DNA of 63,984 bases, counting the filler, from Octopus bimaculoides (lineage: Eukaryota), in NCBI RefSeq assembly GCF_001194135.2. It is 8 parts of 6 records of this genome, joined end to end, with 100 filler letters (N's around TTAATTAATTAA, not from the genome) between each part and the next. Parts side by side here need not be neighbours in the genome. Positions count along the whole stretch, not along the records: positions 5,061 to 27,702 come from NC_069005.1; 7 more parts are not named here. One strand, given 5' to 3'. Shown here in pieces: positions 1 to 63,984 of this stretch; within the stretch, counting starts at the first letter, position 1; the number at the start of each line of letters is the position of its first letter. The notes below the pieces were generated by a model that did not search any database, had not been told where the DNA came from, and saw only the letters and a program-made list of their open reading frames with translations. The position numbers were made by a program, and so were the translations under genes.

Positions 1-36
<36 letters not shown>

Positions 37-555
37 GCTCTCTCTCTCTCACACACATACACACACACAGAGAACAGTCGTAGTTTGTATCGATAAAATT
101 TGCATTTTTATGTAGTTTGTTTTTCTTCGGGTATAGAGAAAAAGAATTCCTTTTTCTCCTTGCCCTGAGACCTTGAGAATTTAGGACACAGTTCAGTGTG
201 ACAGGAAAAGGCAGAGAGTTAATAGATGTGCATGCGTGATAACGAAGTGTTCGAGAAGACAGAAGTAGTGGGGGAGGAGAAAGAATAAAATATTTGAGAG
301 AGGATAAAAGAATTTGGGTCAGGTGTGGAAAGAATATAAACAGTAAAGTGAAGGGTTAAAACTGGAAAGAAAGATCAGTTTAATAAAAGAAGGGGTGTTT
401 TCGTTGGCCAGGTTAATGACCGCCACGGGAACCGTGCCAACAGCGGTATTCACTCATCTACACGTTCATGAATACATGAACATATATATATATATGGAGA
501 GGACGTTGCCTCTTGTATGTATGTATGTATGTATGTATGTATGTATGTATGTATG

Positions 556-849
556 CAGTGGCGGACTTGGTCTAAAAATATTGGTTGCCAGGAAACTAAG
601 GGGGCCCACCCGCAACTACAATGCTACCATTTAACTTTTTTGTTTTTGTTTTTTGTTAAAAGTATTTTTTTCAATTGTCTAGAAACACAGCCAGGCTGAA
701 ATAATTAATGCATTCTTCCAGAATTTAATAAAAAAAATTCCCAAACTTGAGGGAATAAGCCCCTTAGATACTAACATGTGCCCCCATATATGGATTTTAA
801 TGGCGCAGAGGCCCACTTGCACTCGGGCAACCTGGCCAGTCCGCCACTG
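556..849. mobile_element. hAT-like MITE inserted in (TATG)n
   Basis: TIRs CAGTGGCGGACT(T)GG / CCAGTCCGCCACTG. Both flanks read TATGTATG, compatible with an 8-bp TSD but uninformative inside a microsatellite. Confidence 0.7.
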
Positions 850-860
850 TATGTATGTAT

Positions 861-947
861 GTCATTGTTCAATTTCATTTCAAGATTTCTAACCTAGATT
901 CAAGGCTCCATCACTGGAATTTCAACATCAACAACAGGGTATTTTTG
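861..947 (-). repeat. Short (TATG)n-embedded interspersed element, copy 1
   Basis: Near-identical to 61633-61744 apart from a 25-bp internal deletion. Flanked by (TATG)n on both sides. Confidence 0.75.
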
Positions 948-1134
948 TTTGTATGTATGTATGTATGTATGTATGTATGTATGTATGTATGTGTGCAAAT
1001 TTGTACCACCTTCATGGTTTCCTCATATTCCAAGGTTTACTCCGACGGTATATTATACTTTATTTCACGAGACGAAATGAAAATCGACTGCAGTACTATT
1101 TGAACTGAAAACCGAGCAGAAAGGATCTACATGC

Positions 1135-2102
1135 TTTCATTTGTTTACTTTCAGCATTCTCCTGTTTTCACAAGCAGTAAAATACTTTCATTTGCTTACT
1201 TCGACTGTTTTCATTAACAGTAAATATTTTTAATCGTCTGCTTTTAGCATTCGACTGTTTTAACTAGTTGCTGTTGCGAAAGAAGTAGTATGGAAGACGA
1301 GAGTGAAAGGAGTTGCAACAGGCATATTCATCTCTAGTCTCGGGTTAATCGACTTTTTCGTTTTCCACATGAAACGGAAAAAAAAGGCTGGAGAAGAAAT
1401 GTCTGTCGCAAAGTGTGTTTCGTAAAAGATGGAAGTCTGTAGCAAGTATGTTGCGAGTGAAAAAACATGTCTAAACGAGAACAAAATAAAGGGAAAAAAA
1501 CAAAGTCTTCAGTGTAAGTATATGGTTTGTGGGGTCGACCGCGTCCTCCGCTTCATTTTTTGTAAATCACTCGTTCTCATTAATATGTATATATTTTAAT
1601 TCTTTATTCATACGTTTCGTCTCATTCGATCCCAAGGACACCAATGTTTGTTTTTTCTGTCCTCGTATCGTCCCCTCTTTTTCTCAACCTTATATGGTTA
1701 ATAAAGAAATTGACTGTTTTAATTAGTTGTAAATACTTTCATTCGTTTAATATTAGCATTCTCCTGTTTTCACTAGCAGTAAAATGCTTTTATTCGTTAA
1801 CTTTCAGCATTCGACTGTTTTCGTTAGCAGTAAATACTTTTTATCGTTTGCATTCGACTATTTTCATATTTTCGTTCGTCAGCTTTTAGCAGTCGACTGT
1901 TTTTGCTCGTAGTAAATAACTTCTACTCGTTTACCATTAGTATTCTCCTGTTTTCACTAGCAATAAAATACTTTTATTCATTTACTTTTAACATTCGACT
2001 GTTTTCACTAGAACTAAAATATTTTTATTCGTTAACTTTCAGCGTTCGACTGTTTTCACTAAAATTCTTTCATTCGTTTACTATTAGAAGTCGACTATTT
2101 TC
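1135..2102. repeat. About 50-bp minisatellite (TTCATTCGTTTACTTTCAGCATTCGACTGTTTTCACTAGCAGTAAAATACT-like) in two blocks (about 1135-1262 and 1706-2102) around a unique core of about 440 bp
   Basis: GACTGTTTTC / CCTGTTTTC recurs at about 50-bp spacing. Confidence 0.8.
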
Positions 2103-2199
2103 ACAAACTTCATCGCCAGAAAATAACGGAGGAAAAAAATCGTGAAAAAAATTTTGAAAGAAATTTTGATATCAGTAAAGAAACCCAAAACTATATAAT

Positions 2200-2455
2200 T
2201 TTACATTATTTACATTATTTACGTTTGACGGATATTTGTCCTCATCTTGTTTGTTGTTAACACAACGTTTCGGCTGATATACCCTCCAGCCTTAGTCAGG
2301 TGTCTTGGGGAAATTTCGAACCTGGGTTCTCATTCCAAACGATGTTACTATTATTATATTATTATTATTATTATTACTATTATTAATCAGGTCGCTGCAG
2401 TGAATCGAACTCGGAACCTTGGGGTTAGTATCCCGCGCTCTTAACCACTACGCAT
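2200..2455 (-). mobile_element. tRNA-headed short element: head (2388-2455), (AAT)n, then a hammerhead-motif tail
   Basis: A/B-box-like head GCGTAGTGGTTAAGAGC...GAGTTCGATTC. The same head and tail recur at 37455-38110. Confidence 0.75.
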
Positions 2456-2515
2456 ATGTACTCTACTAGAAGTAGTGAGTAATCCTTCAATCTAATGTTA
2501 ATCATATGTGTGCGT

Positions 2516-2546
<31 letters not shown>

Positions 2547-3689
2547 TATGTATGTATATCGTCACATAAGAACAAACAATATTTTATAAAATATTTATTT
2601 CATAAAATTACATTTTTTTCTTTTTTAAAAATTGGATTTTCTTTTTCTTTTTTTTTTTTTCTTTTATATATTTGGTTATGATTTTTCGCATGTTTCGCTT
2701 CTTATTCAATAGAGTTTATTCGAAGATTGACACTTTTCTAGATTCAGATTTTTTTTTATCCTTCAGATTTTTTCATCGTTAGTTAAACAAGAACAAGCAA
2801 AGACTTCAAACAACTGTCGACGGAGAATTTTATTGGTCTATTTATTTATTTATTTTTAACTTCAAAATAAATAAATAAATTAAAACCAAGCAACATTTTT
2901 TTTTCCATTTGTTCTCGTTTGGGAAATGTGAAATTCCCTGAAGTAGTACTCGACCTATAGATATCATTGCTAAATCATCAAAGTAGAAATGTGTTGTATT
3001 CAAGAACCACCACTTGACGTGTAACATGTATGACACCATACAGAGGTAACATTGATAACATTCAGATATGACAGAGTTCTCTTGGCTTAAAGATAACTAT
3101 TCAAGGCCTTTCAAAAGGATGAATTCCTCTCTTTTCAATTCATATCACTTTTATGGGTTCATTTTCTTTTCATAGAATAGTTTTAAAGTGAAACACTTCA
3201 GAAATGGCTGCTTCGCAGTTTCGTGGTTCCAGGTTCGATCTCAAGGCATGGGAACTTGTCACTGAAATTGATCAGACTGAAATTGTACAGTATCCCAACT
3301 GTTTAACCATATTTGTTCTTGGATACTAGGTTTAATCTATCGCGCTCTTTTACTCTTTCATCTGGTGCTTAGTTGCTTTTAGAATCCCGACTATATTCTC
3401 AGTTTAAGGATAGTTCTATATCGTGATAAGCGGTATTGCCTTACAATAACCATGAGTAGTGGATTATTGCCCCATCGCAACCCTCATCAATTTCAAAAGC
3501 TCTGGAAAAGCTTATGAGGACTTCCTTTCCTCTTCTGAATAAATGATAAAAAAGTGGGACAACAGATGACAAATTGGGTTGAACACCAGGTAGTCATAAC
3601 CAAAAGAGGAATCGGTGGCGTTTCGTTCCTTGACACATTTTATGCTTAGTCAAGACACTCCACAGTCAAAAGGTCGAGTTCGCTTAGCT

Positions 3690-4470
3690 GAAATAAAATA
3701 GTTTAAAAAGGAACAACTCACTTGTACACGCAGTAGCGGCAAAAATGTTCAAATTCGGCCGAAGTCGAATACGCATTTTATCCTGTCGGGTCGATAAAAT
3801 AAATCTCAGTAGAACACTGGGTCAATATAATTGATTATCCCCCGCTTCCCAAAATTTCAGGCCTTGTGCTTTTAGTAGAAAGAAATATTTATTATTAATA
3901 TTATATATTCTACTAAGGTAGCTAGCCGGCAGAATTGTTAGCACGCCGGGCTAGATGCTTAGCGGCATTTCATTCGTCTTTAGAACCAGGTAAATTTTGG
4001 GGGTCGGTATAATCGGATTTAACCCCTTCTTGAACTTGCTGGTCTCGTGCGAAACATTGAAACCAATATTTAATAAGGCGATGGGCTGGCAGAATCGTTA
4101 GCATGCCGGGCAAACTGCTTAGTAGTATTTAGTTTGTCTTTACGCTCTGGGTTCAAATTCCACTGAGATCAACTTTGCCTTTCATTATTTAGTGGTTAAT
4201 AGAATAAGCTGGGTATTTGGGTCGCTGTAAGTGATATACACTCTTTCCCGAAATTGCTGGCCTTGTGCCCATAGTACAAAGAATATTACATAGAAGCACA
4301 ATGCTTAACAGTATTTCGTCTGTCTTTATGTTCTGAGTTCAAAATCCACCGAGATCGACTTTGCCTTTCATCTTTTCAGGGTCGATCAAATTAGCAAAAT
4401 GTAAGCTCTGGAATCGATATAATCGACTTACCCGCTCCCCGGAAATTGCCGGCCTTGTGCCAGAATCTAA
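3690..4470 (+). mobile_element. Four head-to-tail diverged copies of a tRNA-derived SINE (here family B: ...GGCAGAATCGTTAGC...GCCTTTCATCCTTTCGGGGTCGAT...GGCCTTGTGCC)
   Basis: Units of about 180-200 bp, each ending near GGCCTTGTGC or GGTCTCGTGC. The same family is dispersed elsewhere in the window. Confidence 0.75.
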
Positions 4471-4769
4471 AATCAGTACTATACATTATTTCTGTATTAT
4501 TATAAATTCATTATTTTGATCCCATGAAATTGCACGACTAACAATCATTTTGTAATTGCATGACGACTTGCTGCTACGTCGTAATGGCATTTCAGTCACG
4601 GTTTACAGGCGATGCATCAGCTATTGGGAGCAGCACATGCTTTTATGTTGAAATAAATTGGCATTTTTTATTATTACTTTCTATGAACATGACGTAAATT
4701 CACCGAACTCGAGCTTTAACTGGACATACAAACAGTATGAATACGTACATACATACATATATATATATA

Positions 4770-4960
4770 CTCTTTTACTTCTTTCAGTCATTTGATTTCG
4801 GTCATGCTGGAGCACCGCCTTTAGTCGAGCATCGACCCCAGGACTTATTCTCTGGAAGCCTAGTACTTATTCTATCGGTCTCTTTTACCGAACCGCTAGG
4901 TTACCGAGACGTAAACACACCACCATCAGTTGTCAAGCGATGTTGGGGGGACAAACACAG
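4770..4960 (-). mobile_element. SINE family A, 3' half, truncated by a gap
   Basis: Reverse complement of the tail seen at 9575-9770 and 47270-47460. Confidence 0.8.
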
Positions 4961-5060
4961 NNNNNNNNNNNNNNNNNNNNNNNNNNNNNNNNNNNNNNNN
5001 NNNNTTAATTAATTAANNNNNNNNNNNNNNNNNNNNNNNNNNNNNNNNNNNNNNNNNNNN
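4961..5060. other. Assembly gap marker 44N-TTAATTAATTAA-44N (12-mers also at 27747, 47078, 49743, 52718, 56511 and 62248)
   Basis: Identical 100-bp construct repeated in the window. The 12-mer has stop codons in all six frames, so it is artificial. Confidence 0.95.
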
Positions 5061-6071
5061 TATATATATATATATATACATACATACATATACATATATA
5101 TACATATACATGCATATATATATATATACATACATACATACATACACATATATACATACATATATGTATATACATATATATATATACACATACATATACA
5201 TATTTACATATATATATATATACATATATATATATACATACATATACATATATACATATATATATATGCATATATATATACACATTACACATACATATAT
5301 ATATATATATATACATTATATATATATATATATATATACACACACAAATATATATATATTTTAGTTTTTGTGGGATTGAACTAGTTTGGGCGTTCTTGAT
5401 TTAAGGTAGTTTTTATTTTATATACCGCATCATATATGGTCCTTCATTTGGATTCAAATTCTACTCAGGGTTATATTTGTTTAGGTGTTACTAGTTTATG
5501 AAAGTTTCCCTATATATATATATATATATAGATAGATAGATATATATATGCACACATGCTTATACAATATATACATATAAAAATATATATACAGTATTAG
5601 ATACATATATGATTTTAAGTATATAATATTTATTGTATACTTTACATTTTATATAGGCATATATAAGTCTATCGATCGATCGATAGAGAGAGAGATTGGT
5701 ATATTAGTATATAAAACCATGAAAATGTGCGTGTATGTACTATATATACATATTTACTTTAGAAGTGTGTATGCATATATATATATTTATTTAATATAAT
5801 ATACAAATTTATTTATTTTTGCATTTGTATATAATGTGTGGTGTATGTGTGAGAGTGTAATGATATATAACTATAAATATATATATATATATANNNNNNN
5901 NNNNNNNNNNNNNNNNNNNNNNNNNNNNNNNNNNNNNNNNNNNNNNNNNNNNNNNNNNNNNNNNNNNNNNNNNTCATAATGTACTTATCGTAACTATTCA
6001 TAATTTAAAACCTCTAAGGAATATTAACCATTAGATGTTACATATAAACAAATGCACGCACACACATACAT

Positions 6072-6126
<55 letters not shown>

Positions 6127-6312
6127 AATTTATATTTACTAAATTTTGTGGCGTAGGGTAATCACAAACCGTAAACACGAAGTGTGTTCTTAAATGAGGT
6201 TATATTATTTCTTATAGTAATAAGCTTTGCACACAGACCAGATATATATGTATATTCCTACCTTCTCACAAACAATACATTGATTTTGCCCAAATGCTTA
6301 CATAATACGAAC

Positions 6313-6429
6313 CTTTGCATCGTAGAGCACCCTAGCTTTAGTCGGATCTGGCTCAAAACAGAGGACCAGCTCCCCCAGATGGAAGTTGTACTTCAACGTT
6401 CTTGATTCACGAGATCTCCCAGAGGCCAT
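6313..6429 (-). CDS. msl3: First coding exon of male-specific lethal 3 homolog (chromo-barrel N-terminus), [39 protein letters not shown]
   Basis: The peptide matches the MSL3 N-terminus (vertebrate [25 protein letters not shown]). It ends at a phase-0 donor AAG|GTTCGT at 6312. An in-frame upstream ATG at 6486 is an alternative start. No further MSL3 exons were recognised in 1-6312. Confidence 0.9.
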
Positions 6430-6540
6430 CGGACTATTACCGTGTTGTTCTCCGCCATGTATAAATGGGATGTCCCCTTGCAGCATTTGCGTTTATGACT
6501 GTCGTGATGTGCACAAGATTTTTGAACGCTTACTGTGTTT
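6430..6540 (-). promoter_or_regulatory. Probable 5'UTR/core promoter region of msl3, with a YY1-like CCGCCAT motif at about 6452-6458
   Basis: CpG-containing non-repetitive stretch immediately upstream of the start codon. The function is inferred from position. Confidence 0.35.
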
Positions 6541-7877
6541 CTGTCAGTATGTGCGTGTATGTATCAATTTATAGAAATAAAACTACACACACAGATATAC
6601 ATGTCTACATATTTATATATACATTTATATTACATTAGATTATATATACATATTTACTTAAATAAAGTACCAACACCCACCATTTTATTATATGCATTTT
6701 ATATTTTATACAGACAAACACGAATGTATACAAACGCCTAATATTTAAACTAAAGGTGACAATTACGATAGTAAACATTGTAAAATACTGAGTCTGGACT
6801 TTATTTTTAGCTGAATTACGTGCATATTGTTCTCGGTTAGTTAATGTTAGTTAAATTACAGCTGTCGTACATAGGATCGATTTCCATCACCCCCTCCCCT
6901 CGTTAATTGCTTTATATGCCTGTTTGATTCAACAACCTTCAACCCTTTCTTGTATTAATTGCTTTATTACTGGGATTGTAAGAAATATAAAGCAACCGAT
7001 TAAAAGATTTATCCTCAATCGGAATACTTAAAACTTATTTAAAAATAAAAAAAAAGAGAAAGAACAAACGTTATTTTTTAAAGTAGTAATATTAAAAATT
7101 ATTTTAAAAATTAAAATGAAAAATACATTTATACATAGAAAAAGTTGATTCTTTTTCCCTGATACTACGCCAGCACATGTTTTTATAAATATTAATATTA
7201 GCCTAAATATCGATTTTATCGAAACAACAAATCACCCACTATTTCCATTCTCTTGGAATCGGTTTTTAACAAGCAATGCTGTTTATAGTTGTGATTGTCG
7301 ATGTTGTTGAGCTCCAGCTTAGCTGTCATCATACAAAACAGCTTTTTTTTTAATGGCATTCCATCCGTGACTATCTCGTCTTTATTATTACTTCTTTCTT
7401 TTCTATGTACACGGAACCGAGGTCCACATCATGCAACGTGTTCAGTACAAAGGTAGAGGGGCAATCTTAGGGCGATGTAGCTGCTATTTCTAGCAGATCG
7501 TGTGACCGAGCAGGGGCTCAGTCGCTGACTCGACGTTATCTTAAGTGTTCACCATACAGACGTTTCCTCGCACACTTTTATTTGTGGGTGTGTATATGTG
7601 TGTGTGTGTGGGTGCGTGTGTGTGTGTGTATACATGCGCGTAAACACGCGTTTTTAGAAAGGAAGAGGGAGAGTCAGAGATATGTACATACAGGAATTCC
7701 AACCACGTTTCGTGGTTCACCACCTCAACAGCTCCTTTATAGGATCCAGTAGCTAAAGACATCAGGAGGAAGCACGTCCGGTTTCGGTCCCTATATACAT
7801 ACAACCGAACAAAACCGATTTTATATATCTACTAATTTTGTATTTTAGAAGTTATTTCGTGTACACGCACACACATA

Positions 7878-8094
7878 CGACGGGGTGCTGAAAAGTTCCT
7901 GGCTTTAAGGGGTTCGCGAAAGGCCTTACTGGAGGCCCATCCTTCCGAGTTCTTTTACAGGGCTTAGAAAAACTGAAGGACTGCTGCAATAAGTGTGTGA
8001 ATCTGAGAGGGGAATATGTTGAATAAAATCATAATTAACTGATCCTCCTGTATTTTCTTTTACCCAAAGCCAGGAACTTTTCAGTACCCACTTG
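7878..8094 (+). mobile_element. Mariner-derived MITE
   Basis: TA-flanked TIRs CGACGGGGTGCTGAAAAGTTCCTGGCTTT / AAAGCCAGGAACTTTTCAGTACCCACTTG. Internal remnant of the mariner C-terminus (...NKCVNLRGEYVE*). Confidence 0.85.
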
Positions 8095-8098
8095 TATA

Positions 8099-8275
8099 AA
8101 GGGTTGCTCGTTGTGGCCGATCAGAGAGTAACCATTGATTTGTACCTATAAGGTTCTTAGCGGTATAGGTAACCCATCAAACTTGATGGTCGGAGGTACG
8201 AGTCACCTATACCACTAAGAACTTATAGGTACGAAACCAATGGTCATTGTCTGACCAGTCATACCAATAACCCTC
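8099..8275. mobile_element. Hairpin MITE with arms of about 70 bp, TA-flanked
   Basis: CCATTGATTTGTACCTATAAGGTTCTTAGCGGTATAGGT is inverted as ACCTATACCACTAAGAACTTATAGGTACGAAACCAATGG. Confidence 0.75.
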
Positions 8276-8351
8276 TAAGTACTACTGCTTCTTTTCGGAT
8301 TCATGAACCACTGACCGATTATACATACATATATAAGTGTGTGCGTATGAG

Positions 8352-8580
8352 ACATGGCTGTGTGGTAAGAAGTTTGCTTCCTAACCACACGGTTCCGGGT
8401 TCAGTTCCTCTGCGTAGCACCTTGAGCAAGTGTCTTCTACTATAGCCTTGCACCAACAAAAACCTTGTGAGTGGATTCAGTAGGCAAAAACTGGGGGAAA
8501 AAGCCAGATTTTAAAAAAATAAGTACTGAGGTCAATTCATTCCATGGCCGCAGTCTAATGACTAAAACAAGTAAAAGATA
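8352..8580 (+). mobile_element. SINE family A, internally deleted
   Basis: Head ATGGCTGTGTGGTAAGAAG...GGTTCAGTTCC and tail GACTAAAACAAGTAAAAGA. Confidence 0.75.
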
Positions 8581-8636
8581 TATTCATACATTATGCACAA
8601 CACAACATGAATCAGAAGGCCTGAAATAAATTTAAA

Positions 8637-8815
8637 TATTGATTTCAAATTTTGGCACTAGGCCAGCAAGTTCAGGGGAGGGGCTAAGTTGATTACATCG
8701 ATCCCATGTTTAACTGGTGCTTATTGTATGACCCCGAAAAGACAAAATTGAACTCGGTGGAATTTGTACTCAGATTGTAAAGATGGACAAAATGCCGCTA
8801 AGCATTTTTGCCTGC
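8637..8815 (-). mobile_element. SINE family B
   Basis: Reverse-complement match to the family B copies at 3690-4470. Confidence 0.65.
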
Positions 8816-8884
8816 CCTCCCCCTCTTATAAATAAATTTAAATGTTACAAAGCCTTAGCTATGTCTAATATCATAATAAATTAT

Positions 8885-9205
8885 AACAAGAGCACTTAGC
8901 GCAAACTTCCGCCAGGGCAACACCAATGTCCTCTCAACGATTAGCCAGAGATGATTTTTAGTATGAGAATATCTGAAATAAACTCGACTGCTCTCACAAA
9001 CGAGAATGCTAAAAATGAACCCGACCGCTCTCAAAAATTAAGTCAAAAAAGCAGGAAAAATGATCCAGTCACGAGGCCAAACATCCCAGAAAGTTTTATC
9101 CGAATCCATCCAGCGGTTCTTGAGATATCTTTCCACAGACAGACAGACAAACAAACAAACACGACTGAAAACAATACCACCGCTTCGCTAAGGCGGAGGT
9201 AATAA
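8885..9205 (-). mobile_element. Non-autonomous Helentron-associated (HINE/DINE-1-like) element
   Basis: On the minus strand it begins TTATTACCTCCGCC plus a palindrome, carries a (GTTT)/(GTCT)n microsatellite and a subterminal inverted GGCGGAAG, and ends GCGCTAAGTGCTCTTGTT. Confidence 0.65.
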
Positions 9206-9574
9206 TGTAAATACAATCCTCTGTGCTTGATGCGGACCGTTAAGCCATTTGTAGACCTTAACAGCTTCTCAGTTAATTAATAATGCACTACAAAGCGACT
9301 AATAAATATGAAAAGTACACTACGAGGCGACTATTGGTCAAAAAAATTAGTACTATCCTGACTAGTTCTTCTCTCTTTAGAGAACAAGAGCCTTTTCTTC
9401 TTCCAAAGGAAAGGTTGATAAGGTTGATACCTCATAACTATTTATACTATACACAAACCAGGATTGATCTGTTCCTGTCGTATATATGTATATATATATA
9501 TATATATNNNNNNNNNNNNNNNNNNNNNNNNNNNNNNNNNNNNNNNNNNNNNNNNNNNNNNNNNNNNNNNNNNN

Positions 9575-9770
9575 CCCCCCCCCCAACATCGCTTGACAAC
9601 CGATGCTGGTGTGTTTATGTCCCCGTAACTTAGCGGTTTGGCAAAAGAAACCGATAGAATAAGTACTAGGCTTCCAAAGAATAAGTCCTGGGGTCGATTT
9701 GCTCGACTAAAGGCGGTGCTCCAGCATGGCCACAGTCAAAAGACTGAAACAAGTAAAAGAGTAAAAGAGT
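9575..9770 (+). mobile_element. SINE family A, 3' half
   Basis: CAACATCGCTTGACAACCGATGCTGG...CTCCAGCATGGCC...GAAACAAGTAAAAGAG. Confidence 0.85.
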
Positions 9771-10284
9771 ATGTGTTTACGACGTCAAAGTTGTGATGAT
9801 TTTTGGTCGATAACTGATGAGGAACGAGCGTGTCTACATCTTTTGTGTATTTCATCCTGTTTTCCATATGTTCCTTCGTCGTTCCCCCGTGGCTCATTTT
9901 TACTGTAATATAAATGTACAGGCGAGAAGGAGAGAATGTTTGCTCACGTAGCTGCACATGTGTATCAATACATATGTATGCACGCATAGATCTATTTGTT
10001 CGTACATACTGGTGAGAATCTGTGCACCTAGATATGTATAGATCTGTATGCATAGCTAATGGCAGAATTGTGCAACTATCAAAGAACAGAGAAAAATCAA
10101 TGTTTGCAACAGTTTGCAAATATTGCAGAATATGATTCAAATATATTAGTGTTGAATAGCTCAAAATAATTGCTACAGAAACATTCAGGATGTGGTCGTT
10201 AATAATGGTGCTGGTCGGTGGTTCTTAACTGAAGTCCATACGACCCTTTGGGTCCATATAAGGCTTCTTTGTTAACATTTATCT

Positions 10285-10640
10285 TTTATCTTTTACTTAT
10301 TTCAGTCATTAGACTGCGGCCATGTTGGGGCACCATCTTGAAGAATCTTCAGTCGAACGAATCGACCCAAGCACTTATTTCTAAGCTTAGCACTTATTCT
10401 ATCAGTGTCTTTTGCTGAACAGCTAAGTTATGGGGACGTAAACAAACGATCACCAGATGTGGAGTGGCGGTGGTGGACAAACACAGACACAATGATACAC
10501 ACACACACGTATATACGACAGGCTTCTTTCAATTTCCGTTAACTAAATCTACTCATCGGCCCGAGGCTAAAGTAGAAAACACTTGCCCAAAGTGCCACGC
10601 AATGGGACTGAACCTGGAACCGTGTGATTGGGAAACCGCA
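10285..10640 (-). mobile_element. SINE family A, near full length
   Basis: Reverse complement of the head and tail motifs of family A. Confidence 0.75.
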
Positions 10641-11024
10641 CCTGTGCCTTTGTGCCAATAACATTGGTTATACTTGTGCAATGCACCAAATATTCTAACA
10701 ATTCTTTTTGTACAGTTCAGAATAATAACTAATTATAAAAATATAATGAGTGTTTTTAAAAATCGAAAAATAGAAATCAAATATAGAAATTAAAGAGGTC
10801 CACAGGCAAAAAATAGTTGAGAAGCACTGATGTAGATCGTTTCGTGGATGTTTGTATCGAAACTTCTGAATAAATCCGGTATAAACAGAGATGCACCTAC
10901 AAATACACACGCGTGCACGTATGTATGTATGTATGTATTATGCATGCATGTATGTATGTATGTATTTATGTCCTTATTCAATTTTACATCGACCTCAGTG
11001 CGTAATTGGTACTTATCCCATCGA

Positions 11025-11658
11025 GATCTGTTCAGTTTGGCGCACAGATTTTTTAATAAATTTTTTTTTAACTAAACAGTTTGAAACTTCGTATACTGGT
11101 GGAATGTCTCACGCAGAACATGGTTTACTTTGAACATTTTTGACAAAATTTGTTATTTTAGAAGTTATTTCGTGTTAAAGTTGTCGTATTTGGGTAAATT
11201 CAACCAATCAACGACGTGTATTCAGTTGAAGAAAGCTACTGCTGTTTGCGAAAGTAATCGAAGCGAAACTACTTCCGGGTCTTCTCTACTAAAAGTCACC
11301 ACTCTGTTCTATTCGCATGTCGAGTGAAGGCGATGCCACCTTTATCCTTTCTTGTCAGCACCGTGCATTCCTTACTCTTTCTCTCCCGACCTTTAGTAGA
11401 GATGACCTGGAAGTTGTTCCTCTTCGATTACTATTGCAAACAGCAGTAGCTTCCTTCAACTGAATACACGTCATTAATTGGTTGAAATTAGCCAAATTCG
11501 ATAACTTTAACACGAAATAGCTTCTAAAATAACAAATTTTGTCAAAAATGTTCAAAGTAAACCATGTTCTGCGTGAGGCATTCCACCAGTATACGAAGTT
11601 TCAAGCTGTTTCGTTAAAAACATTAATTAAAAATTCTGTGAGCCAAATTGAGCAGATC
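11025..11658. mobile_element. Foldback element with inverted arms of about 270 bp and a spacer of about 90 bp, inserted into a family B SINE
   Basis: 11025-~11296 is the reverse complement of ~11388-11658. The flanks join into the family B motif GGTACTTAT..CATCGAC.CCGAAAGGATGAAAGG. Confidence 0.85.
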
Positions 11659-11757
11659 CTTTCATCGACTCCGAAAGGATGAAAGGCAAAGTCGACCTCG
11701 GCAGAATTTGAACTCAGAACATAAAAACAGATGAAATGCCGCTGTCAGCTTGCCCTC

Positions 11758-11826
<69 letters not shown>

Positions 11827-11829
<3 letters not shown>

Positions 11830-12383
11830 GCCCGGATGCAGTACCAGGCAGTGGTTCTCATGGCTTCTGATCTTAATTGATTGGAAGTGTTATCATGTAC
11901 AATGTTTTGTCTTGGTATAAAAGATGGGCTACAACAAATATTCTGCTCAATACCACAGATTTGCTTGTTAGTTGTTTGACCATATCCAGCTGAGCATGTC
12001 CTTTAGTGGCTGTCGATATGTGCATCTCTGATCATGAGCAGAAGTAGTGGGGATGCATCAAAGCCATGTGTTGCAAGGAATTCTTTGGCGGTTGAATAAT
12101 TCACCTTTGGAAACATGGGTGTTTTGCTCAACACACTTAAACAAACCTTATTCAGGGACTTTTTGAGCGGGATGGGCTATTCGACCTGGAGAAAATTCTA
12201 ACTGGGCCCCACCTGCGAGGTCATGCGCTGTTTATTTTGGTATGAGATCACCATGTAGCACACATATGGTTGTGATGCATGTGCCTGGTGTACTCTTATC
12301 AGACGGGTAGTCATGATGGGTATAATGGGCTTCGTATATTTTACCACAGTGTCACTTTGATGGCATGCACTGCTCTCTCACTC

Positions 12384-12420
<37 letters not shown>

Positions 12421-12582
12421 GCGCTGTTTATCTTGATATAAGGTCACCATGTCGCGCACATATGGTTATGGTGCATGTGCCTGGTGTACCCTTATCAGAT
12501 GGGTAGTTATAATGAGTGTACTGGGCTTCGTATATCTGTACCCCAGTGTTACTTCGATGGCATGCATTGCTCTCTCACTCAG
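11827..12582. repeat. About 560-bp interspersed element between (AAT)n tracts, plus a tandem partial duplicate (12421-12582) of its last about 165 bp
   Basis: 12223-12385 resembles 12421-12582. (AAT)n lies at 11760-11826 and 12385-12421. Confidence 0.7.
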
Positions 12583-14900
12583 TGATGATGATGATGATGA
12601 TGATGATGATGACGACGATGACGATTTCTTTTCATTGGCCACAAAGGCCCAAGATATGGAGGCATTGTCAAAGGACTAAAGCCAACACACGAAATAGACG
12701 AGCTTGTCACGGCTGGAACTAGAGTTCTGCCTGGCTAAGACTGACCAAAAGCTAAACAACAGCCACAACTTACTGCTCATAAACTTTAGTTAAATTTACC
12801 TTTTACAGATATTGATTTTTTTCACCTCCTCCGTTTACAGTGTTTAATCTGCATCTGGGTATCGATTACTGCCGAAGTATTGATTTCTAACGTGAAAACA
12901 AGGCTACATGTTTTCCCACGTGAGGAAGGAACCGTTTAAAACCCAGCACTTGACTACTACTTTAGTTTATTGGTATCTCAGTAAGGATTTAAAGTGTTGT
13001 TACTCTCACCAGTATTTGAACTCAGAACGTTAAAAAAGCCAGAGCTACATTTCACAATACATGTTGATTTTTTTACATTATCACCATGATTCAAATTTAA
13101 CGTAATATAGTCGATTTGATTTCTAATGTAATTATGTGTCTGTGTTCATATCTGTATTTACATAGCATTACAATATTATAGATTGAGTTTACTAAAATAA
13201 TACCAAACTTTAAAACAAAAGCAACCAAAGTCGAGCTGATTAAAAAAACTCTCAATTAAACTATTTCCCCAGAATAACTAAAAACCATTGCTAGAGAACG
13301 GGTAAAGAAAAAAAAATTAAAATATGACAAGGGAGAGAACTCTATCTTTTTACTTTGTTTTCTCCCTTGCAAAGTATAACTTTGTTAGTTCAAATGGTTT
13401 ATAATTTATTTATGGTTTTCAGCCAAGTGACTGCGGTCATGTACTTTTCTTTGAGAATGTTCCGAATTAGTTCATAGTTTGTAGTCTTTTACTGGTGATT
13501 TCTTCCTCGTTATTTTTCCACCAGAACATCAGAAGCACTTTGGATGAATCATTATCATTAGAAATAGGATATGTGAATTGAATGAAATTAATGCTCCTTC
13601 CCCAATTTTCAGGAATTTCGGGAGAGGAGATAAGTTGATTATATGGACGTCAGTGTTCAACTGATTCTTATTTTATCGACCCCGAAAGGATGAAAGCGAA
13701 GTTGACCTTGGCAATCATTTAATAGCATTAACAATGAAACAAAACTGGAACGAAAAATGTCGCAAAATAATTTATTTCCTTAAATCAGTTCTTTACCTGA
13801 CTAGACTGTTCTCAATCTTTTTTTTACTTGNNNNNNNNNNNNNNNNNNNNNNNNNNNNNNNNNNNNNNNNNNNNNNNNNNNNNNNNNNNNNNNNNNNNNN
13901 NNNNNNNNNNNNNNNNNNNNNNNNNNNNNNNNNNNNNNNNNNNNNNNNNNNNNNNNNNNNNNNNNNNNNNNNNNNNNNNNNNNNNNNNNNNNNNNNNNNN
14001 NNNNNNNNNNNNNNNNNNNNNNNNNNNNNNNNNNNNNNNNNNNNNNNNNNNNNNNNNNNNNNNNNNNNNNNNNNNNNNNNNNNNNNNNNNNNNNNNNNNN
14101 NNNNNNNNNNNNNNNNNNNNNNNNNNNNNNNNNNNNNNNNNNNNNNNNNNNNNNNNNNNNNNNNNNNNNNNNNNNNNNNNNNNNNNNNNNNNNNNNNNNN
14201 NNNNNNNNNNNNNNNNNNNNNNNNNNNNNNNNNNNNNNNNNNNNNNNNNNNNNNNNNNNNNNNNNNNNNNNNNNNNNNNNNNNNNNNNNNNNNNNNNNNN
14301 NNNNNNNNNNNNNNNNNNNNNNNNNNNNNNNNNNNNNNNNNNNNNNNNNNNNNNNNNNNNNNNNNNNNNNNNNNNNNNNNNNNNNNNNNNNNNNNNNNNN
14401 NNNNNNNNNNNNNNNNNNNNNNNNNNNNNNNNNNNNNNNNNNNNNNNNNNNNNNNNNNNNNNNNNNNNNNNNNNNNNNNNNNNNNNNNNNNNNNNNNNNN
14501 NNNNNNNNNNNNNNNNNNNNNNNNNNNNNNNNNNNNNNNNNNNNNNNNNNNNNNNNNNNNNNNNNNNNNNNNNNNNNNNNNNNNNNNNNNNNNNNNNNNN
14601 NNNNNNNNNNNNNNNNNNNNNNNNNNNNNNNNNNNNNNNNNNNNNNNNNNNNNNNNNNNNNNNNNNNNNNNNNNNNNNNNNNNNNNNNNNGAGGTAGAGT
14701 TGGAAAATGTGTTGAAAGTTGCTAATGAATGTATGGAGACGTAAATAACAGGAAAATGAGAAAATTACATTTATCACTCACCAAATATTATACAGGTTTG
14801 TTTATTTTTAATATGTACAATATATTGTAGTCAATGATTCCCTTGAAAATCTACCAATATATATTAACGACAGAGGTAGTGTTAATACCTTGAGGTAATA

Positions 14901-16462
14901 TTGGGTCATCCCGTAAATAATCCGATTTTTTTAGACTTCTTTTATTTTTCAAAATTAAGATAAACAATTTCTACAATGCTCTTTCATCTATCTGGTAGAC
15001 TTGCAAGGTCCCTCTTCCAAAATTCACTTGTCCATGGCGAAAAATACCCCTCCAGTAATGTTCTGACCTCGTCTACAGAGTTCATATTTTTTCCGTCCAA
15101 ATGATTTTGAAGACTGCAGAATGTCCGGCGAATATGGTGGGTGGGTGGGGACATCGTTGCCCATTCAAACTGCTCCAGCCTTTCGAATGTCATCCTCGCT
15201 GCTATATGTGGCTGAGCATTATCCTGATGGAAGAACATCTTTCGACTTGAAACCAAAGATGGTCGTTTTTCTTCTAACGCAGGTGTTGATGAATGGTTGA
15301 CTGACCAAGCTTCTCTGTTAATTAATATTTATTGGACAAAACAGAGAACACAATTGAAAAAATTAAAAACAAAAACAAAAAAAAAGAGAGAGAAGGGATT
15401 AAAAAAAACAAAAAACAATTCACCAAAAAGTTGGGGGCGCTGGGAAACGACTCTAATGGCTATTGAGACACGCCAGCACGCTTGCAGCGTTGCCGCGGGT
15501 GATGGCGAGGCATGCGCTGGAACAGCCAAATGCCCTCACGAACCTCACGAGTTACCTCTGTAAGGCGAGTTGCTAGTGAAGATAGGAATCTCGCAGTTAG
15601 TGGTCCGACTCCACCAAACGTCTCGAACGCCACAGGATGGGAAATGTTGTTGGCCGACAGATCATGATATTTCAGGATTTTGTTCCACTCGGCCACAGAA
15701 TTTGTGGATCTCGCCCTGACCGTAGCATCCAGGATGTGAGAAGAAACAAAGGAGTCGCTAACTGTGAGATCCCAGACAAGGCATCTGCCTTGCGACCAGG
15801 GGCACAAGATGAGGCGGTCAGGTCTCTTCCCATCACATCTGGACAAAGCAGATGGTTCCAAGATGGCGGGGATGTTTGCCTGGACCAAGTTCCTCTTGAG
15901 TATCAGGTTCAATTCTGTATGACGCACGATGCGACCAGCATTCAGTCGGCAAGAAAGGCCATGGAGGCCTGTGGAATCGAGGAGCCTGCTGCAACGACAG
16001 ATCAAACCCGTGTAAACGTCAGCTCCCACTCTGAGGACAATGGAGACACAGGATTGCAGGACGTCCTCATCGAGCTCTACGGATCTTCCAGGATGAGGCG
16101 CATCTTCTAGGCTGTAGTTTCGGCTCGGAATTTCTGGAACCACCGTTGACACTGGCTTACCTTTATTGTCCGATCCCCATATACTGCAGTAATATTCCTC
16201 ACACTTTCCGTTGCGTTGTTGCCTTTATTGAATTCATAAAGCAAAATATGTCGAATATGCTCCTTTGTCACTTCCATTATAGCTTTGAAAAAAACCAATT
16301 GTTAAAATCAAACTGCACACTTCAAAATTTTCACTAAGATTAAATACGAGGTAAAATTACTACCTGTTTTTACAGCAAGTTGATGCAGGTAGTTCATCCT
16401 GTCCCCCTCTGACTTTTAGTTTATGTAATTGAAAAAACCGCATTATTCATGGGATGACCCAA
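14901..16462 (-). mobile_element. Mariner (DD34D-type) element with intact ends and an internally replaced transposase
   Basis: TIRs TTGGGTCATCCCGTAAATAATCCG / CCGCATTATTCATGGGATGACCCAA, both flanked by TA. N-terminal HTH MEVTKEHIRHILLYEFNKGNNATE (ATG 16277). C-terminal remnant EEKRPSLVSSRKMFFHQDNAQPH (about 15277-14984). Confidence 0.9.
15453..16050 (-). pseudogene. CRE-like non-LTR retrotransposon C-terminal fragment: CCHC zinc knuckle plus restriction-like endonuclease
   Basis: Motifs CRC...GLHGLSC, RHTELN, LEP..L.R.DGKRPD, PWSQG..LVWD.TV.D, K..KY, P.AFETFG and FQR / LAITRGNAASVLACL (frameshift near 15510). Confidence 0.85.
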
Positions 16463-16483
16463 TAATTATGCCCACTTAAACAT

Positions 16484-16642
16484 GGCTGTTCTGTTATCCG
16501 GCGGAAGATACCATGAGAAAAACTCTTACATTGGCTTTTGGTAACAAATGCACTCTTGCTAAATACATTTTGTACGAAAAGCCTATATGAGAGTTTCTTT
16601 CATGATATTTACCGCAGGATAGTTTGTTCTAACAGAACATCC
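16484..16642. mobile_element. Small imperfect hairpin element (MITE-like)
   Basis: TGTTCTGTTA...CATGAGAAAAACTCT...GGCTTTTGGTAAC is inverted in 16570-16640. Confidence 0.65.
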
Positions 16643-16779
16643 ACGTATTCTACACCTCTTGTTCTACAGTATGTTATTTTCTACCGTAAATTCTCCACCT
16701 AATTTCCCAAAACCTAGACAGAGAGAACTGGTAAAATTGTTAGTGCATCGGACAAAAAGACTTAAATACCGCAGAGGCC

Positions 16780-18130
16780 AATTATGCTTTTCATCGATAA
16801 AATAAAATACCAGCCAAGTACCAATCGGTATAATTGACCTGCTCCTTGTCACTAAAATCGTTGGCCTTGTGCCAAAATTTGAAACTATAATTACTTCCCC
16901 TTCTAAGGCGGCGAGCTGGCAGAATCGTTAGCACACCGGACAAAATGCATAGCGACATTTCGTTCGTCTTTATGTTATAGGTTCACATGTCGCTGAGGTC
17001 GACTTTGACTTTCATACTTTCGGAATCAATAAAATAAGGACCAGTTGAGCACTGGGGGTCGATATAATCGACTAGCCCGCTCTCCAAAATTTCAGTGCCT
17101 AGAATACAAAGTATAATTACTTCCCTTCCTATAAGGTTAGTAGCTGGCAATATCGTTATCGCGTCGGACAAAATGCTTAGCGACATTTCTTCCGACTCTG
17201 TACATTCTAAGTTCAAATTCTGTGGAGATTAACTTTACATTTCATCATTTCAGGGTTAAACCCCTTCCTCTAAAATTGTTGGGCCATGTGCCTCGCTTTG
17301 CAACCACATGATTTCAAATTCAGGTTCCACTGCGTGTCACCTTGGGCCAGTGTTTTCTACTACAGCATCAGGCCGACCAATACCTTGCACTTGAAATTGG
17401 TTGACAGAAACTTTGTGGAAGCCCTGCCATATTTCGTTGAATGCACCGGTTCTCGTCCGATCACCGTAGTTGAGCAACTTCGAGCCTAATTAGTACTTAG
17501 ATGGGTGACCGTTTGGGAAACTAGGTGCTGTAAACATCTCACTTCTAAGTGCAGGAGTTGTAGTGTGGTAAGAAGTTTGCTTCCCGACCATATGGTTCCG
17601 AGTTCAATCCCACTGCATGGCAACTCAACCAAGTGTCTTCTACAATTGCCTAAGGGTTAGGGTTAGGGTTGTGAGTGGATTTGGTAGACGGAAACTGAAA
17701 GCAGCCCATCGCGTGCGTGTGTGTTTGCACTTGCACGCCATTTGACAACTGGTGTTGGTTTGTTTACGTCCCCGTAACTTAGCAGTCATGCATAAAAGAG
17801 ACAGACTAAGCACCAGACTTCAAATTAAATAGCGAGGGTGATTTGTTTGACTAAACACGTCAAGGCGATGCCCCAGCAAGGCGAAGTCCATTAAACAAGT
17901 AAAAGATAAAGACTCATTTGTTTATTATTTACAAGCCTAAAGGCAGCCGCCTGGCAGAATCGTTAACCTGCTGGACGAAATACTTAACGACATTTCGTCT
18001 GCCTTTATGTTCTGGGTTCAAATTCTGCCAAAGTCGACTTTGCTTTCATCCTTTCGTGGTCGATAAAATAAGTACCACTTGCGCACTGGGATTGACATTT
18101 CCTTCAAATTGCTGGTCCTGTGCCAAAATT
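16780..18130. mobile_element. Cluster of SINEs: family B at about 16780-16880 (-), 16905-17110, 17140-17260 and 17940-18130 (+); family A pieces at 17285-17430 and 17550-17910 (+)
   Basis: Recurring family A and B motifs. Confidence 0.7.
17651..17670 (+). repeat. Short interstitial telomeric repeat TAAGGGTTAGGGTTAGGGTT inside a family A SINE
   Basis: It replaces TCGGGCCGACCAAAGCCTT, which other family A copies (e.g. 47147-47166) carry at this position. Confidence 0.65.
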
Positions 18131-19224
18131 TTGAAATCATAATTCACAGGTTTTGTTACAGGAAGAAGTGTGACAACCAGGGATCCCTTTCATTTACGCA
18201 GATCTTTCGGGTGGCTGAGAGAATGAGGTTATCGCCAGACTCATCACTACGTCTAACCCTTCCACCCCAAAGCATCATCCCACTGGAATTCCGCCCTGCT
18301 CATATCTTTCCCATAGCTGTTGACTNNNNNNNNNNNNNNNNNNNNNNNNNNNNNNNNNNNNNNNNNNNNNNNNNNNNNNNNNNNNNNNNNNNNNNNNNNN
18401 NNNNNNNNNNNNNNNNNNNNNNNNNNNNNNNNNNNNNNNNNNNNNNNNNNNNNNNNNNNNNNNNNNNNNNNNNNNNNNNNNNNNNNNNNNNNNNNNNNNN
18501 NNNNNNNNNNNNNNNNNNNNNNNNNNNNNNNNNNNNNNNNNNNNNNNNNNNNNNNNNNNNNNNNNNNNNNNNNNNNNNNNNNNNNNNNNNNNNNNNNNNN
18601 NNNNNNNNNNNNNNNNNNNNNNNNNNNNNNNNNNNNNNNNNNNNNNNNNNNNNNNNNNNNNNNNNNNNNNNNNNNNNNNNNNNNNNNNNNNNNNNNNNNN
18701 NNNNNNNNNNNNNNNNNNNNNNNNNNNNNNNNNNNNNNNNNNNNNNNNNNNNNNNNNNNNNNNNNNNNNNNNNNNNNNNNNNNNNNNNNNNNNNNNNNNN
18801 NNNNNNNNNNNNNNNNNNNNNNNNNNNNNNNNNNNNNNNNNNNNNNNNNNNNNNNNNNNNNNNNNNNNNNNNNNNNNNNNNNNNNNNNNNNNNNNNNNNN
18901 NNNNNNNNNNNNNNNNNNNNNNNNNNNNNNNNNNNNNNNNNNNNNNNNNNNNNNNNNNNNNNNNNNNNNNNNNNNNNNNNNNNNNNNNNNNNNNNNNNNN
19001 NNNNNNNNNNNNNNNNNNNNNNNNNNNNNNNNNNNNNNNNNNNNNNNNNNNNNNNNNNNNNNNNNNNNNNNNNNNNNNNNNNNNNNNNNNNNNNNNNNNN
19101 NNNNNNNNNNNNNNNNNNNNNNNNNNNNNNNNNNNNNNNNNNNNNNNNNNNNNNNNNNNNNNNNNNNNNNNNNNNNNNNNNNNNNNNNNNNNNNNNNNNN
19201 NNNNNNNNNNNNNNNNNNNNNNNN

Positions 19225-19256
<32 letters not shown>

Positions 19257-19371
19257 CTATGATAAATTCCGTTAAGAACGTAATAGATTGGAGCTTAAAA
19301 TCTTGTCCACCTTCAGATTTCACGCACTTCCAGATTTGCATTTGGGCTTCTGTCATGTGTGAATAGATAAT

Positions 19372-19770
19372 AGAAAAAGTTTGGAGCCAATAAGGAGCGC
19401 AGTTGGACATTTATTTTCAATCACTACAATACCCACTTTAAAACTAGCAGAATCACCATCCCACTACATCAACACATTCAAAGCAGTTTGCTAACGGTCC
19501 TTCAGCAAGAACACACCTTTGATAAACTCAGTGGCTCCTACTAACTCCAGGCCACGACAGACAGAGAGGCTGCTCTTGGTACCGAGAATATGAACTTACG
19601 AAGACAATATTTACATATCACCTGAGGAAACACAACTAGATCTCATAATGCAGGGAAACGGTTGCATAATCAAGTACCTGCACGTCCGAGAACTACGTTG
19701 CGTAGAAACAATTGTAGTGATTAAAAAATAAATGTCCAATCCTACTCCTTCTTGTTGACTCCAATTTTAT
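19372..19770. mobile_element. MITE-like element with imperfect TIRs of about 55 bp
   Basis: TTGGACATTTATTTTCAATCACTACAAT (19403-19430) is inverted as ATTGTAGTGATTAAAAAATAAATGTCCAA (19711-19739), and the similarity extends outward to TTGGAG / CTCCAA. Confidence 0.7.
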
Positions 19771-20000
19771 GTTTGTATGTATGCATGTATGTACGAGTGA
19801 GTGGACAAACGAAAGAAGGTCACTCAACAAATTTATTGGGAGTTACATGTATGGATCAAACCAGTTTGATTCAAATTCGTTGGTACAACCATTTTGAATT
19901 CAAAGTGGTTGACGACTAGCTTCACGCTTGAAACTCATGAGTACCAGCGAATTTGTATCAAACTGTTTTGATCAATATATATATATACATAGATATATAC

Positions 20001-20031
<31 letters not shown>

Positions 20032-20369
20032 TGTATGTATGTATAGTGTGTATGTATGTAAGTGCCTTGTTCGGGGATACAACACGAGTTCCGATCCAGG
20101 AATTGAACACACGGCTTTGTGATCATGAGCTGAATATTATCTAACCCACTAATTACGACAATTTCCGTATGTGTTTGCGTGCGTGCGTGTGTGTGTGTGT
20201 GTGTGTGTGCGCGTGTATTCTGGATTTAGTACTTTGTTGCAAGAAAGCTTTGATCATGCACCGCGATGATCAAATGCTTCGATTTCAGTTTTGGTATTGA
20301 CCGCGTAGGAGCTTTTCTTGCCAAACTATTAACATACCATTTAGTTATACCACTTCCAATCCTTATCCT

Positions 20370-20880
20370 CATCCTTCTTCTTCTTCTTCTTCTTCTTCTT
20401 CTTCTTCTTCTTCTCCTCCTCCTCCTCCTCCTCCTTCCTCTTCTTCTTCTCCTCCTCCTCCTCCTCCTCCTCCTTCTTCTTCTTCTCCTCCTCCTCCTCC
20501 TCCTTCTTCTTCTTCTTCTTCTTCTTCTTCTTCTTCTTCTTCTTCTTCTTCTTCTTCTTCTTCTTCTTCTTTCCGGTAATAGCTGAATAGTTGTCTGTTA
20601 TTGTTCTTAGTCTACCTCTTGGTCTCCTCCCAGTAAGTTCGGCTAGAAGAATCCATCTTCTGATTCTTTCCTGTGACATTCTAATCTCACATGTCCATAG
20701 TACCAGAGCTGTTATCTCTCAATGCAGAGAAATAATTGATCGAACCGAAGAGGTGCCCTGATCTCCGAGCTGCGCACCTTGACCAGTAACTTTATTCTTG
20801 AGATCTTTCAGAGGAACCCCTTTTCGGTCACGTGTATTTGCGATTGTACTCTTTCGGCCATTGCCCAACATTAGGCACGA
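20370..20880 (-). mobile_element. 5'-truncated RTE-clade LINE 3' end with an (AAG/GAG)n tail
   Basis: Degenerate translation QIHVTEKGFL*KISRIKLLVKVRSSEIR...IER*QLWYYGHV..RMSQERIRRWILLAELTGRRPRGRLRT, followed by the trinucleotide tract at 20370-20570. Confidence 0.8.
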
Positions 20881-22238
20881 ATTGAAGATAGCAAGTTTTT
20901 TTGGTTTGTTTTTTAACCGCTTCTTTTCTGAGGAACGAATGCTGGATTTGGCGCATTATTGTATTCGCGCTAAATATAATTTTTGGATTTTAGCTTTTTA
21001 AAATGTACTCAAAACGGAATCATTATTTTGCTTGTTTTCCCTGTCTAGTCTTGTTAACTCTCTTTGCTTCCAGTGAAATTGTTACAATTTATTACTAAGA
21101 CGTCTAGAATATAGATGCCTCTTATCTTATTTTTGAAAATTAGTACTAAGTACTAATCTACTGTATCTATAATATTCCTGGTTAATCTTTTCCTTCATTT
21201 TTATGGTTTTTAATCTGTCTGGTTCATTATTTGCTAAGTATCTGTGTGTCTATGATTCGCCTGATTCTCTTATCATTTTTTCGTTCTATAACATACACCA
21301 ATAAGTACGAACATGGTTGTGTGGTTAAGACATTTGCTTCCCAATCACGTGGTTTTCAGTTCAGTCCCGTTACTTGGCATCTCGGGCAAGAATAATCTAC
21401 TATAGCCCCCGGGCCGACCAAAGCCTTGTATGAAGGAAACTCAAAGAAGCTCGTCGTTTATATACATACCATACATATGTAGCTGGTAGGTGTTGTTACC
21501 ACTTGTATTTGAGCTGATTGGATGACTGCTGGGTGTTGTATATGACTGCTGATGTTGGGAACTGACTGTTGGCTGGTATTTCTAGCGTCAGAGTTCAACA
21601 GTTGTACATAGAAGAAAATGACGAAATCCGTTGAGATGTTTACGAACAAACTTTATCTCTTATTGAGATAGTTCGGATGCTATTGTTCTTGATGTAATTG
21701 AAATAGTATTCTAAAAGTTACTGCTAGTCGTTGTGTTTCTGTGGATAATTCATTATACTAGCAAATCTACCCATCTACAATGGCGGCATAAAATGAGGGA
21801 GGAAGTGATATGCATTGAGAAATGTGTAAATGGACTTGATAGATTACTGGGTGATGTCTTAGAGAAATCACATTATTGTTGGTGGTACAGCTATATGACA
21901 TGTGTTTGCGATTAAGTGATATGTGATAACGATTCACTTCTGAAATACCAGCCTCTGTATCATGAATGGTTATGTGGACCACTCCTAACGAAAGCCAGAG
22001 CTTCCTTCGACCACTACATAAAAAGTATTAAGAAAAAAAATGTTATTTAGATATACTTTTATTTTAGTTGTTTACACTATTTTACGCTTGTTTATACTCT
22101 TATACATTCAAAGTTCACAAATTTCCTTATTTAATTATGAATCATATTCTTTTCGATAATATCTATATGTTAAATTGAAATTACGACAAACGTAAATAAA
22201 CAAACGAAGTTTGCTTTTAGAAGCGTTGAGATGTCTTT

Positions 22239-22592
22239 TAGAAGGTTAAAGAAGTGATTTTAAATTCTCAATCGCAGAATAATGCTAATAATATAACCTG
22301 AACAGGATAAACTACCCCTATTTTACAGAGAAAAGTGTAGGTGGCTAGCTGTGGACCCGAACTCACATCCCCGTCATTACATGTGACGATGCTTTGACCG
22401 ATTAAGCTAAACTACCCACTACAAATTCCTCTGCAAATTAAGATATATAAATCTCGCTTTATGAGACGCTCTCATATGTTAGCTCGCCACCTACACTTTT
22501 CTCTGCAAAATGGAGGTAGTTTATTCTGTTCAGGCTATATTATTAGCATTATTCTGCGATTGAGAATTTAAAATCACTTCTTTAACTTTCTA
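22239..22592. repeat. 112-bp inverted arms (22239-22350 and 22481-22592) enclosing a tRNA-like sequence
   Basis: The arms match as reverse complements, and both outer ends are TA. Confidence 0.85.
22344..22416 (-). pseudogene. tRNA-like cloverleaf (anticodon loop CATGTAA, nominal TGT/Thr); probably a pseudo-tRNA or SINE head
   Basis: Acceptor GGTAGTT/AGCTAGC (one mismatch), D stem GCTT/AAGC, anticodon stem CGTCA/TGACG, and T arm GTGAG-TTCGGGT-CCAC (defective). U33 is absent. Confidence 0.55.
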
Positions 22593-22608
22593 ATATCAAT
22601 ATGATTAC

Positions 22609-23089
22609 AAAACTTCTGATCTCGAAAAAGTGTAAACAAGTAATGTTAAATCTCTGAGTGAGGTATAAACAGTAACTGCACGACAACGTGAAGTATATTT
22701 GCCATTTAAATGCGGCTAGACCCTAAGGGTGAATGTTACTCGTGCAGTTACTGTTTATACCTCGCTCAGTGATTTAACATTGCTTGTTTACACTTTTTAG
22801 AGATCGGTGAATTTTCGTCACTGGGAAAAGTATATATATATTTGCATTAGGACCCCTTCGCATCGAAGATCGGTGATTGTCGTACGCTGACGAAGGGTAA
22901 ATACCCAGAAACTCGAGTCCGTGCGTATCACGTCAGATCAACGATGGAAATGATGACTTCCCTTTGCAAATACCGACAGGGCACATATGTGTGTCAATAG
23001 CCAGTTGGAGATGTTCTCCTGGGGCTAAAAGCAACAGTAACATTCACCCTTAGGGTTTAGCCGCATTTAAGTGGCAAATATACTTCATG

Positions 23090-23091
<2 letters not shown>
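22609..23091. repeat. Interlocking inverted repeats A(22609-22683) B(22684-22739) A'(22740-22815) ... B'(23037-23091)
   Basis: A' is the reverse complement of A, and B' is the reverse complement of B. Confidence 0.85.
22882..22924 (+). ncRNA. Minimal type I hammerhead ribozyme motif (GUC site)
   Basis: GTACG-CTGACGA-A-GGGT AAAT ACCC-A-GAAAC-TCGA-GTC-CGTGC. Stem I is GTACG/CGTGC and stem III is the palindrome ACTCGAGT. The base of stem II is an A-A mismatch. Confidence 0.65.
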
Positions 23092-23126
<35 letters not shown>

Positions 23127-23199
23127 AAGTATGGGGATTTAGTTCACAGGTGATCTAAATGATTAGGTACGCTAGGTAAGTGCTGTAACGGATAACTGG

Positions 23200-24345
23200 G
23201 GCTCCAAAATTATACCCGAGACGGTAGTTATGGAGCCAATTGCAGATTTATGATGCAGTGGATATATAATTGTTAAACATTAAGGCAAGTCAAACATCTC
23301 AAATCATATACAATAGGAAGAAATTCAAAATCTTACAGCTGTTTCTGGGATATCCCTGAGTATGATATATTCCATCATCAGAGACAAATAGGGGGGAAAA
23401 TATGGAAAATGAGAATGGTATATAGTAATAAGATGAATAGTAGATGTCTGGTTGTCTCAAAGTCTAAAGTTGTTGGGGAGGAAATTTGGTAGTAATTGCT
23501 TGTGTCTGTCCTAGTTAAGCACAGTGGCTGTAGAGTTATTTTTAGTAATGGAGTTGTGGGTGCGTAGGTAGCCGAGAAAGGAAGAGCTAGATAAATGTTA
23601 AATTATTTGAGTGGGAGTTAAAGTTAGGGGTTTATAGTAGGGGATTTATTGGGTTAAGGTTTAAAAATAAATTAAGGATAAATTAAAGAATTAATATTTA
23701 TCTCATAGTGTGATGAGGTACGGTAGATAGATATGAGATAAGACATAAGGTAGAAATATGAGTTATAGGGATATAGAAAGGGTATGTGTTAATGATCATA
23801 AGGGTTTGTATGTTGGTGCTATTCGTGGGGGTGAGCTTACATTTAGATTTATGAAAGACTTTAAAAGTGCGGAAGAATTTGTGCTTATACGAAGTGAAGG
23901 CTTTGTATTTATTAAGCAATTGTGGTGAGTTGTGAATTAGAATTTTGAGAGCTTCTTTTAAACAAAGTCCACAACTGTAGTGTTGGCCCTGATATGGGAT
24001 ACCCGAGTCTATTATAGCTCAGGAAAGTTTATACTGTATTTTTCTATTAATTAGATGGTGTATGTGGCTGGCTAGTTATGTGGAATTGCTATTCTCCTTA
24101 TATTTAAACGAGTTTAAATGTGCGTAATACCTTTGTTTAAAATGGTGCTAGAACCAATGTAGTAGTTACAGGAGTGATTTATCATGTTGTGAACAGTGCA
24201 TCGGTATACGGCGTTGAATCTTCTGCATTGGGCTTGCAACGGGCAATCTGTCACGGATCTGCAGTTGCAGTTATCGGTTTTACATTGGTTAATTAGAGAG
24301 AGAGAGATGAGGTAGTGCTGGTAGTGGCTATGGTAAATAACTCCT
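23200..24345 (-). mobile_element. 5'-truncated Penelope-like element: GIY-YIG endonuclease remnant (about 24290-23850) plus a 3' pLTR region
   Basis: CNCRSVTDCPLQAQC..NAVYRCTV...YYIG / FKQRYYAHLNSF...ST*LASHI...CGLCLKE...LLNKY, with stops and frameshifts. Confidence 0.85.
23330..23385 (-). ncRNA. Minimal type I hammerhead ribozyme (GUA site, predicted cleavage between 23334 and 23333)
   Basis: TCT-CTGATGA-TGG...CCA-GAAAC-AGCT-GTA-AGA: full core, palindromic stem III ACAGCTGT, located 3' of a Penelope endonuclease fragment. Confidence 0.75.
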
Positions 24346-24375
24346 GTATTGGTTCTAGCACCATACATACATACA

Positions 24376-24406
<31 letters not shown>

Positions 24407-25074
24407 CATGAACTAACAGGTCGCGGTTTCAAACCGACGAAAATATTTTGACAAATTAAATTTAAACGTTGAAGTGAATCTAACGGTTTTTGTGTGTTTT
24501 TAAACATCTTCCACCTGCTACTGTTTTTGTTTCAGGACACGATCTCAGATCAAGTCACTTGCTATGCAAGTAAATCTCCCTAAAATATAGTTTGTTTTTA
24601 AAATTAAAAAAAAAAGTTAATTATACTTAAATCTAATTTTTTTGCCCTATATTTTTTCAAGATATTTTACCTCACAACTTTTTTGATACAAATTTTTGTT
24701 GCATGGGAACAAAACTATGAGATTATTCATGCTTTCTACTATCATTGAAGCAAAGATACATATATTTTGCTTTTAAAAGAAAAAAGTTATTAATTGGTGG
24801 CGTTACTAAATCGCTTATAACGTTCCAACAAATTTTGATGTAAACTTTTTTCTACGGGATCAAATCTCAATCCCTTTAGGCCAAAATTTAGCTAGGAACC
24901 AGTCCTCTTCAAAAATGTTAACAGTTTTCAATTCGGTTAAGAACTGAATTAGCGGCAAGCTCTGAAAGGTGCTGCGTGTAAGTAAATTGCGGCCTTAAGA
25001 ATATTATTCAACTACTACCGAAGGTGAATGATATATATGTGTGTGGGTGAATATATATATATATATTCACCCCC

Positions 25075-25107
<33 letters not shown>

Positions 25108-25306
25108 GCAGTTAAACGCAGGTGTTATGTATGTATGTACGTATGTATATGTGCAATATATATATATATGCACGTATGCATGTATATTTTTCTCTGACAA
25201 CTTTTCTCTCACTTTCACACAGACACACACACAATTCGTTTCACTCGCCCACATCTTACTCTCTCTCTCTCTCTCTCACACACTTTCTCTCTCTCTCTCT
25301 CTCTCT

Positions 25307-25341
<35 letters not shown>

Positions 25342-25563
25342 NNNNNNNNNNNNNNNNNNNNNNNNNNNNNNNNNNNNNNNNNNNNNNNNNNNNNNNNNNN
25401 NNNNNNNNNNNNNNNNNNNNNNNNNNNNNNNNNNNNNNNNNNNNNNNNNNNNNNNNNNNNNNNNNNNNNNNNNNNNNNNNNNNNNNNNNNNNNNNNNNNN
25501 NNNNNNNNNNNNNNNNNNNNNNNNNNNNNNNNNNNNNNNNNNNNNNNNNNNNNNNNNNNNNNN

Positions 25564-25629
<66 letters not shown>

Positions 25630-25694
25630 GCTCGCTCTTATTACTCAGTTTATCTTCTGAACTTATTTATCCATCTATCTATCTATCTTTCTAA

Positions 25695-25733
<39 letters not shown>

Positions 25734-26215
25734 GGCATATCTGTCTCTCTGTCTGTCTCTGTTTCTGTTAGCCCATTTGTCTATCTACCTATCCATCTGA
25801 CTATCCCTCCTTGTGTTTGTCTACCTTACTGTCAGTTTACCTATCTATCCACATATCTCTGTTTATGTATTTATCAATCTCTCCCTGTAGGTATGTGTTG
25901 ACATCTTAGTCTGTTTATCTGGGGTTTTTTCTGCACACATTAAACACGCACACATACACACACACACGCGAATGCACATGCGCACTCACACACGCGTGCG
26001 CGCACGCACACGCGCGCGCGCACGCACACGCACACACACACACACACACACAAGCATGTATGTAAGGATGTATATATGCATGTATGTATGTGCGTGCGGG
26101 CAAGTGTATGTTTGTGTATGGGCGGTTGCGTATGTATGTATGTATGTATGTATGTATGTATGACATATAAAACAATACAAGGAGTTATATTTGTCTCTGC
26201 TTGTCTATCTCTCTC

Positions 26216-26277
<62 letters not shown>

Positions 26278-26577
26278 CATTTATTTATCCATGTAGCAGT
26301 CCATCTTTCTATTTATTTATCCATTTATCTATGTATTTATCCATCTAGATAGCTAGCTATCGATCTACCTACCTATTTCTCTATCTATCTATCAGTCTGT
26401 CTGTCTGTCTGTCTATCTTTCTATTTATTTATCCATTTATCTTTCTATGCATTTATCCATCTAGATAGCTATCAATCTACCTATCTATCTATCTGTCTAT
26501 CTATCTATATATCTATCCATCTATCTTTCTATTTATTCATCCATTTATTTGTCTATGTATGTATGTATGTATGTAAG

Positions 26578-26609
<32 letters not shown>

Positions 26610-27243
26610 GGTTTGTCTGTCTGTCTGTCTGTCCATCTATCCATCTATCTACTTGCCAATCTATATGTGTCCCTTTCAATATATTGTTTATGTGTATGTG
26701 GTGGGGTGTGTATATATCATATATGTATAAATATGAATGAGTATTCATACATACATACATACATACATACATACATACATACATACATACATACATACAT
26801 ACATACACACATACATACATATGTAAGCACACATAAATACACCCAGACATTGCAAATACATATAAAATATGGTAGAAAATGTAAAACATATTGAATTATT
26901 TCGTTCAAAAGAATTCAACTCTAAAACGAAAATTTTCTTTAAAATTTGCTCTGGTTGTTCCCCTGCGTTTTCAATCTTCTATAAACACCAACTAAAAGAA
27001 TAATAATTCACTGAAATCTATAATTTCCGTTGCTATAGCAACAGAAATTTATCAGTCTTTGGTATCTTCCAGACCAGCATCTTCAGTAACTGAGTAAACA
27101 AAACCAGCTTCTGTTTTCTGAACTGTAAACAACCAAAAATGTTGTTGCTTTCTCTCTGTGATATTGATGATGTAATAATGTTGTGGGAGAAGAGAAGGTA
27201 AGGCTTGACAGGTGAAAGAAAAGCTAACACGTATGTAAATGTG

Positions 27244-27296
<53 letters not shown>

Positions 27297-27300
27297 GTAG

Positions 27301-27341
<41 letters not shown>

Positions 27342-27802
27342 TGAAGAGAGAGAGATGAAGAGAGACAGACAGACAGACAGACAGACAGGTAGAGAGATAG
27401 ATGGAGAGAGAGAGAGACAGATGGACAGAAAGACAGATAAACAGACAGGTAGATAGATAGACTGGTTTAAGTATGTGTACACACACATGCATAGAAATAA
27501 ACATAAAGAGAAAGACAGATGTATGTGTGTGCATATATAGACATGTGTTTGTATCTATATATGTGTGTGTGTGTGTGTATTATATATACATATTACTCAT
27601 TTACTCTTTTACAAATTTCAGCTCGAGGGATTTGGCCATGTTGGAGTATCACCAACAATATATACATATAGTATATATATATGTATGTATATATATATAT
27701 ATNNNNNNNNNNNNNNNNNNNNNNNNNNNNNNNNNNNNNNNNNNNNTTAATTAATTAANNNNNNNNNNNNNNNNNNNNNNNNNNNNNNNNNNNNNNNNNN
27801 NN

Positions 27803-27870
<68 letters not shown>

Positions 27871-29814
27871 TATAGATAGATAGAGCGCGTGAGTGAAGTA
27901 TAACCATACTCAGAAAGATATATATCTACACGTATATTATGCAATATAATATTGCCGTACACAAATACAAACTAAGCGAATGCACACACAGAGAGATACA
28001 AGCGTATACATACATACATATATACATACATACATACATGCATACATAGTTATATATATATATATATATCTTTTTTGTTATATCCCCTCCTACACCTACC
28101 TGGCGCATCTAATGACACTATGACCGATTACACAACTCTTACCGAGCAATAAAAACGATCGGCTTTTCACAATTCCATTAGTCATCATCTTCTAGAGTCG
28201 ATACACAAGTGAAACTTAGTGTTGTCTAGAGCAAATCTGATATATATATATATANNNNNNNNNNNNNNNNNNNNNNNNNNNNNNNNNNNNNNNNNNNNNN
28301 NNNNNNNNNNNNNNNNNNNNNNNNNNNNNNNNNNNNNNNNNNNNNNNNNNNNNNNNNNNNNNNNNNNNNNNNNNNNNNNNNNNNNNNNNNNNNNNNNNNN
28401 NNNNNNNNNNNNNNNNNNNNNNNNNNNNNNNNNNNNNNNNNNNNNNNNNNNNNNNNNNNNNNNNNNNNNNNNNNNNNNNNNNNNNNNNNNNNNNNNNNNN
28501 NNNNNNNNNNNNNNNNNNNNNNNNNNNNNNNNNNNNNNNNNNNNNNNNNNNNNNNNNNNNNNNNNNNNNNNNNNNNNNNNNNNNNNNNNNNNNNNNNNNN
28601 NNNNNNNNNNNNNNNNNNNNNNNNNNNNNNNNNNNNNNNNNNNNNNNNNNNNNNNNNNNNNNNNNNNNNNNNNNNNNNNNNNNNNNNNNNNNNNNNNNNN
28701 NNNNNNNNNNNNNNNNNNNNNNNNNNNNNNNNNNNNNNNNNNNNNNNNNNNNNNNNNNNNNNNNNNNNNNNNNNNNNNNNNNNNNNNNNNNNNNNNNNNN
28801 NNNNNNNNNNNNNNNNNNNNNNNNNNNNNNNNNNNNNNNNNNNNNNNNNNNNNNNNNNNNNNNNNNNNNNNNNNNNNNNNNNNNNNNNNNNNNNNNNNNN
28901 NNNNNNNNNNNNNNNNNNNNNNNNNNNNNNNNNNNNNNNNNNNNNNNNNNNNNNNNNNNNNNNNNNNNNNNNNNNNNNNNNNNNNNNNNNNNNNNNNNNN
29001 NNNNNNNNNNNNNNNNNNNNNNNNNNNNNNNNNNNNNNNNNNNNNNNNNNNNNNNNNNNNNNNNNNNNNNNNNNNNNNNNNNNNNNNNNNNNNNNNNNNN
29101 NNNNNNNNNNNNNNNNNNNNNNNNNNNNNNNNNNNNNNNNNNNNNNNNNNNNNNNNNNNNNNNNNNNNNNNNNNNNNNNNNNNNNNNNNNNNNNNNNNNN
29201 NNNNNNNNNNNNNNNNNNNNNNNNNNNNATGCCAGATCACATAAATTTGAAGCAAGGAGGGAAAAAAATAGTACCCGAATACCGGGGGTAAACTAATATG
29301 CTTTATTATTAAAGCTGCAATAATATCACCAAAAAAATCATAATTTTTTCGTATTTGAATGTTATATGAATATTAACAAGCGCGTCTATACATACATGTG
29401 TTTATGTGCATGCACAAGCACGCGCGCGTGCACACACATTCACACACACACTCACACACGCACGCATACGCACACACACACACACATGCACACTCACACA
29501 CACGCACGCACATTCTATCGCAGATCACTAATGCCTAAGTAGCAATTTTAAAATATTAGAAGATCGGTAATTAGTTTAATTGAGCAAAAACAGATTATAG
29601 CATAATTCACGTGCATCGATATGCAGTCGTACGCACGTGTATAGAAAGACGATGTTCACGCAAGTACTTTTGAAATCCGGATTCAGATTCTATTACACAA
29701 CTGCGCTAACATTTATAAGAGTTGAGACATTTTAACAATTTTTACCGTTATGGAGATTGTAAATGGAAACAATAAGAAAAAAGACGAGTGTAGATATTAG
29801 ACTTAATATATAGG

Positions 29815-30295
29815 CGTAGGAGTGGCTGTATAGTAAGTAGCTTGTGTGGAGGCGCGTGGCCTAGTGGTTAGGGGCCAGCACCATGATCGTAAGATTGTGG
29901 TTTCCATTCCTGGACCGGGCGACGCGTTGTGTTCTTGAGCAAAACACTTCATTTCACGTTGCTCCAAAAAAGAATGTTTGTCTGTCCTTGTTCATCCCCT
30001 CTTTGTAATGCCTTCATGGCAAATCGTTAATGAAATAAAGTAGCTTGCATACGAACCGAATGGTCCCGGGTTCAGTCCCACTGCGTGGCACCTTGGGCAA
30101 GTGTCTTCTACTATAGCATCGGGCCGACCAAAGCCTTGTGAGTGGATTTGGCAGACGGAAACTGAAAGAAGCCCGTCGTATATATGTATATATGTATGTA
30201 TCAGTGTGTGTATATGTATGCGTGTCTGTGTCAGTCCCCTATTATTTGTTTCAGTCATTAGACAGCGGCCATGCTGGGGCACTGCCTTAAAGTAC
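29815..30295. mobile_element. Nested SINE pieces: family A head interrupted by a family C head (29850-29966), family A at 30040-30190 (+), and a family A tail fragment at 30240-30290 (-)
   Basis: Family motifs seen at other copies in the window. Confidence 0.65.
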
Positions 30296-30640
30296 TGTTA
30301 GCCAAATAAATATACCCTGTTTTTTGTTAATTGTGTCAGGGGACCGTTTTGTTACGGTGAGACAGAGATTCCTTTTCCGGTTCTTCATCCGTGATCGGAT
30401 GGATGTGTCCCCATCACACCCATCCCAAGGTTAACATCTCGTGATTAGTACTATAGCTGAGTAAACCGCTACAATGTGAAATCATATATACGATGTAAAT
30501 TACTGAAGGACACGTGCAGCAGTCCTTGCCAGGAATTGAACCCAAAATCTTATAATCACGAGCCTGTAAGACACACACACACATACACATTCATATTTAT
30601 AAATATATAAATATATATACATATATACATATGAATGTAC

Positions 30641-30673
<33 letters not shown>

Positions 30674-32001
30674 CGTGTGTATGTGTGTGTATGTGTATAT
30701 ATATATATATATATATATGTANNNNNNNNNNNNNNNNNNNNNNNNNNNNNNNNNNNNNNNNNNNNNNNNNNNNNNNNNNNNNNNNNNNNNNNNNNNNNNN
30801 NNNNNNNNNNNNNNNNNNNNNNNNNNNNNNNNNNNNNNNNNNNNNNNNNNNNNNNNNNNNNNNNNNNNNNNNNNNNNNNNNNNNNNNNNNNNNNNNNNNN
30901 NNNNNNNNNNNNNNNNNNNNNNNNNNNNNNNNNNNNNNNNNNNNNNNNNNNNNNNNNNNNNNNNNNNNNNNNNNNNNNNNNNNNNNNNNNNNNNNNNNNN
31001 NNNNNNNNNNNNNNNNNNNNNNNNNNNNNNNNNNNNNNNNNNNNNNNNNNNNNNNNNNNNNNNNNNNNNNNNNNNNNNNNNNNNNNNNNNNNNNNNNNNN
31101 NNNNNNNNNNNNNNNNNNNNNNNNNNNNNNNNNNNNNNNNNNNNNNNNNNNNNNNNNNNNNNNNNNNNNNNNNNNNNNNNNNNNNNNNNNNNNNNNNNNN
31201 NNNNNNNNNNNNNNNNNNNNNNNNNNNNNNNNNNNNNNNNNNNNNNNNNNNNNNNNNNNNNNNNNNNNNNNNNNNNNNNNNNNNNNNNNNNNNNNNNNNN
31301 NNNNNNNNNNNNNNNNNNNNNNNNNNNNNNNNNNNNNNNNNNNNNNNNNNNNNNNNNNNNNNNNNNNNNNNNNNNNNNNNNNNNNNNNNNNNNNNNNNNN
31401 NNNNNNNNNNNNNNNNNNNNNNNNNNNNNNNNNNNNNNNNNNNNNNNNNNNNNNNNNNNNNNNNNNNNNNNNNNNNNNNNTATATATATATATATATATA
31501 TATTATACATACATATTATACGTAATTGCTTGTCTTTGTGTTTGTGCGTATGTGGAGGGGTTTTTTTTAATGCTCTGCGGTCGACTTTTGTGAAGCAAAA
31601 TCTATTTAAAGTCATAACTGTACTGAGCGAGTCAACCAGCAAAATAATCATTTACGCTAACAGGTTTGGCGCTCTTCTGACCACAGAAGGTTCTCTCTCA
31701 CACAAAATCTGTCATGGCGGACAGAATAGTGTGTGCTTAATGACTTCACACATAGAAACATACGTACATAAAGAAGGACACACACATATATATATATAGA
31801 GAGAGAAAGATAGATAGATATATAGATAGATAGGTACATAGATACATAATTAGATAGGTAGATATATAGATATGTACACATATATATAAATACGTATATA
31901 TTCACATACATGTATGTATTCAAACATAGATATACGCATATGCGCACGAACATAAATTTATACATACAGTGATATACACATACGTAAATCAATACTTAAC
32001 A

Positions 32002-32056
<55 letters not shown>

Positions 32057-32227
32057 NNNNNNNNNNNNNNNNNNNNNNNNNNNNNNNNNNNNNNNNNNNN
32101 NNNNNNNNNNNNNNNNNNNNNNNNNNNNNNNNNNNNNNNNNNNNNNNNNNNNNNNNNNNNNNNNNNNNNNNNNNNNNNNNNNNNNNNNNNNNNNNNNNNN
32201 NNNNNNNNNNNNNNNNNNNNNNNNNNN

Positions 32228-32276
<49 letters not shown>

Positions 32277-32279
32277 CAA

Positions 32280-32560
32280 CAAAATTTTATATCTTGGACA
32301 TAGAGTTACCCAGCGTTTCGCATCTACAAAGCCAAGGTCATGTGTGGCAACGCAAAGGTCAAAGGGACCCGTCTTATATCAGGTGAAAATGAATTGATCA
32401 TCCGGGTCCATATATTAATGGAAATAGCCGTTGCAAGATCTGCATCGCGGAGAGAGCCAAATTTCTTAAAGACTATGCGAAACCTGGCGTGTTAAACAGT
32501 CTGTAAGATGAGTTTTCTAAATGTCTCCACTTCAGGCGCTACTTAATGGAAAACTGAATC
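32280..32560 (+). mobile_element. Penelope-like GIY-YIG C-terminal remnant
   Basis: YINGNSRCKICIAERAKFLKD....VLNSL*DEF resembles the PLE motif RCxLCxxEK...LLNKRxE. Confidence 0.55.
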
Positions 32561-32821
32561 TCTTCCTTTACTAGTTAAGTCTTCGGGTCTATAGGAGTTC
32601 TTGTTTTCCTTTGTTTCAGGGGAAATAATACTTCCCCATTAAGGTTTCTATGTTAAGATGTATTCCTCATTTTCTGAGCGTTTTCTTACGTCTGCGACGT
32701 AGAAATTTCATAATTTTTGTCTTTTATATAAAGTCTGTTGAAATATATTGTGAGGAATTTCTTATTCCAAACCGTTACTTACTTTTTACTCAGCCTGAAA
32801 TATATTCATTTACGTGAACGC

Positions 32822-32965
32822 GTTGAGCTGGCTGTATCATTAGCAGAATTTCTTCCGTCTTTATGTTCTGTGTTCAAATGTCATCAAGGTCGACTCTGCC
32901 TTTCATCCTTTCGGGGCCGATCAATTCGAGTAACCACCTTTTCTCAAAGATTTCAGGTTTCATGC
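32822..32965 (+). mobile_element. SINE family B
   Basis: GAGCTGGC...GCCTTTCATCCTTTCGGGG...TTTCAGG. Confidence 0.7.
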
Positions 32966-32988
32966 CTATAGGAGAAAGGATGTTTACC

Positions 32989-33064
<76 letters not shown>

Positions 33065-34116
33065 GAAAGAAGTGTATTATTTGTTTATATATAACATGCA
33101 GTTATATAATCAAATTTTGTTAGATACAAAATGCAAACGCAGCGAAGCCCGTGGATATGTAAGTACTAAATAGCAATGTAATCTCAGTATTATGTTAAAA
33201 AGGAAAATACTAAAAGTATATTTATCATTGTTAAAACAATGAAATATTAGTTTTTCATTAGAAAGTCGGCAAAGCATGCAACAGGTGAAAATGTAAAATT
33301 TTAAGCAAGCAGCTATAGGACGAAATATTATGTAGCTGTTGAATGAACGTGCATTTCGTATTAAAATACAATGATGAATAAAAGAAAAATATTAACTGGA
33401 AAAAACATAATGAAACGTGAGCTGAAATAATAAGAGCATATCCTACTGACGCAACGGTTTCAATGCAAAACGTTATCAGCAGCTGGAAAAGGCTTAAAAC
33501 AAAATATCAACCTTAAAGAGGCTGGAAGATAACACGCATTATTACTGACAAGAAATGTGTAAGAGAAAAGCAATGATAATTTTTGAATGGCTTATAATAT
33601 ACACGCTTAGGAAATGAAGTTGTAAATACATTCGAACAAGCATTGTTTGCTAAGAAGGAATTCAAATGAGATGTTATCTGTGTACACGCATGCGCATAAA
33701 CTGCAGACCGGTCATTAAGACTTCACTTCTGCCGGGGATAATATCATAGAATTTCTTTATATCATTGAGGATGCGATACCGGTGTCCATGAGACGTTTTT
33801 TATAACATGGAATATATATACATACATATTAAATAGTGGCTATATATNNNNNNNNNNNNNNNNNNNNNNNNNNNNNNNNNNNNNNNNNNNNNNNNNNNNN
33901 NNNNNNNNNNNNNNNNNNNNNNNNNNNNNNNNNNTATATATATATATATATATCGGATATACATATAGATATGCATATCTATCTATCTATCTATCTATCT
34001 ATCTGTCTATCCATCGATCCATCTATCCATCCATCCATCCATCCATCTATCTATCTATCTATCTACGCACATTAACGCATATTCGCACACATTCACACAC
34101 ATTCACACACATGCAT

Positions 34117-34164
<48 letters not shown>

Positions 34165-34272
34165 ATAGACGCACGTGTGTGTATGTATGTATGTATTTTG
34201 TATGTATTTGTATAAATTGGTGTCTCTAAATTCTATAGAAAATCTGAAGGGACCAACTTAAACGTGTATATG

Positions 34273-34311
<39 letters not shown>

Positions 34312-34759
34312 CTTGTGCCTGTGTCTGTATGTATAGATGTATATGTATACATATATANNNNNNNNNNNNNNNNNNNNNNNNNNNNNNNNNNNNNNNNNNN
34401 NNNNNNNNNNNNNNNNNNNNNNNNNNNNNNNNNNNNNNNNNNNNNNNNNNNNNNNNNNNNNNNNNNNNNNNNNNNNNNNNNNNNNNNNNNNNNNNNNNNN
34501 NNNNNNNNNNNNNNNNNNNNNNNNNNNNNNNNNNNNNNNNNNNNNNNNNNNNNNNNNNNNNNNNNNNNNNNNNNNNNNNNNNNNNNNNNNNNNNNNNNNN
34601 NNNNNNNNNNNNNNNNNNNNNNNNNNNNNNNNNNNNNNNNNNNNNNNNNNNNNNNNNNNNNNNNNNNNNNNNNNNNNNNNNNNNNNNNNNNNNNNNNNNN
34701 NNNNNNNNNNNNNNNNNNNNNNNNNNNNNNNNNNNNNNNNNNNNNNNNNNNNNNNTATA

Positions 34760-34804
<45 letters not shown>

Positions 34805-35039
34805 GTATATGTATATGTATATATTATATTATATTATATTATATTATATTATATTATATAGTGAGAGACGGTGGGTGAGCTGGATTGGGGGCATTGAAGT
34901 AGCAGCCAAATCACCCTCATATACCTACAAATATTTCCTCCTCTGGATACGGCATTAGTCTATGCTGCCGCTGAATGTTTCTGACAGCTGCTTTCACTTT
35001 TAAAATGAAGTTGAACCATAGCAGGCACCATAATACTGG

Positions 35040-35055
35040 CGGTGTTGTTGTTTTT

Positions 35056-35086
<31 letters not shown>

Positions 35087-35577
35087 AAATATTAGCTTTA
35101 ATCATTTATTTTCATCATAATTAGTTTTATAACTGTATCGTTAACGTCATCATCATTATTATCATCTTCATTATCATCAGCGACCTTACAACCACCTCTA
35201 TCACCATCTTCACAATCACCACACCCACCACCACGAACACCACCATCACTATCACCATCATCATCATTATCATTATCATCATCACTACCACCAGCAACTC
35301 CATCACCACCACCTCCACGCTCAGCCATTATTAACATCATCATCATCACCACCACTTCTACGACCAACGCCAACTCCACCACCACTTCACCATCACCATC
35401 ACCACTACCATCGTCATAATCATCATCATCACCATTACCACCACCACCACCACACGATCATCATTAACATCATCATCAGCTGCATCGTCATCATTATTTG
35501 CATTATCAATCTCGTCATCACCAACATTATTACACCACTACCGACATTATTATTATAATTATAATTATATCATAGTC

Positions 35578-35612
<35 letters not shown>

Positions 35613-36540
35613 CATCATCATCATCATCATCATCATCATGATCATCACCACCATCATCATCAGTATCATCAACTTCTTCGTCAACTTGACCTTCATTACC
35701 ATACTTGTCAGCATCAACATTATCGCCTCATCCCCACGAACACCGCTTTCCTCCCCCTCCTCCTCATGATCATCATCGTCATCATCATCATCATCATCAT
35801 TATCACTAACACCACCTCCACCATCGTCACCACTACCGTCACTATCGCCATCGTCATCATCATTATCGTCACCGCAAACACCACCACCATCATCATCATC
35901 ATCATCATCATCATCACCACCACCAACCGAAGCACAATAACCAATCAATCAGGTATGCCGTTGCCTAAATGTATACAATGCCTTCAATTATATGAGATAA
36001 TTAGCGTTAATAATTAGTGTATATACTTTCTTTTTATTTCTATTTTTTTTTAAATTTTGGTGGTCCATGACAAACTAGAGAGTATGTAATTAATGTCTCG
36101 TAATTAATACAGTATCGCACTTGTTGTTGTTGTTGTTGTTGTTGTGGCGGTGGTGGTGGTGGTGGTGGTAGATTTCATTATCGATTTTGTTGTCGATTTG
36201 ATTGTTGTTGCTGGAGTAGATTTATATCTAGCTGTTGCAATTATAGTTTTATTTGCTGTTGTCGCTACTGTTGTTGTTGTTGTGTGTTTTCGTTTTGTCC
36301 TTGTTGTTGTTGTTGTTGTTACAGATTTTATTGGTGATAGGGCATTCCTTGTTGTTGTAATTGTAAATAATGTTGCTACTATAGCAGATTTTACTTTTAA
36401 GTGCTGTTGTTGTTGTGAATGATGTTGCAATTTCAATTGATGTAATTTATATATTATTGCTGTTGTTGTTCTTATTATTGTATGAGATTCTATTTCTAGT
36501 TGTAATCGTTGTTGTTGGTGTTGTTATTGTGTGTTTTTTA
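35040..36540. repeat. Patchwork of degenerate trinucleotide repeats (GTT/GCT, CAT/CAC/AAT, GTT/GGT)
   Basis: Visible directly in the sequence. The overlapping ORFs are low-complexity only. Confidence 0.9.
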
Positions 36541-36734
36541 TCATTATTGTAATTCTAGTTCTTGTAATTGAAATTGTACTCGTCCGTTTATTTCTTAAAA
36601 TGAAGTAGTTCTCTTGAAGCATTGAGTGATATGACACGAACGAGACTTGTTGGGGAAGGCCCGAACAACGCGAGAAAATATAAAATAAACGACTAAATAT
36701 AAACGAAGTTTTAGTTTTACCTTATATTTCTTTA

Positions 36735-36960
36735 TTTCAGGGCTACAACCCTTTCTTCAGGATATGCAGAAAAGTTCGAATAAGAGAACACATGCGTACA
36801 GACGCTTCAATCAAAAGATACCTACAGACGTGCCAAACACAGGAGTTGAAGGTATCCATCAAAACCACTCAACGCAACAGGAGCAATCCTAAAATCATGA
36901 GAGGTCCTCCTTATCAACAAACTGATAAAGTAACAGCAAAGGAAGCAAAGCTCACAGGGA
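36735..36960. mobile_element. Possible old Penelope-like remnant with a partial hammerhead core (minus, 36735-36760)
   Basis: CTGAAGA-A-AGGG..CCCT-GAAA lacks stem III. A KIM/EVLLINKL-like peptide appears with a frameshift. Confidence 0.3.
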
Positions 36961-37259
36961 AGAACACATGAATCACACTGGTTACTATAGCAATATAGCA
37001 ACACCAGTCTGCGCATGTCACTTTCCTCTTCCTTCCTACTCCCCCCCCCCACACACACATCTGAGCAATGACCTTTCCCATGCTTCGCATTTTCACATGT
37101 CTTGAAAAAGTTATTATAGCCCCGAAATATAGAACTTACAACTTACAACTTTGCTTTTATTCTTTTATTCTTTTACATGTTTCAGTCATTCGACAGCGGC
37201 CATGCTGGAGTACCGTCTTTAGTCGAACAAATCGTCCGCAGGACTTATTCTTTGTAATG

Positions 37260-37450
37260 CAGTTCTATATTTAAGAGATGAGGAATTATGTACATTATTT
37301 ACATTATTTACATTTGACGGATATTTGTCCTCATCTTGTTTGTTGTTAACACAACGTTTTGGCTGATATACCCTCCAGCCTTCATATGGGGTCTTGGGGA
37401 AAGTTTGAACCTGGGTTCTCATTCGTAAGGTATTTTTCGATGTTGTTATT
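37260..37450 (-). mobile_element. Inverted copy of the hammerhead-motif tail abutting the head of the next element
   Basis: Near-identical to 2200-2343. The core is damaged (CATATGA, AAAAC). Confidence 0.8.
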
Positions 37451-37454
37451 ATGG

Positions 37455-37523
37455 GCATATAGTGTAGTGGTTAAGAGCGCAGACTACTAACCCCAAGATT
37501 CCGAGTTAGATTCCAAGCAGTGA

Positions 37524-37606
<83 letters not shown>

Positions 37607-38110
37607 CTGAGACCCACTTCGGTCATGACTGACCATAGGATTGCACCTAAAAAGTTACCCTTTCAGGCACAAGTCCGGGCAAGGTTGTTTATGGAAGATC
37701 AGCAGTCGCCCATGCATACCGGCCTCCCCTCTCCACGCCACAGTGTTATCCAAGGGAAAGGCAAACGCCGATACAGCTTGGCACCTGTGACGTCGAAACT
37801 CATTTCTACAGCTGAGTGAACTGGAGCAACGTGAAATAAAGTGCCTTGCTCAAGAACACAACACCCAGACTGTTCCGGGATTCGAACTCACAACCTCGAG
37901 ATCGTAAGTTCGACGCTCTAACCACTGAGCCATGCGCCGTTACTAATAATAATAATAGTAATAATAATATCGAAAAATACCTTAGAAATGAGAACCTAGG
38001 TTCGAAAATTCCCCAAGAGACCTGATGAAGGCTGGAGGGTATATCAGTCGAAAGGTTGTGTTAACAACAAACAAGATGAGGGCAAATATTCCTCAAATGT
38101 AAGTAACGTA
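37455..38110 (+). mobile_element. tRNA head, (AAT)n and hammerhead-motif tail, interrupted in the AAT tract by a family C SINE (37604-37938, minus)
   Basis: The head matches 2388-2455, and the tail 37969-38110 matches 2200-2343. Core CTGATGA at 38022-38028 and GAAA at 38050-38053. Confidence 0.8.
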
Positions 38111-40047
38111 AATTGCTTAATACCTTTTCACATTTTTCCGGCCTCATGCAGAATGTCTATTGAGTTTGTAAAGACGGAAGAAATGCCTGTTAACATTTTC
38201 CCGCCGTGCTGACGATCCTGCCAGCTCGTTTCAAATTTTGACTCTGAGCCATCAGTTTTTGACGGGAGAGAAAAAGTCAATTGCATATCAACTGTTCCCT
38301 TTCTAAGTGAATTCAAAACGATGAAAGCAAAGTCAGTCACGATGAAGTTTGAAACAGAGAATAAAGAAGGGAATGAAACGCCGCTAAGCATTTTGTGGGC
38401 ACAACAGATTAGCCCATACTATGGGCACAAGTCCTTAGCTCAAACCATAGGCACAAGCCCTTGGTAATTCCATGACTACAAATTATTAGCTAAAACCATG
38501 GAAACATGTTCTTAGCCAAAATCTTAAGCACAAGCTCTTAATTCAAGATATGCTAATACAAAAATGTGAAACCTGCTGCAACAACAATGCCAAAAGCAAC
38601 AACAAATTAAACTACAAATTAATCAACCTGTATGTTAATTAGCAGCTCACAGAGATATGCAACTGAGGCCAGGTAGTTAATGATATTAAAGATTGGCAGT
38701 GTTTGGGAGGTCGATTGGGAGAGAAGAGTGAAGGGAGGAGTCAGAGGGAAAGAGAGAGAGAAAGAAGGGGAAAAGACCGAGAAGCTTTGAAGATGTAGGT
38801 GTTGAGGAGACAGAGAAATAAATAAGAAAGAATTTGAGAGAATTAGGAGAGGGATTAAAAGTGAAAGTAGCAGTGTTGAACCTTGAGTGCAAAGTGGGAG
38901 GAGAGGAAAGACAGACAGAAGGAGTAAGACGAGTACAAATAGAATGCATGCGGGATAGAGAAAGAGAGAGAGAGAGAGGAGAGGAGGGACTAAGAGAAGG
39001 AAAGAGAGAAAGTGCGGGAAGGGGAGTCAATTAAGTGAGGGTTGAGAGAATGGAAAATTGAGAATTGCTGAGAAATAGAGAGGAAGAGAGATTGAACATG
39101 AAAGAAAGATCAGTAAGATGAGAAAGAGAAGCTATGACGCGAGCAGAAAAGGAAAGAAGAAGAAGAAGAAGAAGAAGAAGAAGAAGAAGAAGAAGAAGAA
39201 GAAGAAGAAGAAGAAGAAGAAGAAGAAGAAGAAGAAGAAGAAGAAGAAGATGGTGTTGATGATGATGGCAAGGAGGAAGATATGTATATTTTAAATATAG
39301 ATATATCTACTTGTTAATACATATCTATTCTATAATGGAGAAAGTTGCCTATTAATTAGGTATGTAACAACTACTAAAAGTACTAAACGAAAGCAATTTT
39401 TAAATGGTTGACCGTCTGGAAATATTTTTATAAATTCATGTCCTAAGAAATTTCCTATAATTACGATTTCTCAAGTTCATCTCGCAAATTTAATATTCAC
39501 AGCGTCCAAATCATCACAAATTTAAATATTCGCTGCATTCACTACGGAGTATTCCATTTTCATTTGCATTGTGTATACTTACATATATACCCATGTATGT
39601 ATGTATGTGAGAATAATATAATAAACTCTAGACATGAAAAAACTTGAAAATGCATGCATATGAGAAAACTTAACTGTGCTCAATATAAATGAGTTATGAA
39701 TATTTAACGATTTTTTTTGGATTAATTGACTATAAGGAATAAACGAGTAATTATCCAATCAATACATGGAATTGAAAATTAACGTACAACTCCACATCAT
39801 TGAACGCAAAGAAGGTCAACATAAAATTTTAACCAGTTAAATCTCAAAGGATATTAAAGTGAAGATCCTGAAAAAACTGCAGCGGTATTATAGTAAGTTC
39901 GCAATTGCAACGGTTAGTAAGCGAAGCAGTCGAAACGTGTGTGAGTTTATTTGAGGCTGTATTTATACATAAAATGAATTAAAGGTAATAAATAATAATA
40001 CTTGTTCGTCACAATCTTTATTATTATTATTTTTTTTATTATTATTA

Positions 40048-40111
<64 letters not shown>

Positions 40112-40112
<1 letters not shown>

Positions 40113-40558
40113 TTATGTTTGACTTTTGCTTTATATTTGTACAAGTTGGCTCCAAGTCTCACCCAGAAACCTTCAAGAGACAACAAGTTAGAAGTTCATG
40201 TTGGTGCCATATATTTGGTTCTGTACATAGTGTTGTTCTAAAGAATGTTTACGAAACTATAAGAAAATTATGTGCTTGTTTTAAAATTGTAGATTACATA
40301 GAAAGTATTTTGCGTAGGATATAAGCAGTACCCATGAGCACTATCTTTTGAATTTCTGCCATTTTGGGGTTTCATGGTATCTGAGCTAGGTAGTAATCAG
40401 CCCCTTTTGCTATCATTCCTAGGGCACCTATGACAACAGGTATTGTTTTAGTCTTCAGGCTCCACATTTTGCTAATTTTTATTTCAAGATCTTTATACTT
40501 GCTCAGTTTTTGGTAGGTCTTGACAGATACGTTTATATAGATTGGGACAGTCGTATCA

Positions 40559-40560
<2 letters not shown>
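40112..40560 (-). mobile_element. 5'-truncated R4/Dong-like non-LTR element (RLE C-terminus 40560-40294 plus 3'UTR) between (AAT)n tracts
   Basis: IDTTVP...KLSKYKDLEIKISKMWSLKTKTIPVVIGALG...IQKIVLMGTAYILRKIL*, with (TTA)n on both sides. Confidence 0.85.
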
Positions 40561-40612
<52 letters not shown>

Positions 40613-40849
40613 GTTGTTGTTGTTGTTGTTGTTATTATTATTATTATGTATATATGTATATATGTATATATCTACACATGTGTATGTATTTATATATGCA
40701 TGTATATATATACAAACACACACATATATGTGTGCATGTATGTATTTATTTATTTATTTATGTGTTTCAGCCAAGTGGCTGCGGTCATGCTGGTGTATAT
40801 ATTTAAAAGTCTGAGTCAAACGTTCTTCGTCTGTCAAGGATTAAATAAG

Positions 40850-41720
40850 CCAAACATATACACGAGAAGCTTTTATTCATCAGAAAATATATCCTATTTT
40901 CTGTCGCAATCGTTGTGCTTCTTGTCAATTTCACGCTTATACCAGTTGGCTGGTTTTTAGACAAAAAATAAACAGCCTGCGTCTAATTTCAACATTATTG
41001 AACCTACCTCCGTGATGCGAACCAGCACTTCCGGACCCTCAGGTTTCTCAAATTTTCTCTTAATCACGTTGACAGAATATGCTGGGGCATTATTATGCTA
41101 CTGAGTACGCATCTTCGATTGAACAATTCCGGGTACTGGGCTTTCAAAACATATACATGCTACAGTTTTTGAGGTTAGCACTCACAACATGACCATCTGG
41201 GCCAAGCTCCAAGTGCAACACCCCTTCGAAATTCCACCAAACACACAGTATGATATTCTGTTCAAACCGTCCTCGTTTGACAACATTTTCTGAACTCTGG
41301 CTGAAACAAGACCACTGCTTTCTATTATTAGATTTACGAAAATAGATACATTTCTCATCTCCAGTTACAATATAACGCCATTATCAGTTTACGAGGAGCT
41401 TCTCAACAGTATCTTTTCACAAAGCAAAGCTTTATGGAGGTGTCAACCCATGGTGCTTCGTAAAGGACCAAGTTCTGCCAACAATGTACGAGTGACTGTG
41501 TTTGGCTGTTTGTCAACCATTTGAAGCAAGGTTTCATCTTCCACATTACAAGGTTTCCCCCTCTCTCTTTCTCTCACCTTGGTTTCTCTTCGGGTCTGTA
41601 ACCACATTCCTTGAAACATCTGAACCAGTTTGTGTCACAGGTTCGTTGAGAGTTCTTGGGGCTGCAACACAATTAATTTCTTTCGCCTCATTGTTCCGCT
41701 CTCAATCCCACCGTGAGGCA
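40850..41720 (-). mobile_element. Highly degenerate mariner transposase
   Basis: Fragments IVTGDEK, NNRKQW, ILCVWWNFEGV and NRRCVL..HNNAPA, with many stops. Confidence 0.7.
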
Positions 41721-42000
41721 ACTTGACCAAGCGCCTTCTACTACATCATCGGGCTTATATTAGAGGACACTTGTGAGTGGATTTGGGAGACGGAAACTGG
41801 AAGAAGCCCGTCGTCTACATTTACGCGCGCGTGTTTGAGTTTGCACATGATTTTGTGAATGCGTATGCGTGCGTGTGTGCGTGCGTGTGTGCATGCGTTT
41901 GTGCGTGTGACTGTGTGTTTGTGTGTCTGTGATTCGACTAAAGTTTTTCAAGGTGATGCCCCAGCATGGTCGCATTCTCGTGACTGAAACAAGTAAAACA
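41720..42000 (+). mobile_element. SINE family A, partial
   Basis: TGTGAGTGGATTTGG..GACGGAAACTG..AGAAGCCCGTCG...GACTGAAACAAGTAAAA. Confidence 0.7.
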
Positions 42001-42086
42001 TAAAACAATAAAATATAAGTGAAATATTTAATGATTAAAATTGCACAAAGATTGAACAAGAAGAGAGAAAGAGAGAGAGAGAGAGA

Positions 42087-42158
42087 GATATTGAGGGAGA
42101 GAGAGATATTGAGGGAGAGAGAGATATTGAGGGAGAGAGAGATATTGAGGGAGAGAGA
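42087..42158 (+). repeat. 18-bp tandem repeat GATATTGAGGGAGAGAGA x4
   Basis: Visible directly in the sequence. Confidence 0.9.
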
Positions 42159-42448
42159 GAAACCTGTATGACTTCGAATCTATGAGAATTAAAATGAACA
42201 TATTAATGAATATCACTCTTACCTCATAAATAAAATATCCAATAATTAGCACAAGCTACCTGGAGGAACATCGAGACGGGACCAATCATTTATTCACCTG
42301 CCGTTTGAAATTGTGATGGATACACGTTTAGCCATGATATACGAATGGTTTGGTTAATAAATCAAGCAGGCAAAAACGGACATTTGTAACTCCGTGCCCA
42401 TTTTACTAATAGGAAGGAAAAAATAATAACAACAATAATAATAATCAT

Positions 42449-42494
<46 letters not shown>

Positions 42495-42718
42495 GTAATG
42501 ATGATGATGATCATGATGATGATGATGATGATGATGATAGACTGTTGGTTGTATATATATACTTCAAATTGTTCTTCCAGGAGAATGTGATATATTCCGA
42601 TACGTAAACACATAGAAACACATGTGCTGTGGAGTTAGAAGCAAGTGAACGATGTACGTGGAAATTTAGTTTCAATTTCTCTCTCTCTTCCATATGTCTT
42701 ACTATATACATACATATA

Positions 42719-42777
<59 letters not shown>

Positions 42778-42930
42778 ATATATACATATGTATATATGCA
42801 TATATATATATATACATATATATATATATTCATATATACATACATATACATATACATATATATATATGTATGTATGTGTATATGCATACGTGTATATATG
42901 AATGCAAGCATATATACATACACATATGTA

Positions 42931-43001
<71 letters not shown>

Positions 43002-43446
43002 GTTTTGGGAATTAAGAAAGTTTCGAGACAGGAGAAAAAGTATGAAGACAGCACTAGAAATTCGTGTAAAATCTCCGCTCTAGACGGAAAAATGTATCCA
43101 AAATTCGCTAAAGAGAGCCGCTCTCTTGTCCGTTTGAAAGATGTGTGCATATATGTGTGTGTGTGTGTGGAGAAAGATAAGGAGACAGGGAGAGAGATCG
43201 CGCAAGATAAAGAATAGGAAAAATAAGAGAGAGAATCGATTAAATATTGATAGATAGATAGATAGATACATACATACATACATGGATGGATAGATAGTTA
43301 TATATTTGTGTGTGTGTGTGTGTGTATACACACACATACATATACATTTAGACACACAAGGACACAAAGACTTTTGACCACCTACACAGTGACAAAAACA
43401 AACACAAAGATACAGAAAAGCTCACGTGACCATAGATGTGTGTGTT

Positions 43447-43488
<42 letters not shown>

Positions 43489-44263
43489 TACATACATACA
43501 TACATTCATACATATATACGCGGAGCAACTAACATGAGAGGTAGAAGTATATATATTTGCTAATCTCCAGCAGATTACAGTAATATGAAACGTCACTTTC
43601 AATATGGAAGTTTTAATATGATTGAACGTAATCGGAACTCTTCTTCAGCACACCATTGAAAACAACGAATAATGGAGGTAGGAGCCGGCGTTTAAACATC
43701 AGTATTTTTCAGTTGTTTTGTTGATTGGTATTTTGTCGGTATAATTTATTGGGTTTCCATTTTTTTCCCCTTTTTACTTCCTTTTCCTTTTCTTTCTTTA
43801 TTTTGTTGTTGTTTTGGTTACTTGTTTTGCTTGTGTTTTTATTTTCTTTTCTTCTTCCGTTCTTTTAGAAACAGTCAAAAATACCATAAATACCATTATA
43901 TTAAGAGTGGAAATATATCTCCGCAGTTTCACTCCTCACACCTTCCAATACACACAAACAAACAAACAAACAATGAAACAAACAAACACACACACACGGA
44001 AACAGAGAAACAAACAAACAACCAAACAAACAAACACACAAATCACACACACGCATACACACTCTTTCTGATACTTTTTCTTCCTCTTTCTTTTTCTATC
44101 ATTCCCCTCACCCCGTTACTAATCCTCTTCTCCATGCATAGTATGTTCAGACACCACATACACATACACAGACATCCACAAGAATATATATGTGCGTGTG
44201 TGTGTGTGTGTGTGTGTGTATGTGCATGTGTGTATATAATTTACACTATTTCGTCAGATTATT

Positions 44264-44354
<91 letters not shown>

Positions 44355-44702
44355 TACACGTGTATAAGGGATGACCACTAGGTGGATATCCAATATGCTG
44401 GAAAGAGGTCATCAACGACCCAACCACAAAGAAAAAATGTTCTCCAGAAAAATTTCGCAAAACACCAGAACAGGACAAAATTAGAAATATACAGAATAAA
44501 GAATTAGCTGTGTACTGCAGTTTCGAACATTAACGTTTTACTTACGTAACAACATCCGTGTTTTCATCAGAACAGCCGTTCTAGAATCAATATAATTTGC
44601 AGAACTATACACAAATTGTTTTCATGAAATAAGACTTGCATACAGTTCTACCGATTACATTGGGGCTAATATATATACATATATATATATTTATACTTAG
44701 AT

Positions 44703-44743
<41 letters not shown>

Positions 44744-44902
44744 TATGAGTGTGTGTGGATGTATGTGTGTGTGTGCGTTTGTGTGTGTGTCATATGTGAC
44801 CGTCGGAGAAAGACTACTCGGTCGCATAGTAGAGAATATCCATTGTCTTGCCCCTTTGAGTTTCACCTGTTAGTGTAGATAATATTAAGATTCAACTAAA
44901 AT

Positions 44903-44940
<38 letters not shown>

Positions 44941-47133
44941 GTTTATATGCATATATATATATATATATTATATACTCATACATATATAAAAATTAGTAGA
45001 ACGGATTTGGTTGAGCATGTCTACAGATTTGCCCGTTTGTTTTCCAGGGATAGGCCAAATTGATGTTGACACCGCTGAGGAAAAGCCAATAAAGATTGAA
45101 AATTGATTATGGATGTTCATAATCATTTTCACTCAACGGAGAAATGCTTAAATTTGGCCTTTTTATACATATACTTCACAAGTTTTATATACATATATAT
45201 ATGTATGAATATATATATATGTGTGTATGTGAATGTATATATATATATATATATATATATATNNNNNNNNNNNNNNNNNNNNNNNNNNNNNNNNNNNNNN
45301 NNNNNNNNNNNNNNNNNNNNNNNNNNNNNNNNNNNNNNNNNNNNNNNNNNNNNNNNNNNNNNNNNNNNNNNNNNNNNNNNNNNNNNNNNNNNNNNNNNNN
45401 NNNNNNNNNNNNNNNNNNNNNNNNNNNNNNNNNNNNNNNNNNNNNNNNNNNNNNNNNNNNNNNNNNNNNNNNNNNNNNNNNNNNNNNNNNNNNNNNNNNN
45501 NNNNNNNNNNNNNNNNNNNNNNNNNNNNNNNNNNNNNNNNNNNNNNNNNNNNNNNNNNNNNNNNNNNNNNNNNNNNNNNNNNNNNNNNNNNNNNNNNNNN
45601 NNNNNNNNNNNNNNNNNNNNNNNNNNNNNNNNNNNNNNNNNNNNNNNNNNNNNNNNNNNNNNNNNNNNNNNNNNNNNNNNNNNNNNNNNNNNNNNNNNNN
45701 NNNNNNNNNNNNNNNNNNNNNNNNNNNNNNNNNNNNNNNNNNNNNNNNNNNNNNNNNNNNNNNNNNNNNNNNNNNNNNNNNNNNNNNNNNNNNNNNNNNN
45801 NNNNNNNNNNNNNNNNNNNNNNNNNNNNNNNNNNNNNNNNNNNNNNNNNNNNNNNNNNNNNNNNNNNNNNNNNNNNNNNNNNNNNNNNNNNNNNNNNNNN
45901 NNNNNNNNNNNNNNNNNNNNNNNNNNNNNNNNNNNNNNNNNNNNNNNNNNNNNNNNNNNNNNNNNNNNNNNNNNNNNNNNNNNNNNNNNNNNNNNNNNNN
46001 NNNNNNNNNNNNNNNNNNNNNNNNNNNNNNNNNNNNNNNNNNNNNNNNNNNNNNNNNNNNNNNNNNNNNNNNNNNNNNNNNNNNNNNNNNNNNNNNNNNN
46101 NNNNNNNNNNNNNNNNNNNNNNNNNNNNNNNNNNNNNNNNNNNNNNNNNNNNNTATATATATATATATATGTATGTATGTATGTATTTATGTATATATAT
46201 ATGTATGTCAGCATGTATGTATATGTATATATAGATGATGATGGATTCCTTCGTCGTGAACAACAAATGAGAATTCAGTAAAATAAAACATTGATCATGT
46301 TCTATGGATACGTATGTGTCTCTTGAGGTCTGCTGGTGCTTTGCAAACCCATTGGCAAATGGGACAAGTTGAGGCCAGTTTACTTGAGTGCTTGCGGATT
46401 ATTTACTATGTGTTTCCTTGAGTGGATGCCTAGGAATGCTTTGCTTTGTGCCATAAAACCGCAATGACAGGTAAGGTTATATTTTTCATTTTGTGTGATG
46501 TCCCAAGTTGAGTTGGTTACAAGTCACATGTAGCAGTCATAAACGATATGACAGGGATGAGAAACTCATTAAGTTAAAGGCCACTCATACACTGTATACA
46601 TAAGCTTGGCCCTGCTATTTCTCATGGACGGCGATAGTTCTTCCCGCAGTCATCTACGAATTAGTGACTCTTAGGCAGAAAACACAGGGTTTGCGCTGTA
46701 GTTTGACTCGTCTTCAACAATAAGCAGACACAATAGTTTAAGTCAGCAGCGAATAATAAGGGAGAGAATGTATCCATGTATTACTACACTTAGCCTTTGT
46801 TTGGGCATCACTCAAGGAGAAGGAAACTGTGATCTAGAATCTGCGACTCAGTGGCAACCAATGATGATCACAAGTGTATCTAACACCAGTGTTTAGAGAG
46901 CGGGATTGGACATGTGCCAAGGCTTCTCCACACTTTAGTAAGTATCATGAACAGGCATCGCTTAATGTACCAACATCGTTACCTTATACTCGATAATGAG
47001 GAAGCAGCAGTTTATATATATATATATATATATNNNNNNNNNNNNNNNNNNNNNNNNNNNNNNNNNNNNNNNNNNNNTTAATTAATTAANNNNNNNNNNN
47101 NNNNNNNNNNNNNNNNNNNNNNNNNNNNNNNNN

Positions 47134-47460
47134 TTCTACTATAGCCTCGGGCCGACCAAAGCCTTGTGAGTGGATTTGGTAGACGGAAACTGAAAGAAGC
47201 CTGTCGTATATATGTGTATGTATATATATATATATATATGTGTGTATGTGTCTGTGTTTGTCCCCCCCCCCAACATCGCTTGACAACCGATGCTGGTGTG
47301 TTTACGTCCCCGTAACTTAGCGGCTCGGCCTAAGAGACCGATAGAATAAGTACTAGGCTTGCAAAGATTAAGTCCTGGGGGTCGATTTGCTCGACTAAAG
47401 GCGGTGCTCCAGCATGGCCGCAGTCAAATGACTGAAACAAGTAAAAGAGTAAAAGAGTCG
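47134..47460 (+). mobile_element. SINE family A (head lost in a gap)
   Basis: Canonical middle and tail motifs of family A. Confidence 0.85.
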
Positions 47461-47903
47461 AGCATAACAAATGTGTGTACCGAACGTCAGCTGCCGATTG
47501 GATATCACTATGGTTTTAGCACCTGGGCAACAGAAGCTTCTCGTGAAGAATATCTTACGATATCGTGAAGCGCTCTCATTGATTCCCATGGGCATTGGTA
47601 TATCATTCTTCATGAGATTGATATATGTAAATAGGTTTCGCGTTACGCGCCTCCACATTACAGAATGATTTTAAGAAGCGCAGCACTCGCATCATCTTAC
47701 TACACTAATGGAGCGACTTATTGGTTAATGTGCTCCCAGGTACATTATGCCAAGAAGGAAAGATACAGAGCAGGATAGTTATTCAAAGCTGATGGAGGAT
47801 CGTGGGTCTGCTTAATCATGGAGACATCTGAGACTAAATAACGCCGCCGTGCCCCTGCCACGACGAGGACGACAACCGCCACCACATCAAAACCAACAAC
47901 AAA

Positions 47904-47954
<51 letters not shown>

Positions 47955-48164
47955 GCAGCAGCAGCAGCAGTGGTAACTATTAATTTTGTCGCACACTCAT
48001 AAACAGCCCCACGTTTATATAAAATCATTGGCATGAAACCCATCATTAAAGATCTGATAACCGCTTATCTCCCTTGTTTTACTAACCGTCACTTCCCTTC
48101 TGTTACGATTTACACTGCAGTCTCACTCTTTCCTGCTTCAATCCATACCCACTTTTTCTTTAAA

Positions 48165-48655
48165 AATCTTCTTCTTCTTCGTTCTTCTTCTTCTTCTTTC
48201 TTGTTTGTCTTTTACTTCCTCTTTTTCCTTTTCACTTTCTTGTTTTCTTCTTTTCCTTCTCCTTCTTCCTCTTTTCTTCTTTTTCTCCTCTTTTTCCCCT
48301 CCTCCTGCTTCTTCTTGCTTTTCATCTTTTCTCATCTTCTCCGTCTTTCCTTCTTTTCCTCCTCCGCCTCCTCCTCTTCCTCATTCTTCTTCTTTTCTTC
48401 CTCCTTTTTCATCTTCCTTTTCTCTTTCCTCTTCTTTTCCTCCTCCTCCTCTTCTTTTCCTCCTCCTCCTCCTTCTTTTTCTCCTCATTTTCCTCCTCCT
48501 TCTTCTTTTCCTCCTCCTTCTTCTTTTCCTCCTCCTTCTTCTTTTCCTCCTCCTTCTTCTTTTCCTCCTCCTTCTTTTCCTCCTCCTCCTTCTTTTTCTC
48601 CTCATTTTCCTCCTCCTTCTTCTTTTCCTCCTCCTCCTTCTTTTCCTTCTTCTTC

Positions 48656-48700
<45 letters not shown>

Positions 48701-48754
48701 TTTCCTCTTCCTCTTCCTCTTATTGTCCCTTTCTTCCTTCATTCTTCTTCCTTC
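48165..48754. repeat. Homopyrimidine (CTT/CCT) tract with an internal higher-order unit of about 18 bp, running into a gap
   Basis: Almost entirely C/T on the plus strand. Confidence 0.9.
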
Positions 48755-49507
48755 NNNNNNNNNNNNNNNNNNNNNNNNNNNNNNNNNNNNNNNNNNNNNN
48801 NNNNNNNNNNNNNNNNNNNNNNNNNNNNNNNNNNNNNNNNNNNNNNNNNNNNNNNNNNNNNNNNNNNNNNNNNNNNNNNNNNNNNNNNNNNNNNNNNNNN
48901 NNNNNNNNNNNNNNNNNNNNNNNNNNNNNNNNNNNNNNNNNNNNNNNNNNNNNNNNNNNNNNNNNNNNNNNNNNNNNNNNTTTGCAAACAGATTAGATAT
49001 CCACAACAGCCACCACCACCAACACCACCACCAACACCACCACCAATACCAACACCACCACCACCACCACCACCACCACCAACACCGCCGCCGCCACCAC
49101 ATTACTACAATCACCACCATCCCCCCATTAATGCCACAACAAAAACGTTGCAACACGGAGTGGGATCTCTAAACGGTACATACTCCGGGCTAGAAATAGC
49201 AGCCAAAATAACCTTCAAATCACACCCTTCTGCAAGATATATTTGTGCGTAGGGGCTAGTATTTCAAATAGGGATCACATGAGCAAATGAGGCAGCGTCT
49301 ATGTAGTCACTTGACCTTACACAATGTAACAGATAAGTCTCCCCTTAACAAACTCTCCCCTTAACAAACTCTCCCCTATCTTTAACCCTTTAACATGTAA
49401 ATCACTCATATCCTGGTTCCAAATATTCTACCAGTTTTTTTAATGTTAAAACTGGCCAGATCTGTCCTCTCATACATACCCTACAATGTCATTCTAAAAA
49501 TAAACAG

Positions 49508-49680
49508 TCAGGAGTGGCTGTGTAGTAAGTAGCTTGCTTACCAACCACATGGTTCCGGGTTCAGTCCCACTGCGTGGCACCTTGGGTAAGTGTCTCCTAC
49601 TACATCCTCGGGACGACCAAACCCTTGTGAGTGGATTTGGTAGACGGAAATTGAAAGAAGCCCGTCGTATATATGTATAT
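49508..49680 (+). mobile_element. SINE family A, 5' half
   Basis: GGAGTGGCTGTGTAGTAAGTAGC...GGTTCAGTCCCACTGCGTGGC. Confidence 0.85.
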
Positions 49681-49799
49681 GTATATATATATGTATATNN
49701 NNNNNNNNNNNNNNNNNNNNNNNNNNNNNNNNNNNNNNNNNNTTAATTAATTAANNNNNNNNNNNNNNNNNNNNNNNNNNNNNNNNNNNNNNNNNNNNA

Positions 49800-49965
49800 T
49801 CTACCCTGGTACTATCAACTCGGATAGCTGGTCCCTCTATTGGGTCGACATACGGCAGGCTCTCTTCCTCCCATTCATTCTCTTTATTAAGCAATCTATC
49901 GTAGTGGCATCTCCAGACCTCTTTCTTTGCAGCCTCATTTAGTGCAAGCGTACCATCACCTCATT
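49800..49965 (-). mobile_element. RTE-clade LINE ORF fragment (region between EN and RT)
   Basis: GDGTLALNEAAKKEVWRCHYDRLLNKENEW...VDPIEGPAIRVD. Confidence 0.65.
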
Positions 49966-49970
49966 TAGTG

Positions 49971-50012
<42 letters not shown>

Positions 50013-50019
50013 TCAGCTT

Positions 50020-50420
50020 GTGAAGTCCTGTTGGGGCAAGCGAAAGCAAAATCGTGATGGCACCTGTGCCCAGCGTCGCCTTCCTGGCACTTATGCCGGT
50101 GGCATGTGTAAAGACATTCAAGCGAGATTGTGCCAGTGCCGTTGGACTGGCTCCTGTGCAGGTGGCATGCAAAATACACCATTTTGAGCATGGCCGTTGC
50201 CAGTACCACCTGACTGGCCTTCATGCCAGTGGCACGTAAAAGCACCCACTACACTCTCTGAGTGGTTGGCGTTAGGAAGGGCTTCCAGCTGTAGAAACTC
50301 TGCCAAATCAGATTGGAGCCTGGTGTAGCCATCTGGTTTACCAGTCCTCAGTCAAATCGTCCAACCCATGCTAGCATGGAAAGCGGACGTTAAACGATGA
50401 TGATGATGATGATGATAATA
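50020..50420 (+). mobile_element. Non-autonomous retroposon with an RTE-like 3' tail ending in (ATG)n
   Basis: ...CGTCCAACCCATGCTAGCATGGAAAGCGGACGTTAAACGATGATGATG (3' hairpin plus trinucleotide tail). Confidence 0.65.
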
Positions 50421-51119
50421 TTTACACACACACACACATTTGATAAAGAGATATTTATGCCTATAAGTATCTGTTTACTAAATATTTCTGTTGCTTAAAT
50501 TCTTTTCAGCTGGCATACATCATTAATCAATTGCTTTAAAAGGAAAAAAAAAAAGAAAAGTAAAGAATAGAATGAAGAAAGGAAAAAAGAAAAGAATGGA
50601 AAGAATAAATTCTATCCTCAAGGACACTGATGCTATTTGCACATCAGTAATGAAGTCCCATGCAACTACAGCACTTCTTATTGCTACAGTTACTATATCC
50701 TAAGATACCACAACAATAACTACTGTTAACAGTAACAGTCAAGAGGGGAACTTTTATATGATCGTTTGGCAGGCTAGAAAAAGTAGCCAAATCTCCTTCA
50801 AATGACATCCTGTCTTCTCACATAACGAAAGGACACATTGAATAATATTATACATAGACAGGAAGAAAAAAGATAAGATGGTCATGGCTGGAATGCCTTT
50901 TGATCATAGGTTTGCTCAGCTGATGTTACACTGTGTCAAAAGCAACAACTGCAGCAGTAGCAGCAGCAACAGTAACATAAACAACAACAATAACAATATG
51001 AGCAGTTATAATATTATGGATCAATGATGGTGCCTCTAAGTGGTCATGGTGGAAACAGTAAAGAGTGATTTGAGGAAAATTTGGTTACTATTCTTTGCAT
51101 GCTGAGAATCTGCATAGTT

Positions 51120-51373
51120 CAGGGGTTTTCAAACTTTTTGACTTGCGGACCCCTTTATATTTCAGGCTAAACGCTTATGAAATTTATACATAAATATTTG
51201 CTTAAAATAACATATATTTTTACATTTGTTTATTTAACAGTATTTAACAAATAGGTTTATTGTCAATTAAAAGATTTCGATTAAAAACCATATATAAAAT
51301 CAAATTGCCCATAAAAAGTATTTGCTGTTCACGGACCCCCTGTGGTCTTCGGACCACAGTTTGAAAACCACTG
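51120..51373. mobile_element. hAT (Charlie-like) MITE
   Basis: TIRs CAGGGGTTTTCAAAC / GTTTGAAAACCACTG. Degenerate 8-bp TSD GCATAGTT / CCTTAGTT. Confidence 0.8.
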
Positions 51374-52460
51374 CCTTAGTTGACTCATATTGTTGTTGTT
51401 GTTTAGCCCCAGGTATACCTTGATGAAACTCACTTATGATCAACAACATTCCAACCATTGTCATCCCAACTTATATTCAGATAGTATATCTAGGACTATA
51501 TTATCCAATGTGTTTATTTTATTCAAGATTGTAGGCTGTGATCTGAGGGAAATTTGACTACTATTTCTTGCAGGCCTTACAACGATTTAAAAACCCTCTC
51601 ATTGGCTCAACTTGTGCTTATATTGTTGTTGATGATGTTGGTATTGACATTCTTGATGCTGTTGGTGTTATTTAGCTGCAGGTCAATCTGATGGAGAAGA
51701 CCTAGGGTCAAAAACATTCCAAACATTCATTGTGATCACTCTCCTTTTTTTTTTTTTGAGTTATAGTATATCGTAGACTATATTTTCCAATAAGACTGCC
51801 ATTTTTGTTTTCTTTAAGACAGCAGGTTCTAATATCAGGTTGATTTGGTAACTATTTTGCTATTTATAATAAATTGAGTAGCAGTTGATGTCTCCTTGTA
51901 GAAGCTCAATTCTTTATTCTGCTTAATGCAGATACTAACAGTTTTGCATGAACATGTGGAAAGAGTTTTAACAATATGTTGATAATTTAACATTAATGTC
52001 AGCTGAATCAAATGCATTAGGGACTAATGAAACCAACGAACCCTTAAATTGGATTTTAAGCAAAAAAAAGGATCTACTTTCTTATTACACCCACACACCC
52101 CTTTTTACTGTTTATCTAGTAGAGGAGGGCATTCTGTCTGTGTTTAAATATAGGAATACAAAGGGTGGGATTTATATTGTTATATTGTATCATACATAAT
52201 AGGTCAACAATTTTATTTAACTTTTAGGAAAGTGGGTTATACATCAGTAGATGTACACCTAACTTTCCTATGTTAAATTAGAAGTGAACTGAACGCAGAA
52301 ACTCCAATCTGATCAACAACAACAAATATTTATTGTATGGTGGAAAATAAAACAGCTTCCAATTGTCTGGTTTTAGAGTAGCCTGAAATGTAGATGTACG
52401 GTTCTTCGAGCTGGTGTCGTTGTAGAGACAACTTCGTTCAACCACACTCAAATGAGAGAG

Positions 52461-52673
52461 CCTATGGACCTTCGCACTCTGGCACTTCATGCAAGAGCGT
52501 GCCCAAGTGGCAATTGATCGCCGCATATTGGGCCAGAAAAACCGAGCAGTGATAAGCTTTACTGTTGCTGAGATGCCCGGATGTGACAAAGAATGAAGGG
52601 CATCAAACACAGAACGTTGATGGTTCATAGGTACTAAAGGCCAAGGAGAACCTGTGGATGTGTCGCATAATAC
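52461..52673 (-). mobile_element. Ty3/Gypsy integrase zinc-binding (HHCC) fragment
   Basis: LCDTSTG.P.PLVP...VFDALHSLSHPG..AT.KLITARFFWP.M...IATWARSC.KCQ.AKVHR, truncated by a gap. Confidence 0.85.
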
Positions 52674-53163
52674 NNNNNNNNNNNNNNNNNNNNNNNNNNN
52701 NNNNNNNNNNNNNNNNNTTAATTAATTAANNNNNNNNNNNNNNNNNNNNNNNNNNNNNNNNNNNNNNNNNNNNATATATATAAATATATATTAAAATGTA
52801 AAATGAAAACAGAACACAAAGGATTCCGTGGTACACGTGTTTCAAGCTTTATACACAAACAGTCGTTGCATCATTATGAGTATATAATTGATATACAGGG
52901 TGGTTTAAAGCTATCTTCAGCCGCAAACATATTCAGTCCCAAGATTACACCACAAAGAAGAAATCACAAAGAAAAACGAAAAAGAGAGAGAAACAGGAGC
53001 GAGAAAAAGGGAAAGTCCACTTGGTATAATCCATAGTAATATGCTTATCCTTTAAATTGTTATATCTACATAAAAGTCCTCGGTATTCAAAAATCTGTCC
53101 ATATTGTACCATAATTCAGTGTAAATATATATATATATCATTTATATATATTATGTATATATA

Positions 53164-54864
53164 CTGGGTCTACCAGAAAGTTCTGAGATATTTTGAAGGA
53201 TGGAAATAATATAAATTTATTCAAAGCACAATAAATTTTATTCATTAAAGTACCCTACCTCACCCATGTTTGTTAATGACTTTTGTCCATCTCTTCAGCA
53301 GCTTCAAAATTCTATCCATGGAAGGAAAGAAGTTATTCAGGTGGTTTTTGGCTACATCTAAATTCTTTAAATGATTTTCCATTCAAGGAATTTTGCAGGA
53401 ACCAAAATAAAGGAAAATCAGATGTTGCAATCTCAGAGGAGCATTGTAAATGCAGCAAGAGATCTCACTCAAGCTCATGCAACTTAGTGCAGGAAGCTAA
53501 ATCTATATTAGGTCTGGTGTTGTCTGGTTTGAATACACCCCAGTGTCTTCATCTGGTGAAAGATGTTTTAATTCAATTTCTCTAGTTGATAGCAGTACAC
53601 ATCAGAATTGAAGCTCTCATTGTATGGGAAAAAAAGACCCCCTTTTAGGAGCAATCCCATGGTCATGAATGACCATGGGATTTCACCTAGAAATCTACCC
53701 TCCAAGGCGCACAAGTCCAGACATGCTGGTTTATGGGAGACTTGCAGTCACCCATGCATACCAGCCTTCCTTCTCCCTGCCGCCAATGTTAACCAAGGTA
53801 ACAGCAAAGGTAAGGCCAATACAGCTTGGCACCAGGTATGTCACAATTTATTTCTATAGCTGAGTGAACTGGCGCAATGTGAAATAAAGTGTCTTGCTCA
53901 AGAACACAGTACACAGCCCAGTCTGGGAATCAAACTTACTACCTCATGATTGTGAACCTGATGCTCTAACCACTGATCTGTGCAGCAAATAAAATCTTTG
54001 AAATTCCACCAAGCCCACAGCACTTTTATTTTTTTGTTTGAATTTTCTGCTTTGGTTGGTTTTCATGCAAACCCAAGCATCGTTTCCACACTGTTATCAT
54101 AAACAATCCATTTTTCATCTCCATTTTTCATTGTACCACTTACATTAAAAAAGGTTAAGTTTTATTCTGTTTCAAACCTTTAGCATTTAAACTAGCCATA
54201 GTTGGCCCAAATATTCTACCTGCTTTATGCTCAAACTAGTTAGATCTAGCCTTTCACACCTACTCTACAATATCATTCTAAAACTATACAATCAAATCAA
54301 TGAAATCTCAAAGCTATGAGATATTGCATGATTAACTTTAAACAATGTGAATGAATAAGCATTGCATTTGACAGAACAATTTGAGTGCTAAAGGGTTAAG
54401 AATATGTTACAGGTGGAATACCAGTCTATGAAGATGTTCTTGGACAAGTTGTGGATGGACCATATGTCATGGTGGAAATGTGTCCAAGATTCACTAAGTA
54501 TTCATGGACAGAACTTTTTGGAACTCACAAAATTTCTGAAAGCTTGGAAGATCTTCCAGAACTACTTGCATTTTCTATGCTTAAATCCCCATGTTTGAAT
54601 TTTACAAACTATCTCTGAACCATTGATTGTCACCTTCTGCACCTTCATTATACACTTCACAAATGGTTTTAGATGTCTCTGTAGTATTTTCGCCCTTTTC
54701 AAAGAAGAGCATAACATGCTAAAAATACAACTACATGTTATTCTTTTTTGATTGTTTAAGGGCTGACAAAAGTAAGAGATATACTGATTTTTTTTTTGTT
54801 TGGCATGAGACATAGCCAGTAGGTTACCACTCTGCAAATGAATCCAGGACATCAGGTAGACCAG
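53164..54864 (-). mobile_element. Old mariner element interrupted by later SINE insertions (including family C at about 53615-53980)
   Basis: Degenerate TIRs CTGGGTCTACC / GGTAGACCAG. 5' HTH remnant HVMLFFEKGENTTETSKTICEVY (about 54720-54650). 3' remnant GVFKPDNTRP...FLQNSLNGKSF (about 53550-53370). Confidence 0.65.
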
Positions 54865-54902
54865 CATTACTGCAGTTATATGAGGCATTTAAGGACACTA
54901 TA

Positions 54903-54938
<36 letters not shown>

Positions 54939-56589
54939 TATNNNNNNNNNNNNNNNNNNNNNNNNNNNNNNNNNNNNNNNNNNNNNNNNNNNNNNNNNNN
55001 NNNNNNNNNNNNNNNNNNNNNNNNNNNNNNNNNNNNNNNNNNNNNNNNNNNNNNNNNNNNNNNNNNNNNNNNNNNNNNNNNNNNNNNNNNNNNNNNNNNN
55101 NNNNNNNNNNNNATATATATATATATACAAGCATGTATGGGCACAGGATGTCACTAATGGTGCCAATAACATGAAATACATAAACGAGAAACAAATGGAA
55201 AACAGGACAAGTAAACAGAGAAAGGACACTTCATCAGTTGTTGGCTGTCTATCTACTCCTCATTTCAAGCATTCAAAGACAAATGAGTCTTAAAAGACAG
55301 TTGCTCCCATGAATTCTAAAATAAAATTTAGGATTTATGGAGGATCAAAGTTGGGAACAAAAACAGGACAGTGGAGACATACAAGGAAACTGAATGAAAA
55401 CAAACATTGAGGGTCGTTAGACCAGAATGACAGGAAAATAGTGCATGCTGGGAGAAACATTTATTTTGAAAAGAGAAAAGATAGAAGAGAGAAAAACACA
55501 TCTGCTCTTTTGAACGTCTGTGCAAGAAAAGAAGATGGTCACGTGAAAAAAAGGAAGATGGATGATGGTCACATGTGAGCGACAAGAGAGAGAGAGAGGG
55601 AGAATGAAAAAGAGGGGAGAGAGAGAGAGACAGATAGAAAACAGTGTAGGAGGGAGGGGGAGAAAATCTTTATATATATATATTTAAGTATGTATGTACA
55701 TATGTATGTATGTATGGATGGATGGATGGATGGATGGATGTGTGTATGGTTTAAATGGTGTAAAGAGATATAGTATAAAATTCATGTTGACTAAGATTTT
55801 AAGTGTCACTGACAGCTTATTCAACCAATCTGGTTGAATAAGCTGTACATACATACATACGTTAGGAAATATTTACATAAAGAGTAAGAAATGTTCATAC
55901 AGGTGCATACACACAAGCATCAAATACACACACTCACACACGAGCGCGCCCGCGCACACACACACGCACAGTTACTGGTGATTCAGCAACTATCCGTCAG
56001 TGCTTGATCTGTTATCATCACTGGGAGATGGTGACTCTTAAAGAAGGAAAGGAATCATTTTATATAAAATATATCAGTGATAGACCATGGCATGTAGAGC
56101 AATTACAACAGTGAGTACTGCTCTGTGTAGGTGGTGTGTGTGTATGTCTGTGTGTGTATGTGTTTATTGTGTGTGCTTGTGTCTGTGCATATGTGTCTGT
56201 ATGTGTTGGTGTGTACAGTTGAATGAGTGTGTGCATGTAGATGTGAATGTGTGTGTATATGTGTGTGTGTTTGTGGATGTGTGCAAACCTGTGTATGTCT
56301 GAGATGTATGTATGTATTGTGCATATATGTACATGCTTATGTGAGTGTATGTGCTTAATGTGTATGTCTGTGTGTGTCGTTGTGTCTGTGTGCATATGTG
56401 TATGTATGTGAGTGTGTCTGCAAGTGTGTATGCGTATGTCTGCAAGTGTGTATACATCTTTAATGTNNNNNNNNNNNNNNNNNNNNNNNNNNNNNNNNNN
56501 NNNNNNNNNNTTAATTAATTAANNNNNNNNNNNNNNNNNNNNNNNNNNNNNNNNNNNNNNNNNNNNATATATATATATATATATATATA

Positions 56590-56700
56590 CTCTTTCGCTC
56601 TTTTGTTTCAGTCAATTGACTGCGACCGTGCTGGAGCACTGCCTTTAGTCGAACAAATTGACCCAGGACTTGTAAGGCTAGTACTTATTCTATCGGTCTC
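56590..56700 (-). mobile_element. SINE family A tail fragment
   Basis: Reverse complement of the family A tail. Confidence 0.7.
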
Positions 56701-56773
56701 TTCTGCACAGTCATATAGACATATTTAGCATTATGCACCTATATATGACTACCTGACTACCTATGTATAGATA

Positions 56774-56818
<45 letters not shown>

Positions 56819-56840
56819 GTATATATGTATGTCTATAGAC

Positions 56841-56873
<33 letters not shown>

Positions 56874-57327
56874 TATAGATGTGCACATATATATATATAT
56901 ACACACACATACATATATACTTACACACGCGTAAGACCGCGTGCACATACTCGCACGTGCGAACTCACACACACACACATACACTCATACACTCACACAA
57001 GCACACGCACACACACGCATATAGTGGTAGTTTGGTTGAGTGGTTATGAAGTTACCATCTCAGTCATTAAAATTTCAATTCTGCTGCGTGGCGTTTTGTC
57101 TACAGTCTCGGTACAGACAAAATTGGGTAATCGGAGACTGTATGGAATCTCATTAAATGTATTGTAGTTGTAAAACAAAAATCCAACTCTGTCACATAGC
57201 CTCACGCTGATTGTGCCTGAGAAATACTGCTACACTCATCTTCTTTCACACGAACTCAATGAGGCTAGTACTTCAGTTGAATGAGCAACAGCGCACAAAC
57301 GATTGGAAATTCTAGCTGAGATTCATC

Positions 57328-57361
<34 letters not shown>

Positions 57362-57998
57362 NNNNNNNNNNNNNNNNNNNNNNNNNNNNNNNNNNNNNNN
57401 NNNNNNNNNNNNNNNNNNNNNNNNNNNNNNNNNNNNNNNNNNNNNNNNNNNNNNNNNNNNNNNNNNNNNNNNNNNNNNNNNNNNNNNNNNNNNNNNNNNN
57501 NNNNNNNNNNNNNNNNNNNNNNNNNNNNNNNNNNNNNNNNNNNNNNNNNNNNNNNNNNNNNNNNNNNNNNNNNNNNNNNNNNNNNNNNNNNNNNNNNNNN
57601 NNNNNNNNNNNNNNNNNNNNNNNNNNNNNNNNNNNNNNNNNNNNNNNNNNNNNNNNNNNNNNNNNNNNNNNNNNNNNNNNNNNNNNNNNNNNNNNNNNNN
57701 NNNNNNNNNNNNNNNNNNNNNNNNNNNNNNNNNNNNNNNNNNNNNNNNNNNNNNNNNNNNNNNNNNNNNNNNNNNNNNNNNNNNNNNNNNNNNNNNNNNN
57801 NNNNNNNNNNNNNNNNNNNNNNNNNNNNNNNNNNNNNNNNNNNNNNNNNNNNNNNNNNNNNNNNNNNNNNNNNNNNNNNNNNNNNNNNNNNNNNNNNNNN
57901 NNNNNNNNNNNNNNNNNNNNNNNNNNNNNNNNNNNNNNNNNNNNNNNNNNNNNNNNNNNNNNNNNNNNNNNNNNNNNNNNNNNNNNNNNNNNNNNNNN

Positions 57999-58041
<43 letters not shown>

Positions 58042-58109
58042 TTTTATTCTGTTATTCATTTCAGCGGTACGGCTAGACCACCACCGCAATTTTGCACCCT
58101 TACCTTAAT

Positions 58110-58294
58110 TTTTGCAGCATGGCAATAAAGAGCTGAACCCTAAGCTACTGCAGTACAAGACCCTCAGTTTAGATGGAGTGGACACTACCTTTGGTACAAT
58201 ACAACAGTGTCCAGTTCTGGCACTTGTATAACACTCAATGCCGAAATTAGATAGTAGCCCTTCCAGAAATTTCCATATGTAGATTATTTCACAT
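58110..58294 (-). mobile_element. CR1/L2-group LINE ORF2 C-terminal remnant
   Basis: IIYIWKFLEGLLSNFGIECYT.ARTG.CCIVPK...PSKLR..YC.SLGF. Confidence 0.6.
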
Positions 58295-59574
58295 AGGGGT
58301 TGCACAAAATAATGGAAACACCTTCAAATTTCAAACAAATTTATCTTAATATGGAGTAGGACTGCCTTTGGTAGTAATTACTGCTTGAATTCTGCGAGGT
58401 ATGGACTCGTACAAAGTTTGAATTGTTTCCAAAAGAATTTTTGTCCATTTTTCAGCTAAAGCAGTCTCCGGTTCTTGTAGTGATGATGGTGGAGGATATC
58501 AACTCCTTACTTGTTTTTCTAAAATGCACCATAACTGTTCAATAATATTGACATTTGGGTACTGTGGTAGCCAGATAAGATGTTCAACTTCACGAAAATG
58601 TTCCTTATGCCATTCAGTAATAACTTTAGCTGTGTGAATTTGTACATTATCATCCTGAAACATTGTGTTTTCCCCCCGGAAATAGTTCAGCAACCATAGG
58701 ATGAATTGATCAGATAAAATACTTAAATAGTCTTGACCATTAATAATGCCATGAAGGGAAACCATTGGGCCGGCGGATTTCCAAGATATAGCCCCCCCCC
58801 CTTCCCCCGCCGCCAGATCATCACAGATCCTCCTCCATGTTTAACAGTTGGAAGAAGGCGGTGGCTGGGTCAAATGCTTCTTTTGGCTGTCTCCACACGT
58901 ATACTCGGCCGGTGGTCAGAAATATGGTCAAGGATGACTCGTCCGGGAAAATAACATTCTTCCACTGCTTTAGGGGCCAATTCTATAGGTTTTTACTCCA
59001 CTCTAAACGCTTTGCAACGTTTGTTTTTGAAAGTAGTGGTTTTCTGATTGCAGCCCTCCCGTAAAATCCAACTTTGTGCAGCTGCCGGCGAACAGTTTTT
59101 GTGGAAACTGGGTTCTCGAAGTGGTCATTAAGCTCTGCAGTAATTTTGGGAGCTGTACTTTTGTGTTCCTTTCTAATAATTTGCGTAAGACTCCAACGGT
59201 CCCTATCTGAAAGTTTTGGTTTTCTTCCGGAGTTTTGTTTTGACGAGGAGGTTTTTCTGTCTTTCTCATTACTTTCGAGACAGTACTTCTTGATACACCA
59301 AACATTTCAGGTGTTTTCGCTACGCTAGCACCTGCCATACGAGCACCAACAATTTGACCTCTCTGAATGTCCGATAGATCTGTCATTCTAATGAATCTTA
59401 ATTACCTTTTTCTGATGATATCTGAAAAGAAACAGCAATTTTAACAAAACATATTAAGCAACATTAATAATAAATCAAAAGCATAAAAATAAACTAGCTT
59501 TTGACGGTTTTATAGATATTTCAAAATTATGATGCCATGATGCTAGGTATTACCATTATTTAGTCCAACTCTTG
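58295..59574 (-). mobile_element. Tc1-like (DD34E) transposon, near full length, frameshifted
   Basis: MTDLSDIQRGQIVGARMAGASVAKT...VSRSTVSKVM, FQDDN..IHTAK and WLPQYPNVNIIEQLW. Degenerate TIRs AGGGGTTGCACAAAATAATGGAAACACC / GGTATTACCATTATTTAGTCCAACTCTTG. Confidence 0.9.
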
Positions 59575-61089
59575 GATCTATTGCGCCTTGATGTTTGTTG
59601 TTATGAGAAGTTGTGTATAAAAACAGTCTAATGTTATAATCAAGAACCACTCAATATTTATTAGTACAGTACAGATTAATTTTTATAAGGATAAGGTTTN
59701 NNNNNNNNNNNNNNNNNNNNNNNNNNNNNNNNNNNNNNNNNNNNNNNNNNNNNNNNNNNNNNNNNNNNNNNNNNNNNNNNNNNNNNNNNNNNNNNNNNNN
59801 NNNNNNNNNNNNNNNNNNNNNNNNNNNNNNNNNNNNNNNNNNNNNNNNNNNNNNNNNNNNNNNNNNNNNNNNNNNNNNNNNNNNNNNNNNNNNNNNNNNN
59901 NNNNNNNNNNNNNNNNNNNNNNNNNNNNNNNNNNNNNNNNNNNNNNNNNNNNNNNNNNNNNNNNNNNNNNNNNNNNNNNNNNNNNNNNNNNNNNNNNNNN
60001 NNNNNNNNNNNNNNNNNNNNNNNNNNNNNNNNNNNNNNNNNNNNNNNNNNNNNNNNNNNNNNNNNNNNNNNNNNNNNNNNNNNNNNNNNNNNNNNNNNNN
60101 NNNNNNNNNNNNNNNNNNNNNNNNNNNNNNNNNNNNNNNNNNNNNNNNNNNNNNNNNNNNNNNNNNNNNNNNNNNNNNNNNNNNNNNNNNNNNNNNNNNN
60201 NNNNNNNNNNNNNNNNNNNNNNNNNNNNNNNNNNNNNNNNNNNNNNNNNNNNNNNNNNNNNNNNNNNNNNNNNNNNNNNNNNNNNNNNNNNNNNNNNNNN
60301 NNNNNNNNNNNNNNNNNNNNNNNNNNNNNNNNNNNNNNNNNNNNNNNNNNNNNNNNNNNNNNNNNNNNNNNNNNNNNNNNNNNNNNNNNNNNNNNNNNNN
60401 NNNNNNNNNNNNNNNNNNNNNNNNNNNNNNNNNNNNNNNNNNNNNNNNNNNNATATATATATATATATATATATATAAAGAGAGAGAGAGATGAATAAGT
60501 AAACTTGTGTATGTGAATAAGCATGTATGTATACGTGCGTGTATGTATATGTATTTATGCATAAATGGATAGATATGCGTGTGTATATATAAATATATAT
60601 AAATATGTCTATATGAATGCGTGTATTATGCAGCAAAATCGGTTATAGAACTAGATACTAACAGATTTAAAATTAGGAATCTACGAAATTTCAGTTAGAT
60701 CATTTATTTATGATTAAGCTCGCTCTCAAAAAGCATTTTTTTTAAGCGTCAGCAGTTATAAAAATTTGCAATTACTATTTTTCGTGAGATATTTAAGAAG
60801 GTATGTCGATCTGATGAAACCTCATTATATTTAAACGATATTCTATTATTCTTTAAAAACTTGTTTTTATTAATGGAGTTGAAATAGCCGTAATTTATGA
60901 GATGTGTCATCTGTTTGTATAAAATAATAAAATTGAATTGAATTTATCATTTAATGATTAAATTATTAAATTGTTCAATATATTGTTTTCGTTTCGCAAA
61001 ATCAATAGGCATCGCCATTCGGAAAGACTGTCCTGGAAAAAATATAGATAACCATACACTGTTATCGAATACATACACAAACATCAACA

Positions 61090-61473
61090 CAAGGAATACT
61101 GGAGGAACATTCCTGTCTGTTAAGTGTGTACATAATCGGCCGGATATCTTGTTTGGGAGAGACGCGTAAAAGCGTATACTGTCATGGAGGTCAGCTGTCC
61201 TGCTCTTGTGAATATCGCTTTGAGAATCAAAGAGAAAGAGGATAACTATGGATAACTGCTTCGAAACCTCCAGCTTCTATATCCAGATTATAAATTCACA
61301 TCATACTAATAATAACTGGTGCACTTGTTTTGTGAGTAAAATGCATAAGTGACAATCTGGAGGAGCTATGATTTTCAGAAAAAGAAATCAACCAACAAAA
61401 TCGCACATTACAAATACAATCTGTAAATGGAACAGTGAAAATACACAAAACTTTTATCAGGTTTAAAATGTGA
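61090..61473 (+). mobile_element. Second R4/Dong-like RLE C-terminal remnant
   Basis: EYWRNIP..VKCVHNRPDI...MEVSCPA.VNI...KEKEDNYG*LLRNLQLLYPDYKF...SVNGTVKIHKTF. Confidence 0.75.
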
Positions 61474-61632
61474 CATTGCTTTTGTTATCTACATTCCAAT
61501 AATGGAGCTTTGTACCTTCGTTAGAAACCTGCTCCTTCTTCAGAGGAAGAATTTAGATAATTAATAGCAGAAGAGAACATGTATGTATGTATGTATGTAT
61601 GTATGTATGTATGTATGTATGTATGTATGTAT

Positions 61633-61744
61633 GTCATTATTCACTTTATTTCAAGATTTCTTGCCAATAGAGGAAGAACCGCTTTCTAATCTAGATCCAA
61701 GGCTCCTTCATTGGAATTTCAACATCAACAACAGGGTATTTTTG
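61633..61744 (-). repeat. Short (TATG)n-embedded interspersed element, copy 2
   Basis: Matches 861-947 and has the same end points. Confidence 0.75.
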
Positions 61745-61804
61745 TATATATGTATGTATGTATTCTCATGCATGTATGTATGCATAAAAAGATCGATATG
61801 TATG

Positions 61805-61842
<38 letters not shown>

Positions 61843-61913
61843 TGAGTATATGCTGCTCGATTTTCCTCTTGCGAAGAGTCGCTTGAACTTATAAAAGGAA
61901 CGATAGGCATGTA

Positions 61914-61949
<36 letters not shown>

Positions 61950-61955
<6 letters not shown>

Positions 61956-62200
61956 GAACCCCTGCACAGATATCACACCCATATTCCTACTGAATATCCG
62001 GGGCCTATTACGAACAGGCGGCAAAGACAAGTTCCTATACTTGAAAGACCTCGTAACATGCAATCAAGCAATATGCATGGTGCTTATCGAAACGCATCTA
62101 ACACCTAATATAGCAGATGCGGAGATAAATATACCAGAGTATGCCGTACTCCGAACAGACAGAAGGGATAGAAGTCATGGGGGAGTTGCAATGTATATAT
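61950..62200 (+). mobile_element. LINE ORF2 apurinic-like endonuclease N-terminal fragment (CR1/L2 group)
   Basis: LLNIRGL...K..YLKDL.....MVLIETHL.P.I.DAEI.IP.Y...RTDR..R.HGGVAMYI, truncated by a gap. Confidence 0.8.
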
Positions 62201-62329
62201 ATANNNNNNNNNNNNNNNNNNNNNNNNNNNNNNNNNNNNNNNNNNNNTTAATTAATTAANNNNNNNNNNNNNNNNNNNNNNNNNNNNNNNNNNNNNNNNN
62301 NNNTGTTTTTGATTTTGTTGACTACACAG

Positions 62330-63455
62330 TATTGTAGGGTCAGTTGGACACCGTCTGTAAGAAAAACAGCACCATGACGCGATTCACTCTGCCAGAAATT
62401 TGGAAACGACATGCTGTACTGCTTGACTTTCGCGCTGGAAGCTCCAATACGAACATTTCAGAGTGTTTGGATGTCAATCTGAGGACAGTGCAGAGGATTC
62501 GGAAAGAGTTGGAGGAGTCTCATGGTGATTACGAAGGTACGACAGCTTGGAAAACTCACTCTGATCGTTCTCATAAGAAAAGAACTGAATTTGTTGACAA
62601 CGATCACTCCAAGTCAATCAGGTCCATCACCAGGGACATGGGAGTATCTGACTTTCTTATCAGGCAGGTAGTGCATGAAGACATTCGGTATTCCTCATAC
62701 AAGATAAGAAAGGGCCAATTTTTATCCCAAGCCATCAAGGACAAAAGGAAAGACTGCACTTCGAAGCTTTTGGACAAACTCAAGCATCCCCTCCAAACGA
62801 ACATGCTTTTTCTCAGATGAGAAAAATTTCTGCCAGGATCAGATGAACACACAAAACAACCACTGGCTTGCCGTGTCCTCAAAACATGTCCCGAGAGATA
62901 AAAATGAAACATGCAGTCAACATCATGATGGTTGGAGTGATCACTAACGATGGCGACGTTATGCCTCCATTCATCTTCCTACACGGCCCTGGGTCAAGAA
63001 GGAGGCTGCTGGAAGACCCTATGCCTGGCAACAAGACTCTGTACCATGTCACACAAGCAGGAGAACCCAGTCATGGCTGTCAGACAATTTCTGCAACCAC
63101 ATCACCCCTAACATCTGGCCACCTATTTCCCCAAACTGCAACCCTCTTGATTATTATGTGTGGAGCGCAGTTGAGCGAGAGACCAACAAAACTTTTTGTA
63201 ACACCAAAAGATGAACTGAAGACAAGGATTGTGGCAGCATTTACCAACTTAAACAAGGAGACCGTCCAGAAGAGTTGCATGAGATTCTGAAGTCGTCTAG
63301 AGGCCGTGATTGAAGCCAATGGTGATTTTATTGAATAAATTTACTCTTTAGTATTTTAAAATATCTTTATGAAATTTTGGTAAATATATCTGTTAAAATG
63401 AGATGTCAGTGCTATTTTCATTTTTGCGTAATTTAGACAATTCATTCACCGCACC

Positions 63456-63458
<3 letters not shown>
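62330..63458 (+). mobile_element. maT/mori-type (DD37D) Tc1/mariner transposon remnant
   Basis: HTH N-terminus, FSDEK, and WQQDSVPCH...WPPISPNCNPLDYYVW with 37 residues between the second and third Asp. There are deletions and frameshifts. The right TIR-like end is GACAATTCATTCACCGCACCCTA. Confidence 0.88.
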
Positions 63459-63510
<52 letters not shown>

Positions 63511-63624
63511 CACACACACATACACAGATATTTATAAATTGAGGATATAATCATTAAAATGATTATATCAGCTAACGTATAAAAAATGACCATATCTATA
63601 AAAATTAATTTTTAAGTACATAAT

Positions 63625-63946
63625 TATAAAAATATAATAATAATAATAAAGGGTGTCGGAATGCTACCGCATATACGCTAGAAATAGATGTCAAATACCT
63701 ACAATCCACTCTAACTTTGTTCTCTGTTTATAACCCCAGGTTGAATGCGAGGTAATCAGCAAGAAGGTTTACAAAATCTTAAGATATAGGATTATTCGAA
63801 ATTTTCTTAATCTTCTTGCTCATTACCTTGCATTCAACCTGGGGTTATAAATAGAGAACAAATTTAGAGTAGATTGTAGGTATTTGATATCTGCTTCTAG
63901 CGTATAGATGCTGACATTCCAGCGCCCTTAATTATAATTATATTTT

Positions 63947-63950
<4 letters not shown>
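63625..63950. mobile_element. Foldback/hairpin element with arms of about 140 bp and a 45-bp spacer
   Basis: 63625-63766 is the reverse complement of 63812-63950. Confidence 0.85.

Positions 63951-63984
<34 letters not shown>

What the first reader, a model, noticed from the sequence alone, without database searches (positions are those of the whole stretch)
14901..16462. Mariner with intact ends whose catalytic core is replaced by a retrotransposon zinc-knuckle/restriction-like endonuclease: near in-frame HTH-nuclease chimera
Seen: matching TIRs and TA TSDs bound 1562 bp. The mariner reading (ATG 16277) gives HTH1 (52 aa). After a single missing base at about 16121, it continues NYSLEDAPHPGRSVELDEDVLQS and runs in frame at about 16050 into about 180 stop-free codons of a CRE-type CCHC plus PD-(D/E)xK endonuclease, with RPD, WD and KxxKY retained. 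Mariner sequence resumes at about 15277 (EEKRPSLV..HQDNA), so HTH2 and the first catalytic Asp region are deleted rather than merely interrupted. Known: mariner HTH1 binds TIRs and dimerises, and RLE domains nick DNA. Inference: this is either an insertion with target deletion or capture during gap repair. The unit could be mobilised in trans as a cargo-carrying mariner and may once have encoded a TIR-targeted nuclease fusion.
Basis: partly seen in the sequence, partly recalled or inferred. Interest (0 to 1): 0.75.

Follow-up and report, generated by a model that had tools for sequence, protein, structure and literature searches.

The report
Dead mariner with nested retrotransposon fragment
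This is a decayed mariner DNA transposon that was later hit by a 5'-truncated copy of an R2-like (restriction-like-endonuclease) LINE retrotransposon, which is an ordinary nested transposon insertion in an octopus-type genome and not a functional HTH-nuclease fusion.

Summary
There are 33-nt TIRs with TA duplications bounding 1562 bp, a mariner HTH1 (Pfam HTH_48, E=8e-24), a 1-base deletion at 16121, and an in-frame run into a 196-codon ORF with CCHC, RH, RPD, WDxT and KxxKY motifs. That ORF is the C-terminal zinc-knuckle plus restriction-like endonuclease (RLE) of a non-LTR retrotransposon. Its relatives carry RT upstream and no APE, its model matches only R2 proteins strongly, and its profile hits R2Bm. 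"CRE-type" is not shown.

Three other mariner copies run uninterrupted through the insertion point, so the 735-bp fragment (16050-15316) replaced only about 42 bp. The HTH2 recognition helix survives right after it (15315-15277). A separate internal deletion at 15277/15276 removed Mos1-equivalent residues 109-228, including the first catalytic Asp.

The fragment loses similarity to an independent O. vulgaris copy about 15 bp before its own end. That copy extends 5' into RT. This fits a 5'-truncated target-primed insertion. Both reading frames are broken. None of about 18 family copies that read through the site, and none of 3 close retroelement copies, shares the junction. Verdict: dead nested insertion, low interest.

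The parts
16463..16464 (.). TA target-site duplication, 5' side of the element (element reads on the minus strand)
   Evidence: Sequence. It lies next to the TIR arm found.
16432..16462 (-). Mariner 5' terminal inverted repeat (TTGGGTCATCCCATGAATAATGCGG...)
   Evidence: 33-nt arms including TA, 88% complementary; homologous to the TIRs of three other copies.
16278..16431 (-). Mariner 5' untranslated region
   Evidence: colinear with copies L002, L003 and L004. The whole 5' part is 91.5% identical to their majority consensus.
16107..16277 (-). Mariner transposase N-terminus (ATG 16277), HTH1. A 1-nt deletion at 16121/16120 shifts the frame and gives a stop at 16107.
   Evidence: HTH_48 E=7.8e-24. 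Mos1 residues 7-82 and SETMAR 6-83; the other copies have the extra G.
16051..16120 (-). Mariner linker NYSLEDAPHPGRSVELDEDVLQS (frame after the 1-nt deletion). This is the last mariner sequence before the insert.
   Evidence: The family consensus is NYSLEDEPRPGRSVELDEDVLQTLVEQNP...
15316..16050 (-). Inserted 5'-truncated fragment (735 bp) of an RLE-type non-LTR retrotransposon, made of the C-terminal ORF remnant plus the 3' UTR. Boundaries are good to about 3 bp at the 5' end. The last 15 bp (15330-15316, AT-rich) cannot be assigned with certainty.
   Evidence: 80.6% nt identity to O. vulgaris L001:6124-6813, with no mariner there; three other copies continue 5' as retroelement. L001 carries RT upstream. 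GC 50-54% against 28-37% in the flanks.
15949..15999 (-). CCHC zinc knuckle (CRCSRLLDSTGLHGLSC; C-x-C-x9-H-x3-C)
   Evidence: C18, C20, H30 and C34 are invariant in 32 sequences; aligned to the R2Bm knuckle at residues 931-950.
15619..15924 (-). Restriction-like endonuclease core: RH (15924-15919), E-P, RPD (15825-15817), WDLT (15774-15763), KILKY (15681-15667), FET (15627-15619)
   Evidence: One search gives the conservation. AlphaFold model with pLDDT 80, and the top 7 PDB matches are all R2 proteins (E 1.5e-6 to 2e-3); the profile hits R2Bm residues 931-996 at E=5.9e-4.
15511..15512 (-). Site of a 2-nt deletion in the retro ORF. It shifts the frame and loses the conserved SLAIxRGNAAS tail. 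The natural stop would be at 15455-15453, and the shifted ORF stops at 15462-15460.
15316..15452 (-). Retroelement 3' UTR. It is T-rich, has AATAAA at 15333-15328 and has no poly(A) tail. Similarity to the O. vulgaris copy ends at 15331.
15277..15315 (-). Mariner HTH2 remnant (EKLG..QSTIHQHLR, the recognition helix; Mos1-equivalent residues 94-108)
   Evidence: aligns to L003:4301-4347 and L002:3260-3312. Searches show the family sequence. P0269 residues 89-103 align to Mos1 94-108.
15276..15277 (-). Breakpoint of a separate internal mariner deletion. Mos1-equivalent residues 109-228 are missing (about 360 bp), including the first catalytic Asp.
   Evidence: homology to the other copies stops at exactly 15277. 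Searches give the Mos1 numbering.
14932..15276 (-). Decayed mariner C-terminal remnant and 3' UTR: ALEEKRPSLV..FFHQDNAQPH (second Asp, 15229-15215) and YSPD (15134-15123). The third-Asp region is disrupted, with several frameshifts and stops.
   Evidence: SETMAR catalytic domain E=5e-5; Mos1 220-284. No Pfam hit.
14901..14931 (-). Mariner 3' terminal inverted repeat
14899..14900 (.). TA target-site duplication, 3' side

Best explanation
The locus is a dead, non-autonomous mariner copy carrying a nested insertion. It has no function.

Proposed history (the order of steps 2-4 is not resolved):
1. A mariner inserted at a TA site. This is shown by the TIRs and the TA duplication.
2. An RLE-type (R2-like architecture) non-LTR retrotransposon inserted into its HTH2-coding region by target-primed reverse transcription. 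This step is inferred. The element's RNA was reverse-transcribed from its natural 3' end at a nick near mariner position 15316/15315. Synthesis or joining stopped 17 codons before the CCHC knuckle, giving the 5' truncation. The 5' end was joined about 42 bp upstream, so 14 HTH2 codons (LVEQNPxxTVEELA) were lost.
3. A separate internal deletion removed the linker and the first-Asp part of the catalytic domain. Mariner derivatives typically acquire such deletions by abortive gap repair.
4. Small indels then broke both reading frames: 1 nt at 16121 and 2 nt at 15512.

The in-frame continuity of the mariner linker with the RLE ORF is coincidence.
For: - Empty-site comparison. Three other family copies (O. 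sinensis L003, JGI L002 and L004) are colinear with the window from the TIR to 16051. They continue with 42 bp that the window lacks, then with the sequence found at 15315-15277.
- About 18 of the family ORFs retrieved read from DEDVLQ into TLVEQNP..., directly or frameshifted. None reads into the retro ORF.
- The insert is 80.6% identical to an independent O. vulgaris copy that has no mariner flanks and extends 5' through RT.
- Three other copies continue 5' of the junction as retroelement. The window copy is therefore 5'-truncated.
- Similarity to the O. vulgaris copy ends at 15331 in the 3' UTR, about 15 bp before mariner resumes. The flanks are unrelated after that point, so the 3' end looks natural.
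- Domain identity. Relatives have RVT_1 upstream, PHD/RFX N-termini and no APE. The best PDB fold matches are R2 proteins only. The family profile hits the R2Bm knuckle and KPD region.
- Decay. The frameshifts are seen. Substitutions against the paralogue are spread 25/20/31 over the three codon positions, and dN/dS is 0.43-0.73.
- No family ORF exceeds 126 aa.
- GC is 50-54% in the insert and 28-37% in the flanks.
Against: - Two metagenome scans found nothing.
- The natural 3' end rests on one other copy only.
- There is no poly(A) or other defined tail, and the last 15 bp of the insert cannot be assigned.
- There is no target-site duplication. That is compatible with TPRT with a target deletion, but also with endonuclease-independent insertion at a break.
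- The 196-codon ORF has no stop despite its apparent age. This is mildly unexpected under pure neutral decay (by my rough estimate, on the order of a one-in-ten chance).
Confidence: 0.8

Rival explanations
1. Filler-DNA capture. After mariner excision, gap repair copied the element back from a sister or homologue. Synthesis then switched template onto a nearby retroelement copy or its cDNA, and the 735-bp piece was sealed in by end joining.
For: The same element has a separate internal deletion of the kind made by abortive gap repair. About 42 bp of target are lost and there is no duplication. A 2-5 nt microhomology (CC/TG) is possible at the 5' junction.
Against: The captured piece ends where the only other available copy also ends, in the 3' UTR after AATAAA, and it is truncated only at its 5' side. 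That polarity is what TPRT predicts, and it would be a coincidence for random template switching. The insert and the deletion breakpoint are 39 bp apart, so they are two lesions, not one.
Confidence: 0.1
2. The composite is, or was, a mobilisable cargo-carrying mariner amplified in trans, and it may have encoded an HTH1-RLE fusion nuclease aimed at mariner TIRs.
For: The TIRs and TA duplication are intact. HTH1 and all RLE catalytic motifs are retained. One restored base would make a continuous frame.
Against: - Both ORFs are frameshifted, and the conserved RLE C-terminal motif is lost.
- A nearly invariant Gly after RPD is Arg in this copy.
- 0 of about 18 mariner copies and 0 of 3 close retro copies share the junction.
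- The junction-spanning ORF is absent from a 15-billion-protein collection by exact look-up.
- No intact transposase of the family was seen that could mobilise it.
- Being in frame has a one-in-three prior.
- From general knowledge of R2, the RLE works within the full RT-linker-RLE protein, so an isolated knuckle plus RLE is unlikely to be an efficient nuclease.
Confidence: 0.04
3. Assembly artefact. Two repeats were joined wrongly in a gap-rich draft assembly.
For: The piece holds several N gaps, one only about 210 bp from the element (13831-14690). Both components are repeats.
Against: There are no Ns inside the element. Mariner sequence resumes in the same orientation and the correct order after the insert, with matching TIRs and TA on both sides. 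A collapse or chimera would not produce that.
Confidence: 0.03

Closest known systems
Mariner family of Tc1/mariner DNA transposons (Mos1, Hsmar1/SETMAR transposase domain), as internally deleted non-autonomous copies
   Same: TA duplication, TIRs of about 30 bp and a paired-like HTH1 (HTH_48). The HTH2 recognition helix, the KRP..HxDNAxPH motif and the YSPD motif are recognisable. Sequence matches Mos1 and SETMAR structures.
   Different: The first catalytic Asp region is absent, the third Asp region is disrupted, and there are multiple frameshifts. The element carries a foreign 735-bp insert. Its deletion differs from that of the sibling copies of about 570 bp, which keep only HTH1 and HTH2.
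R2 and other restriction-like-endonuclease (RLE) non-LTR retrotransposons (clades R2, R4/Dong, CRE, NeSL/Utopia, HERO)
   Same: A C-terminal CCHC knuckle is followed by a PD-(D/E)xK nuclease with RH, (K/R)PD, D and K motifs. In relatives RT lies upstream in the same protein, the N-terminus is a DNA-binding region and there is no APE. The fold and the profile match R2 proteins. 5' truncation with a variable 5' junction is typical (PMC4640811).
   Different: Only the last 196 codons plus the 3' UTR are present here. Knuckle spacing is C-x-C-x9-H-x3-C. Full-length relatives carry PHD and RFX domains at the N-terminus. The two copies seen have unrelated flanks, so no site specificity is evident. 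The clade is unresolved. Dong-R4, Hero, R2 and CRE are all reported in cephalopods (PMC13282606, PMC10294476).
Nested transposon insertions with target-site deletion (5'-truncated LINE inside a DNA transposon)
   Same: One element interrupts another. An uninterrupted ('empty') site is seen in sibling copies. The insert has an intact 3' end and a truncated 5' end, and a short target deletion replaces a duplication.
   Different: Nothing of substance. The only unusual point is that the junction happens to be in frame.
SETMAR-type domesticated mariner fusions
   Same: A mariner DNA-binding domain is joined in frame to an unrelated enzymatic domain.
   Different: There is no intact ORF, no evidence of conservation, expression or selection, and the partner is a retroelement fragment inside the transposon's own TIRs.

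Membership tests
Mariner (Tc1/mariner superfamily) | TA target-site duplication flanking the element | tested here: met
   TA at 14899-14900 and 16463-16464.
Mariner (Tc1/mariner superfamily) | Terminal inverted repeats of about 30 bp | tested here: met
   33-nt arms, 88% complementary. They are homologous to the TIRs of L002-L004.
Mariner (Tc1/mariner superfamily) | N-terminal bipartite HTH DNA-binding domain | tested here: met
   HTH_48 E=7.8e-24. The HTH2 recognition helix is retained at 15315-15277, but the first 14 HTH2 codons are replaced by the insert.
Mariner (Tc1/mariner superfamily) | Intact DD34D catalytic domain (autonomous element) | tested here: not met
   Mos1-equivalent residues 109-228, which include D156, are absent. 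The second Asp motif HQDNA is present. The third Asp region is disrupted and there are frameshifts. The copy is a non-autonomous remnant.
RLE-type non-LTR retrotransposons (R2-like architecture) | CCHC zinc knuckle followed by a PD-(D/E)xK nuclease with RH, (K/R)PD, D and K motifs | tested here: met
   The motifs are invariant in the 32-sequence alignment and present in the window copy. The profile matches R2Bm residues 931-996 at E=5.9e-4.
RLE-type non-LTR retrotransposons (R2-like architecture) | Nuclease fold like the R2 RLE | tested here: met
   The model has pLDDT 80.3 and pTM 0.75. Foldseek ranks 1-7 are all R2 proteins (E 1.5e-6 to 2.1e-3), followed by other PD-(D/E)xK nucleases. TM-scores are modest, about 0.4.
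RLE-type non-LTR retrotransposons (R2-like architecture) | Domain lies C-terminal to a reverse transcriptase, with no APE endonuclease | tested here: met
   RVT_1 lies upstream in 13 of the 15 relatives scanned, and none has Exo_endo_phos. The O. vulgaris copy L001 has RT at about 4590-5820 upstream of the RLE.
RLE-type non-LTR retrotransposons (R2-like architecture) | This copy is a complete element (RT present) | tested here: not met
   Only residues equivalent to about 884-1096 of 1092-1110-aa relatives are present. The copy is 5'-truncated at 16050.
The nearest solved RT to full-length relatives is R2.
   The window copy sits in a mariner HTH2 region and the O. vulgaris copy has an unrelated flank. 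With n=2 this looks non-specific, as described for HERO.
Domesticated transposase fusion gene (SETMAR-like) | Intact ORF across the fusion | tested here: not met
   There is a 1-nt deletion at 16121 and a 2-nt deletion at 15512. The mariner C-terminus is heavily decayed.
Domesticated transposase fusion gene (SETMAR-like) | Expression and conservation at orthologous loci | not testable with these tools
No orthologous locus was retrievable.

The most novel reading that the evidence does not exclude
The composite (mariner ends plus the RLE fragment) was mobilised in trans by a once-active mariner transposase. It would then exist as a small family of TA-flanked copies sharing both junctions in the source genome. 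That would be a natural example of a mariner carrying retroelement-derived cargo, possibly after a short period in which it encoded an HTH1-knuckle-RLE protein.
Probability: 0.05. Interest if true: 0.45.

Novelty: already known. Interest (0 to 1): 0.1.

Why it matters
It matters little beyond annotation. The locus is a clean worked example of a 5'-truncated RLE-type LINE insertion with a 42-bp target deletion inside a defective mariner. It shows how an accidental in-frame junction can look like a designed fusion. It would become interesting only if genome-wide counting showed that the composite had been amplified. The widespread RLE-LINE lineage with PHD/RFX N-termini, to which the fragment belongs, may merit proper clade assignment in cephalopod repeat libraries.

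Tried and rejected
There is therefore no read depth, frameshift verification or RNA evidence.
- The search for related loci with the junction-spanning ORF and the DNA search with a 21-mer next to the junction found nothing in metagenome contigs. The bacterial genome and viral collections are irrelevant here.
- Exact look-ups of the junction ORF and the HTH1 ORF found nothing on record.
- Pfam gave no hit for the RLE ORF or for the mariner C-terminus.
- The HMMER alignment of GQSTIHQHLR to Mos1 220-229 was rejected as a spurious extension once sibling copies showed that this stretch is HTH2.
- tblastn alignments running a few codons into the mariner linker (to 16074-16128) were rejected as in-frame chance similarity. 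At the nucleotide level that DNA matches mariner copies.
- Literature searches for PHD-bearing RLE clades gave nothing usable, so the clade stays unassigned.
- Logan copies L005-L007 do not reach the 3' end. The 3' terminus therefore rests on L001 alone.

Full report
**Observation**

On the minus strand, window 14901-16462 is bounded by 33-nt inverted arms that are 88% complementary (14899-14931 and 16432-16464). Each arm includes a flanking TA. From ATG 16277 the sequence encodes a mariner HTH1. Pfam HTH_48 scores E=7.8e-24, and the best PDB sequence matches are the Mos1 transposase and the SETMAR DNA-binding domain.

Three other copies of the same family were fetched through their short ORFs: O. 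sinensis L003 and two JGI contigs, L002 and L004. After that shift the frame reads NYSLEDAPHPGRSVELDEDVLQS. At 16050 it continues without a stop for 196 codons.

**What the inserted ORF is**

Pfam has no model for it, but it has many relatives. A profile search found 16,810 cluster representatives at E<=1e-3. In longer relatives the domain is C-terminal. RVT_1 lies 250-400 residues upstream, the N-terminus carries PHD and RFX DNA-binding domains, and there is no APE nuclease.

A 32-sequence alignment shows these invariant or nearly invariant motifs:
- C-x-C-x9-H-x3-C
- RH..N
- E-P
- (K)RPD(G)
- WDxT
- K..KY
- ET
- QR...RGNAA

The window copy keeps all of them up to QR.

An AlphaFold model (pLDDT 80.3, pTM 0.75) was searched against the PDB. 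Ranks 1-7 are all R2 retrotransposon proteins (E 1.5e-6 to 2.1e-3), followed by weaker matches to other PD-(D/E)xK nucleases. The family profile also hits the R2Bm knuckle, RHN, ELEP and KPD stretch (residues 931-996) at E=5.9e-4.

'CRE-type' is not shown. Dong-R4, Hero, R2 and CRE are all reported in cephalopods (PMC13282606, PMC10294476). The two copies seen here have unrelated flanks, which fits a non-specific lineage such as HERO (PMC4640811) better than a strictly site-specific one.

**Anatomy of the junctions**

- The three sibling mariner copies are colinear with the window from the TIR down to 16051. They then continue with 42 bp encoding LVEQNPxxTVEELA. After that comes GAGAAGCTTGG...CACCTGCGT, which is the sequence found in the window at 15315-15277.
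- That stretch is the HTH2 recognition helix (AEKLGFGHSTIHRHLR; Mos1 residues 94-108). The foreign fragment occupies 16050-15316 (735 bp) and replaced only about 42 bp of target. HTH2 is interrupted, not removed.
- Homology to the sibling copies stops at exactly 15277. The window then jumps to ALEEKRPSLV..FFHQDNAQPH, at about Mos1 residue 229.
- This is a second, independent internal deletion of about 120 codons. It took out the first catalytic Asp. It lies 39 bp from the insert.
- The sibling copies carry a different deletion, from WVPH straight to the 3' TIR, which gives elements of about 570 bp.
- The mariner C-terminal remnant is riddled with frameshifts and has lost the third-Asp context.

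**How the fragment got there**

The insert is 80.6% identical over 696 aligned bp to an O. vulgaris locus, L001:6124-6797. That locus has no mariner around it. It extends 5' through the linker and RT, to about L001:4590. Two further lineages of Logan contigs also continue 5' of the junction as retroelement. The window copy is therefore 5'-truncated, 17 codons before the first knuckle cysteine.

At the 3' side, similarity to L001 runs through the stop codon and a T-rich 3' UTR to ...GTTTTGTCCAAT (15331). The two loci then diverge. In the window, mariner sequence resumes 15 bp later.

The combination points to target-primed reverse transcription:
- an apparently natural 3' end
- a truncated 5' end
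- a possible 2-5 nt microhomology at the 5' junction
- a short target deletion instead of a duplication

Filler capture during gap repair is possible but would need the captured piece to end at the element's own terminus by coincidence. I give it about 0.1.

**Is it, or was it, functional or mobilised?**

- Both frames are broken. Besides the 1-nt deletion at 16121, the retro ORF has a 2-nt deletion at 15512/15511 relative to the O. vulgaris copy and to all homologues. This loses the conserved SLAIxRGNAAS tail.
- A nearly invariant Gly after RPD is Arg in this copy.
- Differences from the O. vulgaris paralogue fall 25/20/31 on the three codon positions, and dN/dS is 0.43-0.73. This fits mostly neutral decay added to some earlier constraint in the active lineage.
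- Among 35 ORFs of this mariner family none exceeds 126 aa, so no source of transposase was seen.
- About 18 of them read through DEDVLQ into mariner sequence, directly or as the frameshifted ANPGGTKS. None reads into the retro ORF.
- None of the three close retroelement copies has a mariner 5' flank.
- The junction-spanning ORF is absent from the protein collection by exact look-up.
- An in-frame junction has a one-in-three chance expectation.

**Limits**

These samples come from related genomes and metagenome-labelled contigs, not from the source genome.

**Verdict**

This is a real feature that was described accurately in most details but over-interpreted. It is a defective mariner with a nested, 5'-truncated RLE-LINE insertion and a separate internal deletion. 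This kind of locus is already well known. Interest is 0.1. The residual novel reading, a mobilised composite, has a probability of about 0.05.

Noticed in passing
L002:2819-3397, L003:3854-4419, L004:2794-3374 (related loci): Sibling mariner copies are deletion derivatives of about 570 bp. They keep an ORF of 118-119 aa encoding only HTH1 and HTH2 and ending WVPHI* (P0266, P0269, P0274). This is a DNA-binding-domain-only mariner derivative present in many copies. One O. sinensis copy is annotated 'SETMAR-like'.
   Followed up: partly
window 8360-8448, 17563-17651, 21320-21408: Three copies (82% and 67% identity to the first) of a repeat of about 89 nt with a tRNA-like B-box (GGTTCCGGGTTCAGTTCC). 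It is probably a SINE.
   Followed up: no
window 16905-17007, 17142-17197, 17940-18042: Another dispersed repeat head (AGCTGGCAGAATCGTTAGC...) lies next to the mariner in three copies at 75-82% identity. It looks SINE-like.
   Followed up: no
window 11065-11297 / 11388-11620: A long inverted repeat with 233-nt arms, 92% complementary, and a 90-nt spacer. It has a foldback or hairpin-element appearance.
   Followed up: no
window 22238-22350 / 22481-22593: Inverted arms of 113 nt, 94% complementary, 130 nt apart. It looks MITE-like.
   Followed up: no
window 12225-12625: A tandem duplication of a unit of about 115 nt (87% identity). One copy is followed by (AAT)n and the other by (GAT)n, so the microsatellite motif changed between the duplicates. 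A perfect (TAA)23 lies at 11759-11827.
   Followed up: no
window 20374-20571: A long (CTT)n/(CTC)n array of 66 units. The piece also has several assembly gaps: 5894-5973, 9508-9574, 13831-14690, 18326-19224 and 25342-25563.
   Followed up: no
P0178, P0187, P0125 (full-length relatives of the inserted ORF): The RLE-LINE lineage to which the fragment belongs carries an N-terminal PHD finger and an RFX-type winged-helix DNA-binding domain. I could not find this N-terminal combination described for RLE clades in the searchable literature.
   Followed up: partly
window 15637-16110 (+ strand): A 157-aa ATG ORF runs antisense to the RLE ORF. It is most likely a by-product of the GC-rich coding sequence.
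   Followed up: no
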